The notes under the pieces: generated by a model
Seen by the model: only the letters and a program-made list of their open reading frames with translations
Told to the model about the DNA's origin: nothing
Database searches by the model: none
Translations under genes and position numbers: made by a program
In this document: positions 1 to 64,000 of the stretch, one piece after another
Position numbering within the stretch: position 1 is the first letter of the stretch
How the letters are laid out: each line of letters begins with the position of its first letter
NCBI GenBank assembly: GCA_016196195.1
Contig: JACPYF010000010.1
Coordinates: 4,110-68,109, forward strand
Length of the DNA: 64,000 nt
Source: Candidatus Saccharimonadota bacterium
GTDB lineage: Bacteria > Patescibacteriota > Saccharimonadia > Saccharimonadales > Saccharimonadaceae
Direction of reading: 5' to 3'

Positions 1-276
1 CCGTTTGGTGACGACGCAGCTGTGTACAAGATTGGCCACAAAGAGGACGGTGGGGGCAAGATGTTTGCAATTGTTGGTGAAAAATCCGATCCGCTACGCG
101 TTAGCCTAAAATGCGACCCGCAACTGGCGATTACACTACGCGAAAAATACGAAAGCATCGTGCCCGGCTATCATTTGAACAAAAAACACTGGAATACCGT
201 CATATGTACGGGGCAGTTGAATAGGGACGAAATTTTCGATCTAGTGAGACTGAGCTACGATCTAGTTAAAGCTTGA
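1..276 (+). CDS. MmcQ/YjbR-family protein, C-terminal part (gene starts upstream of window)
   Basis: The frame is open from base 1 (PFGDDAAVYKIGHK...). GGKMFAIVGEK...LREKY...GYHLNKKHWNTV is the typical YjbR/MmcQ pattern. Stop at 274-276. Confidence 0.6.
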   Translation, partial: PFGDDAAVYKIGHKEDGGGKMFAIVGEKSDPLRVSLKCDPQLAITLREKYESIVPGYHLNKKHWNTVICTGQLNRDEIFDLVRLSYDLVKA

Positions 277-838
277 GTTCCTCTAACTGTTGCTTGGCTT
301 TTCGCAAATGATCATCGAGCTCTTGTAGGGTTGCCTTTAGTTTCTGGTCCTTGCTGAGACCATATGTTTCGGCGATCAGTGCGCGTATTGATTTGATCTT
401 TTTTATTAGAACATCTGTGTAAACTGCGTCTAATTTGTTTTCTAGGTAGGCTTCCTCTATGGTTTTTGCGGTGGATGTGTCTGTCTCTGCTGCAGCTATC
501 GAGCTATCGAGTTTCGCCGGTACCTGCCCAGCTAGGGCTGCGTTGAGGTCCTGAATATCAGTTGTTACACTGAGGTTCAAACTTGTAACAATATTGTTAA
601 GGTCCTGGTTCTTTAAATTTCTAGTAGTTTTTTTGTCAGACAATAGCGCCTGCAGACCACCGTACCTGGCCACTAAATGTTGGGCCTGAACGCTAATTCC
701 TTTTTGGCTACCAGATAACAAGACAATTCCAATTATTATGGCTAATATTAATCCGCCAGCTATGAATAAAGTTTTTCTCGAAAATCTAAAACCGGAATTT
801 TGCGGTTCGGATTGTACGTAGCCGTAATTAGGATCCAT
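266..838 (-). CDS. hypothetical membrane-anchored protein (one N-terminal TM helix, helical ectodomain)
   Basis: 190-aa ORF with a hydrophobic segment LFIAGGLILAIIIGIVLL. No family motif recognised. It fills the gap between flanking genes. Confidence 0.5.
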   Translation of the reverse strand: MDPNYGYVQSEPQNSGFRFSRKTLFIAGGLILAIIIGIVLLSGSQKGISVQAQHLVARYGGLQALLSDKKTTRNLKNQDLNNIVTSLNLSVTTDIQDLNAALAGQVPAKLDSSIAAAETDTSTAKTIEEAYLENKLDAVYTDVLIKKIKSIRALIAETYGLSKDQKLKATLQELDDHLRKAKQQLEELKL

Positions 839-895
839 CGTGAAGTCTATTTAAGCATAAACATTTACAGAGGTAAATAGTGATATAATATTATC

Positions 896-2632
896 ATGCA
901 AGATGCAAAAGAAGACATTCGTTCTAGGATAAATATCGAGGATGTAATAGGTGAGTATGTTCGCCTGCAGCGTGCCGGTCGTAGCTTTAAGGGCCTTAGC
1001 CCATTTAATGATGAAAAAACGCCGAGCTTTATGGTCAGTCCGGACAAACATGTCTGGTATGACTTTTCGTCCAACCAGGGCGGCGATATTTATAGCTTTA
1101 TCATGCAGGTAGAAGGCCTGGATTTTCGTGGTGCGATGGAGTTGTTGGCGCGAAAAGCTGGTGTTGACCTCAGCATGTATCAATCTAGCGAAAAGGGCCT
1201 AGGCAAAAAGAAAGAGCGCCTATACGATTTGTTAGATGTTGCTTCACATTACTATCAGCAGACGCTAGTTAAAAACCAGCATGCCCTAGAATACGTGACC
1301 AAAAGTCGCAAGTTGAACAAGAAAGTTGTACAAGATTTCAAAATTGGCTATGCACCCAACACCATCGATTCAATAGTTGTGTTTCTAAAGAAAAAAGGGT
1401 TCACAGACGCAGAGGTAAAAGACGCCGGAATGACCAACCGTGCAAACAAAGACCTGTTTCGCAGTCGCTTGATGCTACCGCTTCAGGATGCATCTGGCCG
1501 GATAGTGGGGTTTACCGGAAGGCTGATCGCCAACGATCCCAAAGCGCCAAAATATCTCAATACACCCCAGACATTGCTGTATGACAAATCTCGTCATGTA
1601 TATGGGCTACATTTGGCAAAAGAAGCGATTCGCAAGCAAGACAAGGCTGTGATCGTAGAGGGTAACCTAGATGTTGTTAGCTCGCACCAAGCTGGTGTGT
1701 ACAATGTTGTAGCAACGGCTGGTACCGCTATGACCCAGCAGCACCTAAAGATTATAAAGAGACTCAGCAGCAATATTACGCTTGCCTTTGACAATGACAG
1801 GGCGGGCTTGGCTGCAACCGAACGTGCTATAGAGATCAGCCAGCAACTTGGCATAGAACTCAGCATCATTAGCTTGCCAGAGGAACACAAAGATCCCGAT
1901 GAGTTGATACAGCACGATCCAGACCTATGGAGAAAGGCTATAAAAAACGCCAAACCGGTTGTTGACTGGGTCTTGGCTGAATATGAGAAAAGATATGACG
2001 TATCGACAGCCGAGGGCAAGCGTCACTATTCTAGCGCTGGCCTCAATATCATCGGCAAACTTCGCGATCCTATAGAGGCCGAGCATTACATGAAGATAAT
2101 CGCAGGCAAAACTGGTGTCAGCCTCGATGCCGTTAAAAGTAAACTAAGCTCATACGACCAGCCAGATGATCAGGCGTTAAAAAAAGTTAACATCGAACGC
2201 CCCAAAGCAACTTCGAATGAACGAAAAAACCAAGACAAACTACTAGCAATAGCTGTAATGGACCCAAAGGTCAGGGGGCTGTTAATCGAAATGAGTTCTG
2301 ATGATTTTGAGGCGGACCAACAAAAGGTTTTGTTGCAATATCTAAAAACCATGCCCGATATCGACCTGAGCGGCGATATTCCTGATTCTTTACAGGAGTT
2401 AGACACCTATGTTAAAGTATTACTATTAAGAGCTGACGAACGTTATAAGCAGTGGGGCGAAATTGATCGCTACGACGAAACTGCAAAACTGGTTAGGCTG
2501 GTAAAAAATCAAACTCGAGAATACAAAAAACGGCAACTCAACGAGGCTTTGAAACAAGCTGAAGCGGCTGGTGATAAAAAGACAAAAGAAAAGTTAGTAA
2601 AAGAACTAAACGAAATTATAAAGGAGGCCTAA
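896..2632 (+). CDS. dnaG: DNA primase DnaG
   Basis: N-terminal [10 protein letters not shown]...[10 protein letters not shown] primase zinc-ribbon-like region, and a TOPRIM region ([11 protein letters not shown]...AFDNDRAGL). It is followed by rpoD, as in the classical dnaG-rpoD operon. Confidence 0.93.
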
Positions 2633-2633
2633 A

Positions 2634-3623
2634 TTGGCACAAAAAAAAGTAATCATAGCTGACGACGATGATATTTTACAGGATAACGATCTACTAGGTT
2701 TTGAAGAACCAGCACCGGATGAGCTAAAGGCCGAAGAAGCCGAAGAGGAGAGCGAAACAGTAGAGCAAACAGATTTTTCTGATGATATTTCTGATGATTC
2801 AGTGCGCTTGTACTTGCGTGAAATTGGTAAAATACCACTTTTAAAACCTGACGAAGAACTTGCTCTAGCGCAAAGAGTAGTAAAGGGCGAGAAAAAAGCC
2901 AAAGACAAAATGGCCGAGGCCAATATGCGTCTAGTTGTTTCGATTGCAAAGCGTTATTCTGGTCGTGGACTAGATTTTCTAGACCTCATTCAAGAAGGTA
3001 ACACGGGGCTGCTGCGTGCTGTAGAGAAATTCGACCCTGACAAAGGTTTCAAATTCAGCACCTACGCCACCTGGTGGATCCGTCAGGCGATTACACGTGC
3101 AATTGCCGACCAAGCTCGCGTGATTCGTATACCAGTGCACATGGTTGAAACTATCAACAAATTGCTCCGTACGCAGCGTCGTATGACCCAAGAGCTCAAC
3201 CGTGAGCCAACTATCGAAGAACTAGCCAAAGAGCTAGACATGGAACCAGCAAAGGTTGAATACGTTATCAAGATCAAGCAAGACATCCATAGTTTGGATG
3301 CCGGTGTAGGTCGCGATGGCGAAGAAGAAGACTCTGTACTAGGTGACTTTATCGAGGACGAAGATATGGCAAGTCCAGTCGACAGCGCTGCGGACCAACT
3401 GCTAAAAGAACAAGTCCAAGAGGTCCTTGGTAGTTTATCTGAACGCGAACAAAAGATTTTACGCATGCGATTTGGTCTAGACGATGGTAAAAGCCACACA
3501 CTAGAAGAAGTTGGACAAGAATTTAGCGTGACTCGTGAGCGTATTCGACAGATTGAAGCCAAAGCATTGGCAAAACTACGCAAGCACAAAGACGTCAAAA
3601 AACTCCACGAATACCTAAAATAG
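2634..3623 (+). CDS. rpoD: RNA polymerase primary sigma factor (sigma-70 family)
   Basis: TTG start 7 nt after AAGGAGG. Regions 2-4 are present: [40 protein letters not shown], region 4 [18 protein letters not shown]. Confidence 0.93.
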
Positions 3624-3673
3624 TTTTATTAGAGTCTTCGTAAGACTTTGTGATTTATAGGTATAATAGAAGC

Positions 3674-6190
3674 ATGAAGAGACTTGTTGTTATCGACGGA
3701 AAGTCCGTGTTTTATCGTGGTTACTATGCAATGCCGAACCTCAGCATGCGCGACGGCACGCCAACTGGTGGCGTGTACGGATTTGCGGCACTTAGCCTCG
3801 AGGTTATTAAAAGTCTCAAGCCAGATTACGTAGCTGTCGCTTGGGACAAGCCCAAAACTAACATTAGACGACGCAAAGAAATCTATCCGGACTACAAGGC
3901 TGGTCGTAAGCCGGCGCCACCGGATTTTTATGCGCAAGTTCCTATTTTGCACGAGTTACTAGAGGCTTTTGGTTGGCCGCTTTATGAATTTGACGACTAC
4001 GAAGCCGACGATATCATGGGCGCGTTGTCCGAGGACGCCAATAAAAAGGGCGTAGAGACTGTTCTAATTACTTCTGACCTAGATATGCTTCAGCTAATTG
4101 ACGATGACACGCATGTATATGCTCTCAAAAAAGGCTTTTCGCAGATCGAACAGTTCAATTTAAAATCTTTTGAAGAAAAATATGGGCTAAAACAACATCA
4201 ATTTCTAGATCTTAAAGCTTTGCAGGGTGATAGCAGCGATAATATTCCTGGCGTGCCTGGTGTCGGCGCCAAAACAGCGACAACTTTGCTACAAAAATAC
4301 GAAACACTAGACGGAATTTATGAGCATATCGATGAAATAACTGGTGGCGTTCATGACAAGTTAGTTGCTGGCAAAAACAGCGCCTACATGAGCAAGGAGA
4401 TAGCTCGTATCTGGACAGACGCACCGATAAAATTTGACCCTAGCACTACGGACATAGACAAATTAGACCGCGAAAAGCTACGCGAAATGCTAGAAAAGCT
4501 AGAATTTCGCAGCTTACTAAAGAATCTGCCCGAGGGAATGCAGGGCGAGCAGCGCGAAAATACCAGCCTAAAGCCTGCAAAAATAGAGCCTCTAGACGAC
4601 CAAGGCAGAACAAGTATCATTATGGCCCAGCATGTGGCTATTACACCTATCGAGGACAAGCTAATATTGTCACCAGATGCCGAAAATGGATACATTGTAT
4701 GCGTGCAGGAGGCCCCAAGCCTGCTGAAAAAATCTAAGATAATCGCTTATGATAGCAAATCTATACTGAAAACATTACTAAGCGAGAGTAGCGAACTGCC
4801 GCAGGTCCATCACGATATCCGACAGGCCAGCTTTTTGCTAGATGCATCACGCGCCGTTCTGAGCCTAGATGATTTGGCGATGGTGGATCTTGTAGAGGAT
4901 GACGGCAGCAAGGCCGTAGCAGCGATTTGGTCTATATTTGATCAACAAGTTGAGGCTTTCAAGGAATTTCCTGGCGTTCAGAAGGTGGCTCATGAGATTG
5001 ATTTTCCTCTAGTAGAGGTATTAGCTCGTATGGAGTACAAGGGTATAAAAATAGAACCAAAAATCTTTGACGTTATGAGTAAAGACCTAACAAAACAACT
5101 TGCTAGTATAGAAAAAGAGGCTTTCGCAGCGGTTGGATATGAATTTAATATGGCTAGTCCGTCGCAATTAGCCGATGTTTTGTACGAAAAGCTGCAGTTG
5201 CCAACGACTAACGTCAAAAAAGGTAAAACAGGTTACTCGACTGGTGCAAAAGAGCTAGAAAAACTACGCGGTCAGCATCCGATCATTGAGCTGATTGAAA
5301 AACACCGCGAACTCAGCAAACTAAAGAACACCTATGTTGATACTTTGCCGAAAATGGTCGATGGAAACAACCGTTTGCACACAAATTTTCGCCAAGATGT
5401 AGCAGCGACAGGGCGTCTTTCGAGCATCGATCCGAACTTGCAGAATATTCCAGTACGCACTGAACTTGGCCGTAAAATTCGCCAAGGTTTTGTTCCGGAC
5501 AAGGGCTTTGTGTTTGTCAGCGCCGACTATTCGCAGTTTGAACTACGCCTAGCCGCTGTTTTGAGTGGCGATCAGTCGATGATCGATGCCTTTAACAACG
5601 ACGATGATATTCATGTCTTGACTGCAGCTGCAATAGCAGGCGTAGAGCCTGACAAAGTGACAAAGGAGATGCGTTATAGGGCGAAAGCAGTTAACTTTGG
5701 CATATTGTACGGACAAGGGTCTCATGGCTTAGCCGTCGGTACGGGTATGACATTTGGCGAGGCCAAGGACTTTATCGAAAAGTATTTCGAACTTCGACCA
5801 AAACTTAAAGCTTATATGGATAGTTTACGAGAAAAAGCCCATAGCGAAGGCTATGTCGAAACGCTGTTAGGTCGACGTCGACCAACGCCAGATGTAAAAT
5901 CATCTAACTTTATAGTTCGTCAGGCGGCCGAGCGTGCTGCTACAAATATGCCTATGCAAGGAACAGCGGCAGATCTAACTAAAATGGCCATGCTGATGGT
6001 TGAGGAAAAACTCGGCGATACGGGCGTGCAGCTACTACAGATACACGACAGCATATTGGTTGAGGCTCGTGAAAAAGACGCCGAAAAGGTAGGTAAAATG
6101 CTAAAAGAAACTATGGAAAATGTTTATCCAAAATTAGGCGTGAAACTAAAGGTTGACGTCAGCACTGGTAGAGATTGGGGTCAGGTGTGA
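3674..6190 (+). CDS. polA: DNA polymerase I
   Basis: 5'-nuclease N-terminus (VVIDGKSVFYRGYYA), polymerase motif A (VSADYSQFELRLAA), motif B (RYRAKAVNFGILYG), motif C (QIHDSILVE). ATG 3674 is preferred over the longer ORF start at 3650. Confidence 0.95.
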   Translation: MKRLVVIDGKSVFYRGYYAMPNLSMRDGTPTGGVYGFAALSLEVIKSLKPDYVAVAWDKPKTNIRRRKEIYPDYKAGRKPAPPDFYAQVPILHELLEAFGWPLYEFDDYEADDIMGALSEDANKKGVETVLITSDLDMLQLIDDDTHVYALKKGFSQIEQFNLKSFEEKYGLKQHQFLDLKALQGDSSDNIPGVPGVGAKTATTLLQKYETLDGIYEHIDEITGGVHDKLVAGKNSAYMSKEIARIWTDAPIKFDPSTTDIDKLDREKLREMLEKLEFRSLLKNLPEGMQGEQRENTSLKPAKIEPLDDQGRTSIIMAQHVAITPIEDKLILSPDAENGYIVCVQEAPSLLKKSKIIAYDSKSILKTLLSESSELPQVHHDIRQASFLLDASRAVLSLDDLAMVDLVEDDGSKAVAAIWSIFDQQVEAFKEFPGVQKVAHEIDFPLVEVLARMEYKGIKIEPKIFDVMSKDLTKQLASIEKEAFAAVGYEFNMASPSQLADVLYEKLQLPTTNVKKGKTGYSTGAKELEKLRGQHPIIELIEKHRELSKLKNTYVDTLPKMVDGNNRLHTNFRQDVAATGRLSSIDPNLQNIPVRTELGRKIRQGFVPDKGFVFVSADYSQFELRLAAVLSGDQSMIDAFNNDDDIHVLTAAAIAGVEPDKVTKEMRYRAKAVNFGILYGQGSHGLAVGTGMTFGEAKDFIEKYFELRPKLKAYMDSLREKAHSEGYVETLLGRRRPTPDVKSSNFIVRQAAERAATNMPMQGTAADLTKMAMLMVEEKLGDTGVQLLQIHDSILVEAREKDAEKVGKMLKETMENVYPKLGVKLKVDVSTGRDWGQV

Positions 6191-6675
6191 TTAATCAGTT
6201 CCGAGGAGAGCATTTTTTTCTTAGTAACATGTATCTTGTTGATAAGTCGCTACCAACACCCGACGGAATATATGTTCCAACATCGGAGCACTTCTATATG
6301 TCATCTCGTTTCAAGAGGAAAAAGGATAGAGTCGCGGTTGCTCAGGCTAGGGCGGAAGATGGTGACAATAGAATATTTGCCGACGGACTGGCTGCTAAAA
6401 ATCTGGCACATGAATTTATTGATGAAGGTAGACCGCACTACGAAACTCCGTATCAGCGTGTTCAGTTGATGCACAGGGCAGTTTTTACCAAGTTTGTTAT
6501 CAACCCAAGGCTGTCCTATAAATTGCTAGAAACAGGGGGCGAAGAGCTGGTCGAAGGTAACAGTTGGGGTGATAGATTTTGGGGAGTTAGCCCTGCAGAA
6601 AATGGTACAGGTAATAACTATCTAGGTATTATTTTGATGAATGTTAGAGAAAAAATGGAGGCTATGTCTGAATGA
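6187..6675 (+). CDS. NADAR (YbiA/DUF1768) family protein
   Basis: INQFRGEHFFLSNMY...SEHFYMS...GNSWGDRFWGV pattern of NADAR domains. GTG 6187 overlaps the polA stop (GTGA). TTG 6175 is an alternative start. Confidence 0.7.
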   Translation: MINQFRGEHFFLSNMYLVDKSLPTPDGIYVPTSEHFYMSSRFKRKKDRVAVAQARAEDGDNRIFADGLAAKNLAHEFIDEGRPHYETPYQRVQLMHRAVFTKFVINPRLSYKLLETGGEELVEGNSWGDRFWGVSPAENGTGNNYLGIILMNVREKMEAMSE

Positions 6676-7106
6676 ACGTAAAAATAAAAAAAATACGATC
6701 AGATGCCATAATCCCTCAATACCACACGGAGGATTCTGCTGGTGTTGATATTACAGCAGCGATTGATGAGCCTATAGTTATCAAGCCGCTAGAACGCAAA
6801 CTAATCCCTGCTGGTTTTGCAGTAGAGATACCAAAAGGGTACGAAATACAGATCAGGGCGCGTAGTGGGATGAGCCTAAAGCATGGCATAACAGCCGCAA
6901 ACGGGGTCGGGACTGTGGATGCAGATTTTCGCGGTGAGATTTGTGCGATTTTAGTTAATCTCAGCAACGAAGATTTCACGATTGAGCCAGGTATGAGGGT
7001 CGCGCAAATGGTTTTGTCGAAATACGACAAGATCGAGTGGGACGAGATAGAAGATCTAGGCGAAACAAAAAGAGGAGAGGGCGGTTATGGCAGCACAGGA
7101 CACTAA
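6672..7106 (+). CDS. dut: dUTP diphosphatase
   Basis: Motifs AGVDI, RSGMSLKHGI, GTVDADFRGEI and C-terminal RGEGGYGSTG. ATGA overlap with the upstream gene. Confidence 0.93.
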   Translation: MNVKIKKIRSDAIIPQYHTEDSAGVDITAAIDEPIVIKPLERKLIPAGFAVEIPKGYEIQIRARSGMSLKHGITAANGVGTVDADFRGEICAILVNLSNEDFTIEPGMRVAQMVLSKYDKIEWDEIEDLGETKRGEGGYGSTGH

Positions 7107-7662
7107 GGCTATTATTTTTGACTGTTTTGGGGTGCTGTATCTCGGTGCGCACAGGGCATTAGAAGAGCGCTGGCCAAAGCATGCAGTAGAACTCGACAAC
7201 CTAACCAGGCAGCTAGACTATGGCTACATGGACAAGGACGAGTACTGCAAAGTAGCGGCAAGTATTGTTAGCAGTAGCCCTCAAAAAATTGAAGGAATAC
7301 TCAAGAGCGAACATACGCTCAATTCACCACTAATAACTTATATAGAAAAGGAATTAAAGCCGCACTACAAAATAGGCATGGTTAGTAATATCGGCCGCGG
7401 TTGGATACAAAATATGTTCGATGAGTATCTGCTAGAAAATGTCTTTGATGTGGTTGTGCAGAGTGGAGATGAGGGGGTTACCAAACCACATCCACAGATA
7501 TATGAGCTTTGTGCCGAGAGGCTAGAGCTCGAGACTGATGAGTGCTTGTTTGTTGACGATTTACCAGAAAATATTGCTGGTGCAGATGCCGCCGGCATGC
7601 GTGGAATAGTTTATGGCAACCTATATGATCTAAAAAAAGAGATTGCCGAGGTGGTACCCTAG
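7087..7662 (+). CDS. HAD-superfamily hydrolase (subfamily IA-like)
   Basis: Motif I IIFDCFGVLY, motif III KPHPQIY, motif IV FVDDLPENI. Confidence 0.7.
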   Translation: MAAQDTKAIIFDCFGVLYLGAHRALEERWPKHAVELDNLTRQLDYGYMDKDEYCKVAASIVSSSPQKIEGILKSEHTLNSPLITYIEKELKPHYKIGMVSNIGRGWIQNMFDEYLLENVFDVVVQSGDEGVTKPHPQIYELCAERLELETDECLFVDDLPENIAGADAAGMRGIVYGNLYDLKKEIAEVVP

Positions 7663-8379
7663 ATGCCCGAGCTTCCAGAAGTTGAAACGGTGCGTGTGGG
7701 TTTAAAACGACTGATTGTTGGTAAAAAAGTAGCCAGCCAATCACACGATTGGCCAAAAAGCTTTCCGAATAGCCAGGGTGACGTGAACCAGTTTTTAATT
7801 GGCAGTAAAATTTCTGATGTTCGTCGTCGAGCAAAAGTCTTGATAATTGATCTTGATACCAAGTACAGCCTGGTTATACATTTGAAGATGAGACTACTGC
7901 CGACTATCGAAATACCAAATATAGATTTCATGAAGAAAGTTGGCCCGGAGCCGCTAGAAACAGAATTTACATCTGATATATTGCATCAACGCCTGCAGAG
8001 ACGCAAAAACAGCTCTATAAAGGCCGCCCTGCTAGATCAGACAGTTCTAGCGGGCATTGGCAATATTTATGCTGACGAGAGCCTGTGGGGGGCTAAAATA
8101 CATCCTGAAACCAAAGTTGGCCAACTAACTAAACCTCAGACCAAAAAGCTATATACTGAAATAGTGAATGTTCTCAGATTATCAATCGAAAAAGGCGGTA
8201 GTACCGACAGAAACTACGTAAATGCCGAAGGCAAAAAAGGTAGCTATATCGAATTTGCCAAAGTCTTCCGCCGCGAAAATCTACCGTGCCCTAGGTGTAG
8301 CACGACTATTATCAAAACTCGTGTTGCTGGTCGAGGTACGCACTTGTGTCCGAAATGTCAGGTGGTTCAAAATGATTAG
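7663..8379 (+). CDS. mutM: formamidopyrimidine-DNA glycosylase (Fpg/MutM), short form
   Basis: N-terminal MPELPEVE, H2TH LLDQTVLAGIGNIYADESLW, C-terminal zinc finger CPRC...CPKC. Confidence 0.88.
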   Translation: MPELPEVETVRVGLKRLIVGKKVASQSHDWPKSFPNSQGDVNQFLIGSKISDVRRRAKVLIIDLDTKYSLVIHLKMRLLPTIEIPNIDFMKKVGPEPLETEFTSDILHQRLQRRKNSSIKAALLDQTVLAGIGNIYADESLWGAKIHPETKVGQLTKPQTKKLYTEIVNVLRLSIEKGGSTDRNYVNAEGKKGSYIEFAKVFRRENLPCPRCSTTIIKTRVAGRGTHLCPKCQVVQND

Positions 8380-9277
8380 CCTGCTATATGGAGAAAATGA
8401 TTTTGAGTTAAAAAAACACCTCAAAAAAATCGTTAGCGAGTTTGCAGATGCAAATTCTACTGAAAAGATCGATGGCGACAGTATAACTATTGATGATTTA
8501 CCTAATTTACTATCTGGTATGAGTCTGTTTTCGCAAAATAGGTTAGTTGTTTTGTATGACGCCAGTAGCAACAAAGACGTCTGGGACAAACTTGCTGATT
8601 ATATCGAGAATGATAACAGCGATACGCAGCTTGTACTGGTTGAAGCTAGCCCAGATAAACGCACAAGGACCTTCAAGCAACTACAAAAGCACGCAAACGT
8701 AGTGCAGTTCAATAATTTAAATGAAAACGAGGCAAAAAGTTGGCTTTTGAATGAGGCAAAAGCGTCTAAGGTTGATTTGACTGCTACATTGGCAGAAAAA
8801 ATTGTCGCTCGAGCCGGCGTAGACCAATGGAAATTACATTTTGCACTGCAAAAACTAGCAAACACGGACGAAATAAACGAGCAATCTATAAACGAACAAA
8901 TAGAAGCCTCAGTACAGGCAAATGTTTTTGCACTGATAGACGCTAGCCTGCAAAAATCACCACAAAAAGTACATAAACTAGTAGGCGAGGCTAGTTCTAG
9001 CGAAGACCCGTACTTTTTCTTTGGCCTGTTTTCTTCCCAGATGTTTCAACTTGTTGCGTTGGCGGTTAGTGACAAAAAATCAGCCGAAGTAGCGGCTGAT
9101 TTAGGTGTTCATCCTTATCCTTTGCAAAAACTTAGCAGTGTAGCTAGGCAGTTAAATAAAAATGATTTGCAGAAAATTGCCTTTATTGTGGCTGAGTGTG
9201 ACGATCAAATAAAACGTTCCGGCGCAGAGCCGTGGCTGCTGATAGAGCAAGCCCTAATAAAGATAGCTAATAGGTAA
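8372..9277 (+). CDS. holA: DNA polymerase III delta subunit
   Basis: N-terminus MISLLYGENDFELKK is typical of HolA. ATG 8372 overlaps the mutM stop by 8 nt. The longer ORF from 8222 lies in another frame of mutM. Confidence 0.75.
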   Translation: MISLLYGENDFELKKHLKKIVSEFADANSTEKIDGDSITIDDLPNLLSGMSLFSQNRLVVLYDASSNKDVWDKLADYIENDNSDTQLVLVEASPDKRTRTFKQLQKHANVVQFNNLNENEAKSWLLNEAKASKVDLTATLAEKIVARAGVDQWKLHFALQKLANTDEINEQSINEQIEASVQANVFALIDASLQKSPQKVHKLVGEASSSEDPYFFFGLFSSQMFQLVALAVSDKKSAEVAADLGVHPYPLQKLSSVARQLNKNDLQKIAFIVAECDDQIKRSGAEPWLLIEQALIKIANR

Positions 9278-9279
9278 AA

Positions 9280-9648
9280 CTAAGCTTTTTTTGCTGGTTT
9301 TTTAGCAGCAGGTTTCTTTACGGCAGGCTTTTTAGCGACAGTTTTCTTGGCTGGCGCTTTTTTAGCAGCGGGTTTAGTAGCTTTTTTAGTACCAGTTGCT
9401 AGTTTTACACCGGCAGCTTTAGCTTCTTTAGCTAGCTGAGCTTTGCGTCGAGATGCGGTGTTGATTTTCATCAAGTTCTTTTTCACTGCTTTGTCGTATT
9501 CGCTTTGGGCTGCAGATAGGGTTGCAGCGCTAGGTTTTGCACGGAATGCTTTTACAGCGGTCTTTATGTCACTCTTTAAGGCAACATTGCGAGCGCGTCG
9601 TTTGGCATTTTGGCGCATACGTTTGATAGCAGATTTGATAATTGGCAT
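9280..9648 (-). CDS. rpsT: 30S ribosomal protein S20 with Lys/Ala/Pro-rich C-terminal extension
   Basis: MPIIKSAIKRMRQNAKRRARN is the S20 N-terminus. AAGGAG lies upstream. The C-terminal approximately 45 aa are AKKPAAKK-type repeats. Confidence 0.92.
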   Translation of the reverse strand: MPIIKSAIKRMRQNAKRRARNVALKSDIKTAVKAFRAKPSAATLSAAQSEYDKAVKKNLMKINTASRRKAQLAKEAKAAGVKLATGTKKATKPAAKKAPAKKTVAKKPAVKKPAAKKPAKKA

Positions 9649-9737
9649 ATTGTTCTATTAGCTCCTTGGTGGTTTATAGAGATTTATTAAAAGTTTCAAG
9701 TAGCTACTATAGCGCCCTAAAGGTGTTTTGTAAAGTA

Positions 9738-11378
9738 TTAACTGGTTTGTTGACCGGGTATTTTGAACTGATCTGGGACTTTTGCGGGTGCCGGGACTGT
9801 TTGTGGCGGTGGAATAGTACCGATTGATTGGCTCTCAGTACCGTCTGTAGATGCTGGGGGTAGCGGTGGCAGACTAGAAAAATCTGGTAACGGCGGCGGT
9901 GGAACTGGCGGCAAGCTTGCCGAGGCGGCCTTGTGGGCGCCAACACCGGCTTCAATATCTGCCAGGGTGTTCACTTTTGGTTCATTGTTAGTAACCTGAA
10001 TGTCCATAACTGTGGGCGCAGCAGAGGGTTCGGGGATAGGTGATTCCTCGTACGAAATATCCGGTATAACAGTCTTGCCTTTAGCCGATGGAGCGCCGTC
10101 GTGGCTCAAAATAGTCTTGTTACGATTTAACTCTTCTTCCTGTTTTCGCTTGTCAGAAACATCTTGCGCGGTAGAGTTGATAACTCCGCCCATGCTAGGC
10201 TCTTCTAGATTTGGATCGCCCCATGCTCCGGCTGGCTTGCTATGTCCAATAACAGGTAAGGGGGTCATGTGCCTCTGGGTTTTTGCGGTATCACTAGCTG
10301 AAGCTAATTCTTCGTGCAATGATTCGGTCGACTTGTCCTCAGATGTAGCACCAAGCTTTTCTAGGGCAACGTCCAAGGCTTCTTCGCCGGCATTTTGCTT
10401 GTTTAGTTTGTCGTGCTCTTCGATAGTAGAGGCCTGAACTGCTGGTAACTGAGGGCCATCCTGAGTATCTGTTTTTTGACCGTGTTCAATCTGTATTTGG
10501 CCTAACGCTTCGCCTTCTTTTGCTTCTACGTCAGACCTAATCTTACCTGATTTTCCTTCGTCTAGTTTGACCGAACCATCAGGCTGAGTAGTGCCGCTAA
10601 CGGAGATTTCCGATGCGCTTTCTAGCTTTGAAGCAATCAGCTGCTGGTTGGCTCCGGCTGCCATCAACTGGGCAGCAACAGTCATCGATTTGCTACTAGT
10701 TTGATTGTTAGAGAATCGATCAGTTGCAGCAACGATACCAGTCAGCAGGGCGGTTGCTATTTGTTCGTCCAGCAGCCCGCCTTTTAGTGATTCAGCGAGT
10801 GTTACTAGCATCTCACATAAACTACTGGCATTTTCATCGCGCCAGTCAATAGAACCCAGGTTACTAGTTTTGTTCTGGGCATTCATGGTGACCACAGTTG
10901 CATCATGCAATATTTTGCCGTGTGCGGCGATTGCTTCGTCTAATACGTCTTGGTTCTCAACACCTAGGGCTAGCACCAATTCGACATTGAAGTCACCGTG
11001 CGTGAACTCTAAATCTTCTTGTGAAATATTGGTTCTATATGGGGTGATAAAGATTCGCACAACGTCACCCTCGACTTTGTAGCGCAATCGATCGGCCTTT
11101 TCTTTGTCGATCGCAATTATGAAATCTCGCAGTGAATCAACATTATTTTCCAGAGTTTTGCCGGGTTCTAAGAACTCAATTGCCGGCGGGATACCACCAG
11201 AGAAAACAGCCGTAGCGTGTTTGTCTAGCTTGTTTAGCAGTAGGGTCAACCCAAGGGCCGCAGATAGCTCATCGACAGTAGGGTTCTTGCTAACTGTTAC
11301 CAATATGTTAGAGACTTCCTTTATACGTTCGGAAATCTGTTGCTTGGCGTCAGGGGAGCTTTTGTCTTTTTGGTCCAT
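9738..11378 (-). CDS. hypothetical protein: degenerate DHH/NrnA-like N-terminal domain plus long proline-rich disordered tail
   Basis: NILVTVSKNPTVDELSAALGLTLLL parallels the DHH motif region (H..PDGDA.GS..AL) but lacks the His/Asp ligands. The C-terminal half is low complexity (PPVPPPPLPDFSSLPPLPP). Confidence 0.45.
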   Translation of the reverse strand: MDQKDKSSPDAKQQISERIKEVSNILVTVSKNPTVDELSAALGLTLLLNKLDKHATAVFSGGIPPAIEFLEPGKTLENNVDSLRDFIIAIDKEKADRLRYKVEGDVVRIFITPYRTNISQEDLEFTHGDFNVELVLALGVENQDVLDEAIAAHGKILHDATVVTMNAQNKTSNLGSIDWRDENASSLCEMLVTLAESLKGGLLDEQIATALLTGIVAATDRFSNNQTSSKSMTVAAQLMAAGANQQLIASKLESASEISVSGTTQPDGSVKLDEGKSGKIRSDVEAKEGEALGQIQIEHGQKTDTQDGPQLPAVQASTIEEHDKLNKQNAGEEALDVALEKLGATSEDKSTESLHEELASASDTAKTQRHMTPLPVIGHSKPAGAWGDPNLEEPSMGGVINSTAQDVSDKRKQEEELNRNKTILSHDGAPSAKGKTVIPDISYEESPIPEPSAAPTVMDIQVTNNEPKVNTLADIEAGVGAHKAASASLPPVPPPPLPDFSSLPPLPPASTDGTESQSIGTIPPPQTVPAPAKVPDQFKIPGQQTS

Positions 11379-11491
11379 TTTTGGTGATTTTTATTTTTTA
11401 CAATATATCACCTTAAACTTTAGCATGAACGTTTTCAAATCGTCAACTGTTATTTCTTCTTTCATCTTCTATATTCAAAATAATATCCTCT

Positions 11492-11511
11492 CACACTTTT
11501 TAAAAAGTGTG
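11492..11511. repeat. perfect 20-bp palindrome CACACTTTTTAAAAAGTGTG in a divergent intergenic region
   Basis: Read directly from the sequence. The left half is the exact reverse complement of the right half. Confidence 0.9.
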
Positions 11512-11543
11512 TCAAAACCTTTGAGCTGACTCCAAAAAACGAT

Positions 11544-11633
11544 GAAAAGATAACCTCCTGCCTCTTAGTATCCTGCGGAACTCACTACGTTCAAACATCC
11601 TCGGATAGCTAGGAAACAGGAGGTTATCTTTTC
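11544..11633. other. approximately 90-nt extended hairpin (17-bp perfect stem GAAAAGATAACCTCCTG / CAGGAGGTTATCTTTTC); function unknown
   Basis: The arms at 11544-11560 and 11617-11633 are exact reverse complements. Interior segments (TATCC...GGATA) extend the pairing. Confidence 0.7.
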
Positions 11634-11706
11634 TCGGTTTTGTCATACGCTCGCTAATCGCAATTAGCTACAGGAAACACTTAGTATTTCGGTTACAATA
11701 GGATAA

Positions 11707-12363
11707 ATGATAGAAGATGGAATAATTCTAATAGACAAACCTGCGAATATGAGCAGTTTTGGCGTTGTGGCGAGAGTCCGCCGGCAGTTAAGCCAGCACT
11801 ATGGCCACAAAATGAAAGTCGGCCACACTGGCACGCTCGACCCTTTCGCAACAGGCTTGATGATCTTGGTTATCGGCAAGGAATGCAAAAAAGCAGATAA
11901 ATACTCTAAATTGGATAAAACATATGAGGCAACTATAGCTCTGGGTAGTAGTAGCTCAACCGGCGATCCAGAAGGCGAGATAACAAGTGTTTCGGATAAA
12001 AAAGTTGCTCAGGCAGAAATTGAGCAAGTAATGACACAATTTATTGGAGAAATAACCCAAACCCCACCAATCTTTAGTGCCATCAAAATTGACGGTCAGC
12101 GGGCTTACAAGCTAGCCCGGCAGGGTAAAAAAGTCGATATGCCTGAGAGGAAAGTCACAATTGATAGCCTAGAAATAGTTGATTACAGCTATCCAAACTT
12201 AAAGGTTCGAACGCATGTCAGCAGCGGTACTTATATCCGCACTTTAGCTCAAGATATCGGTGAAAAACTTGGCACAGGCGCCTACTGTAGCCAGCTAAAA
12301 CGAACGTCTATTGGGGAATATAAACTAAATAATGCCGATTTAACCAGTTTCGAGCTAACCTAA
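11707..12363 (+). CDS. truB: tRNA pseudouridine-55 synthase TruB (no PUA domain)
   Basis: GIILIDKPANMSSF, catalytic KVGHTGTLDPFATGLMIL, QTPPIFSAIKIDGQRAY. Confidence 0.92.
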   Translation: MIEDGIILIDKPANMSSFGVVARVRRQLSQHYGHKMKVGHTGTLDPFATGLMILVIGKECKKADKYSKLDKTYEATIALGSSSSTGDPEGEITSVSDKKVAQAEIEQVMTQFIGEITQTPPIFSAIKIDGQRAYKLARQGKKVDMPERKVTIDSLEIVDYSYPNLKVRTHVSSGTYIRTLAQDIGEKLGTGAYCSQLKRTSIGEYKLNNADLTSFELT

Positions 12364-12366
12364 CAC

Positions 12367-12395
12367 TTGCGAAGCCAGCCCAGTTCTGCTATAGT
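12367..12395 (+). promoter_or_regulatory. sigma-70-like promoter for rpsO (TTGCGA-17-TGCTATAGT)
   Basis: -35 TTGCGA at 12367-12372, 17-nt spacer, extended -10 TGCTATAGT ending at 12395. The ATG lies 9 nt further on and no SD is present. Confidence 0.5.
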
Positions 12396-12404
12396 CATAC
12401 CCTA

Positions 12405-12671
12405 ATGATTACCAAAGACAACAAATCTAAAGCAATTAAATCTACTCAGACTCATCCTGGCGACGTAGGTTCACCAAACGCACAGGTCGCTGTGTTAACT
12501 GCTCGTATAAAAGAAATTACCGAGCATCTACAGACTAACAAAAAAGATCACATGGCCCGCCGTGGCTTGATCCAAATGGTTGGTCAGCGCAAGCGTCTAC
12601 TAAAATACGTCGAACGAAAAGATTTCGAAGGCTACCGCAAGTTAGTCGCAACTCTCGGTCTACGCAAATAA
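12405..12671 (+). CDS. rpsO: 30S ribosomal protein S15
   Basis: GDVGSPNAQVAVLTARIKEITEHL...KDHMARRGLIQMVGQRKRLLKY. Confidence 0.95.
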   Translation: MITKDNKSKAIKSTQTHPGDVGSPNAQVAVLTARIKEITEHLQTNKKDHMARRGLIQMVGQRKRLLKYVERKDFEGYRKLVATLGLRK

Positions 12672-12793
12672 TTGTGCTACAATTAATCTGTTATTAAACG
12701 CACTGCGAGCGCGTCGTAAGTGGTGGATGTTGATTTAGTCTTAGAACAACACCCGTTACTTATCGCGAAATGTGCGAGAAGGAGTAAAGACAT

Positions 12794-14908
12794 ATGTCTA
12801 CTATCAACCCATTTGGGAAGGAACTTGTTGTTGTCGAGCGTGAGCTCTGCGGCAAACCACTAAAATTAGAAGTAAACCGCGTTGGCTTTCGAACTAGCGC
12901 TAGCGTACTAGTAACCTACGGTGAAACTGTAGTGCTAGGTACTGCTATGGTTGGTCGCGAGCCAGCCAGCAATATGGATTATTTTCCGCTGTCTGTCGAC
13001 TATGAAGAAAAAATGTATGCAGCTGGCAAAATCAGTGGCAGCCGTTTCATCAAGCGTGAAGGTCGACCTAGCGACGAAGCTATTTTGATCGGACGTATAA
13101 TTGATCGTCCTATCCGTCCACTGTTTCCAAAAGGCTACCGCCAACAGGTACAAGTTGTATCTAGCGTGCTTTCTATGGATCCAAATTTCCGTCCTGACAT
13201 GGTTGCGATGATTGCTGCTTCAACAGCGCTGAGTCTAACCGGCACTCCGTTTGACGGTCCAATCGCAGGCCTACGCGTCACGCAAATTAACGGCGAGTTC
13301 AAAGCTTTCGCAACTCCCGAAGAACTAAAAACAAACGATCTTGATTTGGTTGTAGCTGGTAAAGAACAGGCTATTACTATGGTAGAAGCCGGCGCAAACG
13401 AAGTCAGTGAGGAAACTATTGTTGAAGCCCTAGCTTGGGCACACAAGGCTATGCAGCCTGCAATTGAAGCTCAAAAAGAGCTAGTCGAAAAGATCGCACC
13501 AGAAAAGCTAGAATACGAGCTAATCTTGCCCGACGAAGCTGTACAAAAGACTGTTGATGGTTGGGTAGAAGGCAAATTTGGTACAAATCTGCACTCTCCG
13601 TATCCAGAACGAAACGAACTAATAAATAATTTGCGCAATTCTTTTCATGAAGACATGGAAGCTGAACACGGCGAAGATTACCCAGACTTGCACCGCGAAT
13701 ATGACGAAGCTTTCACGCGTGCCCTGCATGAAGACGTCCGCAAACATATTGTCGATAGCCAAACTCGGCCAGACGGTCGAAAGCTAGACGAAATCCGTCA
13801 GCTCAGTAGCGAAGTGGGCGTATTGCCACGAACTCACGGTTCTAGTATCTTTACGCGCGGCATGACACAGGGACTGAACGTAGTGACGTTAGCACCACTC
13901 AGCTACGCACAAATTGTTGACACTATGGAAGTATCAGACGGCGAACGTCGTTACATGCACCACTACAATGCACCTGGCTACACAGTTGGCGAAGTAAAAC
14001 GACTAATGTCTGCCGGCCGACGTGAAATTGGCCATGGCTACCTGGCGGAACGTGCTGTTAGTGCAGTACTACCTAGCGAGGAAGATTTTCCATATGCAAT
14101 TCGTTCTGTGACCGAGATTATGAGCCAGAACGGTTCAACCTCTATGGCTGCAACATGTTCCTCAGTCCTCGCATTACTAGATGCTGGTGTACCTTTGAAA
14201 CGACCTGTTAGCGGCATCGCAATGGGACTGATGATGGACGGTGACAAACCATACGTACTATCAGACATCGCCGACGCAGAAGATTTTGCAGGTGATATGG
14301 ATTTCAAGGTAACCGGTACTGAAAAAGGCGTCACAGCCTTACAGATGGACATGAAAGTCCACGGTCTGCCCGTAGAAATTTTGGCTGAAGCTTTGGCTAA
14401 AGGTAAAGTTGGCCGAGCCAAAATACTGGAACACATGATCGAGACTATTGCCGAACCACGCGAAAAACTCAGCCCATATGCACCACGTATCGAAAAGATC
14501 GTTATCAATCCAGAAAAGATCGGTGCAATCATCGGCAAAGGTGGTGAGATGATCAACAAGATTACATCTGAAACTGGTGCCGAGATCGATATCAAAGACA
14601 GCGGCTTGATCACAGTCGCGGCTGTCGACGGTGAATCTATCGAAAAAGCTCTAGAATGGATCAAAGCTCTAACAGTTGAGCCGGAAGTTGGCACAATTTA
14701 CGAGGGAACAGTAGTGACCATCAAAGACTTCGGTGCATTTGTGAACATCATGCCTGGTATTGATGGCATGGTGCATATCTCACAAATCGCTGATCACCGC
14801 GTAGAAAAAGTCGAAGACGAGCTAAAAGAAGGCCAGAAGGTCAAAGTGAAGCTCAATGCTATCGACGACAAAGGCCGCCTCAGCCTCTCTATAAAAGACG
14901 CTAAATAG
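12794..14908 (+). CDS. pnp: polynucleotide phosphorylase
   Basis: Two RNase PH domains, a KH domain (IGAIIGKGGEMINKI) and an S1 domain (GTVVTIKDFGAFVNI). GAAGGAG lies upstream. rpsO-pnp synteny. Confidence 0.96.
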   Translation: MSTINPFGKELVVVERELCGKPLKLEVNRVGFRTSASVLVTYGETVVLGTAMVGREPASNMDYFPLSVDYEEKMYAAGKISGSRFIKREGRPSDEAILIGRIIDRPIRPLFPKGYRQQVQVVSSVLSMDPNFRPDMVAMIAASTALSLTGTPFDGPIAGLRVTQINGEFKAFATPEELKTNDLDLVVAGKEQAITMVEAGANEVSEETIVEALAWAHKAMQPAIEAQKELVEKIAPEKLEYELILPDEAVQKTVDGWVEGKFGTNLHSPYPERNELINNLRNSFHEDMEAEHGEDYPDLHREYDEAFTRALHEDVRKHIVDSQTRPDGRKLDEIRQLSSEVGVLPRTHGSSIFTRGMTQGLNVVTLAPLSYAQIVDTMEVSDGERRYMHHYNAPGYTVGEVKRLMSAGRREIGHGYLAERAVSAVLPSEEDFPYAIRSVTEIMSQNGSTSMAATCSSVLALLDAGVPLKRPVSGIAMGLMMDGDKPYVLSDIADAEDFAGDMDFKVTGTEKGVTALQMDMKVHGLPVEILAEALAKGKVGRAKILEHMIETIAEPREKLSPYAPRIEKIVINPEKIGAIIGKGGEMINKITSETGAEIDIKDSGLITVAAVDGESIEKALEWIKALTVEPEVGTIYEGTVVTIKDFGAFVNIMPGIDGMVHISQIADHRVEKVEDELKEGQKVKVKLNAIDDKGRLSLSIKDAK

Positions 14909-15018
14909 TTCACCGGAACTTGCAATTTGAACACATTTTTGCTACTATGTAGTTACTTTAGTAATTCTCTTGTATATCAAACACCGTTTAAGGAAATCGG
15001 TCCACCAAAACGTATAGG

Positions 15019-15612
15019 ATGACTCAAGACAAAAAGCTACGTCTCAAGCAAATTGCAGCAGATATAAAACAGAACAATGTCTGCCCGGATTTGGCTGTGA
15101 CAGCCACGAACCTAGTACTGGGTGACGGTAACTCAAACGCTGATATTGTATTTATCGGTGAAGCACCGGGTAAAAACGAAGATTTGCGGGGCCTGCCATT
15201 TGTAGGAGCTGCTGGTAAGTTTTTAAACGAAATGCTAGCGAGTATCGGACTCGACCGTGACGACGTGTACATAACAAACATTGTTAAATACCGCCCGCCA
15301 AACAACCGAGATCCATTACCGGAGGAAAAGGAGGCTTTTTGGCCGTACTTAGTACAACAAATTGAAGTGATCGAACCAAAAGTAATAGTCACATTGGGCC
15401 GACACAGTATGGAATACTTTTTACCCGATCAAAAGATCAGCCAGATCCATGGCGAACCAAAGCGCATAAGTTTTGGCGAGAAAAAAGTTGTCATTTTACC
15501 CCTGTATCATCCAGCTGCAGCACTATATAACCGCGGCATGCGTCAGACGCTGATAGAAGATTTTGGCAAGATTCCAGCAATTATAAAGAAAATTAATCAA
15601 GATAAATCCTAA
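15019..15612 (+). CDS. uracil-DNA glycosylase, family 4
   Basis: GEAPGKNEDLRGLPFVGAAGKFLNEML and HPAAALYN motifs. Confidence 0.88.
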   Translation: MTQDKKLRLKQIAADIKQNNVCPDLAVTATNLVLGDGNSNADIVFIGEAPGKNEDLRGLPFVGAAGKFLNEMLASIGLDRDDVYITNIVKYRPPNNRDPLPEEKEAFWPYLVQQIEVIEPKVIVTLGRHSMEYFLPDQKISQIHGEPKRISFGEKKVVILPLYHPAAALYNRGMRQTLIEDFGKIPAIIKKINQDKS

Positions 15613-15631
15613 CGAAAGGATAATAAAAATT

Positions 15632-17782
15632 ATGGGCGGAAGAAAATTACAAAACCCCCAAGGTGACGACCTATCAAAACGTAACAACAATAATAACCAA
15701 AAACGACGTGAGCAGAACACAGTTCTAGCTAAAACTCAGACTCGTCGCGGTGAAGTACAACGTGCCTCACGGCGAATGAGCGACAACGTCAACAAGCAGT
15801 CAGCACAGCACATCATCAACGTGCCAGTGAACAAATCTGTATTTAACGGATACGACGGCCAGCAATTTAGTCTCAGTGGCCAAAAGCGTCAGCCACGCGA
15901 CAACAGCGGCGGCAAAAAGCTCAAGATTATACCAGTAGGTGGCTTGGGTGAAATGAGCATCGGCAAAAACATGATGGCGATCGAATACGATAACGAAATT
16001 GTTGTTATCGATATGGGATTCTTGTTCCCGGGTGGTGACTATCCAGGTATCAACTATATTGTGCCGGATATCTCGTACCTAGAGGACAACAAGCACAAAA
16101 TCAAAGCACATGTCTTTACGCACGGTCACCTAGACCACATTGGCGCAACGCGACATTTGATCCACCGCATACCTGCACCGGTATATGGTACAAAGTTCAC
16201 ACTAGGCATGATCGCAAAGAACATGGACGAAGCAACCAGTGGTTTTTCACCTGAATATCACGAAATGAACCCCGAGTCACATGACCGAATACAGCTTAGC
16301 GAACACTTTAGCGTAGAGCTAGTCCGCGTTAACCACTCAATTCCTGATTCTGCAGCTGTCGTTATCCGTACGCCACTGGGTGTCATCATCGACACAGGTG
16401 ACTGGCGTTTCGAAGACGAACCAGTTGATGGTAAAAAGTTTGACCTTGAACGTCTAACTGAAATTGCCACCAAAGAAGGCGTATTGATGCTACTAAACGA
16501 GTCTACCAACTGTGAATCAGAAGGTACTCATACGCATAGCGAACAAGATATCCAGCAGTCATTTGGTCAGGTTATGGAGAAGTATCAAAACAACCGACTA
16601 ATCATCAGTTGTTTCTCATCTCAAATTCACCGTATACAATTATTGCTCAACGAGGCCAAAAAGCACGATCGCAAGGTCGCATTTGCCGGCTATAGCATGA
16701 TCCAAAACCTAGAGCTTTCTATAAAGACCGGCATCATTACTATTCCAAAAGACGTAGTGGTCAAGATGGAAGATCTAGTCCGCATGCCTGATGGCAAAGT
16801 AACTATTATATGTACTGGTTCTCAGGGTGAATTCAACGCCGTGCTTAACCGTATGGCTAGTGGTTCACACAAACACATCAAGATCAAAAACAGTGACGTT
16901 ATCGTATTTAGCTCAAACCCAATCCCAGGTAATGAAAAATACGTAGTTCGTACAGTTGACGGTCTGATGCGTGAAGGCAGTGATGTTATCCAAAACAGCA
17001 AATCACACCTAACTGGTGTTGGCCCGCTGCACCTTAGTGGTCACGGCTACTACGACGATCACGTAAAATTGATCAACGCATTGAACCCAACTTATTACAT
17101 GCCGATTCACGGTGAGTTCCACATGTTGGTTCACAACGCCGAGCTAGCCGAACAAGAATGTGGCATACCACGTGCAAATATATTTGTATCTGACAGTGGT
17201 GATATTATCGAAATCGACAGCGATAAAAAAGCCAAAAAAGCCGGACGAATCCAGGTCGGTGGAATCATGTATGACGACAGCGGAGCAGAAGTTTCCGAAG
17301 TTGTATTGAAGGATCGTATTCACATGGCAAACGAAGGTATGTTTGTAGTAGTACTGACTATCTCGCGCCGTGGCGGACGACTACTAACCAGCCCTGACAT
17401 CATCTCGCGTGGTTTTATATACCTACGTGATAGTGAAGAGCTAATGGGCAAGATTCGACAATACATCAAGCAAAAGGTATCGCGCAGCTTTAACGGCCGC
17501 AAAGTTGACCTAGATGTTTTCAAGAAAGAAATTCGCGATGAAATCACACACATTTTGTATGATGAAACGCGCCGAACTCCGATTGTGATTCCTGTGATCA
17601 ACGAGATCAATGGCGACTCACCATCTCAGAAGCAACCGAACCAAAACCGACCTCAGCCAAATCGTCCGCAGCAACCAACCGGGCCAGCAGTACCGAAAGG
17701 ACCCACTATTAGTAGTGAAGTGCCGCCTGCGAACAACGAACGTCTGAGCGTCCACAACCAACCTGAAGTCTACGAACCGTAA
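15632..17782 (+). CDS. rnj: ribonuclease J with basic N-terminal and Pro/Gln-rich C-terminal extensions
   Basis: Metallo-beta-lactamase HGHLDHIG, beta-CASP region and C-terminal domain. Flanking low-complexity extensions (NNNNNQKRREQ; QPNQNRPQPNRPQQP). Confidence 0.9.
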   Translation: MGGRKLQNPQGDDLSKRNNNNNQKRREQNTVLAKTQTRRGEVQRASRRMSDNVNKQSAQHIINVPVNKSVFNGYDGQQFSLSGQKRQPRDNSGGKKLKIIPVGGLGEMSIGKNMMAIEYDNEIVVIDMGFLFPGGDYPGINYIVPDISYLEDNKHKIKAHVFTHGHLDHIGATRHLIHRIPAPVYGTKFTLGMIAKNMDEATSGFSPEYHEMNPESHDRIQLSEHFSVELVRVNHSIPDSAAVVIRTPLGVIIDTGDWRFEDEPVDGKKFDLERLTEIATKEGVLMLLNESTNCESEGTHTHSEQDIQQSFGQVMEKYQNNRLIISCFSSQIHRIQLLLNEAKKHDRKVAFAGYSMIQNLELSIKTGIITIPKDVVVKMEDLVRMPDGKVTIICTGSQGEFNAVLNRMASGSHKHIKIKNSDVIVFSSNPIPGNEKYVVRTVDGLMREGSDVIQNSKSHLTGVGPLHLSGHGYYDDHVKLINALNPTYYMPIHGEFHMLVHNAELAEQECGIPRANIFVSDSGDIIEIDSDKKAKKAGRIQVGGIMYDDSGAEVSEVVLKDRIHMANEGMFVVVLTISRRGGRLLTSPDIISRGFIYLRDSEELMGKIRQYIKQKVSRSFNGRKVDLDVFKKEIRDEITHILYDETRRTPIVIPVINEINGDSPSQKQPNQNRPQPNRPQQPTGPAVPKGPTISSEVPPANNERLSVHNQPEVYEP

Positions 17783-17863
17783 GACCAAACTAAGCATTTG
17801 CTTTTTGTAGTGTTTTTTGCTACAATATAGTTATACAAATCAGCGTATAATGTATTAACAGGT

Positions 17864-20062
17864 ATGGCAAAGAAAAGAAAAACAATCAAAAAATCTAAAA
17901 AAACTACCTCGCAGCATGTTCTGCCTACTGGCTTTTGGGCGCAAGTAATAGGGGTAGTTTTGGTTGTTCTCGCACTACTACTAGTAGTTGCTATGTTCAG
18001 CGCCGGGGGACCAATACTGGGCATTATCTTTAACGCTTGCTTGGTCACAATTGGCTGGACTACATATATATTGCCGGTTTTATTAGTACTAGTAGCGATA
18101 GAGATATTTCGAGCCGAAGACAACAAACTATCGGGACTGGTGGTTTTTGCTAGCGTACTGTTGGTCGTGTGGCTATCTGGGCTTTTACAACTACTAGCAA
18201 CTGACCCGAAAGACATGGACGCTGCTATAGCTGGCCAAGGCGGTGGTTTTGTTGGTTGGTTGCTCGATCAAGCCGTATTGTCAATGCTGAGCGTGCCCAT
18301 TGCTGGCTTTGTGCTGATTGTCCTGTCGTTAATCACGATATTGTTTGTTCTAAAAGTCAGTCCAAAGACATTATTTGATCTGATCAAAAAGCTATTTGAG
18401 CGTGAAGAAGATAGTGAGAATAGCAAACTGAGCAGTCTTATTCGCAAAAATAACGGCGATGAAATCAAAGGCGAAGTGCCTAGCAAAACCGCAGGCCAGA
18501 TCAAACTAAACGAAGGTGTGCCAACTCTGCAGTTTGACGATGAAAAGAAGGGTAAGCTTTCTAGTCTAAAAGGTAGTGTAGCGCGCGACAAAGCCGCCGA
18601 AGAACAGTCAGCGCTAACAACATTCACCGACCCGAACTGGCAAGCGCCAAGCCTGGATCTACTTGAGAAAAAACAAAACCCAGCCGATGCTGGTGATGTT
18701 CAACACAACTCGCAGGTCATTCACGACACGTTGGCCGAATTTAACATCAATGTCGAAATGGAAAATGCCAACATTGGTCCAAAAGTTACACAGTACACAT
18801 TGAAACCACCTAGTGGCGTGAAGTTGACCAGGATTACTCAGCTAGAAACCAATATCGCGCTTAACTTGGCAGCGCAAAGTTTGCGTATGGAAGCGCCGAT
18901 TCCAGGTCAAAAAGCCGTTGGTATCGAGGTTCCAAACCGCAAAGCGGCCGATGTACGTATACGCGGTATTCTAGATTCCGACCAGTGGCGTTCAGTACGT
19001 GAACCACTAGGCTTTACTATTGGTCGCGATATTGCTGGCGATGCGGTTGTAGGCGAGCTAAACAAGATGCCTCACTTGTTGATTGCTGGTCAGACAGGTT
19101 CTGGTAAATCTGTAATGATCAACACGCTACTAACTAGCTTGCTATACCGCAATAGCCCTAGTGACATGAAGCTTATACTTGTTGATCCAAAGCAAGTTGA
19201 AATGGCGCCATATTCTGATATTCCGCACCTATTAGCGCCGGTTATTACCAAGCCAGAGGAGTGTATATCTGCACTTAAATGGGCGGTGAACGAGATGGAA
19301 AGACGCTATAACTTGCTAGCCGAAGAAAGACTACGCGACATCAAAAGCTACAACCAAAAGAAAAAAGACGAAGGCATGCCATACATTGTGATTGTGATCG
19401 ATGAGCTGGCAGACCTAATGATGATCGCTGCGCGCGACGTAGAAGCCTTGATTGTACGTTTGGCACAAAAGGCTAGGGCAGTTGGTATACACCTAGTACT
19501 AGCTACACAGCGCCCGAGCGTCGACGTTATTACAGGGCTAATCAAGGCCAACATACCTGCTCGTATCGCTTTTACAGTGGCCTCGCAGGTAGACTCACGC
19601 ACAATCCTCGACCAAATAGGTGCTGAAAAGCTGTTGGGTCAGGGTGATATGTTGCTACTGACACCAGAAATGAGCAAGCCAAAACGTATCCAGGGTGCCT
19701 GGGTGATGGAAGACGAAGTCCAAAAAGTGACTGATCATATGCGCATGCAGCGTGAGCCGCAGTACGATCCAGAGATTACCAAGCAGCCAGTGAACCTTAG
19801 CGGCAAGGGTGGTGTAGTGATGGACATGGATGGTGCTGGTGACGATGATTTATATCGCGATGCGCTGCAGGTAGTTGTAGATAGTGGCAAAGCGTCAGCC
19901 AGCCTGTTGCAACGACGTCTACGTGTAGGCTATGCCCGCGCAGCACGTTTGATCGAAACTATGGAAGACCAGGGTGTTATAGGCCCTGCAGACGGTGCAA
20001 GGCCACGTGAAGTACTGATCTCTAGCCTCGATGATCTCGGCGGTGGCGACGACGAAGAATAA
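17864..20062 (+). CDS. ftsK: DNA translocase FtsK/SpoIIIE
   Basis: N-terminal TM helices, Walker A AGQTGSGKS, VIVIDELADLM, C-terminal gamma wHTH (ASASLLQRRLRVGYARAARLIE). Confidence 0.95.
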   Translation: MAKKRKTIKKSKKTTSQHVLPTGFWAQVIGVVLVVLALLLVVAMFSAGGPILGIIFNACLVTIGWTTYILPVLLVLVAIEIFRAEDNKLSGLVVFASVLLVVWLSGLLQLLATDPKDMDAAIAGQGGGFVGWLLDQAVLSMLSVPIAGFVLIVLSLITILFVLKVSPKTLFDLIKKLFEREEDSENSKLSSLIRKNNGDEIKGEVPSKTAGQIKLNEGVPTLQFDDEKKGKLSSLKGSVARDKAAEEQSALTTFTDPNWQAPSLDLLEKKQNPADAGDVQHNSQVIHDTLAEFNINVEMENANIGPKVTQYTLKPPSGVKLTRITQLETNIALNLAAQSLRMEAPIPGQKAVGIEVPNRKAADVRIRGILDSDQWRSVREPLGFTIGRDIAGDAVVGELNKMPHLLIAGQTGSGKSVMINTLLTSLLYRNSPSDMKLILVDPKQVEMAPYSDIPHLLAPVITKPEECISALKWAVNEMERRYNLLAEERLRDIKSYNQKKKDEGMPYIVIVIDELADLMMIAARDVEALIVRLAQKARAVGIHLVLATQRPSVDVITGLIKANIPARIAFTVASQVDSRTILDQIGAEKLLGQGDMLLLTPEMSKPKRIQGAWVMEDEVQKVTDHMRMQREPQYDPEITKQPVNLSGKGGVVMDMDGAGDDDLYRDALQVVVDSGKASASLLQRRLRVGYARAARLIETMEDQGVIGPADGARPREVLISSLDDLGGGDDEE

Positions 20063-20082
20063 CTATATCTTTTAGTACAATA

Positions 20083-20111
20083 TTGACTTTTTAACACACT
20101 TATGCTAATAT
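20083..20111 (+). promoter_or_regulatory. sigma-70-like promoter (TTGACT-17-TAATAT)
   Basis: Hexamers at 20083-20088 and 20106-20111 with a 17-nt spacer. This argues for ATG 20150 rather than the ORF start at 20102. Confidence 0.5.
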
Positions 20112-20149
20112 TTAGGTATAAGTTAGCAAAAACAAAAAAGGTTATAAAA

Positions 20150-20506
20150 ATGTTCGACAGATTAAAACGAAAGATACGATCCCCAGGAGAAGTACTCAAA
20201 GATGCAAACGGCACTAAAGCATTAGGTAATTTAGCATTATTGCACGCGTACCGTGAAAAGGAAGCAAGATTAGCACACTTACAGTCTAATTCAGCTTCAG
20301 AAAGCGACCTTCCTGAAGGCGAACTAGAGGCTTTAAGGGCAGAAGTTGAAGCTGGCCATGAGCAATTTGGTTCAGACATAGGTAGGAGCAAACTAGGTTT
20401 AGCTGCGCGTCAGGGTGACCAGTTCCACATCCCAGATGTTGAACCTATAGTCACTAAAGCAGAAGAAACTGTAGAAGCTAAAGACGACGAGAAGATCGCT
20501 GCATAA
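20150..20506 (+). CDS. hypothetical protein (acidic, helical)
   Basis: 118-aa ORF downstream of a predicted promoter and followed by an intrinsic terminator. No motif recognised. Confidence 0.45.
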   Translation: MFDRLKRKIRSPGEVLKDANGTKALGNLALLHAYREKEARLAHLQSNSASESDLPEGELEALRAEVEAGHEQFGSDIGRSKLGLAARQGDQFHIPDVEPIVTKAEETVEAKDDEKIAA

Positions 20507-20525
20507 ACCAACTTTCTAAAAATAA

Positions 20526-20558
20526 AGACCCACCTCTTGTCGGGTGGTCTTTTTTTTG
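20526..20558 (+). terminator. rho-independent terminator
   Basis: AGACC(C)ACC / GGTGGTCT stem with a one-nt bulge, followed by T8. Confidence 0.7.
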
Positions 20559-20636
20559 GTATAATTACCTCTGTAATAAAACTTCAGCTCGTCCTACACA
20601 GCCGAGCATCCATAGAAAGGATTCCAAGGGAGTATC

Positions 20637-20996
20637 ATGAAAGAATACGAACTAACTGTTCTAATCCATCCAGATTTAGAGATGGATATAGAAAAACCGC
20701 TGAAAAAGATTCGCGGAATTATCACCGATAACGGCGGTGAAATTGTCAAAGAAACTAGTTGGGGTAAAAAGAAACTAGCATACAAGATCCGCAAAGAAGA
20801 TTTTGCTGTGTATGTTTACTTTGACCTGAAGCTACCAGCGCCAGCGTTAGCAAAGCTATCCAGTGTGTTTAACATTACCGACGAACTACTGCGTTATTTG
20901 ATTGTCAGTACTGACGAAAAAACCAAGGCTAAAATAGCCGAAGCACGTGAACGTGCAGCGAAAAGTGAGTCAAAGGAGGATCAGAACGATGGCTAA
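20637..20996 (+). CDS. rpsF: 30S ribosomal protein S6
   Basis: MKEYELTVLIHPDLE...WGKKKLAYKI. rpsF-ssb-rpsR synteny. Confidence 0.94.
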   Translation: MKEYELTVLIHPDLEMDIEKPLKKIRGIITDNGGEIVKETSWGKKKLAYKIRKEDFAVYVYFDLKLPAPALAKLSSVFNITDELLRYLIVSTDEKTKAKIAEARERAAKSESKEDQNDG

Positions 20997-21429
20997 ATCT
21001 ATCAACCAAGTAATCATCATGGGACGCCTAACTCGCGACCCTGAAATGCGAACAACTCCGGGCGGCAAGAGTGTAACTAGTTTTAGCCTAGCTGTTGATC
21101 GCCAAGGTAGCGATGACACAGCTGACTTTTTCGACATCACAGCTTGGGAAAAACTAGGTGAACTAGTTAACCAATACCTATCAAAGGGTCGTCGTTGCCT
21201 CGTACAAGGACGATTGCGACAAGAAAGCTGGGATGACAAAGAAACTGGCAAAAAGCGTTCACGCGTGGCAGTTGTTGCTAGCGACGTAACTTTTCTAGAC
21301 GGTCCTACCGGAGACGAAGGCGGTAGTTCAGCTGCGCCAAAAGCTAGCTCAGCCCCGAAAAAGGGCGATGATGTTGTGATAGAAGACATCGACGACAAAC
21401 CAATAGACCTATCAGAAATACCATTTTAG
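20989..21429 (+). CDS. ssb: single-stranded DNA-binding protein
   Basis: MAKSINQVIIMGRLTRDPEMRTTPGG OB fold and acidic C-terminal tip DLSEIPF. The ATG overlaps the rpsF end by 8 nt. Confidence 0.93.
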   Translation: MAKSINQVIIMGRLTRDPEMRTTPGGKSVTSFSLAVDRQGSDDTADFFDITAWEKLGELVNQYLSKGRRCLVQGRLRQESWDDKETGKKRSRVAVVASDVTFLDGPTGDEGGSSAAPKASSAPKKGDDVVIEDIDDKPIDLSEIPF

Positions 21430-21438
21430 GAGAAATTT

Positions 21439-21642
21439 ATGGCTTATAAAAAATCACGATCAAGCAACCCAAGCTATTTCGACTACAAAGACCCAAAAAC
21501 TTTGCAACGTTTCGTAAATATCTACGGTCAAATCGAACCAATCAGCAAAACTAATCTCAGCGCTAAACAACAGCGTCAGTTAGCTCGCGAAATCAAACGC
21601 GCCCGCCACTTGGCTCTCATGCCATTTGCTGTTAGCGCATAG
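21439..21642 (+). CDS. rpsR: 30S ribosomal protein S18
   Basis: DYKDPKTLQRFVNIYGQIEP...LSAKQQRQLAREIKRARHLALMP. Confidence 0.94.
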   Translation: MAYKKSRSSNPSYFDYKDPKTLQRFVNIYGQIEPISKTNLSAKQQRQLAREIKRARHLALMPFAVSA

Positions 21643-21651
21643 GATTGCCAA

Positions 21652-22215
21652 ATGTACGGTCCAACAGATCTAAAAAAGGGCACAGTAGTCCAAATTGACG
21701 GCAAACCTTTCAAGGTTATTGATTACAATCAAAAAGTTTTAGGACGTGGCGGTAGTATCGTTAACGTGCGTCTGAAGAACTTGATAGATGGTGGAGTAAT
21801 TCCAAAAACTTTCAAGGGCGCAGACAAAATCGAACCGGCTGATGTTTCTAACCAAAAAGTACAATATTTGTATGCAGACGGAAATGAATTTCATTTCATG
21901 AACCCTGATAGCTTCGAGCAGTTCGCACTCAACGCCGACCTAGTAGAAGAAGCCGCGCCATACCTGAAGGAAGGCGACGAGCTGGATCTACAGTTTTTTG
22001 ACGGCAATGTTATCAATGTTGATCTACCAAAGAATCTGTATCTAAAGGTTACCTATACCGAGAACGTAGTTAAAGGTGATACTACCAGCAATGTCCTAAA
22101 GGACGCCCAAACCGAAACGGGATTAACCGTCAAAGTTCCAGCATTTATCAAGACCAACGACACAATCAAAGTCGACACCCGAACTGGTGAATACCTAGAG
22201 CGTAAAAAAGACTAG
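21652..22215 (+). CDS. efp: elongation factor P
   Basis: DLKKGTVVQIDGKPFKVIDYNQ...GRGGSIVNVRLKN. Three-domain length. Confidence 0.93.
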   Translation: MYGPTDLKKGTVVQIDGKPFKVIDYNQKVLGRGGSIVNVRLKNLIDGGVIPKTFKGADKIEPADVSNQKVQYLYADGNEFHFMNPDSFEQFALNADLVEEAAPYLKEGDELDLQFFDGNVINVDLPKNLYLKVTYTENVVKGDTTSNVLKDAQTETGLTVKVPAFIKTNDTIKVDTRTGEYLERKKD

Positions 22216-22216
22216 C

Positions 22217-22729
22217 ATGGCAGCCGAAAAACTGATAGTTGCAACCTTCGAGCCAGTCGAGGTTGGCCAGAGGTTCAAAAAGCTACCTATGCACGTGACA
22301 ATGATGCCTTGGCTCAATATAGATTCTAGAAAAGAGGCAGAATTCGACCGGTATATGAGAGTAATTGCTAGAAAGCTTGAAAATATCTATGTCGTAGGCC
22401 AAGACGAGGCGATGTTTGGGCCAGAATATGATACCAAGGTGCGCCTAGTGGTTGACGCTGTTTTGCGAGCTGTACATTTCGATATTCTGACAGCAGCAAA
22501 CTGGACTGAGGCGACCTATGACGAAAGATACGTTGGAGAAAACTATGTCCCACATGTTAGCTATACGCAGGAAAAACGATTTGCCGAAGGTGAAATTGCT
22601 AGTGTCTCGGCGATGCAGGCAATCAACAGAGGTCGATGGCCTAGCAAGAAAAAGAAGGTCCACGGAGTCTATGACTTTGGCGAACCATTAGATACCGATA
22701 ACATTCACCAAGCTATACTAATAATATGA
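22217..22729 (+). CDS. 2H phosphoesterase (LigT-like) superfamily protein
   Basis: Two H-x-T/S motifs at the expected spacing: PMHVTMMPW and VPHVSYTQ. Confidence 0.45.
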   Translation: MAAEKLIVATFEPVEVGQRFKKLPMHVTMMPWLNIDSRKEAEFDRYMRVIARKLENIYVVGQDEAMFGPEYDTKVRLVVDAVLRAVHFDILTAANWTEATYDERYVGENYVPHVSYTQEKRFAEGEIASVSAMQAINRGRWPSKKKKVHGVYDFGEPLDTDNIHQAILII

Positions 22730-23466
22730 AGACTAGGCTAGATCAAACACTTGTGAATAAAGGGCTAGTTTCGTCACGCTCACAGGCCGAAAGTTTTATA
22801 CGACTAGGTAAGGTAACTGTTGATGGCAAGGTTGTAGAAAAGCCCGGACACTTTGTAACCGATCAGGCTAAGCTAAAGGTCAATCAAAACGAGCAATATG
22901 TATCACGTGCCGGTATGAAGCTAGCTAGCGTGGCTGCCAATTTGGGACTGGATTTTACTAATAAAACTGTGCTGGATGTTGGTTCTAGTACGGGTGGTTT
23001 TACGGACTATTCACTGCGTCGTGGTGCTAAAAAAGTAATTGCTGTTGATGTTGGTACGGATCAGCTACACCCTAATTTGCAAGGTCATAAACAAATCGAA
23101 CTACATGAAAAAACCGATATTCGCGACGTTTCTATTAACGATGAGCGCGTAGTAAAGCTAGACAAGGCGCCGGATATTGTATTGATAGACGTTAGTTTCA
23201 TTAGCTTACGTGAAATATTGCCACACCTTGGTAGACATGTAGCTGGTAAGAATACTCAGGTTGTGGCTATGTTGAAGCCCCAATTCGAGGCTGGTTTCGG
23301 TCAGTCCAACAAAGGTGTTATAAAAAACGATTCTGTCCGTCGCCAGATACTAAAGGATTTTGAAACATGGGTACGAAAAGAATTTGTAATTTTAGATAAA
23401 CGTGACAGCGAAGTTAGCGGAGCAAAAGGTAACCGTGAGCGATTTTATCTACTGAAAAAATCTTAA
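22726..23466 (+). CDS. tlyA: TlyA-family rRNA 2'-O-methyltransferase
   Basis: S4 domain RLDQTLVNKGLVSSRSQAESFI and SAM motif VLDVGSSTGGFTD. ATGA overlap with the upstream gene. Confidence 0.9.
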   Translation: MKTRLDQTLVNKGLVSSRSQAESFIRLGKVTVDGKVVEKPGHFVTDQAKLKVNQNEQYVSRAGMKLASVAANLGLDFTNKTVLDVGSSTGGFTDYSLRRGAKKVIAVDVGTDQLHPNLQGHKQIELHEKTDIRDVSINDERVVKLDKAPDIVLIDVSFISLREILPHLGRHVAGKNTQVVAMLKPQFEAGFGQSNKGVIKNDSVRRQILKDFETWVRKEFVILDKRDSEVSGAKGNRERFYLLKKS

Positions 23467-23587
23467 ACAATAAATATCTGTATTCGCATAAAATGTTGTA
23501 AAATATACAAAAAGCTTGCGCTTGTGTTTGACAAGAGTAGCATAAGAAGTAGGTACTATAAACATTAACATCGAAATAAGATAAAAA

Positions 23588-24376
23588 ATGCCCACATTAC
23601 CACGTTTAATAAGACGAAATAGAGTTGAAGTAACTGATTTAGATGTTGAAAATGGTGGGATTGAAGCAGAAAAAGCTTTTATTGCTGCAGAATTTGATTT
23701 ACTACACGCTAAAGCACTAGAAGATGGACTTGGTATTACGGAAGTATACTTGAAAAAAGATGAAGATTCTTCAAGGCATATGGTGCAAGAGCTAAATTCC
23801 GTACCATTCAACGCTGCCGGTTTAGTTGAAATTGTCGAACCTATAACTAACGAAGGTCCGGTAGATGTGAGACGTATGCTCGTGGTTAAGCGTCAAGATC
23901 CTGATACGCCAAGAGATATAATTACTACATTTTTCCAGCTGGACATAGTTCGCCAAGGTGGCAAGGAAGACTTAAGAAGTGCAGTTTTGTTTAGTGAAGT
24001 AATAGGCGAAGATATTGCAAAAGAAGCGACCGTTAGGTTTAATGCGCAAACAGGCGAGTTTAGTGGAAATCAAACAATAAAAAGACACGGTGAGAAAAAA
24101 GAGCATATAGATACAAGCCTACGGGATTGCAATCACGATATTCACGATGCTGTTGCAACGCTTGATCAACCGGTTGTTGAGGTGGTAGAAAGCGTAACTG
24201 ATGAGTTTGAGGCTATTCAAGATGAAGACGAAGGCATAGTAGCTGATTTTAATATCTCAGATACTTCCAGCGAAAGGCGCGGTGTGCTGACGTCAACCAA
24301 GGTTGCTATTAAGCTTGGCGCACAAGCAGCTAAAGATGCATTTATGGCTGCTCGTCAACAAGAAACTAAACGTTAA
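23588..24376 (+). CDS. hypothetical acidic protein
   Basis: 262-aa ORF preceded by an AT-rich intergenic region. No motif recognised. Its end converges on ychF with an 11-nt overlap. Confidence 0.45.
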   Translation: MPTLPRLIRRNRVEVTDLDVENGGIEAEKAFIAAEFDLLHAKALEDGLGITEVYLKKDEDSSRHMVQELNSVPFNAAGLVEIVEPITNEGPVDVRRMLVVKRQDPDTPRDIITTFFQLDIVRQGGKEDLRSAVLFSEVIGEDIAKEATVRFNAQTGEFSGNQTIKRHGEKKEHIDTSLRDCNHDIHDAVATLDQPVVEVVESVTDEFEAIQDEDEGIVADFNISDTSSERRGVLTSTKVAIKLGAQAAKDAFMAARQQETKR

Positions 24377-25424
24377 ACCGAAATTCAACTACATCACCCG
24401 GTTGCATGACATAGTCTTTGCCCTCTGTGCGTATCTTGCCTGCAGATTTGGCAGCGGCCTCAGAGCCAGCGGTGATTAGATCGTCATAATCAATGACTTG
24501 AGCAGCGATAAAACCTCGTTCGAAATCAGTATGTATGACGCCGGCCGCCTGTGGCCCGGTAGAGCCCTTTTTGATTGTCCAAGCTCGGATTTCTTTCGGT
24601 CCGGCGGTTAGGTAACTCTGCAGGCCTAAGGTATCATATGCGGCGTGAATTAACTGAGGCAAACCAGCTTCTTTTACGCCATAACTTTCTAACAGTTCGG
24701 CAGCTTCCTCGGGTATCAAACTTTTTAGCTCTTCCTCTAGCTTTGCGCAAACAAACGTAGCTTGGGCCGGTGCAACTAGATCGCGCAAGTTTTGTGTCTT
24801 TGTGTTATCGGCCAAAGTCTCTTCATCGACATTGAACAAATAAATTATAGGCTTGGTTGATAATAGCTGAGCGTCAATGTTGGGCAGGTTGCTGAGATCG
24901 CCTTTTTCTAGCAAATCCTTGGCCTTCAGTAGACTCTCCATCTCTTTTTTAGCATCTGGTTTGGTCTTGGCTTCTTTTTGCAATTTCGGCAGCATTTTGT
25001 CGATGGTTTGTATGTCAGCTAGAGCTAGCTCGGTGTTAATTGTCTCTATATCGTGCTGGGGATCGTGATTTTCATCAACATGAACCACGTCGCTGTCACT
25101 AAAAGCCCGCACTACATGTACAACTGCGTCGCATTCACGAATGTTTGCCAGAAATTTGTTGCCCAAGCCCTCGCCCTTGCTGGCACCGGCAACCAAGCCT
25201 GCAATGTCAACAAATGTCACAGTAGCAGGTAGGACTTTTTGCGAGCCGTATAAACTTTTTAATTTTTCTAGTCGTTCGTCAGGGACAGGCACGATTCCGG
25301 TGTTGGGCTCGATCGTCGCAAAAGGGTAGTTAGCTGCCAGCGCGTCAGCGTCTGTCAGGGCATTGAATAAGGTAGACTTGCCAACATTGGGCAGGCCGAT
25401 GATTCCTACTCTACCAAACGACAA
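24366..25424 (-). CDS. ychF: ribosome-binding ATPase YchF
   Basis: [19 protein letters not shown]-loop and C-terminal TGS-like [19 protein letters not shown] at 25424 gives the canonical N-terminus (M)[12 protein letters not shown]. The 73-aa upstream extension in the ORF track is rejected. Confidence 0.88.
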
Positions 25425-25458
25425 AGAACCTAGTGCAGCACGTAGGTTACGTTTTCCT

Positions 25459-26328
25459 ATGATACTCAGCCCCGAGCAGCGGGCCGAGAGGTTCGGTAAA
25501 TCGCCAGCTGAAGTAGAGTCCATGTCAAAGGAAGAAATCGATGAGTTCAACCAGGAAAAAGGCGCCGAACGTATGAAGAAATTGGCGGTCAAGCACGCAG
25601 TAGCATTTTTGGAAGAAGCGTTTGAAGAAGGATTAGTTCTAGACAATCAAGGCCTCAGGGACGCAGTAACACTCGTGATGGCTAACTTGGCGGAAACTTT
25701 GTACAAAAAAGAGGGTAATGTCTCGGACCTTGAAAGTTATGCATTTACTGTGCATCCGTTTCTAAAGGAGCACATCGAGCAAGTAATAAACTTAGCAACT
25801 CACGATATGCTGACTGGTGCTTTGAACAAGTTTGGTCTGGAATGGTATATATCCGAAGAGCTCGATAACATTGAGGCTGGACTGAGCATCGACCTGAAGG
25901 ATTTTAAGAAAATTAATGATAGATTTGGTCATCAACGTGGTGATGAAGTTCTGAGAGACGTAGCGAAGATATTAGAACGTGCACTGAGAGATCACGACAA
26001 AATTGCCCGTATCGGGGGTGATGAGTTTTTCGCAGTTTTGAGCGACAAGTCCAAGGGTGGTAAAACCGAAGAGGGTCAAACTATCCGTCTTCAGGATAAA
26101 AAGCTTGACGCAGCCGAAATTGCCGATATAGCAGCGGAGCGTATTGCTAGTGAGTTGCAGGTATATTTGGACAAAAACCCAAACCTGGTTGATATAGGAT
26201 TTGATATTTCAGTAGGTTCGGTTGTTTGGCGTCATGGGGTATCAACAGAGGTGTTGATGGATGAGGCGGATAAAGATATGTACGCGCATAAAAAGCGCCA
26301 GCGAGCAAAGAATGGTCAGTACAGATAA
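25459..26328 (+). CDS. diguanylate cyclase (GGDEF domain with RxxD I-site), helical N-terminal region
   Basis: LTGALNKFG...DLKDFKKINDRFGHQRGDEVL...RDHDKIARIGGDEFFAVL. The start is uncertain (ATG 25459 or 25522). The ORF-track start 25363 overlaps ychF. Confidence 0.82.
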   Translation: MILSPEQRAERFGKSPAEVESMSKEEIDEFNQEKGAERMKKLAVKHAVAFLEEAFEEGLVLDNQGLRDAVTLVMANLAETLYKKEGNVSDLESYAFTVHPFLKEHIEQVINLATHDMLTGALNKFGLEWYISEELDNIEAGLSIDLKDFKKINDRFGHQRGDEVLRDVAKILERALRDHDKIARIGGDEFFAVLSDKSKGGKTEEGQTIRLQDKKLDAAEIADIAAERIASELQVYLDKNPNLVDIGFDISVGSVVWRHGVSTEVLMDEADKDMYAHKKRQRAKNGQYR

Positions 26329-26452
26329 CCTTTGGCGAAATAATAAATAAACTGCAACGAAGCTGCCTATAATTGATCTTTATACAATAAATATTGTAAA
26401 ATAAACAAAATAGACTAGTAAAATTCACCTTACAAAGGAAGACAAATCTATA

Positions 26453-27241
26453 ATGCAAATTGAAAGATGGGTGGATATAATCCAATCTACAATTCAGAAA
26501 AGTGCCCGACTGGACGAGGTGGTTGTAGTATTAGATTGCGGTCACTTTGATAGCAAACTAGGTGTTGATGATTTTTCCATAAATTCTACAAATATTGCTG
26601 GTGATATTTATATGCTTTCAAGAAGGCTTAGAAAGAAGGGCCTGAAGTTTGTATTTAGTGTTCTCAGGGACGATGTTGGTATGACCTGTAGTTTGGACGA
26701 TGACAGCTGTGAAGTTGATGGTCGACACCAAGCTACCGAGCATCAGGTGCCAGCAGAAATTTTAAAATCGCTACAAAAAATTGAAGGCTTTCGTTCCGAG
26801 AAAGTAAAATTATTTTCGGAAAAAACTGCCCGAAACCGTGGTATACAATTTTTTAGAAAACAGAAAAAGATGGACGCATTGGGAAGCAACTTTTTGCTTG
26901 AAAAAAAAGACGACCAGAGCAAGCTTCTTTTTCGGCTAAGCGATGATAACAAGGTGCTACTGGCTGATATATTAGATGATGCACATTGGATCGGTCATTG
27001 CCCGCTACTTATGGGTATGCATTATGTCGATATAGCTGCATGGGCAAAAAAGATCTATATAGACAAGAGCAAGGTTTTAATCATTGATTTTTCTATGAGT
27101 TATGACAAGGGAAAAGTGAATGCCGGTGCTGAGGTAGCTTTGGACCTCAACGCTCCACAGGGTACATTGCTGGGAATTATTAATGTGTGTAGTTCCGATG
27201 AAGAATTTACCGTACACACAACGGACATAAAGGTTGCCTAG
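26453..27241 (+). CDS. hypothetical protein, first gene of a coupled three-gene unit
   Basis: 262-aa ORF, visibly lower G+C (22/60 on line 26521). Several Cys/His pairs (LDCGH, IGHCPLL). The stop TAG overlaps the GTG of the next gene. Confidence 0.5.
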   Translation: MQIERWVDIIQSTIQKSARLDEVVVVLDCGHFDSKLGVDDFSINSTNIAGDIYMLSRRLRKKGLKFVFSVLRDDVGMTCSLDDDSCEVDGRHQATEHQVPAEILKSLQKIEGFRSEKVKLFSEKTARNRGIQFFRKQKKMDALGSNFLLEKKDDQSKLLFRLSDDNKVLLADILDDAHWIGHCPLLMGMHYVDIAAWAKKIYIDKSKVLIIDFSMSYDKGKVNAGAEVALDLNAPQGTLLGIINVCSSDEEFTVHTTDIKVA

Positions 27242-28398
27242 TGATTTACCTAGACAATAACGCTACGACTAGGGTTGACGATGAGGTTGTGTCGAGCATG
27301 ACGCCTTATTTTCGTGATATATACGGCAATCCTTCCAGTATCCACACCCTTGGCTTAAAGGCTAAAACTAGTGTTGAGGCAGCAAGAGAAGAGGTAGCTA
27401 GTGTTATTTGTTCCAGCGCAGGAGAGATAATGTTCACTTCGGGTGCAACAGAATCCAACAACACCGTGCTAAAAGGAATTTTTTTCCGTGGCTTTTTAGA
27501 TGGTGAGAAAAACCAACATTTTATCATTAGCTCGATAGAGCATAAATGTATTCTCGAAACTGTCAAATTTATCGAGAAGATGGGGGCTGAGGTGACAATT
27601 CTTCCGGTCAACAACCAAGGCCTAGTTGATATAGAAGATGTTAGAGCCGCAATAACTAGTAATACCGTGCTTGTTTCAATAATGCTTGCTAATAATGAGA
27701 TAGGTTCAATCAATCCAATACGTGAAATAGCGGCTATATGCAATAAAAATGATGTACTATTTCATACCGATGCTGCACAAGCTTTCGGGAAAATACATAT
27801 TGACGTGGGGGAGCTTGGCGTAGATTTCTTATCTAGTTCAGCGCACAAACACTACGGACCAAAAGGGGTAGGAATACTTTTTGTTAAAAGTGGACTTAGA
27901 GATAAGCTAGTACCACTTATGCACGGGGGTAATCAAGAAATGAACCTACGCTCAGGCACAATCAATACACCATCGATTGTTGGAATGGCCAAGTCTGTTA
28001 GTCTATTTTGTTCAACCTCGTATGTAAATGCAGAAATGGTTAAACAAGGGAAGTTAAGAGATTATCTTTATGCTGAGATTAAGAAGAATATTCCTAGCGT
28101 TATATTAAACGGCCCACCCCTAGACAAGAAACATTTAAGACTTGCAAACAACTTGAATATTAGTTTCCCCGGAATCAACAAATCGGTATTTAACAGAAAA
28201 ACTTCTAAAATCATGTTTTCTACTGGCTCCGCATGCTCTAGCGCCGACCTTACCGCTTCTTATGTTTTAAAAAATATTGGGCTAGAAGACGATTTGGCAC
28301 AAGTTTCGTATAGGTTTGGCTTGAGCAAATACACAACAAAACAGGATATTGATGAAGCAGTATTAATTATCAAAAACGCCCACAGGTTAGCGTCATGA
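27241..28398 (+). CDS. cysteine desulfurase (NifS/IscS-like, class V aminotransferase)
   Basis: IYLDNNATT, GNPSSIH, PLP-lysine SSSAHKHYGPKG, RSGTINTP, active-site loop STGSACSS. Confidence 0.88.
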   Translation: MIYLDNNATTRVDDEVVSSMTPYFRDIYGNPSSIHTLGLKAKTSVEAAREEVASVICSSAGEIMFTSGATESNNTVLKGIFFRGFLDGEKNQHFIISSIEHKCILETVKFIEKMGAEVTILPVNNQGLVDIEDVRAAITSNTVLVSIMLANNEIGSINPIREIAAICNKNDVLFHTDAAQAFGKIHIDVGELGVDFLSSSAHKHYGPKGVGILFVKSGLRDKLVPLMHGGNQEMNLRSGTINTPSIVGMAKSVSLFCSTSYVNAEMVKQGKLRDYLYAEIKKNIPSVILNGPPLDKKHLRLANNLNISFPGINKSVFNRKTSKIMFSTGSACSSADLTASYVLKNIGLEDDLAQVSYRFGLSKYTTKQDIDEAVLIIKNAHRLAS

Positions 28399-28883
28399 TA
28401 AGGCCAATTACCAAATCATCAATCAGGAACCAGCATCCGGAGATCTCTAATACGGACGAGCTATGCGGTCTTGCGTGCATTGCCATGATGATAGATAAAA
28501 AAAACCATCAACCTACTATTCCTCAGCTATATAAATTACTTGTTCGAGGAAACGCATACGTTAAAGGCCTTGGCCTTGTAATGTCTAAAGTGCCAAAGGC
28601 CCTAAAAGGCTATGGTGTAATTTACCTCCCTTATCTACCATATTGGCTCGTTGTAGTTCTGTTAAAGTTTGGGTATGTTTTTGCAGCCTCAATCAAAACA
28701 CCTCAGGGTAATCATATAATTTTATTATACAAAAGTAGGCCGTTTGGCTTTTCTTATCATTTACCAGAACTTCAATATATAGATCCAAATCAAGCTGTAG
28801 ATTCGGGCCCACTGTCTATGTCATATACTGAGTGGAGGAGGATTACGAATTATCGTTTGCTATTGACAAAACAGGTTAAATAA
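28395..28883 (+). CDS. stand-alone C39-like papain-fold cysteine peptidase domain protein
   Basis: NTDELCGLACIAMMI matches the catalytic-Cys motif of C39 peptidases, and GNHIILLY is the candidate catalytic His. ATGA overlap with the desulfurase gene. Confidence 0.55.
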   Translation: MIRPITKSSIRNQHPEISNTDELCGLACIAMMIDKKNHQPTIPQLYKLLVRGNAYVKGLGLVMSKVPKALKGYGVIYLPYLPYWLVVVLLKFGYVFAASIKTPQGNHIILLYKSRPFGFSYHLPELQYIDPNQAVDSGPLSMSYTEWRRITNYRLLLTKQVK

Positions 28884-29098
28884 GATACAATAAAACCATT
28901 CAATCGACAAGTGCGGTTGGAGGTATTGGTGCGTTGAGTTTTTTGCTCCGCACAAAATTAACAATTTGCGTGTTAGATTTTTTCGCGAGATATTCTCTCG
29001 GTTAGACTGTTTGTTTGAAACAAATAGGTGGTCTGACCGAGGGAATCCTTCCCGAGGCGTCAACCAATCTCTGGTTGAAGCCAGAGAGGAGGAAACTC

Positions 29099-29836
29099 AT
29101 GAAAAAGATTAAGATCGTATCGGCCGTGATACTGCTGTTTGTGGTAACACTGACGTGTATCACTACAGCCTCGGCGGCTCAGAAGGGTCAGCTCGACAAG
29201 TTCGGTGGAGTTGCGTCATACAAGAGTGATGGTTCGCTCATGCCACTGAAATACACGTGGAGAATGCCCGGACTACTCGTTACGGCAACCCTGCCAAACG
29301 GGTACCAGGCAGATACGCCGACGAAAGTTGTGGTGACCTACAAGTACCTCAACGCGAAGCTGAAGGAAGGTCGTAAAAAGACGACCTACCGGAAGTGGTT
29401 TGGCAAGCGCAAGTTGCGCAGGCTGAGCGTCGAGCTGTACTCAAGGTGGTGGAATACAGGGCTGAAAAGCTTTGAGCTTCTGCACGTTAAGCAGTTCCCC
29501 AAGCCCGTTTCGATGGGCAGAACGCGAACTGTTACGCTTTGGGTTACATACCCGTGCGTACAGCCAGTTGATTTGGCGTTTTTGCAGCCTTTCTACGGGG
29601 ACGTTGCGAAGCTGCCTGACTGGAAGTGCATGCCACCAACACTCACCATCAAATTCGATGCGATCATTACCCGGTCTCGTCCGCGAACGTTCGCGACGTT
29701 CAGCCACCAGATCAGCCAGAGAGGGGCTTTTGTGTATCCAGCGCCCGCTGCTACACCCACAGCCCCACCTCCGGTAGAACCCACAGGCCCAACAGGTCCT
29801 AGCGACCCCACTGGCCCAACTGGACCCACTGGTTGA
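29099..29836 (+). CDS. secreted protein with collagen-like GPT-repeat C-terminus (GC-rich cassette)
   Basis: Signal peptide MKKIKIVSAVILLFVVTLTCITTASA|AQ, GAGGAGG SD, tail PTGPTGPSDPTGPTGPTG. G+C is 34-35 of 60 on sampled lines, against 10-24 of 60 in the next gene. Confidence 0.7.
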   Translation: MKKIKIVSAVILLFVVTLTCITTASAAQKGQLDKFGGVASYKSDGSLMPLKYTWRMPGLLVTATLPNGYQADTPTKVVVTYKYLNAKLKEGRKKTTYRKWFGKRKLRRLSVELYSRWWNTGLKSFELLHVKQFPKPVSMGRTRTVTLWVTYPCVQPVDLAFLQPFYGDVAKLPDWKCMPPTLTIKFDAIITRSRPRTFATFSHQISQRGAFVYPAPAATPTAPPPVEPTGPTGPSDPTGPTGPTG

Positions 29837-29850
29837 TTGCAAGACATACG

Positions 29851-29895
29851 CAAATTGATACGCCACGGCAAACCAGCCGTGGCGTTTTCAATTTG
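29851..29895 (+). terminator. rho-independent terminator within a longer hairpin
   Basis: CGCCACGG-8 nt-CCGTGGCG followed by TTTT. The outer arms CAAATTGA/TCAATTTG also pair. Confidence 0.7.
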
Positions 29896-29960
29896 AAACA
29901 TGTATGTGATAAACTCTAATCAGATAAACATAAGTGATATATACTTGTATTAGGAAAATT

Positions 29961-30332
29961 ATGTCTAAAGAGAAGGGTCAGAAAAAAAATAGAAAAAATA
30001 TATTACTGATAGCAGCGATCGTAATACTAGTTGCAGCGGTAATTACAGGTATCCTTCTGTATTATTCAATGACTAACACAAGTATAATTAATAAAAATAA
30101 TTCATCATCATCTATAAAAAAAACAGGCGGTAAGATATCTACCTTTACGGATGAATATCAAAGAGCCAAAAATGCGTTGAAATCTGGTGATAAAGCCAGC
30201 GCAAAAGCCAGCGCAAAAAATGCATTAGAAGAAAATAACCGCTTAAGCATCGAAGATCAATCTAAAATTCAAGGGCAGGCGGAAAAAATGAAAGAAATGG
30301 CCAATATAGCGGAAGGCAAAGACCCCCAATGA
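29961..30332 (+). CDS. small N-terminally anchored membrane protein, coupled to the giant ORF
   Basis: ATG 29961 after AGGAAAA. TM segment ILLIAAIVILVAAVITGILLYY. Very AT-rich. Its stop overlaps the next ATG (ATGA). Confidence 0.6.
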   Translation: MSKEKGQKKNRKNILLIAAIVILVAAVITGILLYYSMTNTSIINKNNSSSSIKKTGGKISTFTDEYQRAKNALKSGDKASAKASAKNALEENNRLSIEDQSKIQGQAEKMKEMANIAEGKDPQ

Positions 30333-33300
30333 GCTACAGTAGGAAGCCCTTCTTAATATTGTTTGGAATATTCTTTTCTATATACTGCACATCGATACTG
30401 TTGAGTACCGAGACCTTTGCTGTCTCGCAAGATTATCAGACAAAAGGGTATCATAGCTACAAAGTAGGGCGACTTCCATCTGCGGGCAGGCATCTGTTTA
30501 TGAGTACAAAATTTCCAAGTGGTTCACAAGGTAATTATGTCCCTGAACTTTCATTTTTGGTCTATACACAAAGCACTGACAATTCTGTAAAGGTATACCT
30601 GGATAGCACGTCACTAAATTGTAATGATTTTGTTACAATACGCGCTTGGCAGGTTACTAATGATGACACAACTGGTTGGAGCACACCCTCCATACAGGCC
30701 CCCGATGACTTGAACAATGCATCTCAATGTGATTCATCTGGAGGTAGAGTAGTGTTAACGGTACCAGGCTCCGACTTTTGGGCGTCGCAAAAGTTCGGTG
30801 ATAGCTATAAAACTACTGAAATACAATTAAAATTAGATAGTTCTCCACCAAGGTCAGGTACTTTTTATATTTCTGCCAGTGACGGAACTGGTGATAAGCC
30901 CAAGCTAGGCTTTATTGGTGCTAGACAAATCAGTGACCCAAACATTATAAAAACGAACTCCGGTTGGCTTTATTCTGAATATGCACCGAGCATAACACTT
31001 GATGGAGGTAGTCCAAGAGAGATAGAAGTTGAATTTGGTCCGCCTTGTGACCAAACTATCAATAGTGCAAATGTAACATGGAAAGATGCCGATAGCGGCA
31101 CCCCGCCAAACGGCGGACAGCAGGTGGAATATGCGGTTTTTGAAAAATTACGAGGTCACACAAATTGGAGTAGTTCTCCGGTAGCAGGCTGGGCAGATGC
31201 GGGTAGTAGTAAAAACGCTTTTTATTCTAGCGCTAATTTCGATGCTGTACAGAAAAGATCATACAAAGTATCATTTAATGCTGTTTCGGCAGCTACTAGC
31301 AATACAATACAGATCTTGCTGCCATTTGATCAGGCAGGTTACGCTAGGCCGTGTAAGCCCCCCCAGGACACGGACGGATGGAATGCAACTTTTTCCAACA
31401 CAGAAGTACAGGGTGGAAACAGTAACGGTAACACTACGGTAGGGGATGTTACAGCACCTAACACAGACGATGCGCCACAGCCGGGACATACTTTTAAATA
31501 CGTTAATACTATTACGAACAATGGTCAGTTGTCGATGACCGGACCATTTACTACAACAGGAGATTCGTATACTGATGGATCATTCTTTTATTTGCACTTC
31601 GGATACAAGGCAGGTGCAACAGCTCCGTACACCGGATCGGACCTGTATGGCAATACTGCAGGACGCATACATATTCGCAATGCGGTAAATGATAATAAAA
31701 CTGGTGAAAATTATGCGTCAAACTATGAAGACAAATGGGCTGGTTACACGACAGCTGCAAATAGTGACGTGGGTGATCCTTGGAGCAATAACTATGGTAG
31801 CTTTACTGTTGGTCAGGGTGACGGAGGTAGGGTTCGTTGTATTACCACAAGCTTTAATCCTACGTCTGGAAAGCGGGATGCTGATTCTCCGTACGATGCG
31901 CCGAATGGTGCGAGTTTTGCAAAAAATGAAAAGTGGACATATGACGACGGTCCTGATGTATCAACTCTTTGTGTCAATATACCTTGGTACTATACGCTGA
32001 GCGCAGACCTAACTGTCACCGGCGCAAGTAGCTCTACGCTGCAACAAGGTCAAGCGCTGGAAGCGAAAGGAAAAATTTCGAACCCAAATGTTGATGGATC
32101 GGGTCGTTTGCACACCAACAGTCAGTCAAAGGACATGGGTGTAATTGAGCTCAAACTAGACCCAGGTCAACCAGTAATCAGTAATATTGCCGGTGTTCCG
32201 AATACTGCTAACTATGCCACTGGTCCATGTGACCATATGAAATCCAGATCGGGTGGAAATGGTTTATGTGACCCACAGGGTGATGGTGACAAAGCTGTAG
32301 GGGCTGGATCTTCGGAAGATGTCGTAGGTGGGAGAAGCGCCAACGATACCAGCAATTATTCGGTGGGTACAAAACTTTGCTACGCAGCATATGCGAAACA
32401 CCCTAGGAACACTACTTCTACCGAGTATGATACCGGCGATTCCTACTATACCTATAGTGATATAAACTGTACGGTCATAGTCAAATCACCAAAGGTACAC
32501 TTTCAAAATACAGATGTAACAGTAGGTAGACACCGTAGTACCGTTGATAATCCATGTTCGAACCCAATAGGCGCCAGTATAGTTACTTCCAGCGCGCCGA
32601 CTATAAAAGATGACGGGTTAGCCGGAAATGGTAACATGTACGGTTCGTGGGTCGAGTATGGCGCGTTTGCTACGGGTAGTATATCTGGCTTTGGAAGTGC
32701 TGCTACGCCGCATGGCTTTGTGAACAATGCAATTGTTCAACCGCAGCGTTTGACCTTTGGCAACGATGGCGCACTGGGCAATTTTGCAGCGTACGGCCAG
32801 ACGCTTAACTGTCTGCCAAACCCGTTCGAGGATGTAAATGATAGTAATACTACAGACCTAGAGCACCTACCAACAGCTGATGCGCAAAATTCATTCGAAA
32901 CTGCAGGCATAAACAAAGGCAATCTATACCTGAACGAATTGGCCGAAAAGACTACCGCCAGCAGCGACAAAAAAGGCTACGTGGCAAAGGGCTCAAACAT
33001 CAGGCTGACTCCGCGTTCACCAACGACATACACGGCAGATGTTAGCGTTGAGGCCAAGCCATATCTTTACGGTGCAGAGTGCCCTAGGCTAAATGTAACA
33101 ATATACGTTTCTGGTGTGGTTACTGACTCAAAACCTTTGGACTATTGTAACGATACAAACTACGAGACTCAAACAGTTAACCTCGGCCTAGGCTCGGTTG
33201 GTTACGGCGGGCCTAGCAAGGTTAGGCTTGAATATGTCAATGACTATTGGATCGGTGGTGATCGTAATATTGAGGTTCGTAATGTTAATGTGAAATTTAA

Positions 33301-34051
33301 TAACAATAATACTCAGCAGGCTCATAACATTAAAGATCTACCTGTATCTAACAGGGTGTATGATACCTACGATGCTCATCTGTGCGAAAATGCAAGCACC
33401 ATAACACCAGGCGGAGGTGTTATGTTCCAACAAAGTAGTGCCAGCTCCGCAGTTGGTAAGAATGGGGCGTGTTACGGCGTAGAGATATTCAGAAGCCCAG
33501 ATCTGCCTAATATAGCATCTATGCCACCGCCACCGAACTTGCTAAATAGTGCCTACACAGGCTTTCAGTCGCGAGATATGGTCTTATATGCAAAGAAGGC
33601 TGATCCCACAAAGAAATGTACAGATGTTGCGAATGCCACTAGCGGAAATATAGTGATAGATCAAGACATTATTTATAGTAGAACCGGATTTAACAGTGTC
33701 CTGCAGCTACCGCGGTTGGCGTTTATCGCAGACTGTAGCATAACAATCTCGGATACTGTGCGCGAGGTCTATGCTAGCCTAGTCGCCGGAGACGCTATAA
33801 AGACATGTCCTCATCAGGCAAAAACTAAAGACGAATGTAACCAAAACCTTGTAGTTAGAGGCGGCATATCGGCAAACAGACTACTATTATGGCGAACATT
33901 TGGCGCCGATTTGCAAAATGATGACGGCGCGGGTACCCCAGCAGAGAACTTTGATCTGAGCCCTAGCCAAATGATTGCAAATTACAAGCGTGGGCTGCGC
34001 TCGGCTACGTTTAGTACGACTTCAGAATCTGATTTACCTCCAAGGTACTAG
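30329..34051 (+). CDS. orphan 1,240-aa secreted, cysteine-containing surface protein (putative adhesin)
   Basis: Uninterrupted 3.7-kb ORF with a signal-like N-terminus FLILFGIFFSIYCTSILLSTETFA. G/S/T/N/D/Y-rich with roughly twenty Cys. No recognisable family motif. Confidence 0.75.
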   Translation: MSYSRKPFLILFGIFFSIYCTSILLSTETFAVSQDYQTKGYHSYKVGRLPSAGRHLFMSTKFPSGSQGNYVPELSFLVYTQSTDNSVKVYLDSTSLNCNDFVTIRAWQVTNDDTTGWSTPSIQAPDDLNNASQCDSSGGRVVLTVPGSDFWASQKFGDSYKTTEIQLKLDSSPPRSGTFYISASDGTGDKPKLGFIGARQISDPNIIKTNSGWLYSEYAPSITLDGGSPREIEVEFGPPCDQTINSANVTWKDADSGTPPNGGQQVEYAVFEKLRGHTNWSSSPVAGWADAGSSKNAFYSSANFDAVQKRSYKVSFNAVSAATSNTIQILLPFDQAGYARPCKPPQDTDGWNATFSNTEVQGGNSNGNTTVGDVTAPNTDDAPQPGHTFKYVNTITNNGQLSMTGPFTTTGDSYTDGSFFYLHFGYKAGATAPYTGSDLYGNTAGRIHIRNAVNDNKTGENYASNYEDKWAGYTTAANSDVGDPWSNNYGSFTVGQGDGGRVRCITTSFNPTSGKRDADSPYDAPNGASFAKNEKWTYDDGPDVSTLCVNIPWYYTLSADLTVTGASSSTLQQGQALEAKGKISNPNVDGSGRLHTNSQSKDMGVIELKLDPGQPVISNIAGVPNTANYATGPCDHMKSRSGGNGLCDPQGDGDKAVGAGSSEDVVGGRSANDTSNYSVGTKLCYAAYAKHPRNTTSTEYDTGDSYYTYSDINCTVIVKSPKVHFQNTDVTVGRHRSTVDNPCSNPIGASIVTSSAPTIKDDGLAGNGNMYGSWVEYGAFATGSISGFGSAATPHGFVNNAIVQPQRLTFGNDGALGNFAAYGQTLNCLPNPFEDVNDSNTTDLEHLPTADAQNSFETAGINKGNLYLNELAEKTTASSDKKGYVAKGSNIRLTPRSPTTYTADVSVEAKPYLYGAECPRLNVTIYVSGVVTDSKPLDYCNDTNYETQTVNLGLGSVGYGGPSKVRLEYVNDYWIGGDRNIEVRNVNVKFNNNNTQQAHNIKDLPVSNRVYDTYDAHLCENASTITPGGGVMFQQSSASSAVGKNGACYGVEIFRSPDLPNIASMPPPPNLLNSAYTGFQSRDMVLYAKKADPTKKCTDVANATSGNIVIDQDIIYSRTGFNSVLQLPRLAFIADCSITISDTVREVYASLVAGDAIKTCPHQAKTKDECNQNLVVRGGISANRLLLWRTFGADLQNDDGAGTPAENFDLSPSQMIANYKRGLRSATFSTTSESDLPPRY

Positions 34052-34068
34052 TACTCTATAAAAAAGAC

Positions 34069-34098
34069 TTGCTAACATCTATAACGGTTATGTATAAT
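34069..34098 (+). promoter_or_regulatory. sigma-70-like promoter of the pilM operon (TTGCTA-18-TATAAT)
   Basis: Hexamers at 34069-34074 and 34093-34098. The ATG lies 10 nt after the -10 box and there is no SD. Confidence 0.5.
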
Positions 34099-34108
34099 AG
34101 CCATTAGA

Positions 34109-35161
34109 ATGAAATTACTAAATACGGTGGGCGACTTTTTTGCGCTAGATATAGGCACAACTGCTGTTCGTATAGTTCAGCTTTCTCGACAGGGTCATGG
34201 TGACGCCTGGAGCTTGGTCAAATATGGCTATGCGCCGGTAGACCCAAAGATTAGCACCAGCGACGCACCTGAAGACCAACGCCGCTTGGGCGAAGTTATC
34301 ATGACGGCACTAGGCCAGAGTGGTATTACAACTCGTGATGTAGTTGTTGGTATTCCTTCTAACAAAACCTTTGCTACGGTTGTTGACCTAGCTAAAATGA
34401 CGCCATCTGAGCTAAAAGTTAACATCAAATACCAGGCAGAACAATACATACCGATGTCGATCGATGAGGTCAAATTGGACTGGGCGCTGTTAGGTGATAG
34501 CCCTACCGGTGCTGACAAGTCAGAGGTGCTGCTAACTAGCGTAGCAAATAGCTACAACGAAGCCAGGCTAGATATGCTAGAAAACATTGGCCTGAACGTT
34601 GTGGCAACTGAGCCAGACTCTATTGCAATGCTACGTGCTATCTTCCCCGAAGGAACCAGCGGTGCAGCAATGGTTTTCGATATGGGATATAACGCCAGTG
34701 ACTTGGTTGTTACAAAGGACGGATCACCTAGGCTAGTACGATCAGTGCCAATTGGCCTGCAAGCCCTCATAAAATCAGCTATGAGCAACTTAAACATCGA
34801 ATACAACCAGGCCGAACAGTTCATTTTGAAATTTGGCTTGGCGCCAGATAGGCTAGAAGGTCAAGTTATACATGCGTTAGAGGGGACTCTGGATCAATTT
34901 GTAGCCGAGATAAACAAATCTATCACTTTCTTTCAAAACCGCTACACAGGTACGCAAGTTACCACAATTTATATTACTGGCTATGGCGCAGCGATACCGC
35001 TATTTGCCGAATACATTAACCAAAAGACTGGTATAAACGCGATTTTGGCTAATCCATGGCAAAAAGTACAAATGAACAGTGCTGACAAAGAGAAACTACA
35101 GCCAATATCAACACAGTTTGGTGTGGCTCTAGGCCTAGCTCAAAGGACGAAAGTACTATGA
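34109..35161 (+). CDS. pilM: type IV pilus assembly protein PilM (actin-like ATPase fold)
   Basis: FFALDIGTTAVRIVQL N-terminal phosphate motif, typical length, and position ahead of pilN. Confidence 0.85.
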   Translation: MKLLNTVGDFFALDIGTTAVRIVQLSRQGHGDAWSLVKYGYAPVDPKISTSDAPEDQRRLGEVIMTALGQSGITTRDVVVGIPSNKTFATVVDLAKMTPSELKVNIKYQAEQYIPMSIDEVKLDWALLGDSPTGADKSEVLLTSVANSYNEARLDMLENIGLNVVATEPDSIAMLRAIFPEGTSGAAMVFDMGYNASDLVVTKDGSPRLVRSVPIGLQALIKSAMSNLNIEYNQAEQFILKFGLAPDRLEGQVIHALEGTLDQFVAEINKSITFFQNRYTGTQVTTIYITGYGAAIPLFAEYINQKTGINAILANPWQKVQMNSADKEKLQPISTQFGVALGLAQRTKVL

Positions 35162-35883
35162 TTGAGCTAAATCTACTACCCGATATAAAACAAGAATTTG
35201 TGCACGCCAAGCGCCAAAAGCGTCTGGTTATTGTGTTCATGATATTGATCAGCCTAGGTTCAATTGCAGTAGTAGTTTTGCTGGGTCTATATGCGTATGC
35301 TGCCCAGCCTGTTCGACAAAATTTTGCCGATGGCGATATCAAAAAGCTCAGCAAAGAGTTAGAGGATAAAAAGAATTTGGTAAGAGATTTAACAATTCAA
35401 AACCAAATTACCACCATCAATGAACTACATGCCGGCAAGGCTGTCTATGGGCGCTTGTTTGATTATCTAAAAACTCTCAACCCTGAACAGCCAAACAATG
35501 TCAGCATTTCAAAGGTAACGGCTACTACAGTTGACGGCAAAGGTGCGATATTACTAGAGGCCAGCGCCAAAGACTACCAAGCCGTTGCTGTTTTTAAAGA
35601 TACTTTGCAAAATGCTATGGTCCAATATAAAGACCCTGAAACTGGCGAAACTGTTAAAGCACGTTTGTTTATTGAACCTCCCGTTATAAGCGACACCGGT
35701 ATAGGCCAGGACAGCAAAGGCAACCAGGTTGCTTCTTTCAAAGCGGCTCTAATATATGAGCCGAATGCTTTTGCCTGGACAGTTCACAATCCGAAAGTTA
35801 CTGTACCGAACAAGAAAACTAACCAGTCAGCTAGCAATGTACCATTGTTCGCAGACGCTCCTGTAAAGACGGCGGAGCAATAA
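35158..35883 (+). CDS. pilN: PilN-like pilus assembly protein
   Basis: IELNLLP N-terminus followed by a single TM helix. ATGA overlap with pilM. Confidence 0.7.
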   Translation: MIELNLLPDIKQEFVHAKRQKRLVIVFMILISLGSIAVVVLLGLYAYAAQPVRQNFADGDIKKLSKELEDKKNLVRDLTIQNQITTINELHAGKAVYGRLFDYLKTLNPEQPNNVSISKVTATTVDGKGAILLEASAKDYQAVAVFKDTLQNAMVQYKDPETGETVKARLFIEPPVISDTGIGQDSKGNQVASFKAALIYEPNAFAWTVHNPKVTVPNKKTNQSASNVPLFADAPVKTAEQ

Positions 35884-35885
35884 TC

Positions 35886-36605
35886 ATGGACAAGAATACA
35901 AAATCAAAGCCAGAAACACTAAATGCACCGGTAGTTGGTATGCGTAAGCGCCAACAGATTGCCAACAGCAACAAAACCATGTTCATTTGGGTTGCCGGCG
36001 CATCTGTATTGGTGGCATTCGCCCTAGTAATATCAATATTTTTGATCAAGCAGATCATGTTCACCGAAAAAGTATTGATCAAAAAGGGCGAGACAGTCAG
36101 TAATCTAAATAAGAACAAAGAAGCAGCAGGAGAGCTAGACAAAGCAATCAACAAATTGCGTGCAAATAGAAACCTCTCGGCATCCCGCTCTGGTGCGTCC
36201 GATAACAATCTAGACGTAATAATTGACGCTATGCCTTACGCGGCTGACCCAGTGGGGCTTGGGTCATCACTACAGTCAGTTTTGTTGACCGGTACTTCGA
36301 TTGAGTCTTTGTCAGTAGACACACCATCGACCGGAGGCACGGATACCAGCACTTCAGTTGATACTACCAGCCTGCAGCTAGTAGGGGATGCTCAGCCAAT
36401 AACATTTAGCTTCAAGGCTACGGGTACAAGTGACCAGCTAAAAGCTCTATTTAGTAGGTTAAACCGATCAATTCGTCCTATACAAGTAATGTCTGTTCAG
36501 ATTGAATCTGCTAGCGACGGCAAGTTAACGGCAACAGTCCAAGCCGCGACCTTTTATCAGCCGCAAAAGAAACTCGACCTAAAGGAAACGGTGGTAAAAC
36601 CATGA
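35886..36605 (+). CDS. PilO-like bitopic pilus assembly protein
   Basis: Single TM helix (MFIWVAGASVLVAFALVISIFLI) followed by a coiled-coil segment. The call rests mainly on position. Confidence 0.5.
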   Translation: MDKNTKSKPETLNAPVVGMRKRQQIANSNKTMFIWVAGASVLVAFALVISIFLIKQIMFTEKVLIKKGETVSNLNKNKEAAGELDKAINKLRANRNLSASRSGASDNNLDVIIDAMPYAADPVGLGSSLQSVLLTGTSIESLSVDTPSTGGTDTSTSVDTTSLQLVGDAQPITFSFKATGTSDQLKALFSRLNRSIRPIQVMSVQIESASDGKLTATVQAATFYQPQKKLDLKETVVKP

Positions 36606-36859
36606 AAAAGAATGACTTTGCAGCAATAGTTTTAATTGCATCTATTAGCCTTTTATTTGCCTGGTTTACGGCCAGCGCATTGATCGGTGAGCCCAAAAAG
36701 TCTGCTCAGATAGTCAAAACCGTCGATGTCATCAGCATAGAGGTTGATGACCCAGACAAGGAAGTTTTCAAGAACACCAAGAACGAAAATGAGCGGCCAA
36801 TTAACCCAACAGTCGAGAGATCTATCGGTAAGTCTTCGGACAGTTTGCCGTTTAATTAA
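36602..36859 (+). CDS. small bitopic membrane protein in the pilus operon
   Basis: 85 aa with TM segment AAIVLIASISLLFAWFTASALI. ATGA overlap with the upstream gene. Confidence 0.5.
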   Translation: MKKNDFAAIVLIASISLLFAWFTASALIGEPKKSAQIVKTVDVISIEVDDPDKEVFKNTKNENERPINPTVERSIGKSSDSLPFN

Positions 36860-36871
36860 AGGAGCATCAAC

Positions 36872-38638
36872 TTGGCGCTTCTAACAGATGAAATACAAAA
36901 GAATCTCAAAACCCTACTAGCCGAGGAGGGCCTGGTTAGTGCTAGCGTCATAAAAGAGTACGAAAAGCGATCCAAGGCGGATGCGGCACCCTTTGTCGGT
37001 ACTTTATTAAAAGACGGAATCGTTAGTAATGAAACAATGACGCATTGCATAGCGTATGTCTCTGGAGTGCCATATGTAAATTTGGCTGATGTGCCAATTG
37101 ATCAAAAAATACTGAGCTTGTTGCAGCTAGAAATAGCCGAGAGATTCATGGCCGTGCCGCTAGGTGAAGTGTCTGGCCGCCTGGCCGTGGCAATGTTAGA
37201 TGCGAACAATATTCAAGCAGTAGATTTCTTGGCCAACAAAATTGCTAGGCCGCTAAAAGTATACATGGCTAGTGAAGTTGGTATTCGTAATGTTATAGCG
37301 CAGTACAAGACAGACTTTTCTAGTGTTGATGCCGCCGTTGATGCTGTGCAAACCGAAAAGGATCAGACGGCTCAGGCCTCTGGTGATGTGAAAACTATTG
37401 TTCAAGATTCACCCATCTCTAGAGCGCTTAGTACTATTTTAGAAAATGCAGTTCGTTCAAAAGCATCTGATATTCACATAGAGCCGATGGAGACGCAGCT
37501 CAAGATTCGTGATCGAGTTGATGGTGTGTTGCGTGAGATCATGCAGCTGCCCAAAAGTATCGAACCAGCGCTAGTGAGTCGTATCAAGATCTTGGCAAAC
37601 CTAAAGATTGACGAACACCGCGTGCCGCAGGACGGTCAATTTGCGGTTGTCGCTGCCGGCAAAGAGGTTGATCTGCGTATTTCTATATCACCAGTTGTTT
37701 GGGGCGAGCAGGTAGTCATTCGTTTGCTAGACAAAACCGGTAACTCGTTTGATATAGAAGAAATGGGCTATGCCGGTAGGGCACTAAGAACTATTAGAAA
37801 AGGGCTGCAAAAGCCAAATGGCATGATCATTACGTCCGGCCCGACCGGCTCGGGTAAATCGACTTCACTGTATGCTCTAGTCCAAGAGATTAAAGACGAG
37901 AGTATAAACATAGTAACTCTGGAAGATCCAGTTGAATACAAGATGAAAGGCGTTAATCAAATTCAGGTTAATCCGGACGTGGGCTTAACATTTGCCAACG
38001 GTCTGCGATCAATTTTGCGTCAGGATCCGAACGTTGTCATGGTTGGTGAGATCCGTGACAAAGAAACTGCCGAGCTGGCCGTTCAGGCGGCTTTGACCGG
38101 TCACTTGGTGTTTACTACCTTGCACACAAACTCTGCTGCGGGTGTTTTGCCGCGGCTGCTAGATATGGGCATTGAGCCGTTTTTGATCGCGTCTACCGTA
38201 AATACCATTATCGGTCAGCGTCTGGTTCGTCGCGTAGCCTCGGAGCGCGAAACCTATCAGTCAAACGAGATAGAAACAAAGAGTATTCTAGATAATATTG
38301 GTCATTTGTTACCAAAAACAAAGGCGGAGGTAGCCAAGGTTTCAGAAGATCTAGGCTACGAGGACTTGCCACTAGCCGGGCAAAGCGCTTATACTTTAGT
38401 GAAGGGTATTGATAGCCCTAGAACGCCAGGCGGTTATTCTGGGCGTGTTGGATTGTACGAAGTCATAGACATGACGGAAGAAATCCAAAACCTAGTTATC
38501 CAACGAGCAACTAGTCCGCAGATTGAGAAGGTAGCGATTCAGCAAGGACTAGTAACAATGCGTCAGGATGGTTATTTCAAGGTTTTACAGGGATTAACAA
38601 CCATTGACGAAGTAAATAGGGTGTCGGCGGGGCTATAA
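36872..38638 (+). CDS. pilB: type IV pilus extension ATPase PilB (GspE family)
   Basis: TTG start after AAAGGAG. T2SSE N-domain, Walker A SGPTGSGKST, Asp box, Walker B VMVGEIRD, His box TGHLVFTTLHTN. Confidence 0.93.
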   Translation: MALLTDEIQKNLKTLLAEEGLVSASVIKEYEKRSKADAAPFVGTLLKDGIVSNETMTHCIAYVSGVPYVNLADVPIDQKILSLLQLEIAERFMAVPLGEVSGRLAVAMLDANNIQAVDFLANKIARPLKVYMASEVGIRNVIAQYKTDFSSVDAAVDAVQTEKDQTAQASGDVKTIVQDSPISRALSTILENAVRSKASDIHIEPMETQLKIRDRVDGVLREIMQLPKSIEPALVSRIKILANLKIDEHRVPQDGQFAVVAAGKEVDLRISISPVVWGEQVVIRLLDKTGNSFDIEEMGYAGRALRTIRKGLQKPNGMIITSGPTGSGKSTSLYALVQEIKDESINIVTLEDPVEYKMKGVNQIQVNPDVGLTFANGLRSILRQDPNVVMVGEIRDKETAELAVQAALTGHLVFTTLHTNSAAGVLPRLLDMGIEPFLIASTVNTIIGQRLVRRVASERETYQSNEIETKSILDNIGHLLPKTKAEVAKVSEDLGYEDLPLAGQSAYTLVKGIDSPRTPGGYSGRVGLYEVIDMTEEIQNLVIQRATSPQIEKVAIQQGLVTMRQDGYFKVLQGLTTIDEVNRVSAGL

Positions 38639-38669
38639 TAATGAGTAAAGAGAAAAAAGGGTAGGCAAC

Positions 38670-39740
38670 ATGAAGGAAAACGATCTGAGGATAGAGATTT
38701 TACTAGAGGAAGTAGTGCGCAAGCATGCCTCTGACCTTCACCTGCAGGTTGCATTGCCTCCAATGCTGCGAATTGATGGGTCGTTGACTCCAGTCACTGG
38801 TTTTGATCCTTTGACCGAAGAGCAAGTAGAGACTTTAGTATTTGCTATTTTGGACGAAGAGCAACAACAAGTTCTATTAAAGGACAAAGAATTTGATTTC
38901 AGTTTCGCCTTTGGTGACCTGGGTCGTTTCCGTGTAAACGCCTTTCATGAAAGAGGTAACCTAGCTGCTGCACTGCGTTTGATTCCAAATGAGATTGCTG
39001 ATATTGCCTCACTAGGTATGCCGGCGATTATCAATAAATTTGCTGAGTATCCTCGTGGCTTAGTACTCGTGACTGGGCCAACAGGTTCAGGTAAATCAAC
39101 CACACTTGCGGCGCTTGTCGACAAGATTAACACTGAGCGATCACATCACATAATCACCATCGAAGACCCGATCGAGTTTACGCATAAGTCAAAACGATCG
39201 GTTGTAGTGCAGCGTGAAGTTCACTATGACACCTATAGTTTCTCGGCGGCCCTGCGTTCGGCCCTGCGTCAAGATCCCGACGTTGTGTTGATCGGTGAGA
39301 TGCGTGACCTTGAAACAATCTCGGCAGCCATTACTATCGCAGAAACAGGGCACCTGGTCTTTGCGACGCTTCACACCAACTCGGCGGCACAATCTATCGA
39401 TCGTATGATCGATGTATTTCCACCTCACCAACAGCCACAGGTCAGGGCGCAGCTAGCAAACATCCTGATGGGTATATGTTCACAGCGTTTGGTGCCGGCT
39501 ATTGGTGGCGGACGTATGGTTGCGGCCGAAGTATTGGTTGCAAACCCAGCTGTACGAAACATTATTCGTGAGGGCAAGAGCCACCAGCTTGATGCCGTGA
39601 TCCAGACCGGTGCAGACCAAGGTATGCAATCTATGGATCGCACGTTGGCAGACATGATACGCTCGGGCACAATTACTTATGACGAAGCACGTAACTTTGC
39701 TGTTGATCTGACCGAGCTCGACAGGATGATGAGAGGTTAG
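38670..39740 (+). CDS. pilT: twitching-motility retraction ATPase PilT
   Basis: ASDLHL, Walker A TGPTGSGKST, VLIGEMRD, TGHLVFATLHTNSA, and AIRNIIREGK-like motif AVRNIIREGK. Confidence 0.93.
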   Translation: MKENDLRIEILLEEVVRKHASDLHLQVALPPMLRIDGSLTPVTGFDPLTEEQVETLVFAILDEEQQQVLLKDKEFDFSFAFGDLGRFRVNAFHERGNLAAALRLIPNEIADIASLGMPAIINKFAEYPRGLVLVTGPTGSGKSTTLAALVDKINTERSHHIITIEDPIEFTHKSKRSVVVQREVHYDTYSFSAALRSALRQDPDVVLIGEMRDLETISAAITIAETGHLVFATLHTNSAAQSIDRMIDVFPPHQQPQVRAQLANILMGICSQRLVPAIGGGRMVAAEVLVANPAVRNIIREGKSHQLDAVIQTGADQGMQSMDRTLADMIRSGTITYDEARNFAVDLTELDRMMRG

Positions 39741-39747
39741 CTAAAAG

Positions 39748-40959
39748 GTGTTAACTTTTAACTACGAAGCCAAAGACCGCGCTAGCGGCAAGCATGTTAA
39801 GTCAACTGTTCAGGCCGACAGTGAAGCCGTTGCTTATAAGCTATTGGTAGAACAAGGTTACACACCTTCAAAGATCAGTGAACAGGGCAAAAATAGCAGC
39901 TTGATCGGTGCGGTAACGAATCGTATTACCACCAAAGATAGAGTGGTATTTTCACGACAGCTGGCAACCTTGATAGGTGCCGGTTTGCCGTTGTCTCAGA
40001 GCTTGCACACGGTTGTTGAACAGACAAATAACACCAGAATGAAATCAGTTGCTCAGGATATATTGACGTCGGTTGAAGGTGGTAAATCATTGGCCGAATC
40101 ATTTTCAAAACATACAGATGTATTTGATACAGTGTTCATAGCACTAGTCGAGGCAGGTGAGGCATCTGGAACTTTAGACAAGGCCTTAGAGCGTATTGCG
40201 GCTCAGCAGGAAAAAGACGCCGAGATGATGGGCAAAATCAAAGGTGCCATGATTTATCCGGCGATTGTGCTGATGGTTATCATGGGTGTGATGATATTTA
40301 TGTTACTAACCATCGTGCCTCAGATAGAGAAACTGTACAGTGACCTAAAGCAAGAACTGCCATTTATATCTCAAATTATGGTGAGCACGGCTAGTTTTTT
40401 GGTGAAATTTTGGTGGGCAGCTTTGATTGTAATTGGGGCGGTAGTGTACTTTCTAATCCGCTATTTTAAAACTCCAGAGGGTAGACACTTTTCGGACGCT
40501 ATAAAGCTGAATTTTCCTCTGATAGGTCCGCTGTTTCGTAAACTATACATGGCTAGATTTACCCGTACTGGTGCAACGCTACTGGCGACCGGCGTACCCA
40601 TGCTAGACGCTCTGGAGATATGTGCAAAGGCTGTCAATAACAGCTATGTTGCAAAATCTATATCTCATGCTGCAGAAAAGGTAAAGAACGGTAAGGGCTT
40701 GGCGGAATCATTAGAAAACGAAGACTACATACTGACCCTCGCACCGCAGATGATTGGTATTGGTGAAAAATCAGGACGGGTTGATGAAATGATGAGCAAA
40801 ACGGCTACTGTTTATGAAAATGAGCTAGATGCAGCTATAAAGGGTATCTCTACCATCATCGAGCCTATTTTGATGGTAGTTCTAGCAGTGGTGGCTGGCG
40901 GTATGGTTGGTGCAATCTTGTTACCGATATATCAGCTAGTAGGCAACATACACGTATAG
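39748..40959 (+). CDS. pilC: type IV pilus platform protein PilC (GspF family)
   Basis: GTG start. Duplicated GspF domain with FSRQLATLIGAGLPL and FTRTGATLLATGVPM. Confidence 0.92.
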   Translation: MLTFNYEAKDRASGKHVKSTVQADSEAVAYKLLVEQGYTPSKISEQGKNSSLIGAVTNRITTKDRVVFSRQLATLIGAGLPLSQSLHTVVEQTNNTRMKSVAQDILTSVEGGKSLAESFSKHTDVFDTVFIALVEAGEASGTLDKALERIAAQQEKDAEMMGKIKGAMIYPAIVLMVIMGVMIFMLLTIVPQIEKLYSDLKQELPFISQIMVSTASFLVKFWWAALIVIGAVVYFLIRYFKTPEGRHFSDAIKLNFPLIGPLFRKLYMARFTRTGATLLATGVPMLDALEICAKAVNNSYVAKSISHAAEKVKNGKGLAESLENEDYILTLAPQMIGIGEKSGRVDEMMSKTATVYENELDAAIKGISTIIEPILMVVLAVVAGGMVGAILLPIYQLVGNIHV

Positions 40960-40962
40960 GTA

Positions 40963-40991
40963 TTGCAAACAGAGGGCATATAGCATATTAT
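40963..40991 (+). promoter_or_regulatory. sigma-70-like promoter of the major pilin gene (TTGCAA-17-TATTAT)
   Basis: Hexamers at 40963-40968 and 40986-40991. An approximately 55-nt leader carries a GGAAAGGGTGGG purine tract before the ATG. Confidence 0.45.
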
Positions 40992-41053
40992 TAACCATAA
41001 GCGTAAAAGCTAATAAAAAATAAGGTTCATACGGAAAGGGTGGGAAAATCTTT

Positions 41054-41530
41054 ATGAACGCTCCACAGCTACAAAATAAAAAAGGATTCACGATTATCGA
41101 AGTTGTCTTGGTGCTAGCAATCGCAGCGCTTATCTTTTTGATGGTATTTATCGCGCTTCCAGCTTTACAGCGAAACCAACGTGATACAGCACGTAAGACC
41201 GTACTGGGTAAGGTCACGTCAGCTGTGACCAGCTATCAGTCAAACCATAGAGGTGCAAATCCAACAACGGAGGCTAATTTGGCAAAGTACGTAGATGCTG
41301 ATGCAAGTAACGTTATTGATAACGAGTACACCTTGCATGTTGATGCATACAGTGCTCTTTCAGGAACCGGCGGCAAAAAGGGCTCAGCTAAGGCTGATGC
41401 AGTCCAGGTGATTACAGGTGCAAAATGTGACCCAGCTACTAACTTGGCAATTCAGGGAACAAGCCAGCGTTCGGCAGTTGCTATAATAGAGCTTGAAAAC
41501 AGTGGTGAAACAATTTGTCAGGACGCTTAG
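41054..41530 (+). CDS. major type IV pilin (class III signal peptide)
   Basis: KKG|FTIIEVVLVLAIAALIFLMVF prepilin motif with Glu5. C-terminal Cys pair (KCDP...ICQD). Own promoter and terminator. Confidence 0.9.
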   Translation: MNAPQLQNKKGFTIIEVVLVLAIAALIFLMVFIALPALQRNQRDTARKTVLGKVTSAVTSYQSNHRGANPTTEANLAKYVDADASNVIDNEYTLHVDAYSALSGTGGKKGSAKADAVQVITGAKCDPATNLAIQGTSQRSAVAIIELENSGETICQDA

Positions 41531-41557
41531 TTAAATAAGTTTGCGAACCAAATAAAG

Positions 41558-41584
41558 AACTTCCTACGGGAAGTTTTTTATTTG
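41558..41584 (+). terminator. rho-independent terminator after the pilin gene
   Basis: AACTTCC-TACG-GGAAGTT followed by TTTTATTT. Confidence 0.75.
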
Positions 41585-41609
41585 TCTAAAACCTGCTATC
41601 ATAAAGCTT

Positions 41610-42437
41610 ATGGAAAAAACCTACTTTGCCCTTGTCCTATTTTTTGTTGGACTATGCCTGGGCAGTTTCGTAAATGCAGCTGTGTGGCGGATCAAACACA
41701 AAAAGGACCTACTGATTGCACGCTCAGAGTGTACTCATTGTCACTACAAACTAGAATGGTACGATCTGATACCAGTTCTCAGCTGGGTTTTTCTGCGTGG
41801 AAAATGCCGCAAGTGCCACAAGCCTATCAGCCCCCAGTATCCACTAGTAGAGCTATCAGTCGCAGCGTTCTTTGTCTGTAGCCTAGCTTTCTGGCCTATC
41901 AGCCTGGATAGCGTTAATCACTTGCTACAGTTTGGCATATGGCTCATGGCGGGTGTAGCCTTGGCTATTTTGTTTGTATACGATCTAAGATGGCTAATTT
42001 TGCCAGACAGGGTGGTCTTTCCGCTGATAGGACTTGGCGCCGCTAGTGCAATTCTTGTTGGTTTGGATGTGAGGAATCCTGGGTATTTTGTATTTAACCT
42101 TCTGGGATCGATCGCAATATTATCGGGATTCTATTTCTTGCTGTACATCATATCAAAAGGTAAATGGGTTGGTTTTGGTGATATAAAGCTCGGTCTCGGT
42201 CTGGCTTTGCTATTATGCAACTGGCAGCTAGCAATACTGGCGTTTTTCTTAGCCAATCTGATAGGAACACTCGTATTTGCGCCCGCTTTGTCTACGGGCA
42301 AAATCAAACGTACCGCGCATATACCATTTGGGCCATTTTTGATTGCAGGTTTTGTTATTGCAGGTTTGTTCGGGCATGACATTATTGATTGGTACATGGC
42401 CCTGACTTACTCGGGAATAATGATCAACACACCCTAG
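41610..42437 (+). CDS. pilD: prepilin peptidase PilD (A24 family)
   Basis: N-terminal CxxC...CxxC (CTHCHYK...CRKCHK) and multi-TM body with GFGDIKL aspartyl motif. Confidence 0.9.
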   Translation: MEKTYFALVLFFVGLCLGSFVNAAVWRIKHKKDLLIARSECTHCHYKLEWYDLIPVLSWVFLRGKCRKCHKPISPQYPLVELSVAAFFVCSLAFWPISLDSVNHLLQFGIWLMAGVALAILFVYDLRWLILPDRVVFPLIGLGAASAILVGLDVRNPGYFVFNLLGSIAILSGFYFLLYIISKGKWVGFGDIKLGLGLALLLCNWQLAILAFFLANLIGTLVFAPALSTGKIKRTAHIPFGPFLIAGFVIAGLFGHDIIDWYMALTYSGIMINTP

Positions 42438-42470
42438 TTAAACAGAGTGCTTATGCTATAATCAAAGCAA

Positions 42471-42956
42471 ATGGGCATCAAAAAACAAGATGGATTTACG
42501 ATCATAGAAATTTCTTTGTTTTTTGCTGTCTCGGGACTTTTGCTGATGACTATGATGACCGGCATTGGCTTGGCCGTACAGAGGCAGCGGTTTTCTGACG
42601 CAGTGAACAGTACTCAGAGCTTTTTGCAGCAGCAGTATAACGAAACGCAGATAACATTGAATGATCGTGACAATACAAATGATTGTGGCTCCTCTGTTGA
42701 TCCAAAAGGTACCAGCGACTGCCTGGTTATTGGAAAGATTGTTGATCTAGGATTAGAAAATCCTGGCGCACAAGTATCAACCATAAATTCCTACAGAGTG
42801 ATAGTTAACCAATCGGGGGCTGATGCTGCTGCAATAGCAGTCCCACCTCTAACAGACCTCGACATGCTCAATGACCCGAGCCTCAACACCAGGGCCATCA
42901 AAGATTCCAACAATGAGGTGAGTTATTTGATGCAGGCAACACCTCTCAGTCGCTAA
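42471..42956 (+). CDS. minor pilin / pseudopilin, N-terminal reading frame (apparently frameshifted)
   Basis: KKQDG|FTIIEISLFFAVSGLLL class III signal. The ORF stops at 42954-42956 while a start-less open frame continues to 43150. Confidence 0.75.
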   Translation: MGIKKQDGFTIIEISLFFAVSGLLLMTMMTGIGLAVQRQRFSDAVNSTQSFLQQQYNETQITLNDRDNTNDCGSSVDPKGTSDCLVIGKIVDLGLENPGAQVSTINSYRVIVNQSGADAAAIAVPPLTDLDMLNDPSLNTRAIKDSNNEVSYLMQATPLSR

Positions 42957-43150
42957 CAACGGGGGGCAAATCCATAGTTGCATTTTCACCGTCAACCAAT
43001 CCGCCGGCTAGTCCATCGGTCAAGGCATGTATAAATTCCGGAGATGTTAGTAACGCCAAGGCGCTACTAACGATAAAGCCTAACGGTAGCCAAGACGGAA
43101 TAACCGTAGGCTATGATCAAGACGCAGAGAGTTGGTGCAATGCTCCGTAA
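42917..43150 (+). pseudogene. start-less 77-codon open frame, probable C-terminal part of the preceding pilin in the -1 frame
   Basis: Hand translation gives GELFDAGNTSQSLTTGGKSIVAFSPSTNPPASPSVKACINSGDVSNAKALLTIKPNGSQDGITVGYDQDAESWCNAP*. It has no ATG/GTG/TTG, contains a Cys pair, and its stop overlaps the next gene's start region. Confidence 0.6.
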
Positions 43151-44084
43151 GTTTAACCTACAGAGGGGCGATACACTGACAGAGGTCATGTTTGCAACCG
43201 CAGTGGCCGCGCTAGTGATAGTCATTGCTATTACAGCTATGAATCGTAGCCTAGCTCAGACTCAGGCCTCCGTAGAGGCGACCTTCGTACGTCAGTCGAT
43301 AGATGCCGAGGGGGAGCTATTGAGATATGCCCGTGACCAATACAAGGCAGACCCCGAGGGCGCAAAAGGGAAGCCTTGGCGAGATGTTTTGGCACAAGCT
43401 ACCGCAAACACTGATGACAAAGCGAGCAAATACGGCACATGCCCCGGTGATGGTAGTTTTGCCTCGGATAGTTTTTTCATGACAGACAATTTAACAGCTC
43501 CTACGGTCCAGACGGTCAGTAGCATTAATCCGGCGGCTTCTTTCCAGCCTCCTACGTATGCCGATATTGGTCACGGTATATGGGTAGAAGCTATCAAAAG
43601 CCCTGCTTCGGTAAAGATTCCATATGTTGACCTACATATACGAGCCTGTTGGGATCCACCATATGATGGCCCCAAGGCATTGATAGGTACAATCATTAGA
43701 CTGTATTATGCAACGGATAACCCCGATGCGATAGCGCCAGTGATTCCGCCAGTACCGATTACTACAAACCTTTCCTTTACGCCTAGCAATCCTACTTTGC
43801 AATTTTGTTCTGACGGAGCCGGCAATACGGTCAATATCGACCAAGCAGACTTTCATACCGATCCGGGCACTCTATCAGTAACTGTTCCTGCCGGATTTAC
43901 CTATTCTAACCCCGTCAGCCCAACTGGTGACGGCACCATGATAATCAGCGCACCCGAAAGTGTATTCGTTAGTATTCCACCTGGCGGTCGTGATTATACT
44001 AATAATCAGTTGATATTGACCAATGGCGGTGGGGTAACCAGGCAAACATTTAATATTCATATATCACAGGCGCCTAGTTGTTAA
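43140..44084 (+). CDS. minor pilin-like protein
   Basis: LQRG|DTLTEVMFATAVAALVIVIAI, a class III-like signal with Glu5. ATG 43140 is preferred over 43113. Confidence 0.7.
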   Translation: MLRKFNLQRGDTLTEVMFATAVAALVIVIAITAMNRSLAQTQASVEATFVRQSIDAEGELLRYARDQYKADPEGAKGKPWRDVLAQATANTDDKASKYGTCPGDGSFASDSFFMTDNLTAPTVQTVSSINPAASFQPPTYADIGHGIWVEAIKSPASVKIPYVDLHIRACWDPPYDGPKALIGTIIRLYYATDNPDAIAPVIPPVPITTNLSFTPSNPTLQFCSDGAGNTVNIDQADFHTDPGTLSVTVPAGFTYSNPVSPTGDGTMIISAPESVFVSIPPGGRDYTNNQLILTNGGGVTRQTFNIHISQAPSC

Positions 44085-44093
44085 GGAAAATCA

Positions 44094-44795
44094 ATGATTA
44101 AAAAACGTACAGATAAATTCAATCCAAACCAAAAAGGCTTTACAATTACAGAGCTTTCAATTGCCATGTCCATGCTGTCTGTTCTGCTGATTATTATATT
44201 GATGAGCATCTTGAACATTATTAGTGTGTACAACAAAGGCATAACATTAAAGAGGGTAAACCAAAGTGGTCGAGCAATATCGGCAGAGATACAATCTGAT
44301 CTACGGCAGGCAAAATCGGGCGGCGGAGGCATAGGCGAACGTCACGACGAAGACACCAATAACGATGGCGCTACTGACGAAAACGACGCATTAACCGGTA
44401 TTTGCACAGGCAAGACTAGCTACATGTGGAATGTTTACAGAGACGGAGTTGTGCTGACTAACATCACATATGCTGATGTGCCCACCGAGCGTATTAGTTT
44501 TGTTAAATTTTCTGACGACGGCAAGTTCTGCAGGGAACCTGCCAGCAAGCCTACAAAAGCCCAGAGCAGTGTGTTGGTAGATGATGGTTTGGTTATAAAC
44601 GAGCCCGTCAGGCTTGATCCAGATAAAAACAATCGACATCAGTTAATTAGGTTTACTTTTACTATATCGACTGAAAATCAGGGCTCTGGTGCCGATACAG
44701 ATATCAGTGGTGGAGCTTGTCAGGGCGGAGCGGATCATGACTTTTGCGCTCTCAATACCTTTGTAGTGACATCATACGCAAAAGGTGTACAATAA
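44094..44795 (+). CDS. minor pilin-like protein
   Basis: NQKG|FTITELSIAMSMLSVLLIII class III signal. Confidence 0.75.
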   Translation: MIKKRTDKFNPNQKGFTITELSIAMSMLSVLLIIILMSILNIISVYNKGITLKRVNQSGRAISAEIQSDLRQAKSGGGGIGERHDEDTNNDGATDENDALTGICTGKTSYMWNVYRDGVVLTNITYADVPTERISFVKFSDDGKFCREPASKPTKAQSSVLVDDGLVINEPVRLDPDKNNRHQLIRFTFTISTENQGSGADTDISGGACQGGADHDFCALNTFVVTSYAKGVQ

Positions 44796-46045
44796 TGTTT
44801 AAGGTTACAAAAATGCATGCAATAAAAAATAAACAATCCGGCGTAGCATCAATCTTTGTGGTTGTTTTCTTTACGCTACTGATCAGTATCATAGTAGTCG
44901 GTTTTGTTCAGTTAGTTAACCAAGACCAGCGCCAATCCACAAACGCCGATTTAAACAGTAGCGCGTATGATTCCTCTCAGGCCGGTATAGAGGATGGCAA
45001 GAGAGCGCTAGAGCAGTACAAGAGAGACTGTATACAGACGAGCAAGACTAGTGATCCAGTGTGTACTCTTAAATACACTGACGCAGGCGGAGCATTAACT
45101 GGTGATTCTTGTTCGGCTCTACGCGACAAGATTGGTGTCAGTTTGGGGCTAGATACGTCTAGCACATCTGAGGTAAAGATAACTACCAACAACACAAATG
45201 ATCTTGATTTAGACCAGGCCTATACCTGCCTAAAGGTCAAATACAAAACGACTGACGCCAAGTATGATCTAGAAAGTGGCAGTCCAAACCTGATACCACT
45301 AAAAACCTCTGACGGGGCTCCTGAACCAGGAAGCATCGCAATCAATTGGTTTAACAAATCACAAGGACAGGCAACACCTGGTGGTGCTATTAGTAACTTT
45401 AGACTCCCAACCAGCTCTAGCAACTGGGGCAATAACAACCCTCCTATAATTCGGGCGCAAATCATGGCTTTGCCTCACGAGACTAGTGCTGGCACGACAG
45501 TTTCGCCTATTGATATGCAGGTAGTCGACGATAGCTCACGGGCTGTCTTCCTGTACCCCAGCACTGCCGGTACAGTATCGCCAATCGATATCGGTGCAAA
45601 TTATGATTCAGCTCGCACTAAGCCAAAGTATAGCCCAATTGCAGTAAAATGTGACCCGGAGGCCACATATACCTGTAGCGCTGTATTGACCGGCTTCAAG
45701 CCAGGTGCATCGACATATGATTACTACTTGCGATTAACTGCTATTTACAAAGACGCCCCAGTCCAAGTACAAATGTTTTCAAATACTACAGCAACCGGCA
45801 CGCCATTAGATTTTGATGGTGTTAATCCGGAAATAGACTCAACGGGGCGTGCAAATAATGTTTATCGACGACTCGTTAGCCGAGTTTCCCCGCAGGCAAA
45901 GTATGATGGCATAGATGTTAGTCAGGGAATATGCAAGGCTTTTCATTTAGCTGACTTTGCAACTACATATGGTAACGACGGCTGTCCAAAAGTCTGTCTA
46001 TACGAAGACGTGCCTTGTACAAATACTCCCGACGACAATCCATAG
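44795..46045 (+). CDS. PilX-like minor pilin / pilus assembly protein
   Basis: Start at TAATG overlap. KQSG|VASIFVVVFFTLLISIIVVGF (no Glu5). C-terminal DSTGRANNVYRRLVSRV resembles PilX-family ends. Confidence 0.65.
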   Translation: MFKVTKMHAIKNKQSGVASIFVVVFFTLLISIIVVGFVQLVNQDQRQSTNADLNSSAYDSSQAGIEDGKRALEQYKRDCIQTSKTSDPVCTLKYTDAGGALTGDSCSALRDKIGVSLGLDTSSTSEVKITTNNTNDLDLDQAYTCLKVKYKTTDAKYDLESGSPNLIPLKTSDGAPEPGSIAINWFNKSQGQATPGGAISNFRLPTSSSNWGNNNPPIIRAQIMALPHETSAGTTVSPIDMQVVDDSSRAVFLYPSTAGTVSPIDIGANYDSARTKPKYSPIAVKCDPEATYTCSAVLTGFKPGASTYDYYLRLTAIYKDAPVQVQMFSNTTATGTPLDFDGVNPEIDSTGRANNVYRRLVSRVSPQAKYDGIDVSQGICKAFHLADFATTYGNDGCPKVCLYEDVPCTNTPDDNP

Positions 46046-46049
46046 AGAT

Positions 46050-46979
46050 TTATTGCGTAGAATTACTATGAAACTTCTCATGCACTTCTTTTAAATGCTG
46101 ATCTGTAACGTGCGTATAGACCTGAGTAGTCGATATATTGCTGTGTCCCAGCATGCTTTGGACTGAGCGTAGATCCGCGCCGTTCATCAATAGATCAGTT
46201 GCAAAGCTATGGCGCATAGTATGTGGACTGACGTGCTTTGTTATGCCTGCGGCTAGGGCGTAGTGTTTGATGATTCTTTGTACGCTACGAGGCGTCAGTC
46301 GACGAAAATTACCCGAAGTATCCAGGTGTTGCGGGTTGTTATCGCGGTAACTGATAAATAGCGGCTTCAGGCTGTCTTGTCTGGTGTTTAGATAGTTTTC
46401 TATATGCTCTGCAGCGTCACTACTGATGAAAACTGGACGATCTTTGTTGCCTTTGCCGCGAACCATAAACTCACGACGTGCAATATTGATATGATCTCGA
46501 TTTAGATTAACTAGCTCTGATACACGCAGCCCGCTAGAAAAGAGCAGTTCTACGATAGCTCGATCGCGCAGTCCCTTTGGATCTTCCAGTGATATTTCAT
46601 CAACCATACGTATGATTTCGTCAGTGTTTAGAAATGTTACTTGTTTGCTTTTGGTTTTAGGCAGTTCAATTTTGTTGGGTGCTAGCGTGTCGATATCGCG
46701 CTTAGAGCAATAGGTTAGGAAGCTCCGCAGTGCAATCAAATGGTAGCTCTGTGTCATAGCAGATAGGGCAGTGCCGGTTTCGTTTTTGTAGCGATTTAGC
46801 CACAGACGCCATTTGCGTACTAGCTCAATATCAATTTTTGAAACTTCTATATCGCCCTGAAACTCCATTAGACGGTTCAGGTACAGATGGTAGTTCTCGG
46901 CGGTCTTTTGCGAGCGGCCGCGTTCGACTTCTATATATTCCAAAAAGTCGACGATTGCATCAGATAGGTACATATTCAC
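46050..46979 (-). CDS. tyrosine recombinase, XerC/XerD family
   Basis: N-terminal SAM-like domain (FLEYIEVERGRSQKTAENY). Catalytic region RDRAIVELLFSSGLRVSEL...HTMRHSFATDLL...LGHSNISTTQVYTHV. Confidence 0.9.
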   Translation of the reverse strand: MNMYLSDAIVDFLEYIEVERGRSQKTAENYHLYLNRLMEFQGDIEVSKIDIELVRKWRLWLNRYKNETGTALSAMTQSYHLIALRSFLTYCSKRDIDTLAPNKIELPKTKSKQVTFLNTDEIIRMVDEISLEDPKGLRDRAIVELLFSSGLRVSELVNLNRDHINIARREFMVRGKGNKDRPVFISSDAAEHIENYLNTRQDSLKPLFISYRDNNPQHLDTSGNFRRLTPRSVQRIIKHYALAAGITKHVSPHTMRHSFATDLLMNGADLRSVQSMLGHSNISTTQVYTHVTDQHLKEVHEKFHSNSTQ

Positions 46980-47019
46980 ACTCTAGCACAAGCATTATTA
47001 TTTTGCGACGTTTAATTGT

Positions 47020-47132
47020 AGATCTTAAAATGCTACTTTCTCATAATTGCTTCGCGTCAGGTTTGATTAGGGCCCCGGCGCCTTATCAAACTGTGGCTGC
47101 AGAGTTTATGAGAAAGTAGCATTTTAAGATCT
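47020..47132. repeat. 27-bp perfect inverted repeat with 59-nt spacer between xer and uppP
   Basis: AGATCTTAAAATGCTACTTTCTCATAA (47020-47046) is the exact reverse complement of 47106-47132. The spacer contains an inner GTTTGAT/ATCAAAC stem. Confidence 0.9.
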
Positions 47133-47154
47133 TATCTCTGTTATAATCAAAGCA

Positions 47155-47949
47155 ATGAGTGTTTTTGAAGCAATATTCCTAGGGTTGGTGCAGGGTTTTA
47201 CCGAGTTTATTCCGGTATCTAGTTCTGGGCACCTGGTGCTAGCTCAATCTTTATTCGGCAGCAGTATTGATCATTTGTTAATACAAGCCCTGGACTTTGG
47301 TACGACATTGGCGCTGATCATATTCTTTTGGCCCAAGCTAAAAGATCTAGCTAGGCAGGTTTTTGTGAAAAGGGACTATCGTCTAGCTCGAAATATCTTG
47401 ATCACATGTATACCGGCAGGTTTACTAGGTTTGTTATTGGCCAACTTCATAGAAACCAGCACAGTACTACTCAACCCGTTAGTCGTGGCCATTATGCTGG
47501 CACTAGTCGGTGTATTGATGATAGTCGTAGACAAACTGCCAAAGAAATCAAAAAAGACTAGTGGCCGGGATCTCAGCCCCAAAAGGGCACTGGCTATTGG
47601 TATCGCACAAGCTTTCGCGCTTATTCCTGGCGTTTCACGATCAGGATCAACTATTCTAGCTAGCCGCATAATGGGCTTGGCGTCCAAGCCTGCGGCTGAA
47701 TATAGCTTTATGGTATCAATTCCAATCATGCTCGGGCTTCTAACAAAGCTACTACTAAAAGAAAGCGACCGTGCTTATTTGATGAGCCACTTGGACACAG
47801 TGATCATCGGTAATATTGCTGCCTTTATCAGTGGTATGATCGCAATCAAATTTATGCTTGGCTATCTAGAAAACCATGGCCTGAGCCTATTTGGCTGGTA
47901 CCGCATAGGCGTGGCCTCTATAGTAGTGATCGTACTTTTGGTACAATAG
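47155..47949 (+). CDS. uppP: undecaprenyl-diphosphate phosphatase
   Basis: LGLVQGFTEFIPVSSSGHL and PGVSRSGSTI motifs, multi-TM. Confidence 0.93.
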   Translation: MSVFEAIFLGLVQGFTEFIPVSSSGHLVLAQSLFGSSIDHLLIQALDFGTTLALIIFFWPKLKDLARQVFVKRDYRLARNILITCIPAGLLGLLLANFIETSTVLLNPLVVAIMLALVGVLMIVVDKLPKKSKKTSGRDLSPKRALAIGIAQAFALIPGVSRSGSTILASRIMGLASKPAAEYSFMVSIPIMLGLLTKLLLKESDRAYLMSHLDTVIIGNIAAFISGMIAIKFMLGYLENHGLSLFGWYRIGVASIVVIVLLVQ

Positions 47950-47984
47950 TCCAAGACATTTAAATTCAAGGAGAAAACTAACAC

Positions 47985-48485
47985 ATGGAACGTACACTGA
48001 TCATACTGAAACCTGACGCAATCCAGCGAGGCCTAGTTGGCGAAATTATTACCCGTTTTGAGCGTGCTGGTCTAAAGATCGTCGCATCAAAGATGATTCA
48101 ACCCGACTATGACCATTACTATCATCACTACGAAGACATCGGTCAGATGGTCTCTCGTCGCGGCAAAAAGGTGTTTGATATTACGCTAGACATGATGAAT
48201 CAAGGCCCTGTTATCGCATATGTACTAGAGGGGGTAGAATCAGTTGCATTAGTTCGTAAAATGGTTGGTACGACCGAACCAAAATCAGCACTTCCTGGAA
48301 CGATTCGAGGTGATTACGCGCACATTAGCTTCGACTACGCCGACGCAAAAGGCGTAGGTATTCCAAACCTCATACATGCCTCTGGCGATCCAAAGGAAGC
48401 CAAGGCGGAAGTAGCCCACTGGTTCAGTGATAGCGAGATTTTTGACTACAAGTCGTCTCACGAGTCACATACTCAGGCCAAATAA
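47985..48485 (+). CDS. ndk: nucleoside-diphosphate kinase
   Basis: ERTLIILKPDAIQRGLVGEIITRFE, GTIRGDY, NLIHASGD (catalytic His). Confidence 0.9.
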   Translation: MERTLIILKPDAIQRGLVGEIITRFERAGLKIVASKMIQPDYDHYYHHYEDIGQMVSRRGKKVFDITLDMMNQGPVIAYVLEGVESVALVRKMVGTTEPKSALPGTIRGDYAHISFDYADAKGVGIPNLIHASGDPKEAKAEVAHWFSDSEIFDYKSSHESHTQAK

Positions 48486-48500
48486 GCTATAATATTCCTA

Positions 48501-48611
48501 GCTACGCGCCTCGGTAGCTCAATGCGTAGGCGTAGCCGGTAGTGATAACAAGCAATTGCTCTATCCATTGATGTTATGTAGAAGTATTTACATAAGGTAG
48601 AGTGGTACTAC
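48501..48611 (+). repeat. tRNA-Arg-derived fragments: direct copy of leader plus 5' half (48502-48524) and inverted copy of the D-arm region (48554-48571)
   Basis: CTACGCGCCTCGGTAGCTCAATG compared with CTACGCCTCGGTAGCTCAATG at 48608-48628. AATTGCTCTATCCATTGA is the exact reverse complement of tRNA positions 48623-48640. Confidence 0.85.
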
Positions 48612-48687
48612 GCCTCGGTAGCTCAATGGATAGAGCAATTCCGTCCTAAGGAAAAGGTTGTAGGTTCGACTCCTACCCGGGGTACCA
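48612..48687 (+). tRNA. tRNA-Arg (anticodon CCT), CCA encoded
   Basis: Hand-folded cloverleaf: acceptor GCCTCGG/CCGGGGT (two G-U pairs), D arm GCTC-AATGGATA-GAGC, anticodon loop GTCCTAA, T arm GTAGG-TTCGACT-CCTAC. Confidence 0.85.
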
Positions 48688-48867
48688 GTTGTATAATTAA
48701 TCCGAAGGGCTGATTAGACAACTGGTCAGCTCGTGCTAACGAGCGAGAACCGTAAGGTTCGGTGTAGCAAAGTCACGCGCAGAAGTTTACTTCGAGCATG
48801 GCTGTAGCGGAGAAGGCCGAAGGCCGCCGACTCTGGGGTACCAAGCAAAATAATAGGGGAAAACCAT

Positions 48868-49374
48868 ATGTCAAAAGAATTCGATGGGCAGCGAGAGGGC
48901 GAGGAAGTTCTAGTTGTTTTCCGACGTCATGCAATTGCACTTCGAAAGGGTTTTTATATGCTGGTTATACCGTTTGCCGTAGGTTCTATTCCGGCCCTCA
49001 TATGGCAAGACCAATTGTGGCTATATGGTGTAGCGTTCGGTTGTTTAGGTATAGGTTTGATTTTATTCTTTTACCACTGGGTAGGCTGGTATTATACATA
49101 TTTCATAATTACAGATCAGCGCCTGCGCCAGGTTTCACAAAAGGGTCTGTTCGGCCGTAGCGTAGTAGACCTGGGGCTGAGCAAAATACAAAATATTAGC
49201 TATAATGTTCCCGGTTTTAGCGGAGAAATGCTAGGATTTGGTACAATAGTACTACAAACCTATGTGGGTGATTTGGTACTTGATAAAATTCATCATCCGG
49301 GCAAAATTTACAATCAGATACAAGATGCTGTTGTGTCAGCTGGTGGGGATGTAGACGGGGAGATAGATGGTTAA
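48868..49374 (+). CDS. bacterial PH-domain (DUF304/YdbS-like) membrane protein
   Basis: Two TM helices followed by ITDQRLRQVSQKGLFGRSVVDLGLSKIQNISY...GTIVLQT. Confidence 0.7.
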   Translation: MSKEFDGQREGEEVLVVFRRHAIALRKGFYMLVIPFAVGSIPALIWQDQLWLYGVAFGCLGIGLILFFYHWVGWYYTYFIITDQRLRQVSQKGLFGRSVVDLGLSKIQNISYNVPGFSGEMLGFGTIVLQTYVGDLVLDKIHHPGKIYNQIQDAVVSAGGDVDGEIDG

Positions 49375-50416
49375 AAGATTAGTTAAAAAAATAAAGAAAA
49401 CTGACGAAAAAGGCGAAAAACTTGCCAAAAGTCGTATCACAAACGAAACAGTAGCCGAACACCGCGAGCAGATTCTGGCTGGTGGTCGAAAGTTTAAATA
49501 TCCGATCCAGTATGAGCGACACCGACTACTGATCAATAGTATTCTAGTCTTTCTAGTTGCTCTACTATTAGCCGTAGTTGTACTTTGGTGGCAGCTGTAC
49601 CTAGCCCAAAATACTAGCAATTTCTTTTACCGTACCACCCAGTTATTACCTCTACCGGTTGCATCTGTCGATAAACAACCAGTGCCGTTCAACGATTATC
49701 TGATGGAATACCGTAGCTCGATACACTGGCTACAGCAAAAATCTCGTGGTTTTAGTACAAATTCACAAGACAGCCAACGACAGTCCGAGCATTTCAAGCG
49801 TCAGTCGCTAAACAAGGCTATCGAGAACGCATACGCTCAGAAATTAGCAGATCAATATAATATACAGGTCTCTGATAGTGATGTCGACAAATTTATAGAT
49901 CAAACCATCAAAAACAGCAGTAGTCGCAACCTATCACGCGAAAGCTACGAAACTGTTCTGAGCGATTCATACGGTGTATCACCTGACGAATATCGTTCGA
50001 TCGTACGTTACGCTATATTGAAACAAAAGGTTTCATTCGAGGTAGACAGGGCCGCCAAAAAGAAAGCCGATGCAGCACTAGCACAACTTGCTGCGGGCAA
50101 GACTTTCGACGAAGTAGTGGCTCAATATTCTGACGACCCACTAGCTAGCGTAACCAAGGGCGACGTCGGGTTTGTGGATAAAACAAATCAAGACCAAGGC
50201 CTAGCTGCAGCCGCTTCAAAACTACAGCTCAATCAAACCACTGCAGTCATAAAAGGCACAGATGGATATTACATAGTGAAATTACTAGAGACAAAGGGTG
50301 AACAAATACGCTATGCGCGTATCAAAATATCGCTCAACGAGTTTAACGACTCACTAAAACAGCTCAAAAAAGCCGGAAAAGTGAATGAATACATCAAGGT
50401 AGAGCAGAACGCATAA
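49367..50416 (+). CDS. membrane-anchored parvulin-type peptidyl-prolyl isomerase (PrsA/SurA-like)
   Basis: N-terminal TM helix, SurA-like helical region, parvulin core FDEVVAQYSDDP...KGDVGFVDK...GYYIVKLLE. Confidence 0.75.
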   Translation: MVKRLVKKIKKTDEKGEKLAKSRITNETVAEHREQILAGGRKFKYPIQYERHRLLINSILVFLVALLLAVVVLWWQLYLAQNTSNFFYRTTQLLPLPVASVDKQPVPFNDYLMEYRSSIHWLQQKSRGFSTNSQDSQRQSEHFKRQSLNKAIENAYAQKLADQYNIQVSDSDVDKFIDQTIKNSSSRNLSRESYETVLSDSYGVSPDEYRSIVRYAILKQKVSFEVDRAAKKKADAALAQLAAGKTFDEVVAQYSDDPLASVTKGDVGFVDKTNQDQGLAAAASKLQLNQTTAVIKGTDGYYIVKLLETKGEQIRYARIKISLNEFNDSLKQLKKAGKVNEYIKVEQNA

Positions 50417-50436
50417 CCAGGCAAATAGATAAAAAT

Positions 50437-51825
50437 ATGGACAAAGCAGCAAAACGCTTGGGTGCAGCAGAAAAAAAGCTGCAACGTGGCCTCAAAAAAA
50501 ACAGCCACAAAGCCCACAATATCAGCAAAGCCATGCTCAAACACCGACGTTTTAGTCGGTTTTTGCGTGTTTTAGGGCCAGGTTTAGTCACCGGCGCGGC
50601 CGATGACGATCCATCTGGTATCGCTACATACTCTCAGGCGGGTGCTGGTTTTGGATACGGATTATTATGGATATTCCCGTTCATGTATCCACTGCTACTC
50701 GGTGTGCAGGAAAGTTGTGCCCGTATAGGGGCAATCAGCGGCAAAGGTCTGGCTGCAGTTATAAAAGACCACTACAGCAAAAAGGTCCTATTTGCCTGTG
50801 TAGCATTGGTAGTGATCGCCAACACTATTAATATCGGTGCAGACCTAGGCGCTATGGCGGCAACTACTCAGTTATTTGTTGATTTACCTTTCGTATTGTT
50901 GGCTGTAGGGTATGCGGTGTTAATTGTGATGCTGGTTTTGCTAGTGAACTACAAAACATATGCAAAAGTTCTGAAATGGTTAGCTATTACGCTGTTTGCA
51001 TATCCGATTACGGCACTGCTAGTCGGTCAAGATTGGCCAGAAGTCTTTCGCCAGACGTTTACTATCAATGTGCAGATGAATTTCAACACCGTATACATAA
51101 TTGTCGGCATGCTCGGTACAACTATATCGCCGTATCTGTTTTTCTGGGATACGTCCGAGGTGGTAGAGGAAGAAAGATCCAATCGCAATATGACCAAGAT
51201 TGGCGAAGTGCCAAAGGCTACCAAGAAATTTCTACACAATCTGCGTATAGACAACTTTGTCGGTATGACTTTGGCTAGCGTAACGGCTTGGTTCATTGTC
51301 ATAGCCTGTGCCTCGACACTGTACAAACACGGTATTACCGAAATCAACACTGCCGCCGATGCCGCCAAGGCTATAGAGCCATTAGTACAAGGTTTTCCAA
51401 ATGCCGGACTAATTGCAAAATTGATCTTTTCCATCGGTATAATTGGCCTCGGACTGCTGGCAGTACCTGTACTAGCTGGCTCATCGTCATATGCAATCAG
51501 TGAAATGCTTGGTTGGCGTGAAGGTTTGTATCGTAAATTTTCGCGTGCACTGGGTTTTTATTTAGTCATTGTAATCGCGACACTAGCTGGATTGGCTATC
51601 AACTTTATGGGTATAGATCCTATCGAGGCTTTGATATTTACAGCAGTATTTAATGGAATTGCTGCAGTGCCACTACTGTTCATGATCGCCAAAGTCGGCA
51701 ACAACCGCAGAGTCATGGGGGATTACAAAAATGGCTTGCTGTCGAACACGATCGTTCGATTGACGCTCGCTGTTATGACGGTTGCGGTTTTGGTTTTAGG
51801 CTGGGCGTTCCTTAAGGGGATGTGA
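50437..51825 (+). CDS. NRAMP-family divalent metal transporter
   Basis: LGPGLVTGAADDDPSGIATYSQAGAGFGYGLLW and approximately 11 TM segments. Confidence 0.85.
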   Translation: MDKAAKRLGAAEKKLQRGLKKNSHKAHNISKAMLKHRRFSRFLRVLGPGLVTGAADDDPSGIATYSQAGAGFGYGLLWIFPFMYPLLLGVQESCARIGAISGKGLAAVIKDHYSKKVLFACVALVVIANTINIGADLGAMAATTQLFVDLPFVLLAVGYAVLIVMLVLLVNYKTYAKVLKWLAITLFAYPITALLVGQDWPEVFRQTFTINVQMNFNTVYIIVGMLGTTISPYLFFWDTSEVVEEERSNRNMTKIGEVPKATKKFLHNLRIDNFVGMTLASVTAWFIVIACASTLYKHGITEINTAADAAKAIEPLVQGFPNAGLIAKLIFSIGIIGLGLLAVPVLAGSSSYAISEMLGWREGLYRKFSRALGFYLVIVIATLAGLAINFMGIDPIEALIFTAVFNGIAAVPLLFMIAKVGNNRRVMGDYKNGLLSNTIVRLTLAVMTVAVLVLGWAFLKGM

Positions 51826-51883
51826 ACCTCTGTTGATTTGACCAGATAAAACTGCTACTAGGTACTGAGCTTTTAGCAAATAT

Positions 51884-51961
51884 GGGCTCGTAGTGAAGTT
51901 GGCCTATCACGCCTCCCTGTCACGGAGGAGATCGCCGGTTCGAATCCGGTCGGGCCCGCCA
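51884..51961 (+). tRNA. tRNA-Asp (anticodon GTC), CCA encoded
   Basis: Acceptor GGGCTCG/CGGGCCC, anticodon stem CCTCC/GGAGG with loop CTGTCAC, T arm GCCGG-TTCGAAT-CCGGT. Confidence 0.92.
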
Positions 51962-52012
51962 CGAAACACTTCAGATAGAGGTGTTTTTTATTTTGCTATA
52001 ATTGTCCAATGT

Positions 52013-52088
52013 GCCACCTTAGCTCAGTTGGTAGAGCGTCGCACTCGTAACGCGTAGGTCAGCAGTTCGATCCTGCTAGGTGGCTCCA
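52013..52088 (+). tRNA. tRNA-Thr (anticodon CGT), CCA encoded
   Basis: Acceptor GCCACCT/AGGTGGC, D arm GCTC-AGTTGGTA-GAGC, anticodon loop CTCGTAA, T arm AGCAG-TTCGATC-CTGCT. The anticodon stem has two mismatches. Confidence 0.85.
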
Positions 52089-52135
52089 TTTCATAGAATA
52101 TTGAGGCCAAATATCGTATAATACTAGGACGAACA

Positions 52136-52504
52136 ATGAACATTAAAGATACCGTACAACACGTAACAAAAGACCGAGCGCTGATGGCGTCTTGGTTTGC
52201 ATTGGTTTTTATCTCTGTTCTAGTCACTCTCGTACTAGTGTTTCGCATACATCCTAGCGACCTAAACACTCAGATTCGCTACACGGCATTTGGTGTGTCG
52301 CACATATATACCAACGCTTGGTACTATTTGATACCTGTCATTTTGTTTAGCTTGACGGTAGTAGTTTTGCATACTTTGATCGCCATGAAGTTATTCACCG
52401 AAAAGAACAACTATATTGCACGACTTTTCATCTGGCTATCTGTTGCAGTAGTCGTTATTGGGGCATTTATTAGCTTCGCTATACTAGGACTAGCCTCGAT
52501 TTAA
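52136..52504 (+). CDS. small multi-pass membrane protein
   Basis: 122 aa with three or four hydrophobic helices, immediately upstream of the GT2 gene. Confidence 0.5.
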   Translation: MNIKDTVQHVTKDRALMASWFALVFISVLVTLVLVFRIHPSDLNTQIRYTAFGVSHIYTNAWYYLIPVILFSLTVVVLHTLIAMKLFTEKNNYIARLFIWLSVAVVVIGAFISFAILGLASI

Positions 52505-52509
52505 CGACC

Positions 52510-54129
52510 ATGACAGACATAGAAATACCACTGGGCAAACGTACGCGTCAGTATCGTTTTTTTGAGATTCTACCTGCATTTATTAGCTACGGACTACTGA
52601 TACTATTGGTAGTCCTATCTATATTCAATCCATTTCTAGCAGCAATGTATCTGTTAGCAGTTATATTAACGCTGTTTATCAAATCAGTCACTATTGCCGC
52701 CAGAACCATACAAGGTTACGGCCAATTACAATCTGCCCAAGCCGTAAACTGGCAAAAACGTCTGCGCGATATAACAATTGCTGAAAATCCAAAGAAAAAG
52801 TTACCAGAATCTATAGAAAAAGGCTTTCACAGCAAGCAGCACCTACGCAATCTGCAAGCAATTCGTGAAAATCCAGACGATTATCCGAAAGTTGATGATA
52901 TTTATCACGCTGTTATAGTGCTGGCCTACAACGAAAGCGAAGATATCATAGGCCCGACTATCGAATATGTTACAAAAACTCGTTTTCCGAATGAAAAGAT
53001 CATATTTGTCATGGGCTATGAAGAGCGTGGCGGCGATGAAATACGCGAAACTGTAAAAAGGCTAGAGGCTCGATTTGGCAAAGAATTCTATGCATTTCTG
53101 CCCGTTTGCCACCCCGATGGTATACCTGACGAAGTGGCAGGCAAAGGCGCAAACGCTACGTATTCTGGCAAATATCTGCGCAAATGGCTAAAAGATCAGC
53201 CGAATATTGACAGTGACAAAGTAATAGTCACGACTCTGGATAGCGATAATCGCCCGGACAAAGGCTATTTTTCATATGTTACCTACGAATATATTGTTCA
53301 TCCAAATCGTGACAACCTGTCGTTTCAGCCAATTGCGCTATTTTTGAACAATATCTGGGATGCGCCGGCGCCAATGCGTGTCGTTGCTACTGGTAACTCG
53401 TTCTTTAATATCATCATATCTATGCGCCCGCACGTCTTGCGTAACTTTGCTGCGCACTCACAGCCATACAAAGCCCTGAGCGCAATGGATTTTTGGAGCG
53501 TACGCACCATCGTCGAAGACGGGCATCAATATTGGCGCAGCTACTTTCACTTTGACGGCAAGTACTCTGTTATACCGATATATGTGCCGATTTATCAGGA
53601 CGCGGTACTGGCCAGCACCTATTGGCAGACTCTAAAAGCCCAGTTTGTGCAGGTTAGGCGATGGGCGTATGGGGCATCGGACGTACCATATGTGGCGGTC
53701 AGGATTTTTAGCAAAAAAAGAACCGTACCATTTTTATCTGGTACAGCATATCTAATACGGCTGATCGACAACCACACGACATGGGCTAGTATGTCGATAT
53801 TAGTGGCGGTAGGAGGCTGGGTGCCACTACTGATCAACCAAGAATCGTCACGTAGCATAATAGTGCACGAGCTACCAGAGGTAATCAGCTATATTCAGCG
53901 CCTGGCAATGATCGGTATTTTCATAACGATATTTCTAACTTTCAAGATGCTACCACCCAGGCCAGAACGCTACAAGCGCCACCGTTCGGTCCTTATGCTA
54001 CTGCAATGGGTACTAATGCCGATAACAGCTATAGCATACGGCTCACTAGCTTCGTTCTATTCACAGACTCGTCTAGCCATTGGCAAATACATGGACAAGT
54101 TTGATGTGACTGAAAAAGCCACTAAATAA
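52510..54129 (+). CDS. membrane-embedded processive family-2 glycosyltransferase (cellulose/chitin-synthase-like)
   Basis: N- and C-terminal TM helices. VIVLAYNESE, TTLDSDNRPD (DxD) and QVRRWAYG (QxxRW) motifs. Confidence 0.75.
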   Translation: MTDIEIPLGKRTRQYRFFEILPAFISYGLLILLVVLSIFNPFLAAMYLLAVILTLFIKSVTIAARTIQGYGQLQSAQAVNWQKRLRDITIAENPKKKLPESIEKGFHSKQHLRNLQAIRENPDDYPKVDDIYHAVIVLAYNESEDIIGPTIEYVTKTRFPNEKIIFVMGYEERGGDEIRETVKRLEARFGKEFYAFLPVCHPDGIPDEVAGKGANATYSGKYLRKWLKDQPNIDSDKVIVTTLDSDNRPDKGYFSYVTYEYIVHPNRDNLSFQPIALFLNNIWDAPAPMRVVATGNSFFNIIISMRPHVLRNFAAHSQPYKALSAMDFWSVRTIVEDGHQYWRSYFHFDGKYSVIPIYVPIYQDAVLASTYWQTLKAQFVQVRRWAYGASDVPYVAVRIFSKKRTVPFLSGTAYLIRLIDNHTTWASMSILVAVGGWVPLLINQESSRSIIVHELPEVISYIQRLAMIGIFITIFLTFKMLPPRPERYKRHRSVLMLLQWVLMPITAIAYGSLASFYSQTRLAIGKYMDKFDVTEKATK

Positions 54130-54552
54130 CTAGCCTCGAAGGTGTTTCTTTAAATAAATAGGATGCTTTGCTGCGTATTGTACGCTAGCTAGGCGGTCAA
54201 AGTGCTTCAAACTTGCGTATACAGCCTCGCATATGGCCTCTGGAGTCGTTTTGTCGCCAGCATGAAGGAGTTTAGCCTCTATGGTTTTAGCTAGCGCCTC
54301 GGCGTTCTCAGCGCGTTTTACGGGTATATGTTCAAAGCAGTTAGCGATGCTAATCAACAGTTTGGCGTGATGAAAGGGTAGAGTAGCTTTATCAGAGGCA
54401 ACTTGTATCTGATCCATGGCTACGTCCTCGTAGGTTGTATATATCTGGCCACAGTCTTTGCAACGTCTTCGTCTCCAGACAGTAGAAGTCTTTTTATTCT
54501 GTCTGGAATTTATGACAGACGTATTATTTTGCCCACACCTTATACAAATCAT
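54130..54552 (-). CDS. nrdR: transcriptional repressor NrdR
   Basis: Zinc ribbon CIRCGQNNTSVINSR...RRRRCKDCGQIYTTYE followed by an ATP-cone-length region. Confidence 0.8.
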   Translation of the reverse strand: MICIRCGQNNTSVINSRQNKKTSTVWRRRRCKDCGQIYTTYEDVAMDQIQVASDKATLPFHHAKLLISIANCFEHIPVKRAENAEALAKTIEAKLLHAGDKTTPEAICEAVYASLKHFDRLASVQYAAKHPIYLKKHLRG

Positions 54553-54820
54553 GACTACATATTGTCATAACGCATAGCAAAATGCTAGTGGAAAAGATTC
54601 TAAAAGTGTGTAAAAGAGGGGGCTCTAAGAAGTATATTCGTAGAATAGTTTAAAGCTCGAAAGCTCTGAGGGTTTGCTAGCAGTACTGTTCTTGATTGTG
54701 TTGCTTTGCTTTTTCATATTATTATACTAGCACTTTGTACTAAAAAAGTCAATATTATGTCACGGTATATATGGGGTAACTAAAAATATCCCACTGCTAA
54801 TTTTAGTGAGATATTTTATG

Positions 54821-54897
54821 TGGTGGGCGATGAGGAATTCGAATCCCCGACCTCCTCAACGTCAATGAGGCGCTCTAGCCAGCTGAGCTAATCGCCC
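54821..54897 (-). tRNA. tRNA-Val (anticodon GAC), CCA encoded
   Basis: The reverse complement folds as GGGCGAT-TA-GCTC-AGCTGGCTA-GAGC-G-CCTCA-TTGACGT-TGAGG-AGGTC-GGGGA-TTCGAAT-TCCTC-ATCGCCC-A-CCA. Confidence 0.9.
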
Positions 54898-54963
54898 GCG
54901 CAAACAACAGCATAGCAAAAACAGAGGCCACACGCAATTGCCTCGTGTTACAATTGTAGGCAT

Positions 54964-56808
54964 ATGAGTGATAACGATAAACTACAAGCTATGCGTCACA
55001 GCTTAGCCCATATCACTGCTGCAGCAGTGCAAAGGCTGTGGCCACAAGCCAAATTTGGCGTTGGTCCAGTGGTCAAAGACGGCTTTTACTATGATATAGA
55101 CATCGACAAAGTCACTATTTCTACGGATGATTTTGCCAAAATTGAGGCTGAAATGCGCAAAATTATAGAGGAAAAGCAGGCATTTGAGCGTAGTGAAAAA
55201 CAAATTGACGATGCTATTGGCTGGGCAAAAGAAGCCAAACAGCCTTACAAAGAGGAGTTACTGAATGATCTGAAGCGATCCGGCACCACTGTTGCTAGTG
55301 ATTTGAATGCTGATGAGCTAGGAACCATAGCCGACGGCGAAGGTGTCGTAGAAAATGTTAGTTTTTATACTAATGGTGATTTTACCGACCTCTGTCGGGG
55401 ACCACATGTTGGCAGTACGAGCGAAGTTGGTGCGTTCAAGCTACTTCGAGTTGCCGGTGCGTACTGGCGCGGCAAAGAAACAAATCCACAAATGCAACGT
55501 TTATATGGGGTGGCATTTGAAACTAAAGAGCAGCTAGATCACTATTTAGAGCTGCAAGAACAAGCAAAACAGCGTGATCACCGTAAATTAGGCAAAGAGT
55601 TAGACCTTTTTGTGACGTCAGAACTAGTTGGCTCTGGGTTACCTCTGTTTACGCCTCGAGGAACAGTGCTCCGCGAAGAATTAACAGAGTATTCGAACGA
55701 CCTACGCGAGAACTATGGTTTTGAAAAGGTTTGGATACCGCACATCACAAAGACTGCCTTATACGAAAAGTCTGGTCACCAGGCAAAATTTGGTGACGAG
55801 CTGTTTTTGGTTAAAAGCCAAGAGACCTCCGATGAATTTGTACTAAAACCGATGAATTGCCCGCATCACACACGTATTTATGCCAGCAAACCTCGTAGTT
55901 ATCGAGATCTGCCGGTTCGATACCTCGAGACCACCACCGTTTATCGCGACGAAAAAACAGGGGAGTTGGGTGGATTATCACGTGTTCGCTCGATTACCCA
56001 AGACGATAGCCATGTATTTTGTCGAGGCGACCAAATAGAGCAAGAAATAGCTAATTTACTGGCCGCTGCTAGTGAAATATACAAGGCAGTTGGCATGGAT
56101 CTACGTGTTCGCCTCAGTTATCGTGACGATAGCGATGGCTATTTAGGTGACCCGGCTCTATGGAAAACAGCCCAAGACCAGCTAAGGAACGCTGTTGAAG
56201 CCAACGGACTAAAGTATTTCGAAGTCGAGGGCGAAGCTGCGTTTTATGGTCCAAAGATAGACTTTATGGCGACTGATGCGCTAGAGCGCGAACATCAACT
56301 GGCGACTGTACAGCTAGATTTTGTCCAACCTGACAGATTTGAGCTCGAATACATCAGTGATGATGGCTCGCGTCAGACTCCGGTTATGATTCATTGTGCA
56401 TTATTAGGTTCTGTCGAAAGATTCCTGAGTGTTTATATTGAACATACAGGCGGAAAGTTCCCGGTTTGGCTAGCTCCAGAGCAAATTCGGGTTATTCAGG
56501 TCAAAGATAGTCCAGAACTTGACGCTTTTGTTGATAAACTAGTCGCTTTAGCCAAAGAGAACAAGGTTCGAATAGTCGTGGATCGCACGAACGAGTCTGT
56601 CGGCAAGAAGATCCGAGCAGCTGAGGTATTAAAAGTGCCATATAGTGTAGTAATAGGTGAAAAAGAACTAGAAACTGGTAAATTAACACCTAGAGTCAGA
56701 AAAGACCTAGCAGTTGAAGGTCGCCAAGACGAAGCTTATGAGCTAGAAAAACTCATAAGTTCTATCGCCAACGAGGTTCGCTCCCGCGCCCAAAATTCTT
56801 CTATATGA
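54964..56808 (+). CDS. thrS: threonyl-tRNA synthetase (no N-terminal TGS domain)
   Basis: Editing-domain HSLAHI, class II motifs (FVLKPMNCPHH; GLSRVRSITQDDSHVF; YGPKIDF), and C-terminal anticodon-binding domain. Confidence 0.93.
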   Translation: MSDNDKLQAMRHSLAHITAAAVQRLWPQAKFGVGPVVKDGFYYDIDIDKVTISTDDFAKIEAEMRKIIEEKQAFERSEKQIDDAIGWAKEAKQPYKEELLNDLKRSGTTVASDLNADELGTIADGEGVVENVSFYTNGDFTDLCRGPHVGSTSEVGAFKLLRVAGAYWRGKETNPQMQRLYGVAFETKEQLDHYLELQEQAKQRDHRKLGKELDLFVTSELVGSGLPLFTPRGTVLREELTEYSNDLRENYGFEKVWIPHITKTALYEKSGHQAKFGDELFLVKSQETSDEFVLKPMNCPHHTRIYASKPRSYRDLPVRYLETTTVYRDEKTGELGGLSRVRSITQDDSHVFCRGDQIEQEIANLLAAASEIYKAVGMDLRVRLSYRDDSDGYLGDPALWKTAQDQLRNAVEANGLKYFEVEGEAAFYGPKIDFMATDALEREHQLATVQLDFVQPDRFELEYISDDGSRQTPVMIHCALLGSVERFLSVYIEHTGGKFPVWLAPEQIRVIQVKDSPELDAFVDKLVALAKENKVRIVVDRTNESVGKKIRAAEVLKVPYSVVIGEKELETGKLTPRVRKDLAVEGRQDEAYELEKLISSIANEVRSRAQNSSI

Positions 56809-57356
56809 CCAAAAAAGAGATAATAGCTGTTGATATTGACGACGTACTGGCGACAAATGCTGAAGGCTTTGTGGAATTTAGCAACAAAAGATGGGGCACA
56901 AACCTAGTGCCAAGCGACTATCACGATCATTGGGCTGAACTTTGGGGTGTAGAAAATCATGAGGCAGTTGCACGAGCAGATGTTCTGGTCAAAGACGGTG
57001 TTTTCAGGAGCTACAATCACTTAGAAGATGCCTTGCCGGTCCTGAGTAAATTATCCAAAAGATTTGACCTAGTAGTTGTTAATTTCAAAGGTCTATTTAA
57101 AGAAGTATATTTTGCTGGTATATGGGATGAAATAACTAACCATTCGGCTCAAAAAGGAAAAGGTGATCTATTGAAGGAAATCGGAGCTCACTATCTGATA
57201 GATGACCAAATAAAGCATTGTAAAACGGCTGCAGAACATGACATAGAGGCGCTGCTTTTTGGTAACTATAGCTGGAATAGGGCTGAAGATCTGCCTGCGG
57301 GCGTTCATAGGGTCAGTAATTGGCGAGGTGTAGCGGAGTTTTTTGATGCAAGATAG
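56805..57356 (+). CDS. HAD-superfamily 5'(3')-deoxyribonucleotidase-like protein
   Basis: IIAVDIDDVLA motif I of NT5C-like phosphatases. ATGA overlap with thrS. Confidence 0.5.
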   Translation: MTKKEIIAVDIDDVLATNAEGFVEFSNKRWGTNLVPSDYHDHWAELWGVENHEAVARADVLVKDGVFRSYNHLEDALPVLSKLSKRFDLVVVNFKGLFKEVYFAGIWDEITNHSAQKGKGDLLKEIGAHYLIDDQIKHCKTAAEHDIEALLFGNYSWNRAEDLPAGVHRVSNWRGVAEFFDAR

Positions 57357-57669
57357 CAATATAGGCAGCTTTAAAGAGCAGGTTTATTCGCTTGTTGCCC
57401 AAATACCCAGCGGGCGGGTGATGACTTATGGTGATATTGCAGCTCTATGCGGCCAGGCCGCTGCCTCGCGTATTGTCGGTGGGTTAGCACATTTTGGTCC
57501 GACCGAGCTACCTTGGCATAGAGTCGTTAATAGATTTGGCGGATTGGCTGCTGGTTATTACGGAGGTAAAGTCGGACATCAAAAGGCACTAGAAGCCGAA
57601 GGTTTTAAAATTGATAATTTCACGGTGGTAGATTTCGAGGCAAAGAGATGGACACCAAGCAGCCGCTAA
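57343..57669 (+). CDS. alkyltransferase-like (ATL) protein: MGMT fold with Trp replacing the acceptor Cys
   Basis: IPSGRVMTYGDIAA...LPWHRVVN. The canonical PCHRV is PWHRV here. Confidence 0.8.
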   Translation: MMQDSNIGSFKEQVYSLVAQIPSGRVMTYGDIAALCGQAAASRIVGGLAHFGPTELPWHRVVNRFGGLAAGYYGGKVGHQKALEAEGFKIDNFTVVDFEAKRWTPSSR

Positions 57670-58517
57670 TTGTAATAACCGGTCCAACCGCTAGCGGTAA
57701 AAGTGATGTGGCAATGAAATTAGCGCTGAAATATAGCGGTGAAATCATATGTGCCGACTCTAGAACCGTCTATAAAGGCATGGATATAGGCACTGCCAAG
57801 CCTAGCCGACAGGATCAACGGCTAGTTCCACATCATTTGCTGGATGTAGTCGAGCCAAATGAACGATTTACTGCCGCTGATTTTCAAAGATTAGCTATAA
57901 AGGCGATTGATGACATACGTTCACGCAGCAAGATACCATTTTTGGTTGGCGGAACTGGCCTATATATAGATAGTGTTATCCTCGATTATAAATTTGACAA
58001 GGATCACGACCCAAAGCTACGAGAAAAGCTCGAAGCTATGAGCCTAGAGGAGCTTTATACTTATTGCAAAACTAACAACATTGATTTGCCCGAAAATCAC
58101 AAGAATAAAAGGCATGTTGTAAGAAATATTGAACGTGGTGATGCTGTTGTGAGAAGTAACGAACAAAAAATAAACACAAGCATTGTTGTAGCAGTAGCAA
58201 CAGAAAAAGACGTACTACGTAACAGAATTGTTCAGCGAACTGAACACATTTTTGAAAGCGGAGTAGTCAAAGAGGCAAAATTGTTGGGCGAAAAGTATGG
58301 GTGGAATAGTGAATCCATGACCGGAAATATATACCCAATCATGCACAAAGTTTTAAATAACGAGCTAACGATTGACCAAGCTAAGGAAAAAAATGTTACT
58401 CAGGATTGGCGACTGGCCAAACGACAAATAACGTGGTTAAAACGCAACAAGTTTGTTCAGTGGATGCCGCCTGATGAGGTATATCCGTATATTTCAGAGT
58501 ATTTAGAAGCTCGCTAA
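57648..58517 (+). CDS. miaA: tRNA dimethylallyltransferase
   Basis: P-loop ITGPTASGKS, DSRTVYKGMDIGTAKP, VPHHLLD, GGTGLYI. Confidence 0.92.
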   Translation: MDTKQPLIVITGPTASGKSDVAMKLALKYSGEIICADSRTVYKGMDIGTAKPSRQDQRLVPHHLLDVVEPNERFTAADFQRLAIKAIDDIRSRSKIPFLVGGTGLYIDSVILDYKFDKDHDPKLREKLEAMSLEELYTYCKTNNIDLPENHKNKRHVVRNIERGDAVVRSNEQKINTSIVVAVATEKDVLRNRIVQRTEHIFESGVVKEAKLLGEKYGWNSESMTGNIYPIMHKVLNNELTIDQAKEKNVTQDWRLAKRQITWLKRNKFVQWMPPDEVYPYISEYLEAR

Positions 58518-58570
58518 AATTGAACAAAAATGATATCATTAGTATCAAACCAGGAGGAAAATAACAGACA

Positions 58571-59170
58571 ATGATCGATACCTTATTTGGCTCAAAAACA
58601 CGCGTCAAATTGCTGTATTTGTTTCTAAATAACCCCGGTAGGGCCTTTTATGTACGCGAGATCACTCGTAGGGTAGATGAACAAATAAATTCCGTCCGCC
58701 GTGAGCTAGCAAATATGCTAAATGTAGGTGTGATAAAGAGCGATAGTGTAGATGTAGACAACAAACTGTACTACGAAGTGGATATTGATTATGTTCACTA
58801 CAAACCTCTAAAACAGATCTTTTCTGACAAATCTAGCTCTAGTGAGATCAGCTCGGAAATCGCTAGCACAACAGACTGGCCAAAGAGGCTCAAGCATCTA
58901 ACTGGGGTAAAGGCTGTAATATTGAGCGGTTCATTTGTATCAGGGGCACACAGTAAGGTGGATCTGCTGATAGTAGGCACTATTCCAAAAGCCAAACTAA
59001 AGAAATTTATGAAAGATCTAGAAGAGGATGAACATCGCAGCCTTAACTATGCAACGTTAAAATATGATGATTTCAGCTACCGCCTAGGCGTAAAAGACCG
59101 CTTTGTATCAGAGATTATCGACGGAAAGCATGTTGTAGCGTTGGATGTTAATGGAATAGTTAGTAAATAA
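58571..59170 (+). CDS. winged-helix plus nucleotidyltransferase-like domain protein
   Basis: N-terminal ArsR-like wHTH (KTRVKLLYLFLNNPGRAFYVREITRRV) and C-terminal ILSGSFVSGAHSKVDLLIVG, resembling the GS-x-DxD minimal NTase motif (only one Asp). Confidence 0.5.
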   Translation: MIDTLFGSKTRVKLLYLFLNNPGRAFYVREITRRVDEQINSVRRELANMLNVGVIKSDSVDVDNKLYYEVDIDYVHYKPLKQIFSDKSSSSEISSEIASTTDWPKRLKHLTGVKAVILSGSFVSGAHSKVDLLIVGTIPKAKLKKFMKDLEEDEHRSLNYATLKYDDFSYRLGVKDRFVSEIIDGKHVVALDVNGIVSK

Positions 59171-59187
59171 GGAGATAAATACCGAAA

Positions 59188-59811
59188 ATGGAAATCGAAT
59201 ATAAAGGCGCAACTACAATAACAATCAAATCTGGCTCAGCAGTTAATGTAGTAGTTGATCCAAAGCTATCTAGTGTAGGCCAAAAAGACGTTAAATTAAC
59301 AGGTGCCATAGAGCTAGTTACTGATGCAGATCAAGCTATCGATACAGATCAAAAGATTCTAATCAGCGGTGCAGGTGAGTACGAAGTATCAGGCGTCTCC
59401 ATCAAGGGTGTATCAATACCGCGCTACAAAGACGGCGAACGTAAAGTAACCGCATATAAACTAGAGCTAAGCGGTACCAGAGTAGCGATACTTGGTCACG
59501 TGAACGACTCTTTGGACGAAGTGCAGCTAGAGAGCATTGGTGTTATTGATGTTCTAGCACTACCAGTTGGCGGTAACGGTTATACGCTAGACTCTCACGC
59601 CGCCGCCAAGATCGTTAACCAGATAGATCCGAAAATTGTGATACCTATGCACTACAAGGACAGCGCAGTTAAATATGAGGTTGATCAGGATGACCTATCT
59701 AGCTTTCTAAAAGATCTAGGCGCTCAAGAGCATGAAGTGGTAGACAAGCTGAAAATAAAAAACGGGGCTATGCCCGCTGTCAGAACAGTTTTTGAGATAA
59801 AGCGAAGCTAG
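59188..59811 (+). CDS. MBL-fold (Lactamase_B_3-like) protein
   Basis: Length and pattern IEYKGATTITIK...VDP...ILGHVN...LALPVGG...IVIPMHY resemble UPF0173-type MBL-fold proteins. No clear HxHxDH motif is seen. Confidence 0.45.
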   Translation: MEIEYKGATTITIKSGSAVNVVVDPKLSSVGQKDVKLTGAIELVTDADQAIDTDQKILISGAGEYEVSGVSIKGVSIPRYKDGERKVTAYKLELSGTRVAILGHVNDSLDEVQLESIGVIDVLALPVGGNGYTLDSHAAAKIVNQIDPKIVIPMHYKDSAVKYEVDQDDLSSFLKDLGAQEHEVVDKLKIKNGAMPAVRTVFEIKRS

Positions 59812-60011
59812 TTAGCTTTTGCTAGGACGCCCTTTTTCTTTAGGGTTCGGATAGCTTGAGTGCTGAGAGTCATAGTGACTTTTTTACCATCAAGCATGAA
59901 TGTTTTCTTTTGTAAGTTAGGTTTGAAAACCCGTTTTGTGCGACGCAAAGAAAAGCTCACATTGTGGCCGTGCTGCTTACCTTTACCTGTTAACTCGCAT
60001 CTTGCTGCCAT
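59808..60011 (-). CDS. rpmB: 50S ribosomal protein L28
   Basis: MAARCELTGKGKQHGHNVSFSLRRTKRVFKPNLQKK. Confidence 0.92.
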   Translation of the reverse strand: MAARCELTGKGKQHGHNVSFSLRRTKRVFKPNLQKKTFMLDGKKVTMTLSTQAIRTLKKKGVLAKAN

Positions 60012-60099
60012 TTGGGGTTTCCTTTTTACAGTTCAGTAATCAATATTATCACCTTGCATAACAGAAGTCAACGCTTTAGTTTGCTATACTAAAATGCAC

Positions 60100-60735
60100 A
60101 TGGATATAAATTTACTTCAGATCTTTATTTTACTAGTAGTCATTTTGATTTCGATGACCCTGCACGAAATGACCCATGCTTACGTTGGCTACTGGCTAGG
60201 TGACGATACGGCTAAGCATCAAGGACGATTGACTATTAACCCGTTAGCTCATATTGACCCGTTTTTGACTATATTGCTGCCGATATTGTTGGCCGTAACA
60301 GGCGCACCGATATTCGGTGGAGCAAAGCCAGTGCCCTTTAATCCACATAATGTTCGCTGGGGAGAGTTTGGGGCAATGCTAGTCGGTATATCTGGTCCAA
60401 TTAGCAATCTTGTTTTGGCATTCCTTGGGTTTGCTTTGTTGCCGATCGTAGGGCTAGATACGGTTGGTGGGGGTATTTTATTGATCTGGGTGTACGTCAA
60501 CCTAGGTTTCTTTATATTTAATATACTGCCAATCCCGCCACTCGACGGATCTAGGTTGCTGTATTACTTAGCGCCTGAAAATGTCAGGAGAGTGCTCTCT
60601 AGCGTAGAACAGTACGGCTTGATAATTGTTTTTGCAGTAATATTACTGTTCTCGCAGTACTTAACTATGTACATGCAGGCAGCGATCAACTTCTTTTTGC
60701 GCATTTTCGCAGCGATCTTTGGTGTAGTGATATAA
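60100..60735 (+). CDS. site-2 protease family (M50) membrane metalloprotease
   Basis: HEMTHAY (HExxH) and NILPIPPLDGSRLL (NxxPxxxLDG). ATG 60100 is preferred (9 nt after TATACT). 60094 is an alternative start. Confidence 0.8.
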   Translation: MDINLLQIFILLVVILISMTLHEMTHAYVGYWLGDDTAKHQGRLTINPLAHIDPFLTILLPILLAVTGAPIFGGAKPVPFNPHNVRWGEFGAMLVGISGPISNLVLAFLGFALLPIVGLDTVGGGILLIWVYVNLGFFIFNILPIPPLDGSRLLYYLAPENVRRVLSSVEQYGLIIVFAVILLFSQYLTMYMQAAINFFLRIFAAIFGVVI

Positions 60736-60925
60736 TTAAACCAGCCCCTAGCAAAGGTGCATAGATTTTTCTTAACAGGATATTTATAGGGAGTTCAATA
60801 TTATATTACTTCGTGGAGTAATGATGAGAACACCCACCTTGCATAAAAGCGAGGAAATGTCGTGCACCGCAGTCCGGGGGTTAAATATTGATGAACTAAC
60901 ACAGGAAAACTAAAAGAATTTATTT

Positions 60926-61798
60926 ATGAGACAAAAAATTTCAGTCCGAGCAATGGTAAAACAAGATGGCAAAATATTACTGGCTCGACGTGCGACAGGT
61001 AGATCATCAATATTAGGTAAATACGAGCTTCCGGGTGGAAGCGTAGAATTCAGGGAGCAGCCCAACGAAGCTTTGGCGCGCTATTTAAACAATCATTTTT
61101 CAGTCGGCATAGAGACTTCACAGCTTTTCGATGTTGTTAGCTTTATAGATCCCGATGATACTGATATTCAGTATGTGTTCGTTGTTTACCTAGTTAGCTT
61201 AAAAGCGGGCGAGAGCAGTATAAAACTTAGTCCACGCTACAATAAATACACTTGGCAAAAGTTGTCAAACGTACAACTCAATGAACTTACAAATTCAACT
61301 CAAATTTTGCTAGGACTAGATGATGATGAACAGCCTACTCTGTTTCATGACGTTGAACATGTTCAATCTGATGTTGAAACAACATCGAATGATTCATTAA
61401 TTTTGTATTCAGATGGTGGATCGCGCGGTAACCCCGGTCCGAGTGCGGCTGCTTTTGTAGTCATGAATAGTCGCGAGCAAGTAATTGCAGATGGTGGCTC
61501 GTACTTAGGTGTAACCACAAACAATCAGGCAGAATATCAGGCCGTGTACTTTGGGTTAAAGAAAGCCAGTGAGATGGGCGCTCAGGTAGTGGACTTTCGA
61601 CTAGACAGCAACCTAGTAGTCAATCAGTTAAACGGTGTCTACAAGATTAAAAATCGAGATCTTTGGCCTATATATGAACAAATAAAACTACTGGTGCCAA
61701 AGTTCAGAAAAGTCACATTTTCACATGTTCGTAGAGAGTTTAACCAGTTAGCAGATGGTCTGGTAAACAAGATTCTAGACGAGCAGGCTGGAAAATAA
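60926..61798 (+). CDS. fusion protein: degenerate Nudix domain plus RNase HI domain
   Basis: Nudix-like GGSVEFREQPNEALARYLNNH (the REUXEE glutamates are lost). RNase H DEDD residues are present in YSDGGSRGNPG, NNQAEYQA, LDSNLVVNQ, NQLADGL. Confidence 0.75.
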   Translation: MRQKISVRAMVKQDGKILLARRATGRSSILGKYELPGGSVEFREQPNEALARYLNNHFSVGIETSQLFDVVSFIDPDDTDIQYVFVVYLVSLKAGESSIKLSPRYNKYTWQKLSNVQLNELTNSTQILLGLDDDEQPTLFHDVEHVQSDVETTSNDSLILYSDGGSRGNPGPSAAAFVVMNSREQVIADGGSYLGVTTNNQAEYQAVYFGLKKASEMGAQVVDFRLDSNLVVNQLNGVYKIKNRDLWPIYEQIKLLVPKFRKVTFSHVRREFNQLADGLVNKILDEQAGK

Positions 61799-61810
61799 GG
61801 TATACTAATA

Positions 61811-61932
61811 GAGGTAGATCATTGGGCAATCGCTTGCTAACGCGAGAGGAAAGTCCGGGCAGCATAGGGCACGACAGTTGCTAACGGCAACCGGGGGCGA
61901 CCCTAGGGAAAGTGCCACAGAAACCAAAAGGT
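61811..61932 (+). ncRNA. rnpB: RNase P RNA (bacterial type A) 5' fragment only
   Basis: GAGGAAAGTCCGGGC (61846-61860, CR-I/P4 5' strand), CATAGGGCA, and AGTGCCACAGAAA (61911-61923, CR-II) align closely with E. coli M1 RNA. No P12-P18 or CR-V (ACAGAACCCGGCTTA) follows. Confidence 0.75.
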
Positions 61933-62234
61933 TCGTTAGCTGCAAGTTCGCTTAGGATCTTGCGATCTAGTTCGATATTCTTTTTCTTTAAAGCATTTAT
62001 CAATTGACCGTAGGTTGTGCCGTTTTCACGAGCAGCGGCGTTGATACGGGTTATCCATAGGCCGCGTAGGTCTCGTTTTCGGTTACGTCGGTCGCGGTAT
62101 GCGTACTGAAGTGAACGAATAACAGCTTGCTTGGCAAGGCGGAAGCTTCTAGTTCGGTTATGCTGCATGCCTTTTGCGCGCTTTAGCATTTTCTTGTGTT
62201 TTGCGCGTGTGGTTACGCCTCGTTTTACTCTCAT
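61881..62234 (-). CDS. rplT: 50S ribosomal protein L20 (C-terminal approximately 12 aa encoded antisense to the rnpB fragment)
   Basis: [22 protein letters not shown]...[26 protein letters not shown]. The tail [12 protein letters not shown] is unlike L20 ends. Confidence 0.9.
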
Positions 62235-62238
62235 ATCT

Positions 62239-62433
62239 CTATGCTCCTATGACTCTCTTGATATTCTTGCGGATTGATCCTGTGATTTCAGCGCTTGATC
62301 CGATACGTCGCTTGCGACTAGCACTCTTTTTAGCGAGCATATGTCCACCAAAGGCGCGACGACGCAAAAGCTTGCCAGTGCCGGTCTTTTTGATCCGCTT
62401 GGCAGTTCCTTTATGAGTTTTCATCTTTGGCAT
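62239..62433 (-). CDS. rpmI: 50S ribosomal protein L35
   Basis: [33 protein letters not shown]. Confidence 0.93.
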
Positions 62434-62434
62434 T

Positions 62435-62941
62435 CTATTTACTCCTTACAGTAATACTTAGGTTTCTACCAGCCATACTAGGCTGTTGTTCGGTCACGAT
62501 TTCGTCACCAAGAATTTCTTGTACCTTCTTGATCATTACAAAACCTAGGTCTTTGTGGGCCATTTCTCGTCCTTTAAAGACGACGGTTAGCCTGACCTTA
62601 TGACCTTCTTCTAGAAACTTGCGCACTTTTCGGAGTTTGATATCAAGATCGTTTGCGCCAATTTTTAGGCCAATTCGGATCTGTTTCATCTCGCTTGGCT
62701 TGCTTTTGGCGCGAGCTTTTTGCAGCTCTTTCGTCTTTTGGTACTGATACTTGCCCCAGTCTATGACCTTGGCAACCGGGGGATTGGCAGCTGGTGATAT
62801 CTCAACCAAGTCCAACCCAGCGTCTTCAGCGGCTTTTAGAGCTTCCTGACGAGACAAAATACCTATTTGTTCGCCGCTCTCTCCTATAACCCGTAACTCT
62901 GAGGCGCGAATGGCCTCGTTGATACGTACCGATTTATTGAT
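62435..62941 (-). CDS. infC: translation initiation factor IF-3, non-AUG (ATC) start
   Basis: The frame is open up to a TGA at 62948-62950. The upstream codons read (I)NKSVRINEAIRASELRVIGESGEQIGILSRQEAL, the conserved IF-3 N-domain. AGGAG lies 9 nt before ATC 62941. Confidence 0.85.
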   Translation of the reverse strand: MNKSVRINEAIRASELRVIGESGEQIGILSRQEALKAAEDAGLDLVEISPAANPPVAKVIDWGKYQYQKTKELQKARAKSKPSEMKQIRIGLKIGANDLDIKLRKVRKFLEEGHKVRLTVVFKGREMAHKDLGFVMIKKVQEILGDEIVTEQQPSMAGRNLSITVRSK

Positions 62942-63025
62942 CTTGAATCACTCCTATTAACGTTTATTATTAGTTCCTATGCAGGCATTTTAACAGATTA
63001 ACTATTGGGGTGCAAGGGGTTGTTG

Positions 63026-64000
63026 TTAGATTGTCGGATTGGCCGCCCTGTATTGCAAGGCTTCAGAAATATGCCTTGTTGTTATGTCTTTGGAATTCTC
63101 TAGGTCGGCGATTGTGCGAGCTACCTTGATGACTTTAAAGTATGACCTGGTTGTTAGGCTCAATCTTTGTGAGGCTTGGGCCAGTAAATTACGCACATCT
63201 TCACTGAGGTCTAGTTGTTTTTTAATCTGTTGGCTGCTAAGCGAGGCATTGCTAATTGTTGTGTCGCCATATCTTTTTTGCTGTATATTTCTAGCATCTT
63301 CAATCTGTTGGCGAAAGCCATCTGCAATGTTTGTATTTGATTTTTTTAATAGCTCATCGTGCGGAACGCGTCCTACATGAACAACTAAATCTATGCGATC
63401 TAACAAGGGTCCAGAGACTTTCTTTTGGTACTGCAATATCTGAGTTGTGCTGCAGTTGCATTCGCGCAGATCATCGCCGTAATAACCGCACGGACAGGGG
63501 TTTTGGGTGGCAACAAGCATAAAGTTAGCCGGAAAACTGACCTTGCTACTAGCGCGAGAAACATGTATCTCGCGATCTTCCAGGGGTTGTCGCATTACTT
63601 CTAGGCTAGCGCGGGGGTATTCAGGTAGCTCATCGAGAAATAGCACACCGAGATGCGCCAAACTAACTTCGCCAGGCACGGGATTGCGCCCACCACCTAT
63701 CAGTGAAATATGACTTGCAGTATGATGTGGCGAACGAAAAGGTCGAGACAACAAAGCGTCTGCAGCCATCTCCCCGGATATACTATGCAGTTTAGTTACT
63801 TGTATCTGCTCCGACAGCGAAAGGGGCGGCAGGAGGTCGACAAGAGCTCTAGCGAGCATTGTTTTGCCTGTGCCGGGTGGTCCGGTGAATAGAATATTAT
63901 GATGACCTGCGGCCGCGATAGTCAGTGCGCGCTTTGCGATGGGCTGACCGTATATATCATCTATAGTCAATTTGGATTTCTTTGCGTTAGATTTTATCTT
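63026..64000 (-). CDS. comM: Mg-chelatase-like ATPase ComM/YifB, C-terminal part (gene continues past window end)
   Basis: Walker A GPPGTGKTM, VLFLDELPEY, CPCGYYGD...CNC zinc-like motif, LSGPLLDRIDL. The frame is still open at 64000. Confidence 0.88.
   Translation of the reverse strand, partial: KIKSNAKKSKLTIDDIYGQPIAKRALTIAAAGHHNILFTGPPGTGKTMLARALVDLLPPLSLSEQIQVTKLHSISGEMAADALLSRPFRSPHHTASHISLIGGGRNPVPGEVSLAHLGVLFLDELPEYPRASLEVMRQPLEDREIHVSRASSKVSFPANFMLVATQNPCPCGYYGDDLRECNCSTTQILQYQKKVSGPLLDRIDLVVHVGRVPHDELLKKSNTNIADGFRQQIEDARNIQQKRYGDTTISNASLSSQQIKKQLDLSEDVRNLLAQASQRLSLTTRSYFKVIKVARTIADLENSKDITTRHISEALQYRAANPTI

Follow-up and report, generated by a model that had tools for sequence, protein, structure and literature searches.

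What does a cysteine desulfurase do between a protein of no recognizable sequence family and a candidate papain-fold peptidase? The question is raised by three genes of a Candidatus Saccharimonadota bacterium, which lie within one 64,000-nt stretch of DNA that we analyzed as a whole (hereafter, the window). All three are on the forward strand: gene 1, encoding P1 (26453-27241, 262 aa, ATG start); gene 2, encoding the desulfurase (27241-28398, 385 aa, GTG start); and gene 3, encoding P3, a C39-like papain-fold candidate (28395-28883, 162 aa, ATG start). The original prediction described them as chained by overlaps, and the ORF list agrees, with the stop codon TAG of gene 1 (27239-27241) running into the GTG of gene 2 (27241-27243) as TAGTG, and ATGA joining genes 2 and 3 at 28395-28398. 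The translations contain every motif that had been quoted (LDCGH, IGHCPLL, SAHKHYGPKG, STGSACSS, ELCGLACIAMMI, and GNHIILLY).

The cassette is an accessory, horizontally acquired operon that is optional for the organism, and it occupies a variable slot upstream of a pilus-adhesin locus. Its genes have a lower G+C content (0.399, 0.396, and 0.384 for genes 1, 2, and 3) than the window (0.443), as first noticed, and the 2534-nt stretch from 26329 to 28862 has the lowest value (0.390) among 1230 segments of the same size (mean 0.443, SD 0.014). The region upstream of the cassette, described at the outset as long and AT-rich, is indeed AT-rich (26329-26452, + strand, G+C 0.266) but of only moderate length, 124 nt, and contains a promoter-like site, TTGATC-18-TAAAAT (26373-26402, + strand). 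The left junction of the insert directly follows the stop codon of a GGDEF gene (26326-26328), and the right junction (28860-28891, + strand) coincides with a strong promoter-like site, TTGACA-17-TACAAT (28863-28891, + strand), which opens a leader conserved across the genus upstream of an exported-protein gene at 29100. The final codons of P3 overlap this conserved promoter of the downstream gene, and the left junction has a degenerate version of this ~30-nt sequence (26330-26358). Pfam assigns the upstream flank to YchF and the GGDEF protein; downstream follow exported proteins without a Pfam assignment and then type IV pilus genes. A search of 26200-29200 against Rfam returned nothing at E ≤ 1.

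The three genes recur, with overlaps of 4 nt, in a second species of the genus, so the arrangement is more than chance. P1 occurs in one of the eight other genomes of the genus, in none of 400 other genomes of the order, and in one of 400 genomes of a phylum-wide sample, and the full triad was found only within the genus. At the position of the cassette, the site is empty in one further member of the genus (G980) and filled by a different two-gene cassette in another (G984). A phage collection contained no relative of P1, and in a plasmid collection just one record was matched, across three different queries.

Gene 2 encodes an intact group I (IscS/NifS-type) cysteine desulfurase, as had been proposed. 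It matches Pfam Aminotran_5 (PF00266, E = 1.1e-79, residues 2-371) and keeps both the PLP-binding lysine K203 (SAHKHYGPKG) and the catalytic cysteine C332 (STGSACSS), which are invariant in an alignment with four other desulfurases. It scores under the NCBIfam equivalog cut-offs for NifS (405.9 versus 530.75), IscS (384 versus 548), and DndA (364 versus 480 bits), and it forms a desulfurase clade of its own, whose nearest relatives co-occur with relatives of P1. The same genome has another desulfurase, 38% identical to gene 2 and located two genes from MnmA; gene 2 is a dedicated extra copy, the second desulfurase of the genome. Pfam searches of the flanks confirmed that no IscU, Suf, ThiI, or MnmA gene adjoins the cassette. 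An ordinary housekeeping operon for Fe-S assembly or tRNA thiolation, or a mere chance juxtaposition, would be compatible with gene 2 being a typical IscS/NifS-like enzyme, but we disfavor it as highly improbable, since it is the other desulfurase that lies near MnmA, the cassette is missing from seven of the eight other genus genomes and from every one of the 400 genomes sampled across the order, and its genes overlap and recur as pairs and fusions in other phyla.

The identity of gene 1 is less conventional. P1 has no meaningful match in Pfam (none at E ≤ 0.1), PADLOC, or PHROGs, and in NCBIfam it draws only sigma-factor models far under their cut-off (19 bits versus 260); sequence searches of the PDB with P1, P3, and their profiles likewise gave nothing significant. 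By these family collections, P1 is not a known Fe-S or tRNA-thiolation scaffold, an identity that, as originally argued, would make this an ordinary pathway. Its family is rare (121 clusters), most relatives being 250-290 aa long, and is marked by an invariant Cys183 and a CxnC loop. Recurrent signatures are [E/D]-x-G-[H/Y]-F-D after strand 1 (DCGHFD in P1), DDVG-x2-C79-x6-C86, SEKTARNRG, and W-x-G-H-C183-P-x2-M-x-M-H-Y-x-D. Among 108 near-full-length members, Cys183 is kept in all 108, N128 and D212 in 107 each, G225 in 106, C86 in 98, C79 in 93, and His190 in 87, with C79, C86, and C183 occurring jointly in 93. Together, the AF2 model and the alignment place the invariant residues at the C termini of strands or the N termini of helices.

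Where P1 was originally said to show no recognizable motif, this holds for its sequence family but not for its fold, which Foldseek and VIA-align recognize as a class-I-aaRS-like HUP domain. The AF2 model (pLDDT 90.4) shows one domain into which a small beta-hairpin is inserted, and the loop bearing C79 and C86 (residues 78-93) falls below pLDDT 50. In VIA-align, ranks 1-33 are occupied by class I aaRS, MshC, GluQRS, and PyrN, the top matches being the catalytic domains of ArgRS, GlnRS, MetRS, MshC, and CysRS; the best is ArgRS (6ao8_A, Z 14.3, rmsd 4.6, 210 of 262 residues aligned), and GluQRS (Z 9.8) and TyrRS (only Z 8.4-9.2) score lower. The best Foldseek E value, again for a class-I-aaRS-like fold, is 4.9e-6. 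Judging from the model, P1 looks like a member of a previously undescribed family of ~260-aa enzymes with the Rossmann-like catalytic fold of class I aaRS, within the HUP class.

The likeness to class I aaRS and their paralogues (ArgRS, CysRS, MshC, GluQRS/YadB) is one of fold, without sequence similarity. Alignments built from relatives gave hhalign probabilities of 0.9% for the P1 superfamily against 24 ArgRS and 0.3% against 24 CysRS. On reading the alignments, we found neither HIGH (there is no H-x-G-H before helix 1) nor KMSKS in P1, which has its own signatures instead, including the invariant Cys183. We considered DCGH as a form of HIGH and rejected it, because it sits at the end of strand 1 rather than at the start of a helix and because the family has E, Q, or D in its first position. 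Being only 262 aa long, P1 has no anticodon-binding or other tRNA-recognition domain. Nor does it carry a PP-loop (SGGxDS), that position reading [E/Q/D]-[G/A/C]-G-[H/Y]-[F/Y]-[D/E]; no PP-loop family matched it in Pfam or NCBIfam. Argininosuccinate synthetase and NAD synthetase reach Foldseek probabilities of 0.98-0.99 but a TM score of only about 0.30, and the VIA-align top 50 includes none of these. Cyclodipeptide synthases gave no Pfam match and no chain among the structural matches listed. As P1 lacks PP-loop, HIGH, and KMSKS alike, ATP use by P1 remains a proposal.

CysRS and MshC carry an active-site zinc, and P1 could resemble them in function: C79, C86, and C183, perhaps with H190, would bind a zinc holding a thiol or persulfide, cysteine or the persulfide would be ligated to an acceptor to give a low-molecular-weight thiol or persulfide, and P3 would be an amidase or transpeptidase. 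MshC (3c8z, Z 10.7) and CysRS (Z 10.7 to 9.3) are indeed among the matches and have the lowest Foldseek rmsd (6.1 to 7.4 Å), and the three-cysteine pattern is conserved along with His190. We nevertheless hold such a ligase to be very unlikely, given the higher score of ArgRS, the negligible hhalign probability against CysRS, the lack of HIGH and KMSKS, and a cassette without acceptor-forming genes.

The partnership of gene 1 with a desulfurase extends well beyond this organism. Pseudoalteromonas sp. NC201 encodes a P1-like protein, then a desulfurase (42% identical to gene 2, with SAHK and STGSACSS kept), then an aminotransferase, the neighbors of the locus including an oxidase and a ThDP-enzyme as well. 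In another Patescibacterium (G1008), a distant P1-like gene divergently adjoins an Aminotran_5 gene, and metagenomes contain natural P1-like::Aminotran_5 fusions of 664 aa. For 7 of 12 metagenomic P1 relatives (P0003-P0014), the longest contig matches in length that of a desulfurase among the 13 top non-self hits, which implies shared contigs; an eighth case of equal length, at lower rank, involves the superfamily member P0019 and the desulfurase hit P0185. The triad had been presented as a possible conserved unit; the same triad does stand in one other genus genome, but beyond the genus we find only pairs, either P1 with a desulfurase and no peptidase (Pseudoalteromonas and G1008) or P1 with a C39 gene. 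Since the pair recurs in Pseudoalteromonas, in another Patescibacterium, and as fusions, the conserved core is the gene 1-desulfurase pair and not the triad. P1-family genes of two further genomes (G456 and G1144) have no adjoining desulfurase. In the fusion clade, Cys183 is kept but the desulfurase catalytic cysteine (STGSAY) and the C79/C86 pair are both missing, as if these two features had been lost together, and without that catalytic cysteine at least some family members must do something other than accept persulfide.

Most likely, the cassette functions as a dedicated sulfur-transfer (thiolation) module. As the leading reading, to which we give a probability of roughly 45%, we propose an accessory operon whose core is a dedicated IscS/NifS-type desulfurase and P1, with sulfur passed to P1 for insertion. 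Desulfurases of this family draw sulfur from L-cysteine and carry it as a loop-cysteine persulfide, an established chemistry, and the intact residues of gene 2 suggest that it would do the same. The enzyme may then hand the sulfur to P1, where it would be accepted by the invariant Cys183, which sits at a helix N terminus, or by a metal or Fe-S site that Cys79, Cys86, and Cys183 would form together. With its nucleotide-binding-type crevice, P1 might then put the sulfur into an activated substrate. A complex prediction for the desulfurase and P1, run without controls, gave ipSAE values of 0.00 and 0.01 and a mark of 0.32, figures that we read as evidence neither of binding nor of its absence. 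No substrate gene was identified for the cassette, nor any Dnd or Ssp partner or Fe-S scaffold.

Sulfur might instead be directed at nucleic acids in a conflict or defense module, the desulfurase and P1 acting like a minimal DndA-DndC or SspA-SspD that thiolates DNA or RNA, or makes a thiolated nucleotide, against phages or other bacteria. The distribution of P1 is extremely patchy, and the slot is variable, being filled in another species by a different cassette of two genes. An N-terminal TIR effector domain of the CBASS/Pycsar type is present in five distant representatives of the P1 family (about 650 aa), and the PADLOC models for SspA and DndA match gene 2 at about 1e-137. PMC10853773 describes DndC, a HUP-class enzyme, as having a three-cysteine 4Fe-4S site served by DndA; P1 has its three conserved cysteines in 93/108 members and is roughly half as large as DndC. 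We judge this reading unlikely all the same. The PADLOC models match the generic desulfurase domain of the fusion protein equally well, and gene 2 misses the NCBIfam DndA cut-off. The DndC model (TIGR03183) has no match in the organism's own genome (84% complete), where PAPS_reduct matches lie on other contigs; the neighbors of the cassette (YchF, the GGDEF protein, exported proteins, and pilus genes) include no DndB, DndD, DndE, SspB, SspC, or SspE gene, the cassette itself has no nuclease or other effector gene, and P1, P3, and their relatives have no PADLOC match. The TIR fusions, moreover, are remote (E 5e-9 to 5e-4), and their TIR-linked domain may serve as a sensor.

Gene 3 was originally read as a C39-like peptidase, and this finds indirect support through a homologue; P3 itself has no Pfam match (nothing at E ≤ 0.1) and only a poor AF2 model (pLDDT 51; best Foldseek E against the PDB 1.0, best Z in the wide VIA-align search 4.9). 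The homologue, P0151 from the distant Patescibacterium G456, where a P1-like gene overlaps the downstream C39 gene, is similar to P3 by BLASTP (E = 3e-9 pairwise and 3.4e-6 among 1480 ORFs) and hmmsearch --max (3.4e-4). It passes the Pfam Peptidase_C39 threshold (PF03412, 1e-7, 32.3 bits versus a cut-off of 22) and also matches C70 and C39_2 weakly. Its C82, H168, and D189 align with the candidate triad of P3, Cys24 (ELCGLAC), His107 (GNHIILL), and Asp130 (YIDPN), which is invariant in all four family members. As in Peptidase C39, the cysteine of P3 stands in xCGxxC at a predicted helix start, followed by the histidine on a strand and then the aspartate. We regard P3 as a candidate stand-alone C39-like papain-fold protein on these sequence grounds; it differs from the C39 domains of bacteriocin exporters in being stand-alone and cytosolic-looking, with no ABC transporter or GG-leader gene found, and its genomic partner is a sulfur-enzyme pair.

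This protein underlies the other half of the function first suggested, a peptide-maturation route in which P3 would cut a double-glycine-type leader while P1 and the desulfurase add a sulfur modification, for example a thioamide, thiocarboxylate, or thiolactone, in the manner of a RiPP-like pathway. The lasso-peptide B and C enzymes, which combine a protease with a HUP-ATPase, offer an analogy. The C39-type cysteine motif of P3, its homologue above the Pfam threshold, and the renewed P1-C39 adjacency in G456 all point in this direction, as does a transglutaminase-like protein upstream in G456. The likeness of that protein to transglutaminase-type Cys-His-Asp enzymes was seen by eye. Searches of the triad flanks and of the G456 and Pseudoalteromonas loci, however, revealed no convincing GG-leader or small conserved ORF, and Pfam found no ABC exporter in the cassette neighborhood, so the peptide-maturation reading is unsupported; with the Pseudoalteromonas and G1008 pairs lacking any peptidase, we think it quite unlikely, and sulfur relay is the better-supported half of the original speculation. 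In the favored sulfur-transfer module, P3 would be a lineage-specific third component, probably one that uses Cys24 and His107 to cleave or transfer a substrate or product with a peptide or amide linkage.

Dedicated desulfurase-acceptor pairs set the routing of sulfur into cofactors, tRNA, DNA, and antibiotics. IscS-ThiI, IscS/YrvO-MnmA, DndA-DndC, and SspA-SspD likewise join a group I desulfurase to a Rossmann-like (HUP) enzyme with conserved cysteines, and the cassette points to a sulfur-insertion pathway. Unlike partners of the ThiI, MnmA, and DndC type, P1 has no SGGxDS, and its nearest structures are class I aaRS rather than PP-loop ATPases. To our knowledge, all characterized ATP-dependent acceptors belong to the PP-loop or E1-like classes. 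Small molecules are thiolated by comparable pairs, namely a NifS-like desulfurase with a thiouridylase-like enzyme in thiotetronate clusters and YcfA/YcfC for 6-thioguanine. PMC5518548 concerns such natural-product clusters. These pairs follow the same logic as the cassette, a PLP enzyme and a HUP-type enzyme dedicated to metabolite sulfur, but their partners are PP-loop enzymes, unlike P1. Within the portions of the literature searched, no account of a desulfurase with an aaRS-like or papain-like partner came to light.

The P1 family, nameless in Pfam, NCBIfam, PADLOC, and PHROGs, combines a synthetase-type fold with an invariant cysteine and has a desulfurase as neighbor or fusion partner in two bacterial phyla and in fusion proteins from metagenomes, which makes P1 a concrete, testable candidate for new sulfur-transfer chemistry. 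A bolder proposal, possible although we doubt it, is that P1 represents a third structural class of sulfur-insertion enzyme next to the PP-loop ATPases and the E1-like/rhodanese enzymes: a mini class-I-aaRS fold with a three-cysteine (Fe-S or Zn) site and an obligate desulfurase partner of its own, sometimes fused and elsewhere wired to TIR domains. In Saccharibacteria, the addition of a C39-like protease might then yield a thiolated peptide or metabolite from a swappable cassette by the pilus locus, for interaction with hosts or competitors. Cultured Pseudoalteromonas sp. NC201 and the natural fusion proteins provide experimental handles. In addition, the swappable gene slot of Saccharibacteria, directly upstream of the pilus-adhesin locus, is a place to seek host-interaction or conflict functions in reduced epibionts.

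Among Atlas look-alikes of the cassette proteins, which we treat as leads only, are LPD16 and DIT1_PvcA, as well as Peptidase_C39_2 in 10% of one cluster.

We locate the novelty of this three-gene cassette in its first gene, which belongs to a rare, nameless family with a synthetase fold that is tied to cysteine desulfurases. The triad as originally predicted, in which a gene of no recognizable family, a NifS-like cysteine desulfurase, and a C39-like peptidase are translationally coupled, is confirmed: the ORFs lie on the + strand at 26453-27241 (P1, 262 aa), 27241-28398 (gene 2, 385 aa, with a GTG start), and 28395-28883 (P3, 162 aa), the sequence contains both overlaps (TAGTG at 27239-27243, where TAG and GTG have one base in common, and ATGA at 28395-28398), and all the motifs cited are found in the translations. 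The low G+C content was borne out as well, with 26329-28862 (0.390) being the minimum of 1230 same-size windows within the 64 kb (mean 0.443, sd 0.014). G+C is 0.266 in the 124-nt region 5' of the triad, and GC3 is 0.34-0.37 in the triad genes vs. 0.39-0.47 in eight other genes of the window. The 5' neighbors encode EF-P, an FtsJ-type methyltransferase, YchF, and a GGDEF protein, and the 3' neighbors encode exported proteins without a Pfam family, followed by a type IV pilus operon. The source assembly comprises 587 kb and is 84% complete.

P1 has no matches in Pfam or PADLOC; its NCBIfam rows are sigma-factor models only, far below cut-off, and its sole PHROGs row has an E value of 0.033. A word-indexed search with P1 retrieved 14 proteins (44-100% identity), all of them nameless, and a profile search run exhaustively over 1.84 billion cluster representatives retrieved 121 at E <= 1e-3, mostly of 250-290 aa; none of 30 tested members has a Pfam family in its P1-like part. 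Among 108 near-full-length members (out of 136 aligned), Cys183 is found in all 108, followed by N128 and D212 (107 each), G225 (106), G30 and Y191 (102 each), C86 (98), E123 and R129 (96 each), and C79 (93), with C79, C86, and Cys183 occurring jointly in 93. Position 31 is His in 67 members and Tyr in 35. Cys29 and Cys246 of the window protein are not conserved across the family.

An AlphaFold2 model of P1 (14-sequence alignment; pLDDT 90.4, pTM 0.88) shows a Rossmann-like beta-alpha domain into which a small beta hairpin is inserted, the loop at 78-93 being modeled poorly. In the secondary structure of this model the conserved residues fall at strand C termini and helix N termini, a predicted placement like that of residues in an active-site crevice. 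Foldseek against the PDB ranked ArgRS, class I LysRS, CysRS, and MshC highest, in each case through the catalytic domain (E 5e-6 to 1e-3), with PP-loop enzymes (argininosuccinate synthetase and NAD synthetase) lower in the list at a TM score of about 0.3. A second, Foldseek-independent structure search placed ArgRS (6ao8_A) at the top (Z 14.3, rmsd 4.6, 210 residues aligned), and its ranks 1-33 are occupied by class I aminoacyl-tRNA synthetases (aaRS), MshC, GluQRS, and PyrN. Alignment of the P1 family by hhalign with 24 ArgRS and 24 CysRS sequences from relatives gave probabilities of 0.9% and 0.3%, respectively, and on reading the P1 alignments we found neither a HIGH nor a KMSKS motif; the relationship between P1 and the aaRS is at the level of the fold only.

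Gene 2 matches Pfam Aminotran_5 (1.1e-79), and its top NCBIfam rows are NifS, IscS, and DndA, each below its equivalog cut-off. The PADLOC models SspA and DndA match at about 1e-137, and do equally well on any IscS-like enzyme, among them the desulfurase domain found in an unrelated fusion protein. The PLP lysine (K203) and the catalytic cysteine (C332), reported as kept in the first reading, show no variation when gene 2 is aligned with four further desulfurases. The source genome encodes another desulfurase (390 aa, 38% identical to gene 2) on a separate contig (L003, G000:C32:25234-29334); downstream of it, after a 215-aa gene, comes an MnmA-like tRNA 2-thiouridylase. This makes gene 2 an additional and dedicated copy. 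DndC was not found in this genome, the assembly of which is 84% complete. DndA and DndC are described in PMC10853773, in whose text the terms HUP, papain, and aminoacyl do not occur, and full-text literature searches found no paper in which a desulfurase has an aaRS-like or papain-like protein as its partner.

The pairing of P1 with a desulfurase recurs well beyond the window. Another species in the genus (L001, in G977/G978, apparently the same assembly) has all three genes (263, 385, and 162 aa, overlapping by 4 nt), 89%, 88%, and 83% identical to those of the window. Pseudoalteromonas sp. NC201 carries, on a 1.24-Mb replicon, a P1-like gene (286 aa) followed by a desulfurase (402 aa, 42% identical to gene 2, with SAHK and STGSACSS kept) and a class I/II aminotransferase, and genes for a flavin amine oxidase, a ThDP enzyme, and a FAD/BBE oxidase are divergent from these. 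Among the closest relatives of gene 2 other than itself (50-64% identity), seven have a longest contig of the same size as that of a P1 relative (3615, 3574, 28767, 5258, 30580, 13571, and 34839 nt), and an eighth pair (21115 nt) joins a lower-ranked desulfurase match to the superfamily member P0019, from which we infer that the genes share contigs. The proteins P0138 and P0140 (664 aa) are natural fusions of a P1-like domain with a complete Aminotran_5 domain. In this fusion clade the desulfurase loop reads STGSAY, with the catalytic Cys replaced, and the C79/C86 pair is absent, while the Cys183 equivalent is kept; the joint loss fits a functional tie, in a single clade.

More distant members occur in this and other settings. 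In the patescibacterium G1008 a distant P1-like gene and an Aminotran_5 gene adjoin each other in divergent orientation, and in G1144 a short P1-like gene lies next to a weakly methyltransferase-like gene, and no desulfurase gene adjoins it. Genes for TrmB-family HTH regulators adjoin the distant P1-like genes of both G1144 and G1008 (L053 2505-3230, -, and L054 6650-7447, +). Five remote representatives of about 650 aa (P0095, P0121, P0122, P0123, and P0133) have an N-terminal CBASS/Pycsar-type (Cap12/PycTIR-type) TIR domain, a middle part without assignment, and, at the C terminus, a P1-like domain in which the CxnC and Cys183 motifs are kept. In P0094 (465 aa) the P1-like domain is preceded by ~220 N-terminal residues without a family match, which by eye look similar to the C-terminal portion of ATP-grasp enzymes.

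The patescibacterium G456 links the P1 family to the third gene: its P1-like gene overlaps a downstream 217-aa gene that passes the Pfam Peptidase_C39 cut-off, and its two desulfurases are both away from this locus, one of them adjoining IscU. P3 has only three relatives (73-87% identity), and its structural model is poor and found no structural match. Comparison with the G456 C39-family protein (26% identity over 165 columns; pairwise BLASTP E 3e-9) shows a modest but significant homology, at E 3.4e-6 against a database of 1480 ORFs (next match 0.24) and 3.4e-4 by hmmsearch --max (next match 0.55). Cys24, His107, and Asp130 of P3 are aligned with this protein, and both genes hold the same position, directly 3' of a P1-family gene. 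The most fitting label for P3 is accordingly that of a C39-like member of clan CA in which the Cys/His pair is intact; Pfam itself has no match to it. Neither a GG-leader ORF nor an exporter was found in the flanks or related loci. Upstream of the G456 P1-like gene, P0152 (268 aa, L009 8359-9165, -) has by eye a transglutaminase-like Cys...His...Asp pattern and no match in Pfam, NCBIfam, or PADLOC; an AAA_33 kinase gene precedes it.

P1 is present in one of eight other genomes of the genus, none of a sample of 400 further genomes from the order, 1/400 of the phylum sample, 0/204 other genomes of the order of G456, and 2/400 others of its class, all counts coming from samples in which some genomes are incomplete. 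Comparing the DNA of genus members shows the cassette to be an insert between the stop of the GGDEF gene and the conserved promoter-plus-leader of the exported-protein gene. This slot is empty in G980 (L048), holds the triad in the source genome and G978, and in G984 (L047) holds a different two-gene cassette, encoding proteins of 355 aa (with a coiled-coil-like N terminus and a His-rich C terminus) and 107 aa, both without family. At its right edge, a strong promoter-like site (TTGACA-17-TACAAT) with a ~210-nt leader (28860-29099) is 70-90% identical across the genus and has no match in Rfam; the -35 region encodes the last codons of P3 (LLTKQVK). A ~30-nt copy of the promoter lies at the left junction, degenerate in the window (26330-26358) and good in G984; the cassettes thus lie between direct repeats of this promoter.

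Several elements are observed: the desulfurase is intact; its partner is enzyme-like, is modeled with a confident fold, and has an invariant Cys; the two recur as neighbors and as fusions; and P1-type partners are repeatedly linked to a C39-like protein. Of the sulfur-relay or peptide-maturation module proposed originally, the relay is the better-supported half. In such a relay, persulfide would pass from the desulfurase to P1, whose acceptor would be Cys183 or else a Cys3 site holding a metal or an Fe-S cluster; P1 would activate a substrate in a nucleotide-dependent manner, and P3 may have a processing role. The neighboring genes in Pseudoalteromonas hint at a small-molecule substrate; a role in conflict is hinted at by the TIR fusions and by the variability of the slot.

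As a separate observation, PF01406 (CysRS) has no match above cut-off in the source genome and is present in 25 of 25 relatives searched (E about 1e-54 to 1e-98); with the assembly 84% complete, the gene is most likely unassembled. In G978, CysRS and the cassette are both present.

Follow-up and report, generated by a model that had tools for sequence, protein, structure and literature searches.

The window, by which we mean the whole stretch of 64,000 nucleotides that was analysed (contig C31:4110-68109, from a 587-kb assembly of 41 contigs that is 84% complete), contains the stump of an ordinary class-A rnpB at the place typical of the genus, directly adjoining an rplT that lacks its native end. 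We consider it highly likely that this truncation is an artefact and that the main genome of the organism has an intact locus. The organism very probably possesses a normal RNase P ribozyme and a normal L20 protein of 113 aa. We would class the finding as a local misassembly within a metagenome-assembled genome of low coverage.

Results

Layout of the locus

The features of the locus are collected in Table 1. The listing of open reading frames over 61300-64000 shows a short non-coding stretch between the Nudix-RNase H gene and the rplT ORF, and it is here that the rnpB fragment lies. The hexamer TATACT, which may serve as the -10 element of the rnpB promoter, is also found in five of the seven aligned congeners, while TATAAT stands in two aligned congeners and in the closest strain, L035.

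Table 1. Features around the rnpB-rplT junction (positions in the window)
Feature	Position	Strand	Basis
Nudix-RNase H fusion gene, 290 aa	60926..61798	+	ORF list; Pfam RVT_3, RNase_H, NUDIX
TATACT, -10-like hexamer, putative promoter of rnpB	61801..61806	+	7 nt upstream of rnpB 5' end; sequence likeness
rnpB 5' fragment, 115 nt	61814..61928	+	RF00010 match; collinear with complete congener rnpB
Blunt junction, 297-355 nt of all related loci absent	61928..61929		blastn breakpoints, MAFFT alignment, Logan contigs
Aberrant L20 tail, 15 codons and stop, antisense of rnpB fragment	61881..61928	-	ORF; cluster comparison
rplT native part, codons 1-102	61929..62234	-	PF00453; zero-difference Logan contigs of X1, X2, X3
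rpmI (L35)	62239..62433	-	PF01632
infC (IF-3), listed from TTG	62435..62857	-	IF3_N and IF3_C matches

Three further observations concern the neighbouring genes. The Nudix-RNase H fusion keeps its position directly upstream of rnpB across the genus and in L035, whose copy lies at 3734-4579 (- strand) and encodes 281 aa. L035 also carries a tmRNA gene (RF00023, 100 bits) at 234-634 (- strand), beyond a comM/Mg-chelatase-like gene; this stretch is collinear with about 68715-69115 of C31, just past the end of the window, so that the tmRNA gene appears to be assembled intact on the contig. Finally, the IF3_N match in infC (62435-62950, - strand) begins at profile position 23 of 70, and the true start probably lies upstream of the listed TTG.

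The rnpB fragment is confined to the 5' third of the gene

A permissive cmscan of 61500-62400 matched RF00010 (bacterial RNase P class A) at 61822-62015 on the + strand with 59.1 bits (E 2.3e-17), a score that falls below the curated gathering threshold of 100 bits, and a scan of the whole window with Rfam at gathering thresholds returned four tRNAs only and no RNase P RNA. The good part of the match is confined to model positions 1 to about 125, the remainder consisting of gaps and low-probability filler laid over antisense rplT. Alignment with relatives delimits the true fragment to 61814-61928, which corresponds to about 35% of the gene in the closest strains (331 nt). The original prediction had held that only the 5' third of the RNA is present, that it overlaps the 3' end of rplT and that everything past about 61930 is antisense rplT; all of this is borne out, the antisense sequence beginning at 61929.

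According to the structure line of cmscan, the fragment holds the 5' strands of P1 and P2, the P3 hairpin, the 5' strands of P5 and P7, the complete P8 and P9 hairpins, and the 5' strands of P10 and P11, with the helices named as in the type-A structure. The CR-I / P4 5' strand GAGGAAAGUCCGGGC is exact at 61846-61860, and the fragment ends at the start of J11/12, including ACAGAAA. The specificity domain (P7-P14) is incomplete in the window, being reduced to P8, P9 and the 5' strands of P7, P10 and P11; the earlier statement that none of its helices is visible nevertheless went too far. A second statement, that the CR-V strand ACAGAACCCGGCTTA is absent from the window, was correct, as the lone match, with three mismatches, is at chance level. 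The CR-V / P4 3' strand ACAGAACCCGGCUUA, which is needed to close the catalytic P4 helix, is present in all aligned relatives and absent from both the window and the assembly, and the P15 loop for binding the 3' CCA end of tRNA is not in the window copy. Because it scores below the gathering threshold and lacks the P4 3' strand, the window copy is, as judged from its sequence, not a functional class-A member of RF00010. On its own, the fragment folds no better than shuffled sequence (z -0.89).

The whole-assembly scan with RF00010 that the original prediction had proposed was carried out and returned only the 59.1-bit stump from the 587 kb. Likewise, when the segments of the relatives that are missing here were compared with all 41 contigs by blastn, only chance matches of at most 39 nt were obtained.

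The L20 tail is the antisense of rnpB

The L20 ORF of the window (61881-62234, - strand) encodes 117 aa and reads into the antisense of the rnpB fragment. With 140.9 bits, its match to PF00453 is above the cut-off and spans the whole domain, from profile position 1 to 104 of 107 (residues 2-105). In a comparison at 90% identity, all 14 other listed members of the cluster are 113 aa long and end in EPxVF(T/S/K/A)(E/D)V.K..K; in the window protein, EP is followed by 15 unrelated residues that replace the native tail and correspond to rnpB positions 61884-61928 translated in antisense. The suspicion that this C-terminus is abnormal was therefore justified, since it resembles none of the 14. An exact look-up of the fused 117-aa protein found no other record in the public assemblies searched. 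The close relatives of this L20 go under the name Candidatus Saccharibacteria in their sources.

Related genomes carry about 300 nt more at the junction

A complete RF00010 match, at 177-264 bits and thus above the gathering score, is present in 36 of 40 related genomes. Seven of the eight congeners carry a complete rnpB, and the stump (59 bits) is found only in the genome of the window. Nine related loci have one and the same gene order, in which the Nudix-RNase H gene and rnpB are followed by the convergent rplT-rpmI-infC genes.

When 60900-62900 was compared by blastn with the rnpB loci of relatives, the alignment fell into two parts, the left one ending at 61924-61928 and the right one starting at 61929 or 61930, and this identical breakpoint holds for each same-genus locus and for the closest strains. 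Between the two parts, the relatives have 297-355 nt of extra sequence. From the MAFFT alignment and the sequence of L035, the missing piece comprises rnpB from P12 to its 3' end, with CGACAGAACCCGGCTTA; a hairpin, AAAAAACCTCC...GGAGGTTTTTT, that lies between an A-run and a T-run; and the 11 final codons of rplT together with its stop. By its sequence, the hairpin would be a two-way terminator; the terminator scan left the corresponding A6-CCTCC...GGAGG-T6 hairpin of L035 unflagged.

The closest strains, L035 (a Logan assembly) and L036 (an ENA assembly), are 88-94% identical to the window, and both have a complete 331-nt type-A rnpB (248-250 bits). In these two strains the missing piece amounts to 297 nt, of which 216 nt belong to rnpB, 45 nt to a spacer and 36 nt to rplT. 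Between L035 and C31, the junction is the only break of collinearity across 6.3 kb.

The gene itself shows some variation in helix length within the genus. The rnpB of L022, L023, L024 and L025 has an extra insertion of ~50 nt in the specificity domain, between J12/13 and the P13 region, which is absent from L026, L018, L014 and L035.

Contigs from the source samples run past the junction

We compared the locus with independent contigs from sequencing runs. The runs richest in sequence of 60900-62900 are X1, X2 and X3, groundwater samples of one study that contain 0.70-0.81 of the sampled words; X4, a bioreactor run of a different study, contains 0.39. The comparison data are Logan contigs rather than raw reads, and such contigs drop rare variants. 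The depth of the organism is about 3-6x per sample (about 5x), and contigs match both flanks with zero differences.

On the left, one contig of X1 covers 61502-61911 exactly, so the rnpB stump is truly contiguous with its left flank. On the right, contigs of X1, X2 and X3 match the native part of rplT, from 61929 onward, with zero differences, and they pass 61929 without stopping and continue leftward. The X3 contig has 255 further letters beyond 61929, ending in GACTACGTCTGTGAACACAGC just before 61929, and the reverse complement of this end encodes the native tail AVFTDVVKAT. A contig of X4 also has the native rplT end, with the two base differences of a close strain. In X1, a 902-nt contig is exact over 61929-62416 and then carries 316 letters followed by the 5' part of rnpB, and a similar contig of X2 bridges the right flank to the 5' part of rnpB. 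The contigs thus show the right flank running into the native end of rplT and then into RNase P RNA sequence. The exact native L20 protein of the bridging contig is not among the 15 listed cluster members.

The direct join of 61928 to 61929 occurs in no Logan contig of X1-X3. Since all records of X2 and X3 were listed, and the two unlisted records of X1 have loose ends at 61880 and 61923, there is no direct-join contig in the three runs. As Logan contigs hide minor variants, they establish the presence of the intact form but not the absence of the deleted one. A 46-mer taken from the right flank had no exact match in JGI metagenome contigs or GTDB genomes.

The bridging contigs do not amount to a verified one-piece full-length rnpB of the exact strain. 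Within 61844-61928, the bridging contig of X1 differs from the window at 11 positions and by a 2-nt insertion, its insert measures 316 nt against only 297 nt in the closest strains, and the depth table of X1 gives only one organism with these flanks at >=90% identity. For these reasons, the leftmost part of the contig probably stems from the rnpB of another organism, crossed into within a shared k-mer.

Foreign sequences also align at this place. The summed depth across 61838-61971 is 7-25x, and foreign rnpB contigs with 5-11 differences align from 61844-61846 to 61928 and then turn into unrelated, P12-like sequence. As they all diverge right after 61928, this position is the end of a stretch shared by co-occurring organisms.

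Two observations on the communities may be added. In X1-X4, the rnpB contigs of other organisms have a depth of 12-14 and 5-8 differences over 83 nt, from CR-I to J11/12, indicating that the samples contain multiple related bacteria with near-identical RNase P cores. The X4 strain is very close over 61929-62705, with 1-7 differences per contig; as it comes from a bioreactor of another study, the lineage also occurs outside the groundwater site.

The junction is blunt

The C that follows ...AAA in the related loci is absent from the window, as is the C that precedes AGGTTCG in the source-sample contigs and in most relatives. Microhomology at the break is limited to a displaced CACAG, which the junction does not use. 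At base 61925, the window and the foreign contigs have C, eight of the nine related loci have G, and the ninth has A; we regard this base as a weak hint toward an artefactual origin.

Discussion

In the locus as we reconstruct it, rnpB on the + strand and the infC-rpmI-rplT operon on the - strand would converge on a shared two-way terminator. About 300 nt between 61928 and 61929 would have been lost during assembly or scaffolding, so that a 115-nt rnpB stump now runs straight into a shortened rplT. The left break lies exactly where the co-occurring rnpB sequences cease being identical: here the conserved J11/12 stretch ends and the variable P12 follows. Such a point of divergence forms a branch of the assembly graph and a natural contig end. 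The organism has a depth of only about 5x per sample there, against 12-25x for the pooled conserved stretch. A blunt junction that shares no bases speaks against both replication slippage and a collapse of k-mers; abutted contig ends or a chimeric molecule would account for it. A k-mer graph alone could presumably not make a blunt join, which would need either a chimeric library molecule or a later abutment of contigs. We infer that either two contig ends were placed directly against each other or the assembly followed a chimeric read.

A chimeric assembly join had been among the explanations offered in the original prediction. This explanation is supported, in the form of a local collapse of about 300 nt and not of a joining of unrelated DNA; both flanks belong to the same conserved locus. 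The prediction had also considered that a full-length rnpB elsewhere would make the fragment a harmless relic. No such copy was found elsewhere, and the full-length gene lies at the same place in the sample DNA.

Another possibility would be that the deletion is real in a minority of cells or molecules, defective and probably non-viable, and that the assembler followed that variant. A de Bruijn assembler does need some reads with the blunt junction, unless the contigs were abutted later, and rare variants can escape contigs. However, the junction is found in no Logan contig of X1-X3, and the right-flank contigs cross 61929 unbroken, which suggests that there is no well-supported branch at this point. 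The deletion would moreover remove the essential core of the ribozyme (CR-IV/CR-V and the P4 3' strand) and damage rplT, both of which the relatives keep. We therefore regard this explanation as unlikely. That the groundwater population of this Saccharibacteria-like organism includes a real ~300-nt deletion variant with no working RNase P RNA, and that the assembler took up this variant, is highly improbable in our view; if it were true, the cells carrying the variant would need another way of processing the 5' ends of tRNAs.

A deletion that is real and fixed, so that RNase P RNA was lost and the organism depends on its host or on a protein-only enzyme, is extremely unlikely. A protein-only RNase P would be the known route by which bacteria dispense with rnpB (reviewed in PMC10941002), and the 587-kb assembly does contain no other piece of rnpB, no rnpA and neither a HARP (PF08745) nor a PRORP (PF16953). 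Nothing follows from the absence of rnpA, since the congeners' dnaA-rnpA-yidC-jag region is unassembled here in its entirety: their rnpA loci (dnaA, rnpA, yidC and jag ORFs) found nothing in the assembly by blastn or tblastn. Against a fixed loss, the source samples contain the intact form, which continues into sequence that matches the right flank exactly; Logan contigs from these samples carry extra sequence at 61928/61929. The search for a protein-only enzyme that had been suggested gave no candidate, with no match to PF08745 (PIN_5) or PF16953 at E<=1 in the 84%-complete genome. Furthermore, all eight congeners have rnpA and seven of the eight have a full rnpB. We found no paper on the loss of RNase P in Saccharibacteria.

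A split rnpB, the last of the explanations first proposed, whose 5' third would work with a separately encoded 3' part, has nothing in its favour beyond the truncation itself and is scarcely conceivable, given that neither the covariance model nor blastn finds a 3' part in the assembly, that the break also takes the end of rplT and the terminator, losses that a functional split does not call for, and that the fragment folds like its shuffles.

Taken at face value, the record would suggest that a reduced, host-dependent bacterium has lost its essential RNase P ribozyme and acquired an odd L20, and claims of such loss do get made for bacteria of the candidate phyla. Since the sample DNA has the intact gene at this locus, the record should not be counted as a case of rnpB loss, nor should it serve in comparisons of L20 C-termini. 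On a more general level, low-coverage metagenome assemblies are vulnerable at conserved RNA genes that are common to co-occurring relatives.

Compared with known systems, the HARP of Aquifex aeolicus and PRORP have no counterpart domain (PF08745, PF16953) in this genome. The class-A RNase P RNA of L035, L036 and the seven congeners, on the other hand, occupies the same position among the same neighbours as the window copy. Over the 5' 115 nt, the window and these relatives are nearly identical, from the -10-like box through P1-P3, CR-I, P5 and the 5' side of P7-P11 to the start of J11/12, whereas the window copy lacks the 3' 216 nt of the L035/L036 gene, that is, P12 onward, P15-P18, CR-IV/CR-V and the 3' strands of P4, P2 and P1. 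As to the join, it differs from the collapses of metagenome-assembled genomes at conserved RNA genes in having neither an N run nor a repeat at its ends, but it shares with them the low depth of the target beside a pooled stretch, the break at a point of divergence and a join that independent contigs do not support.
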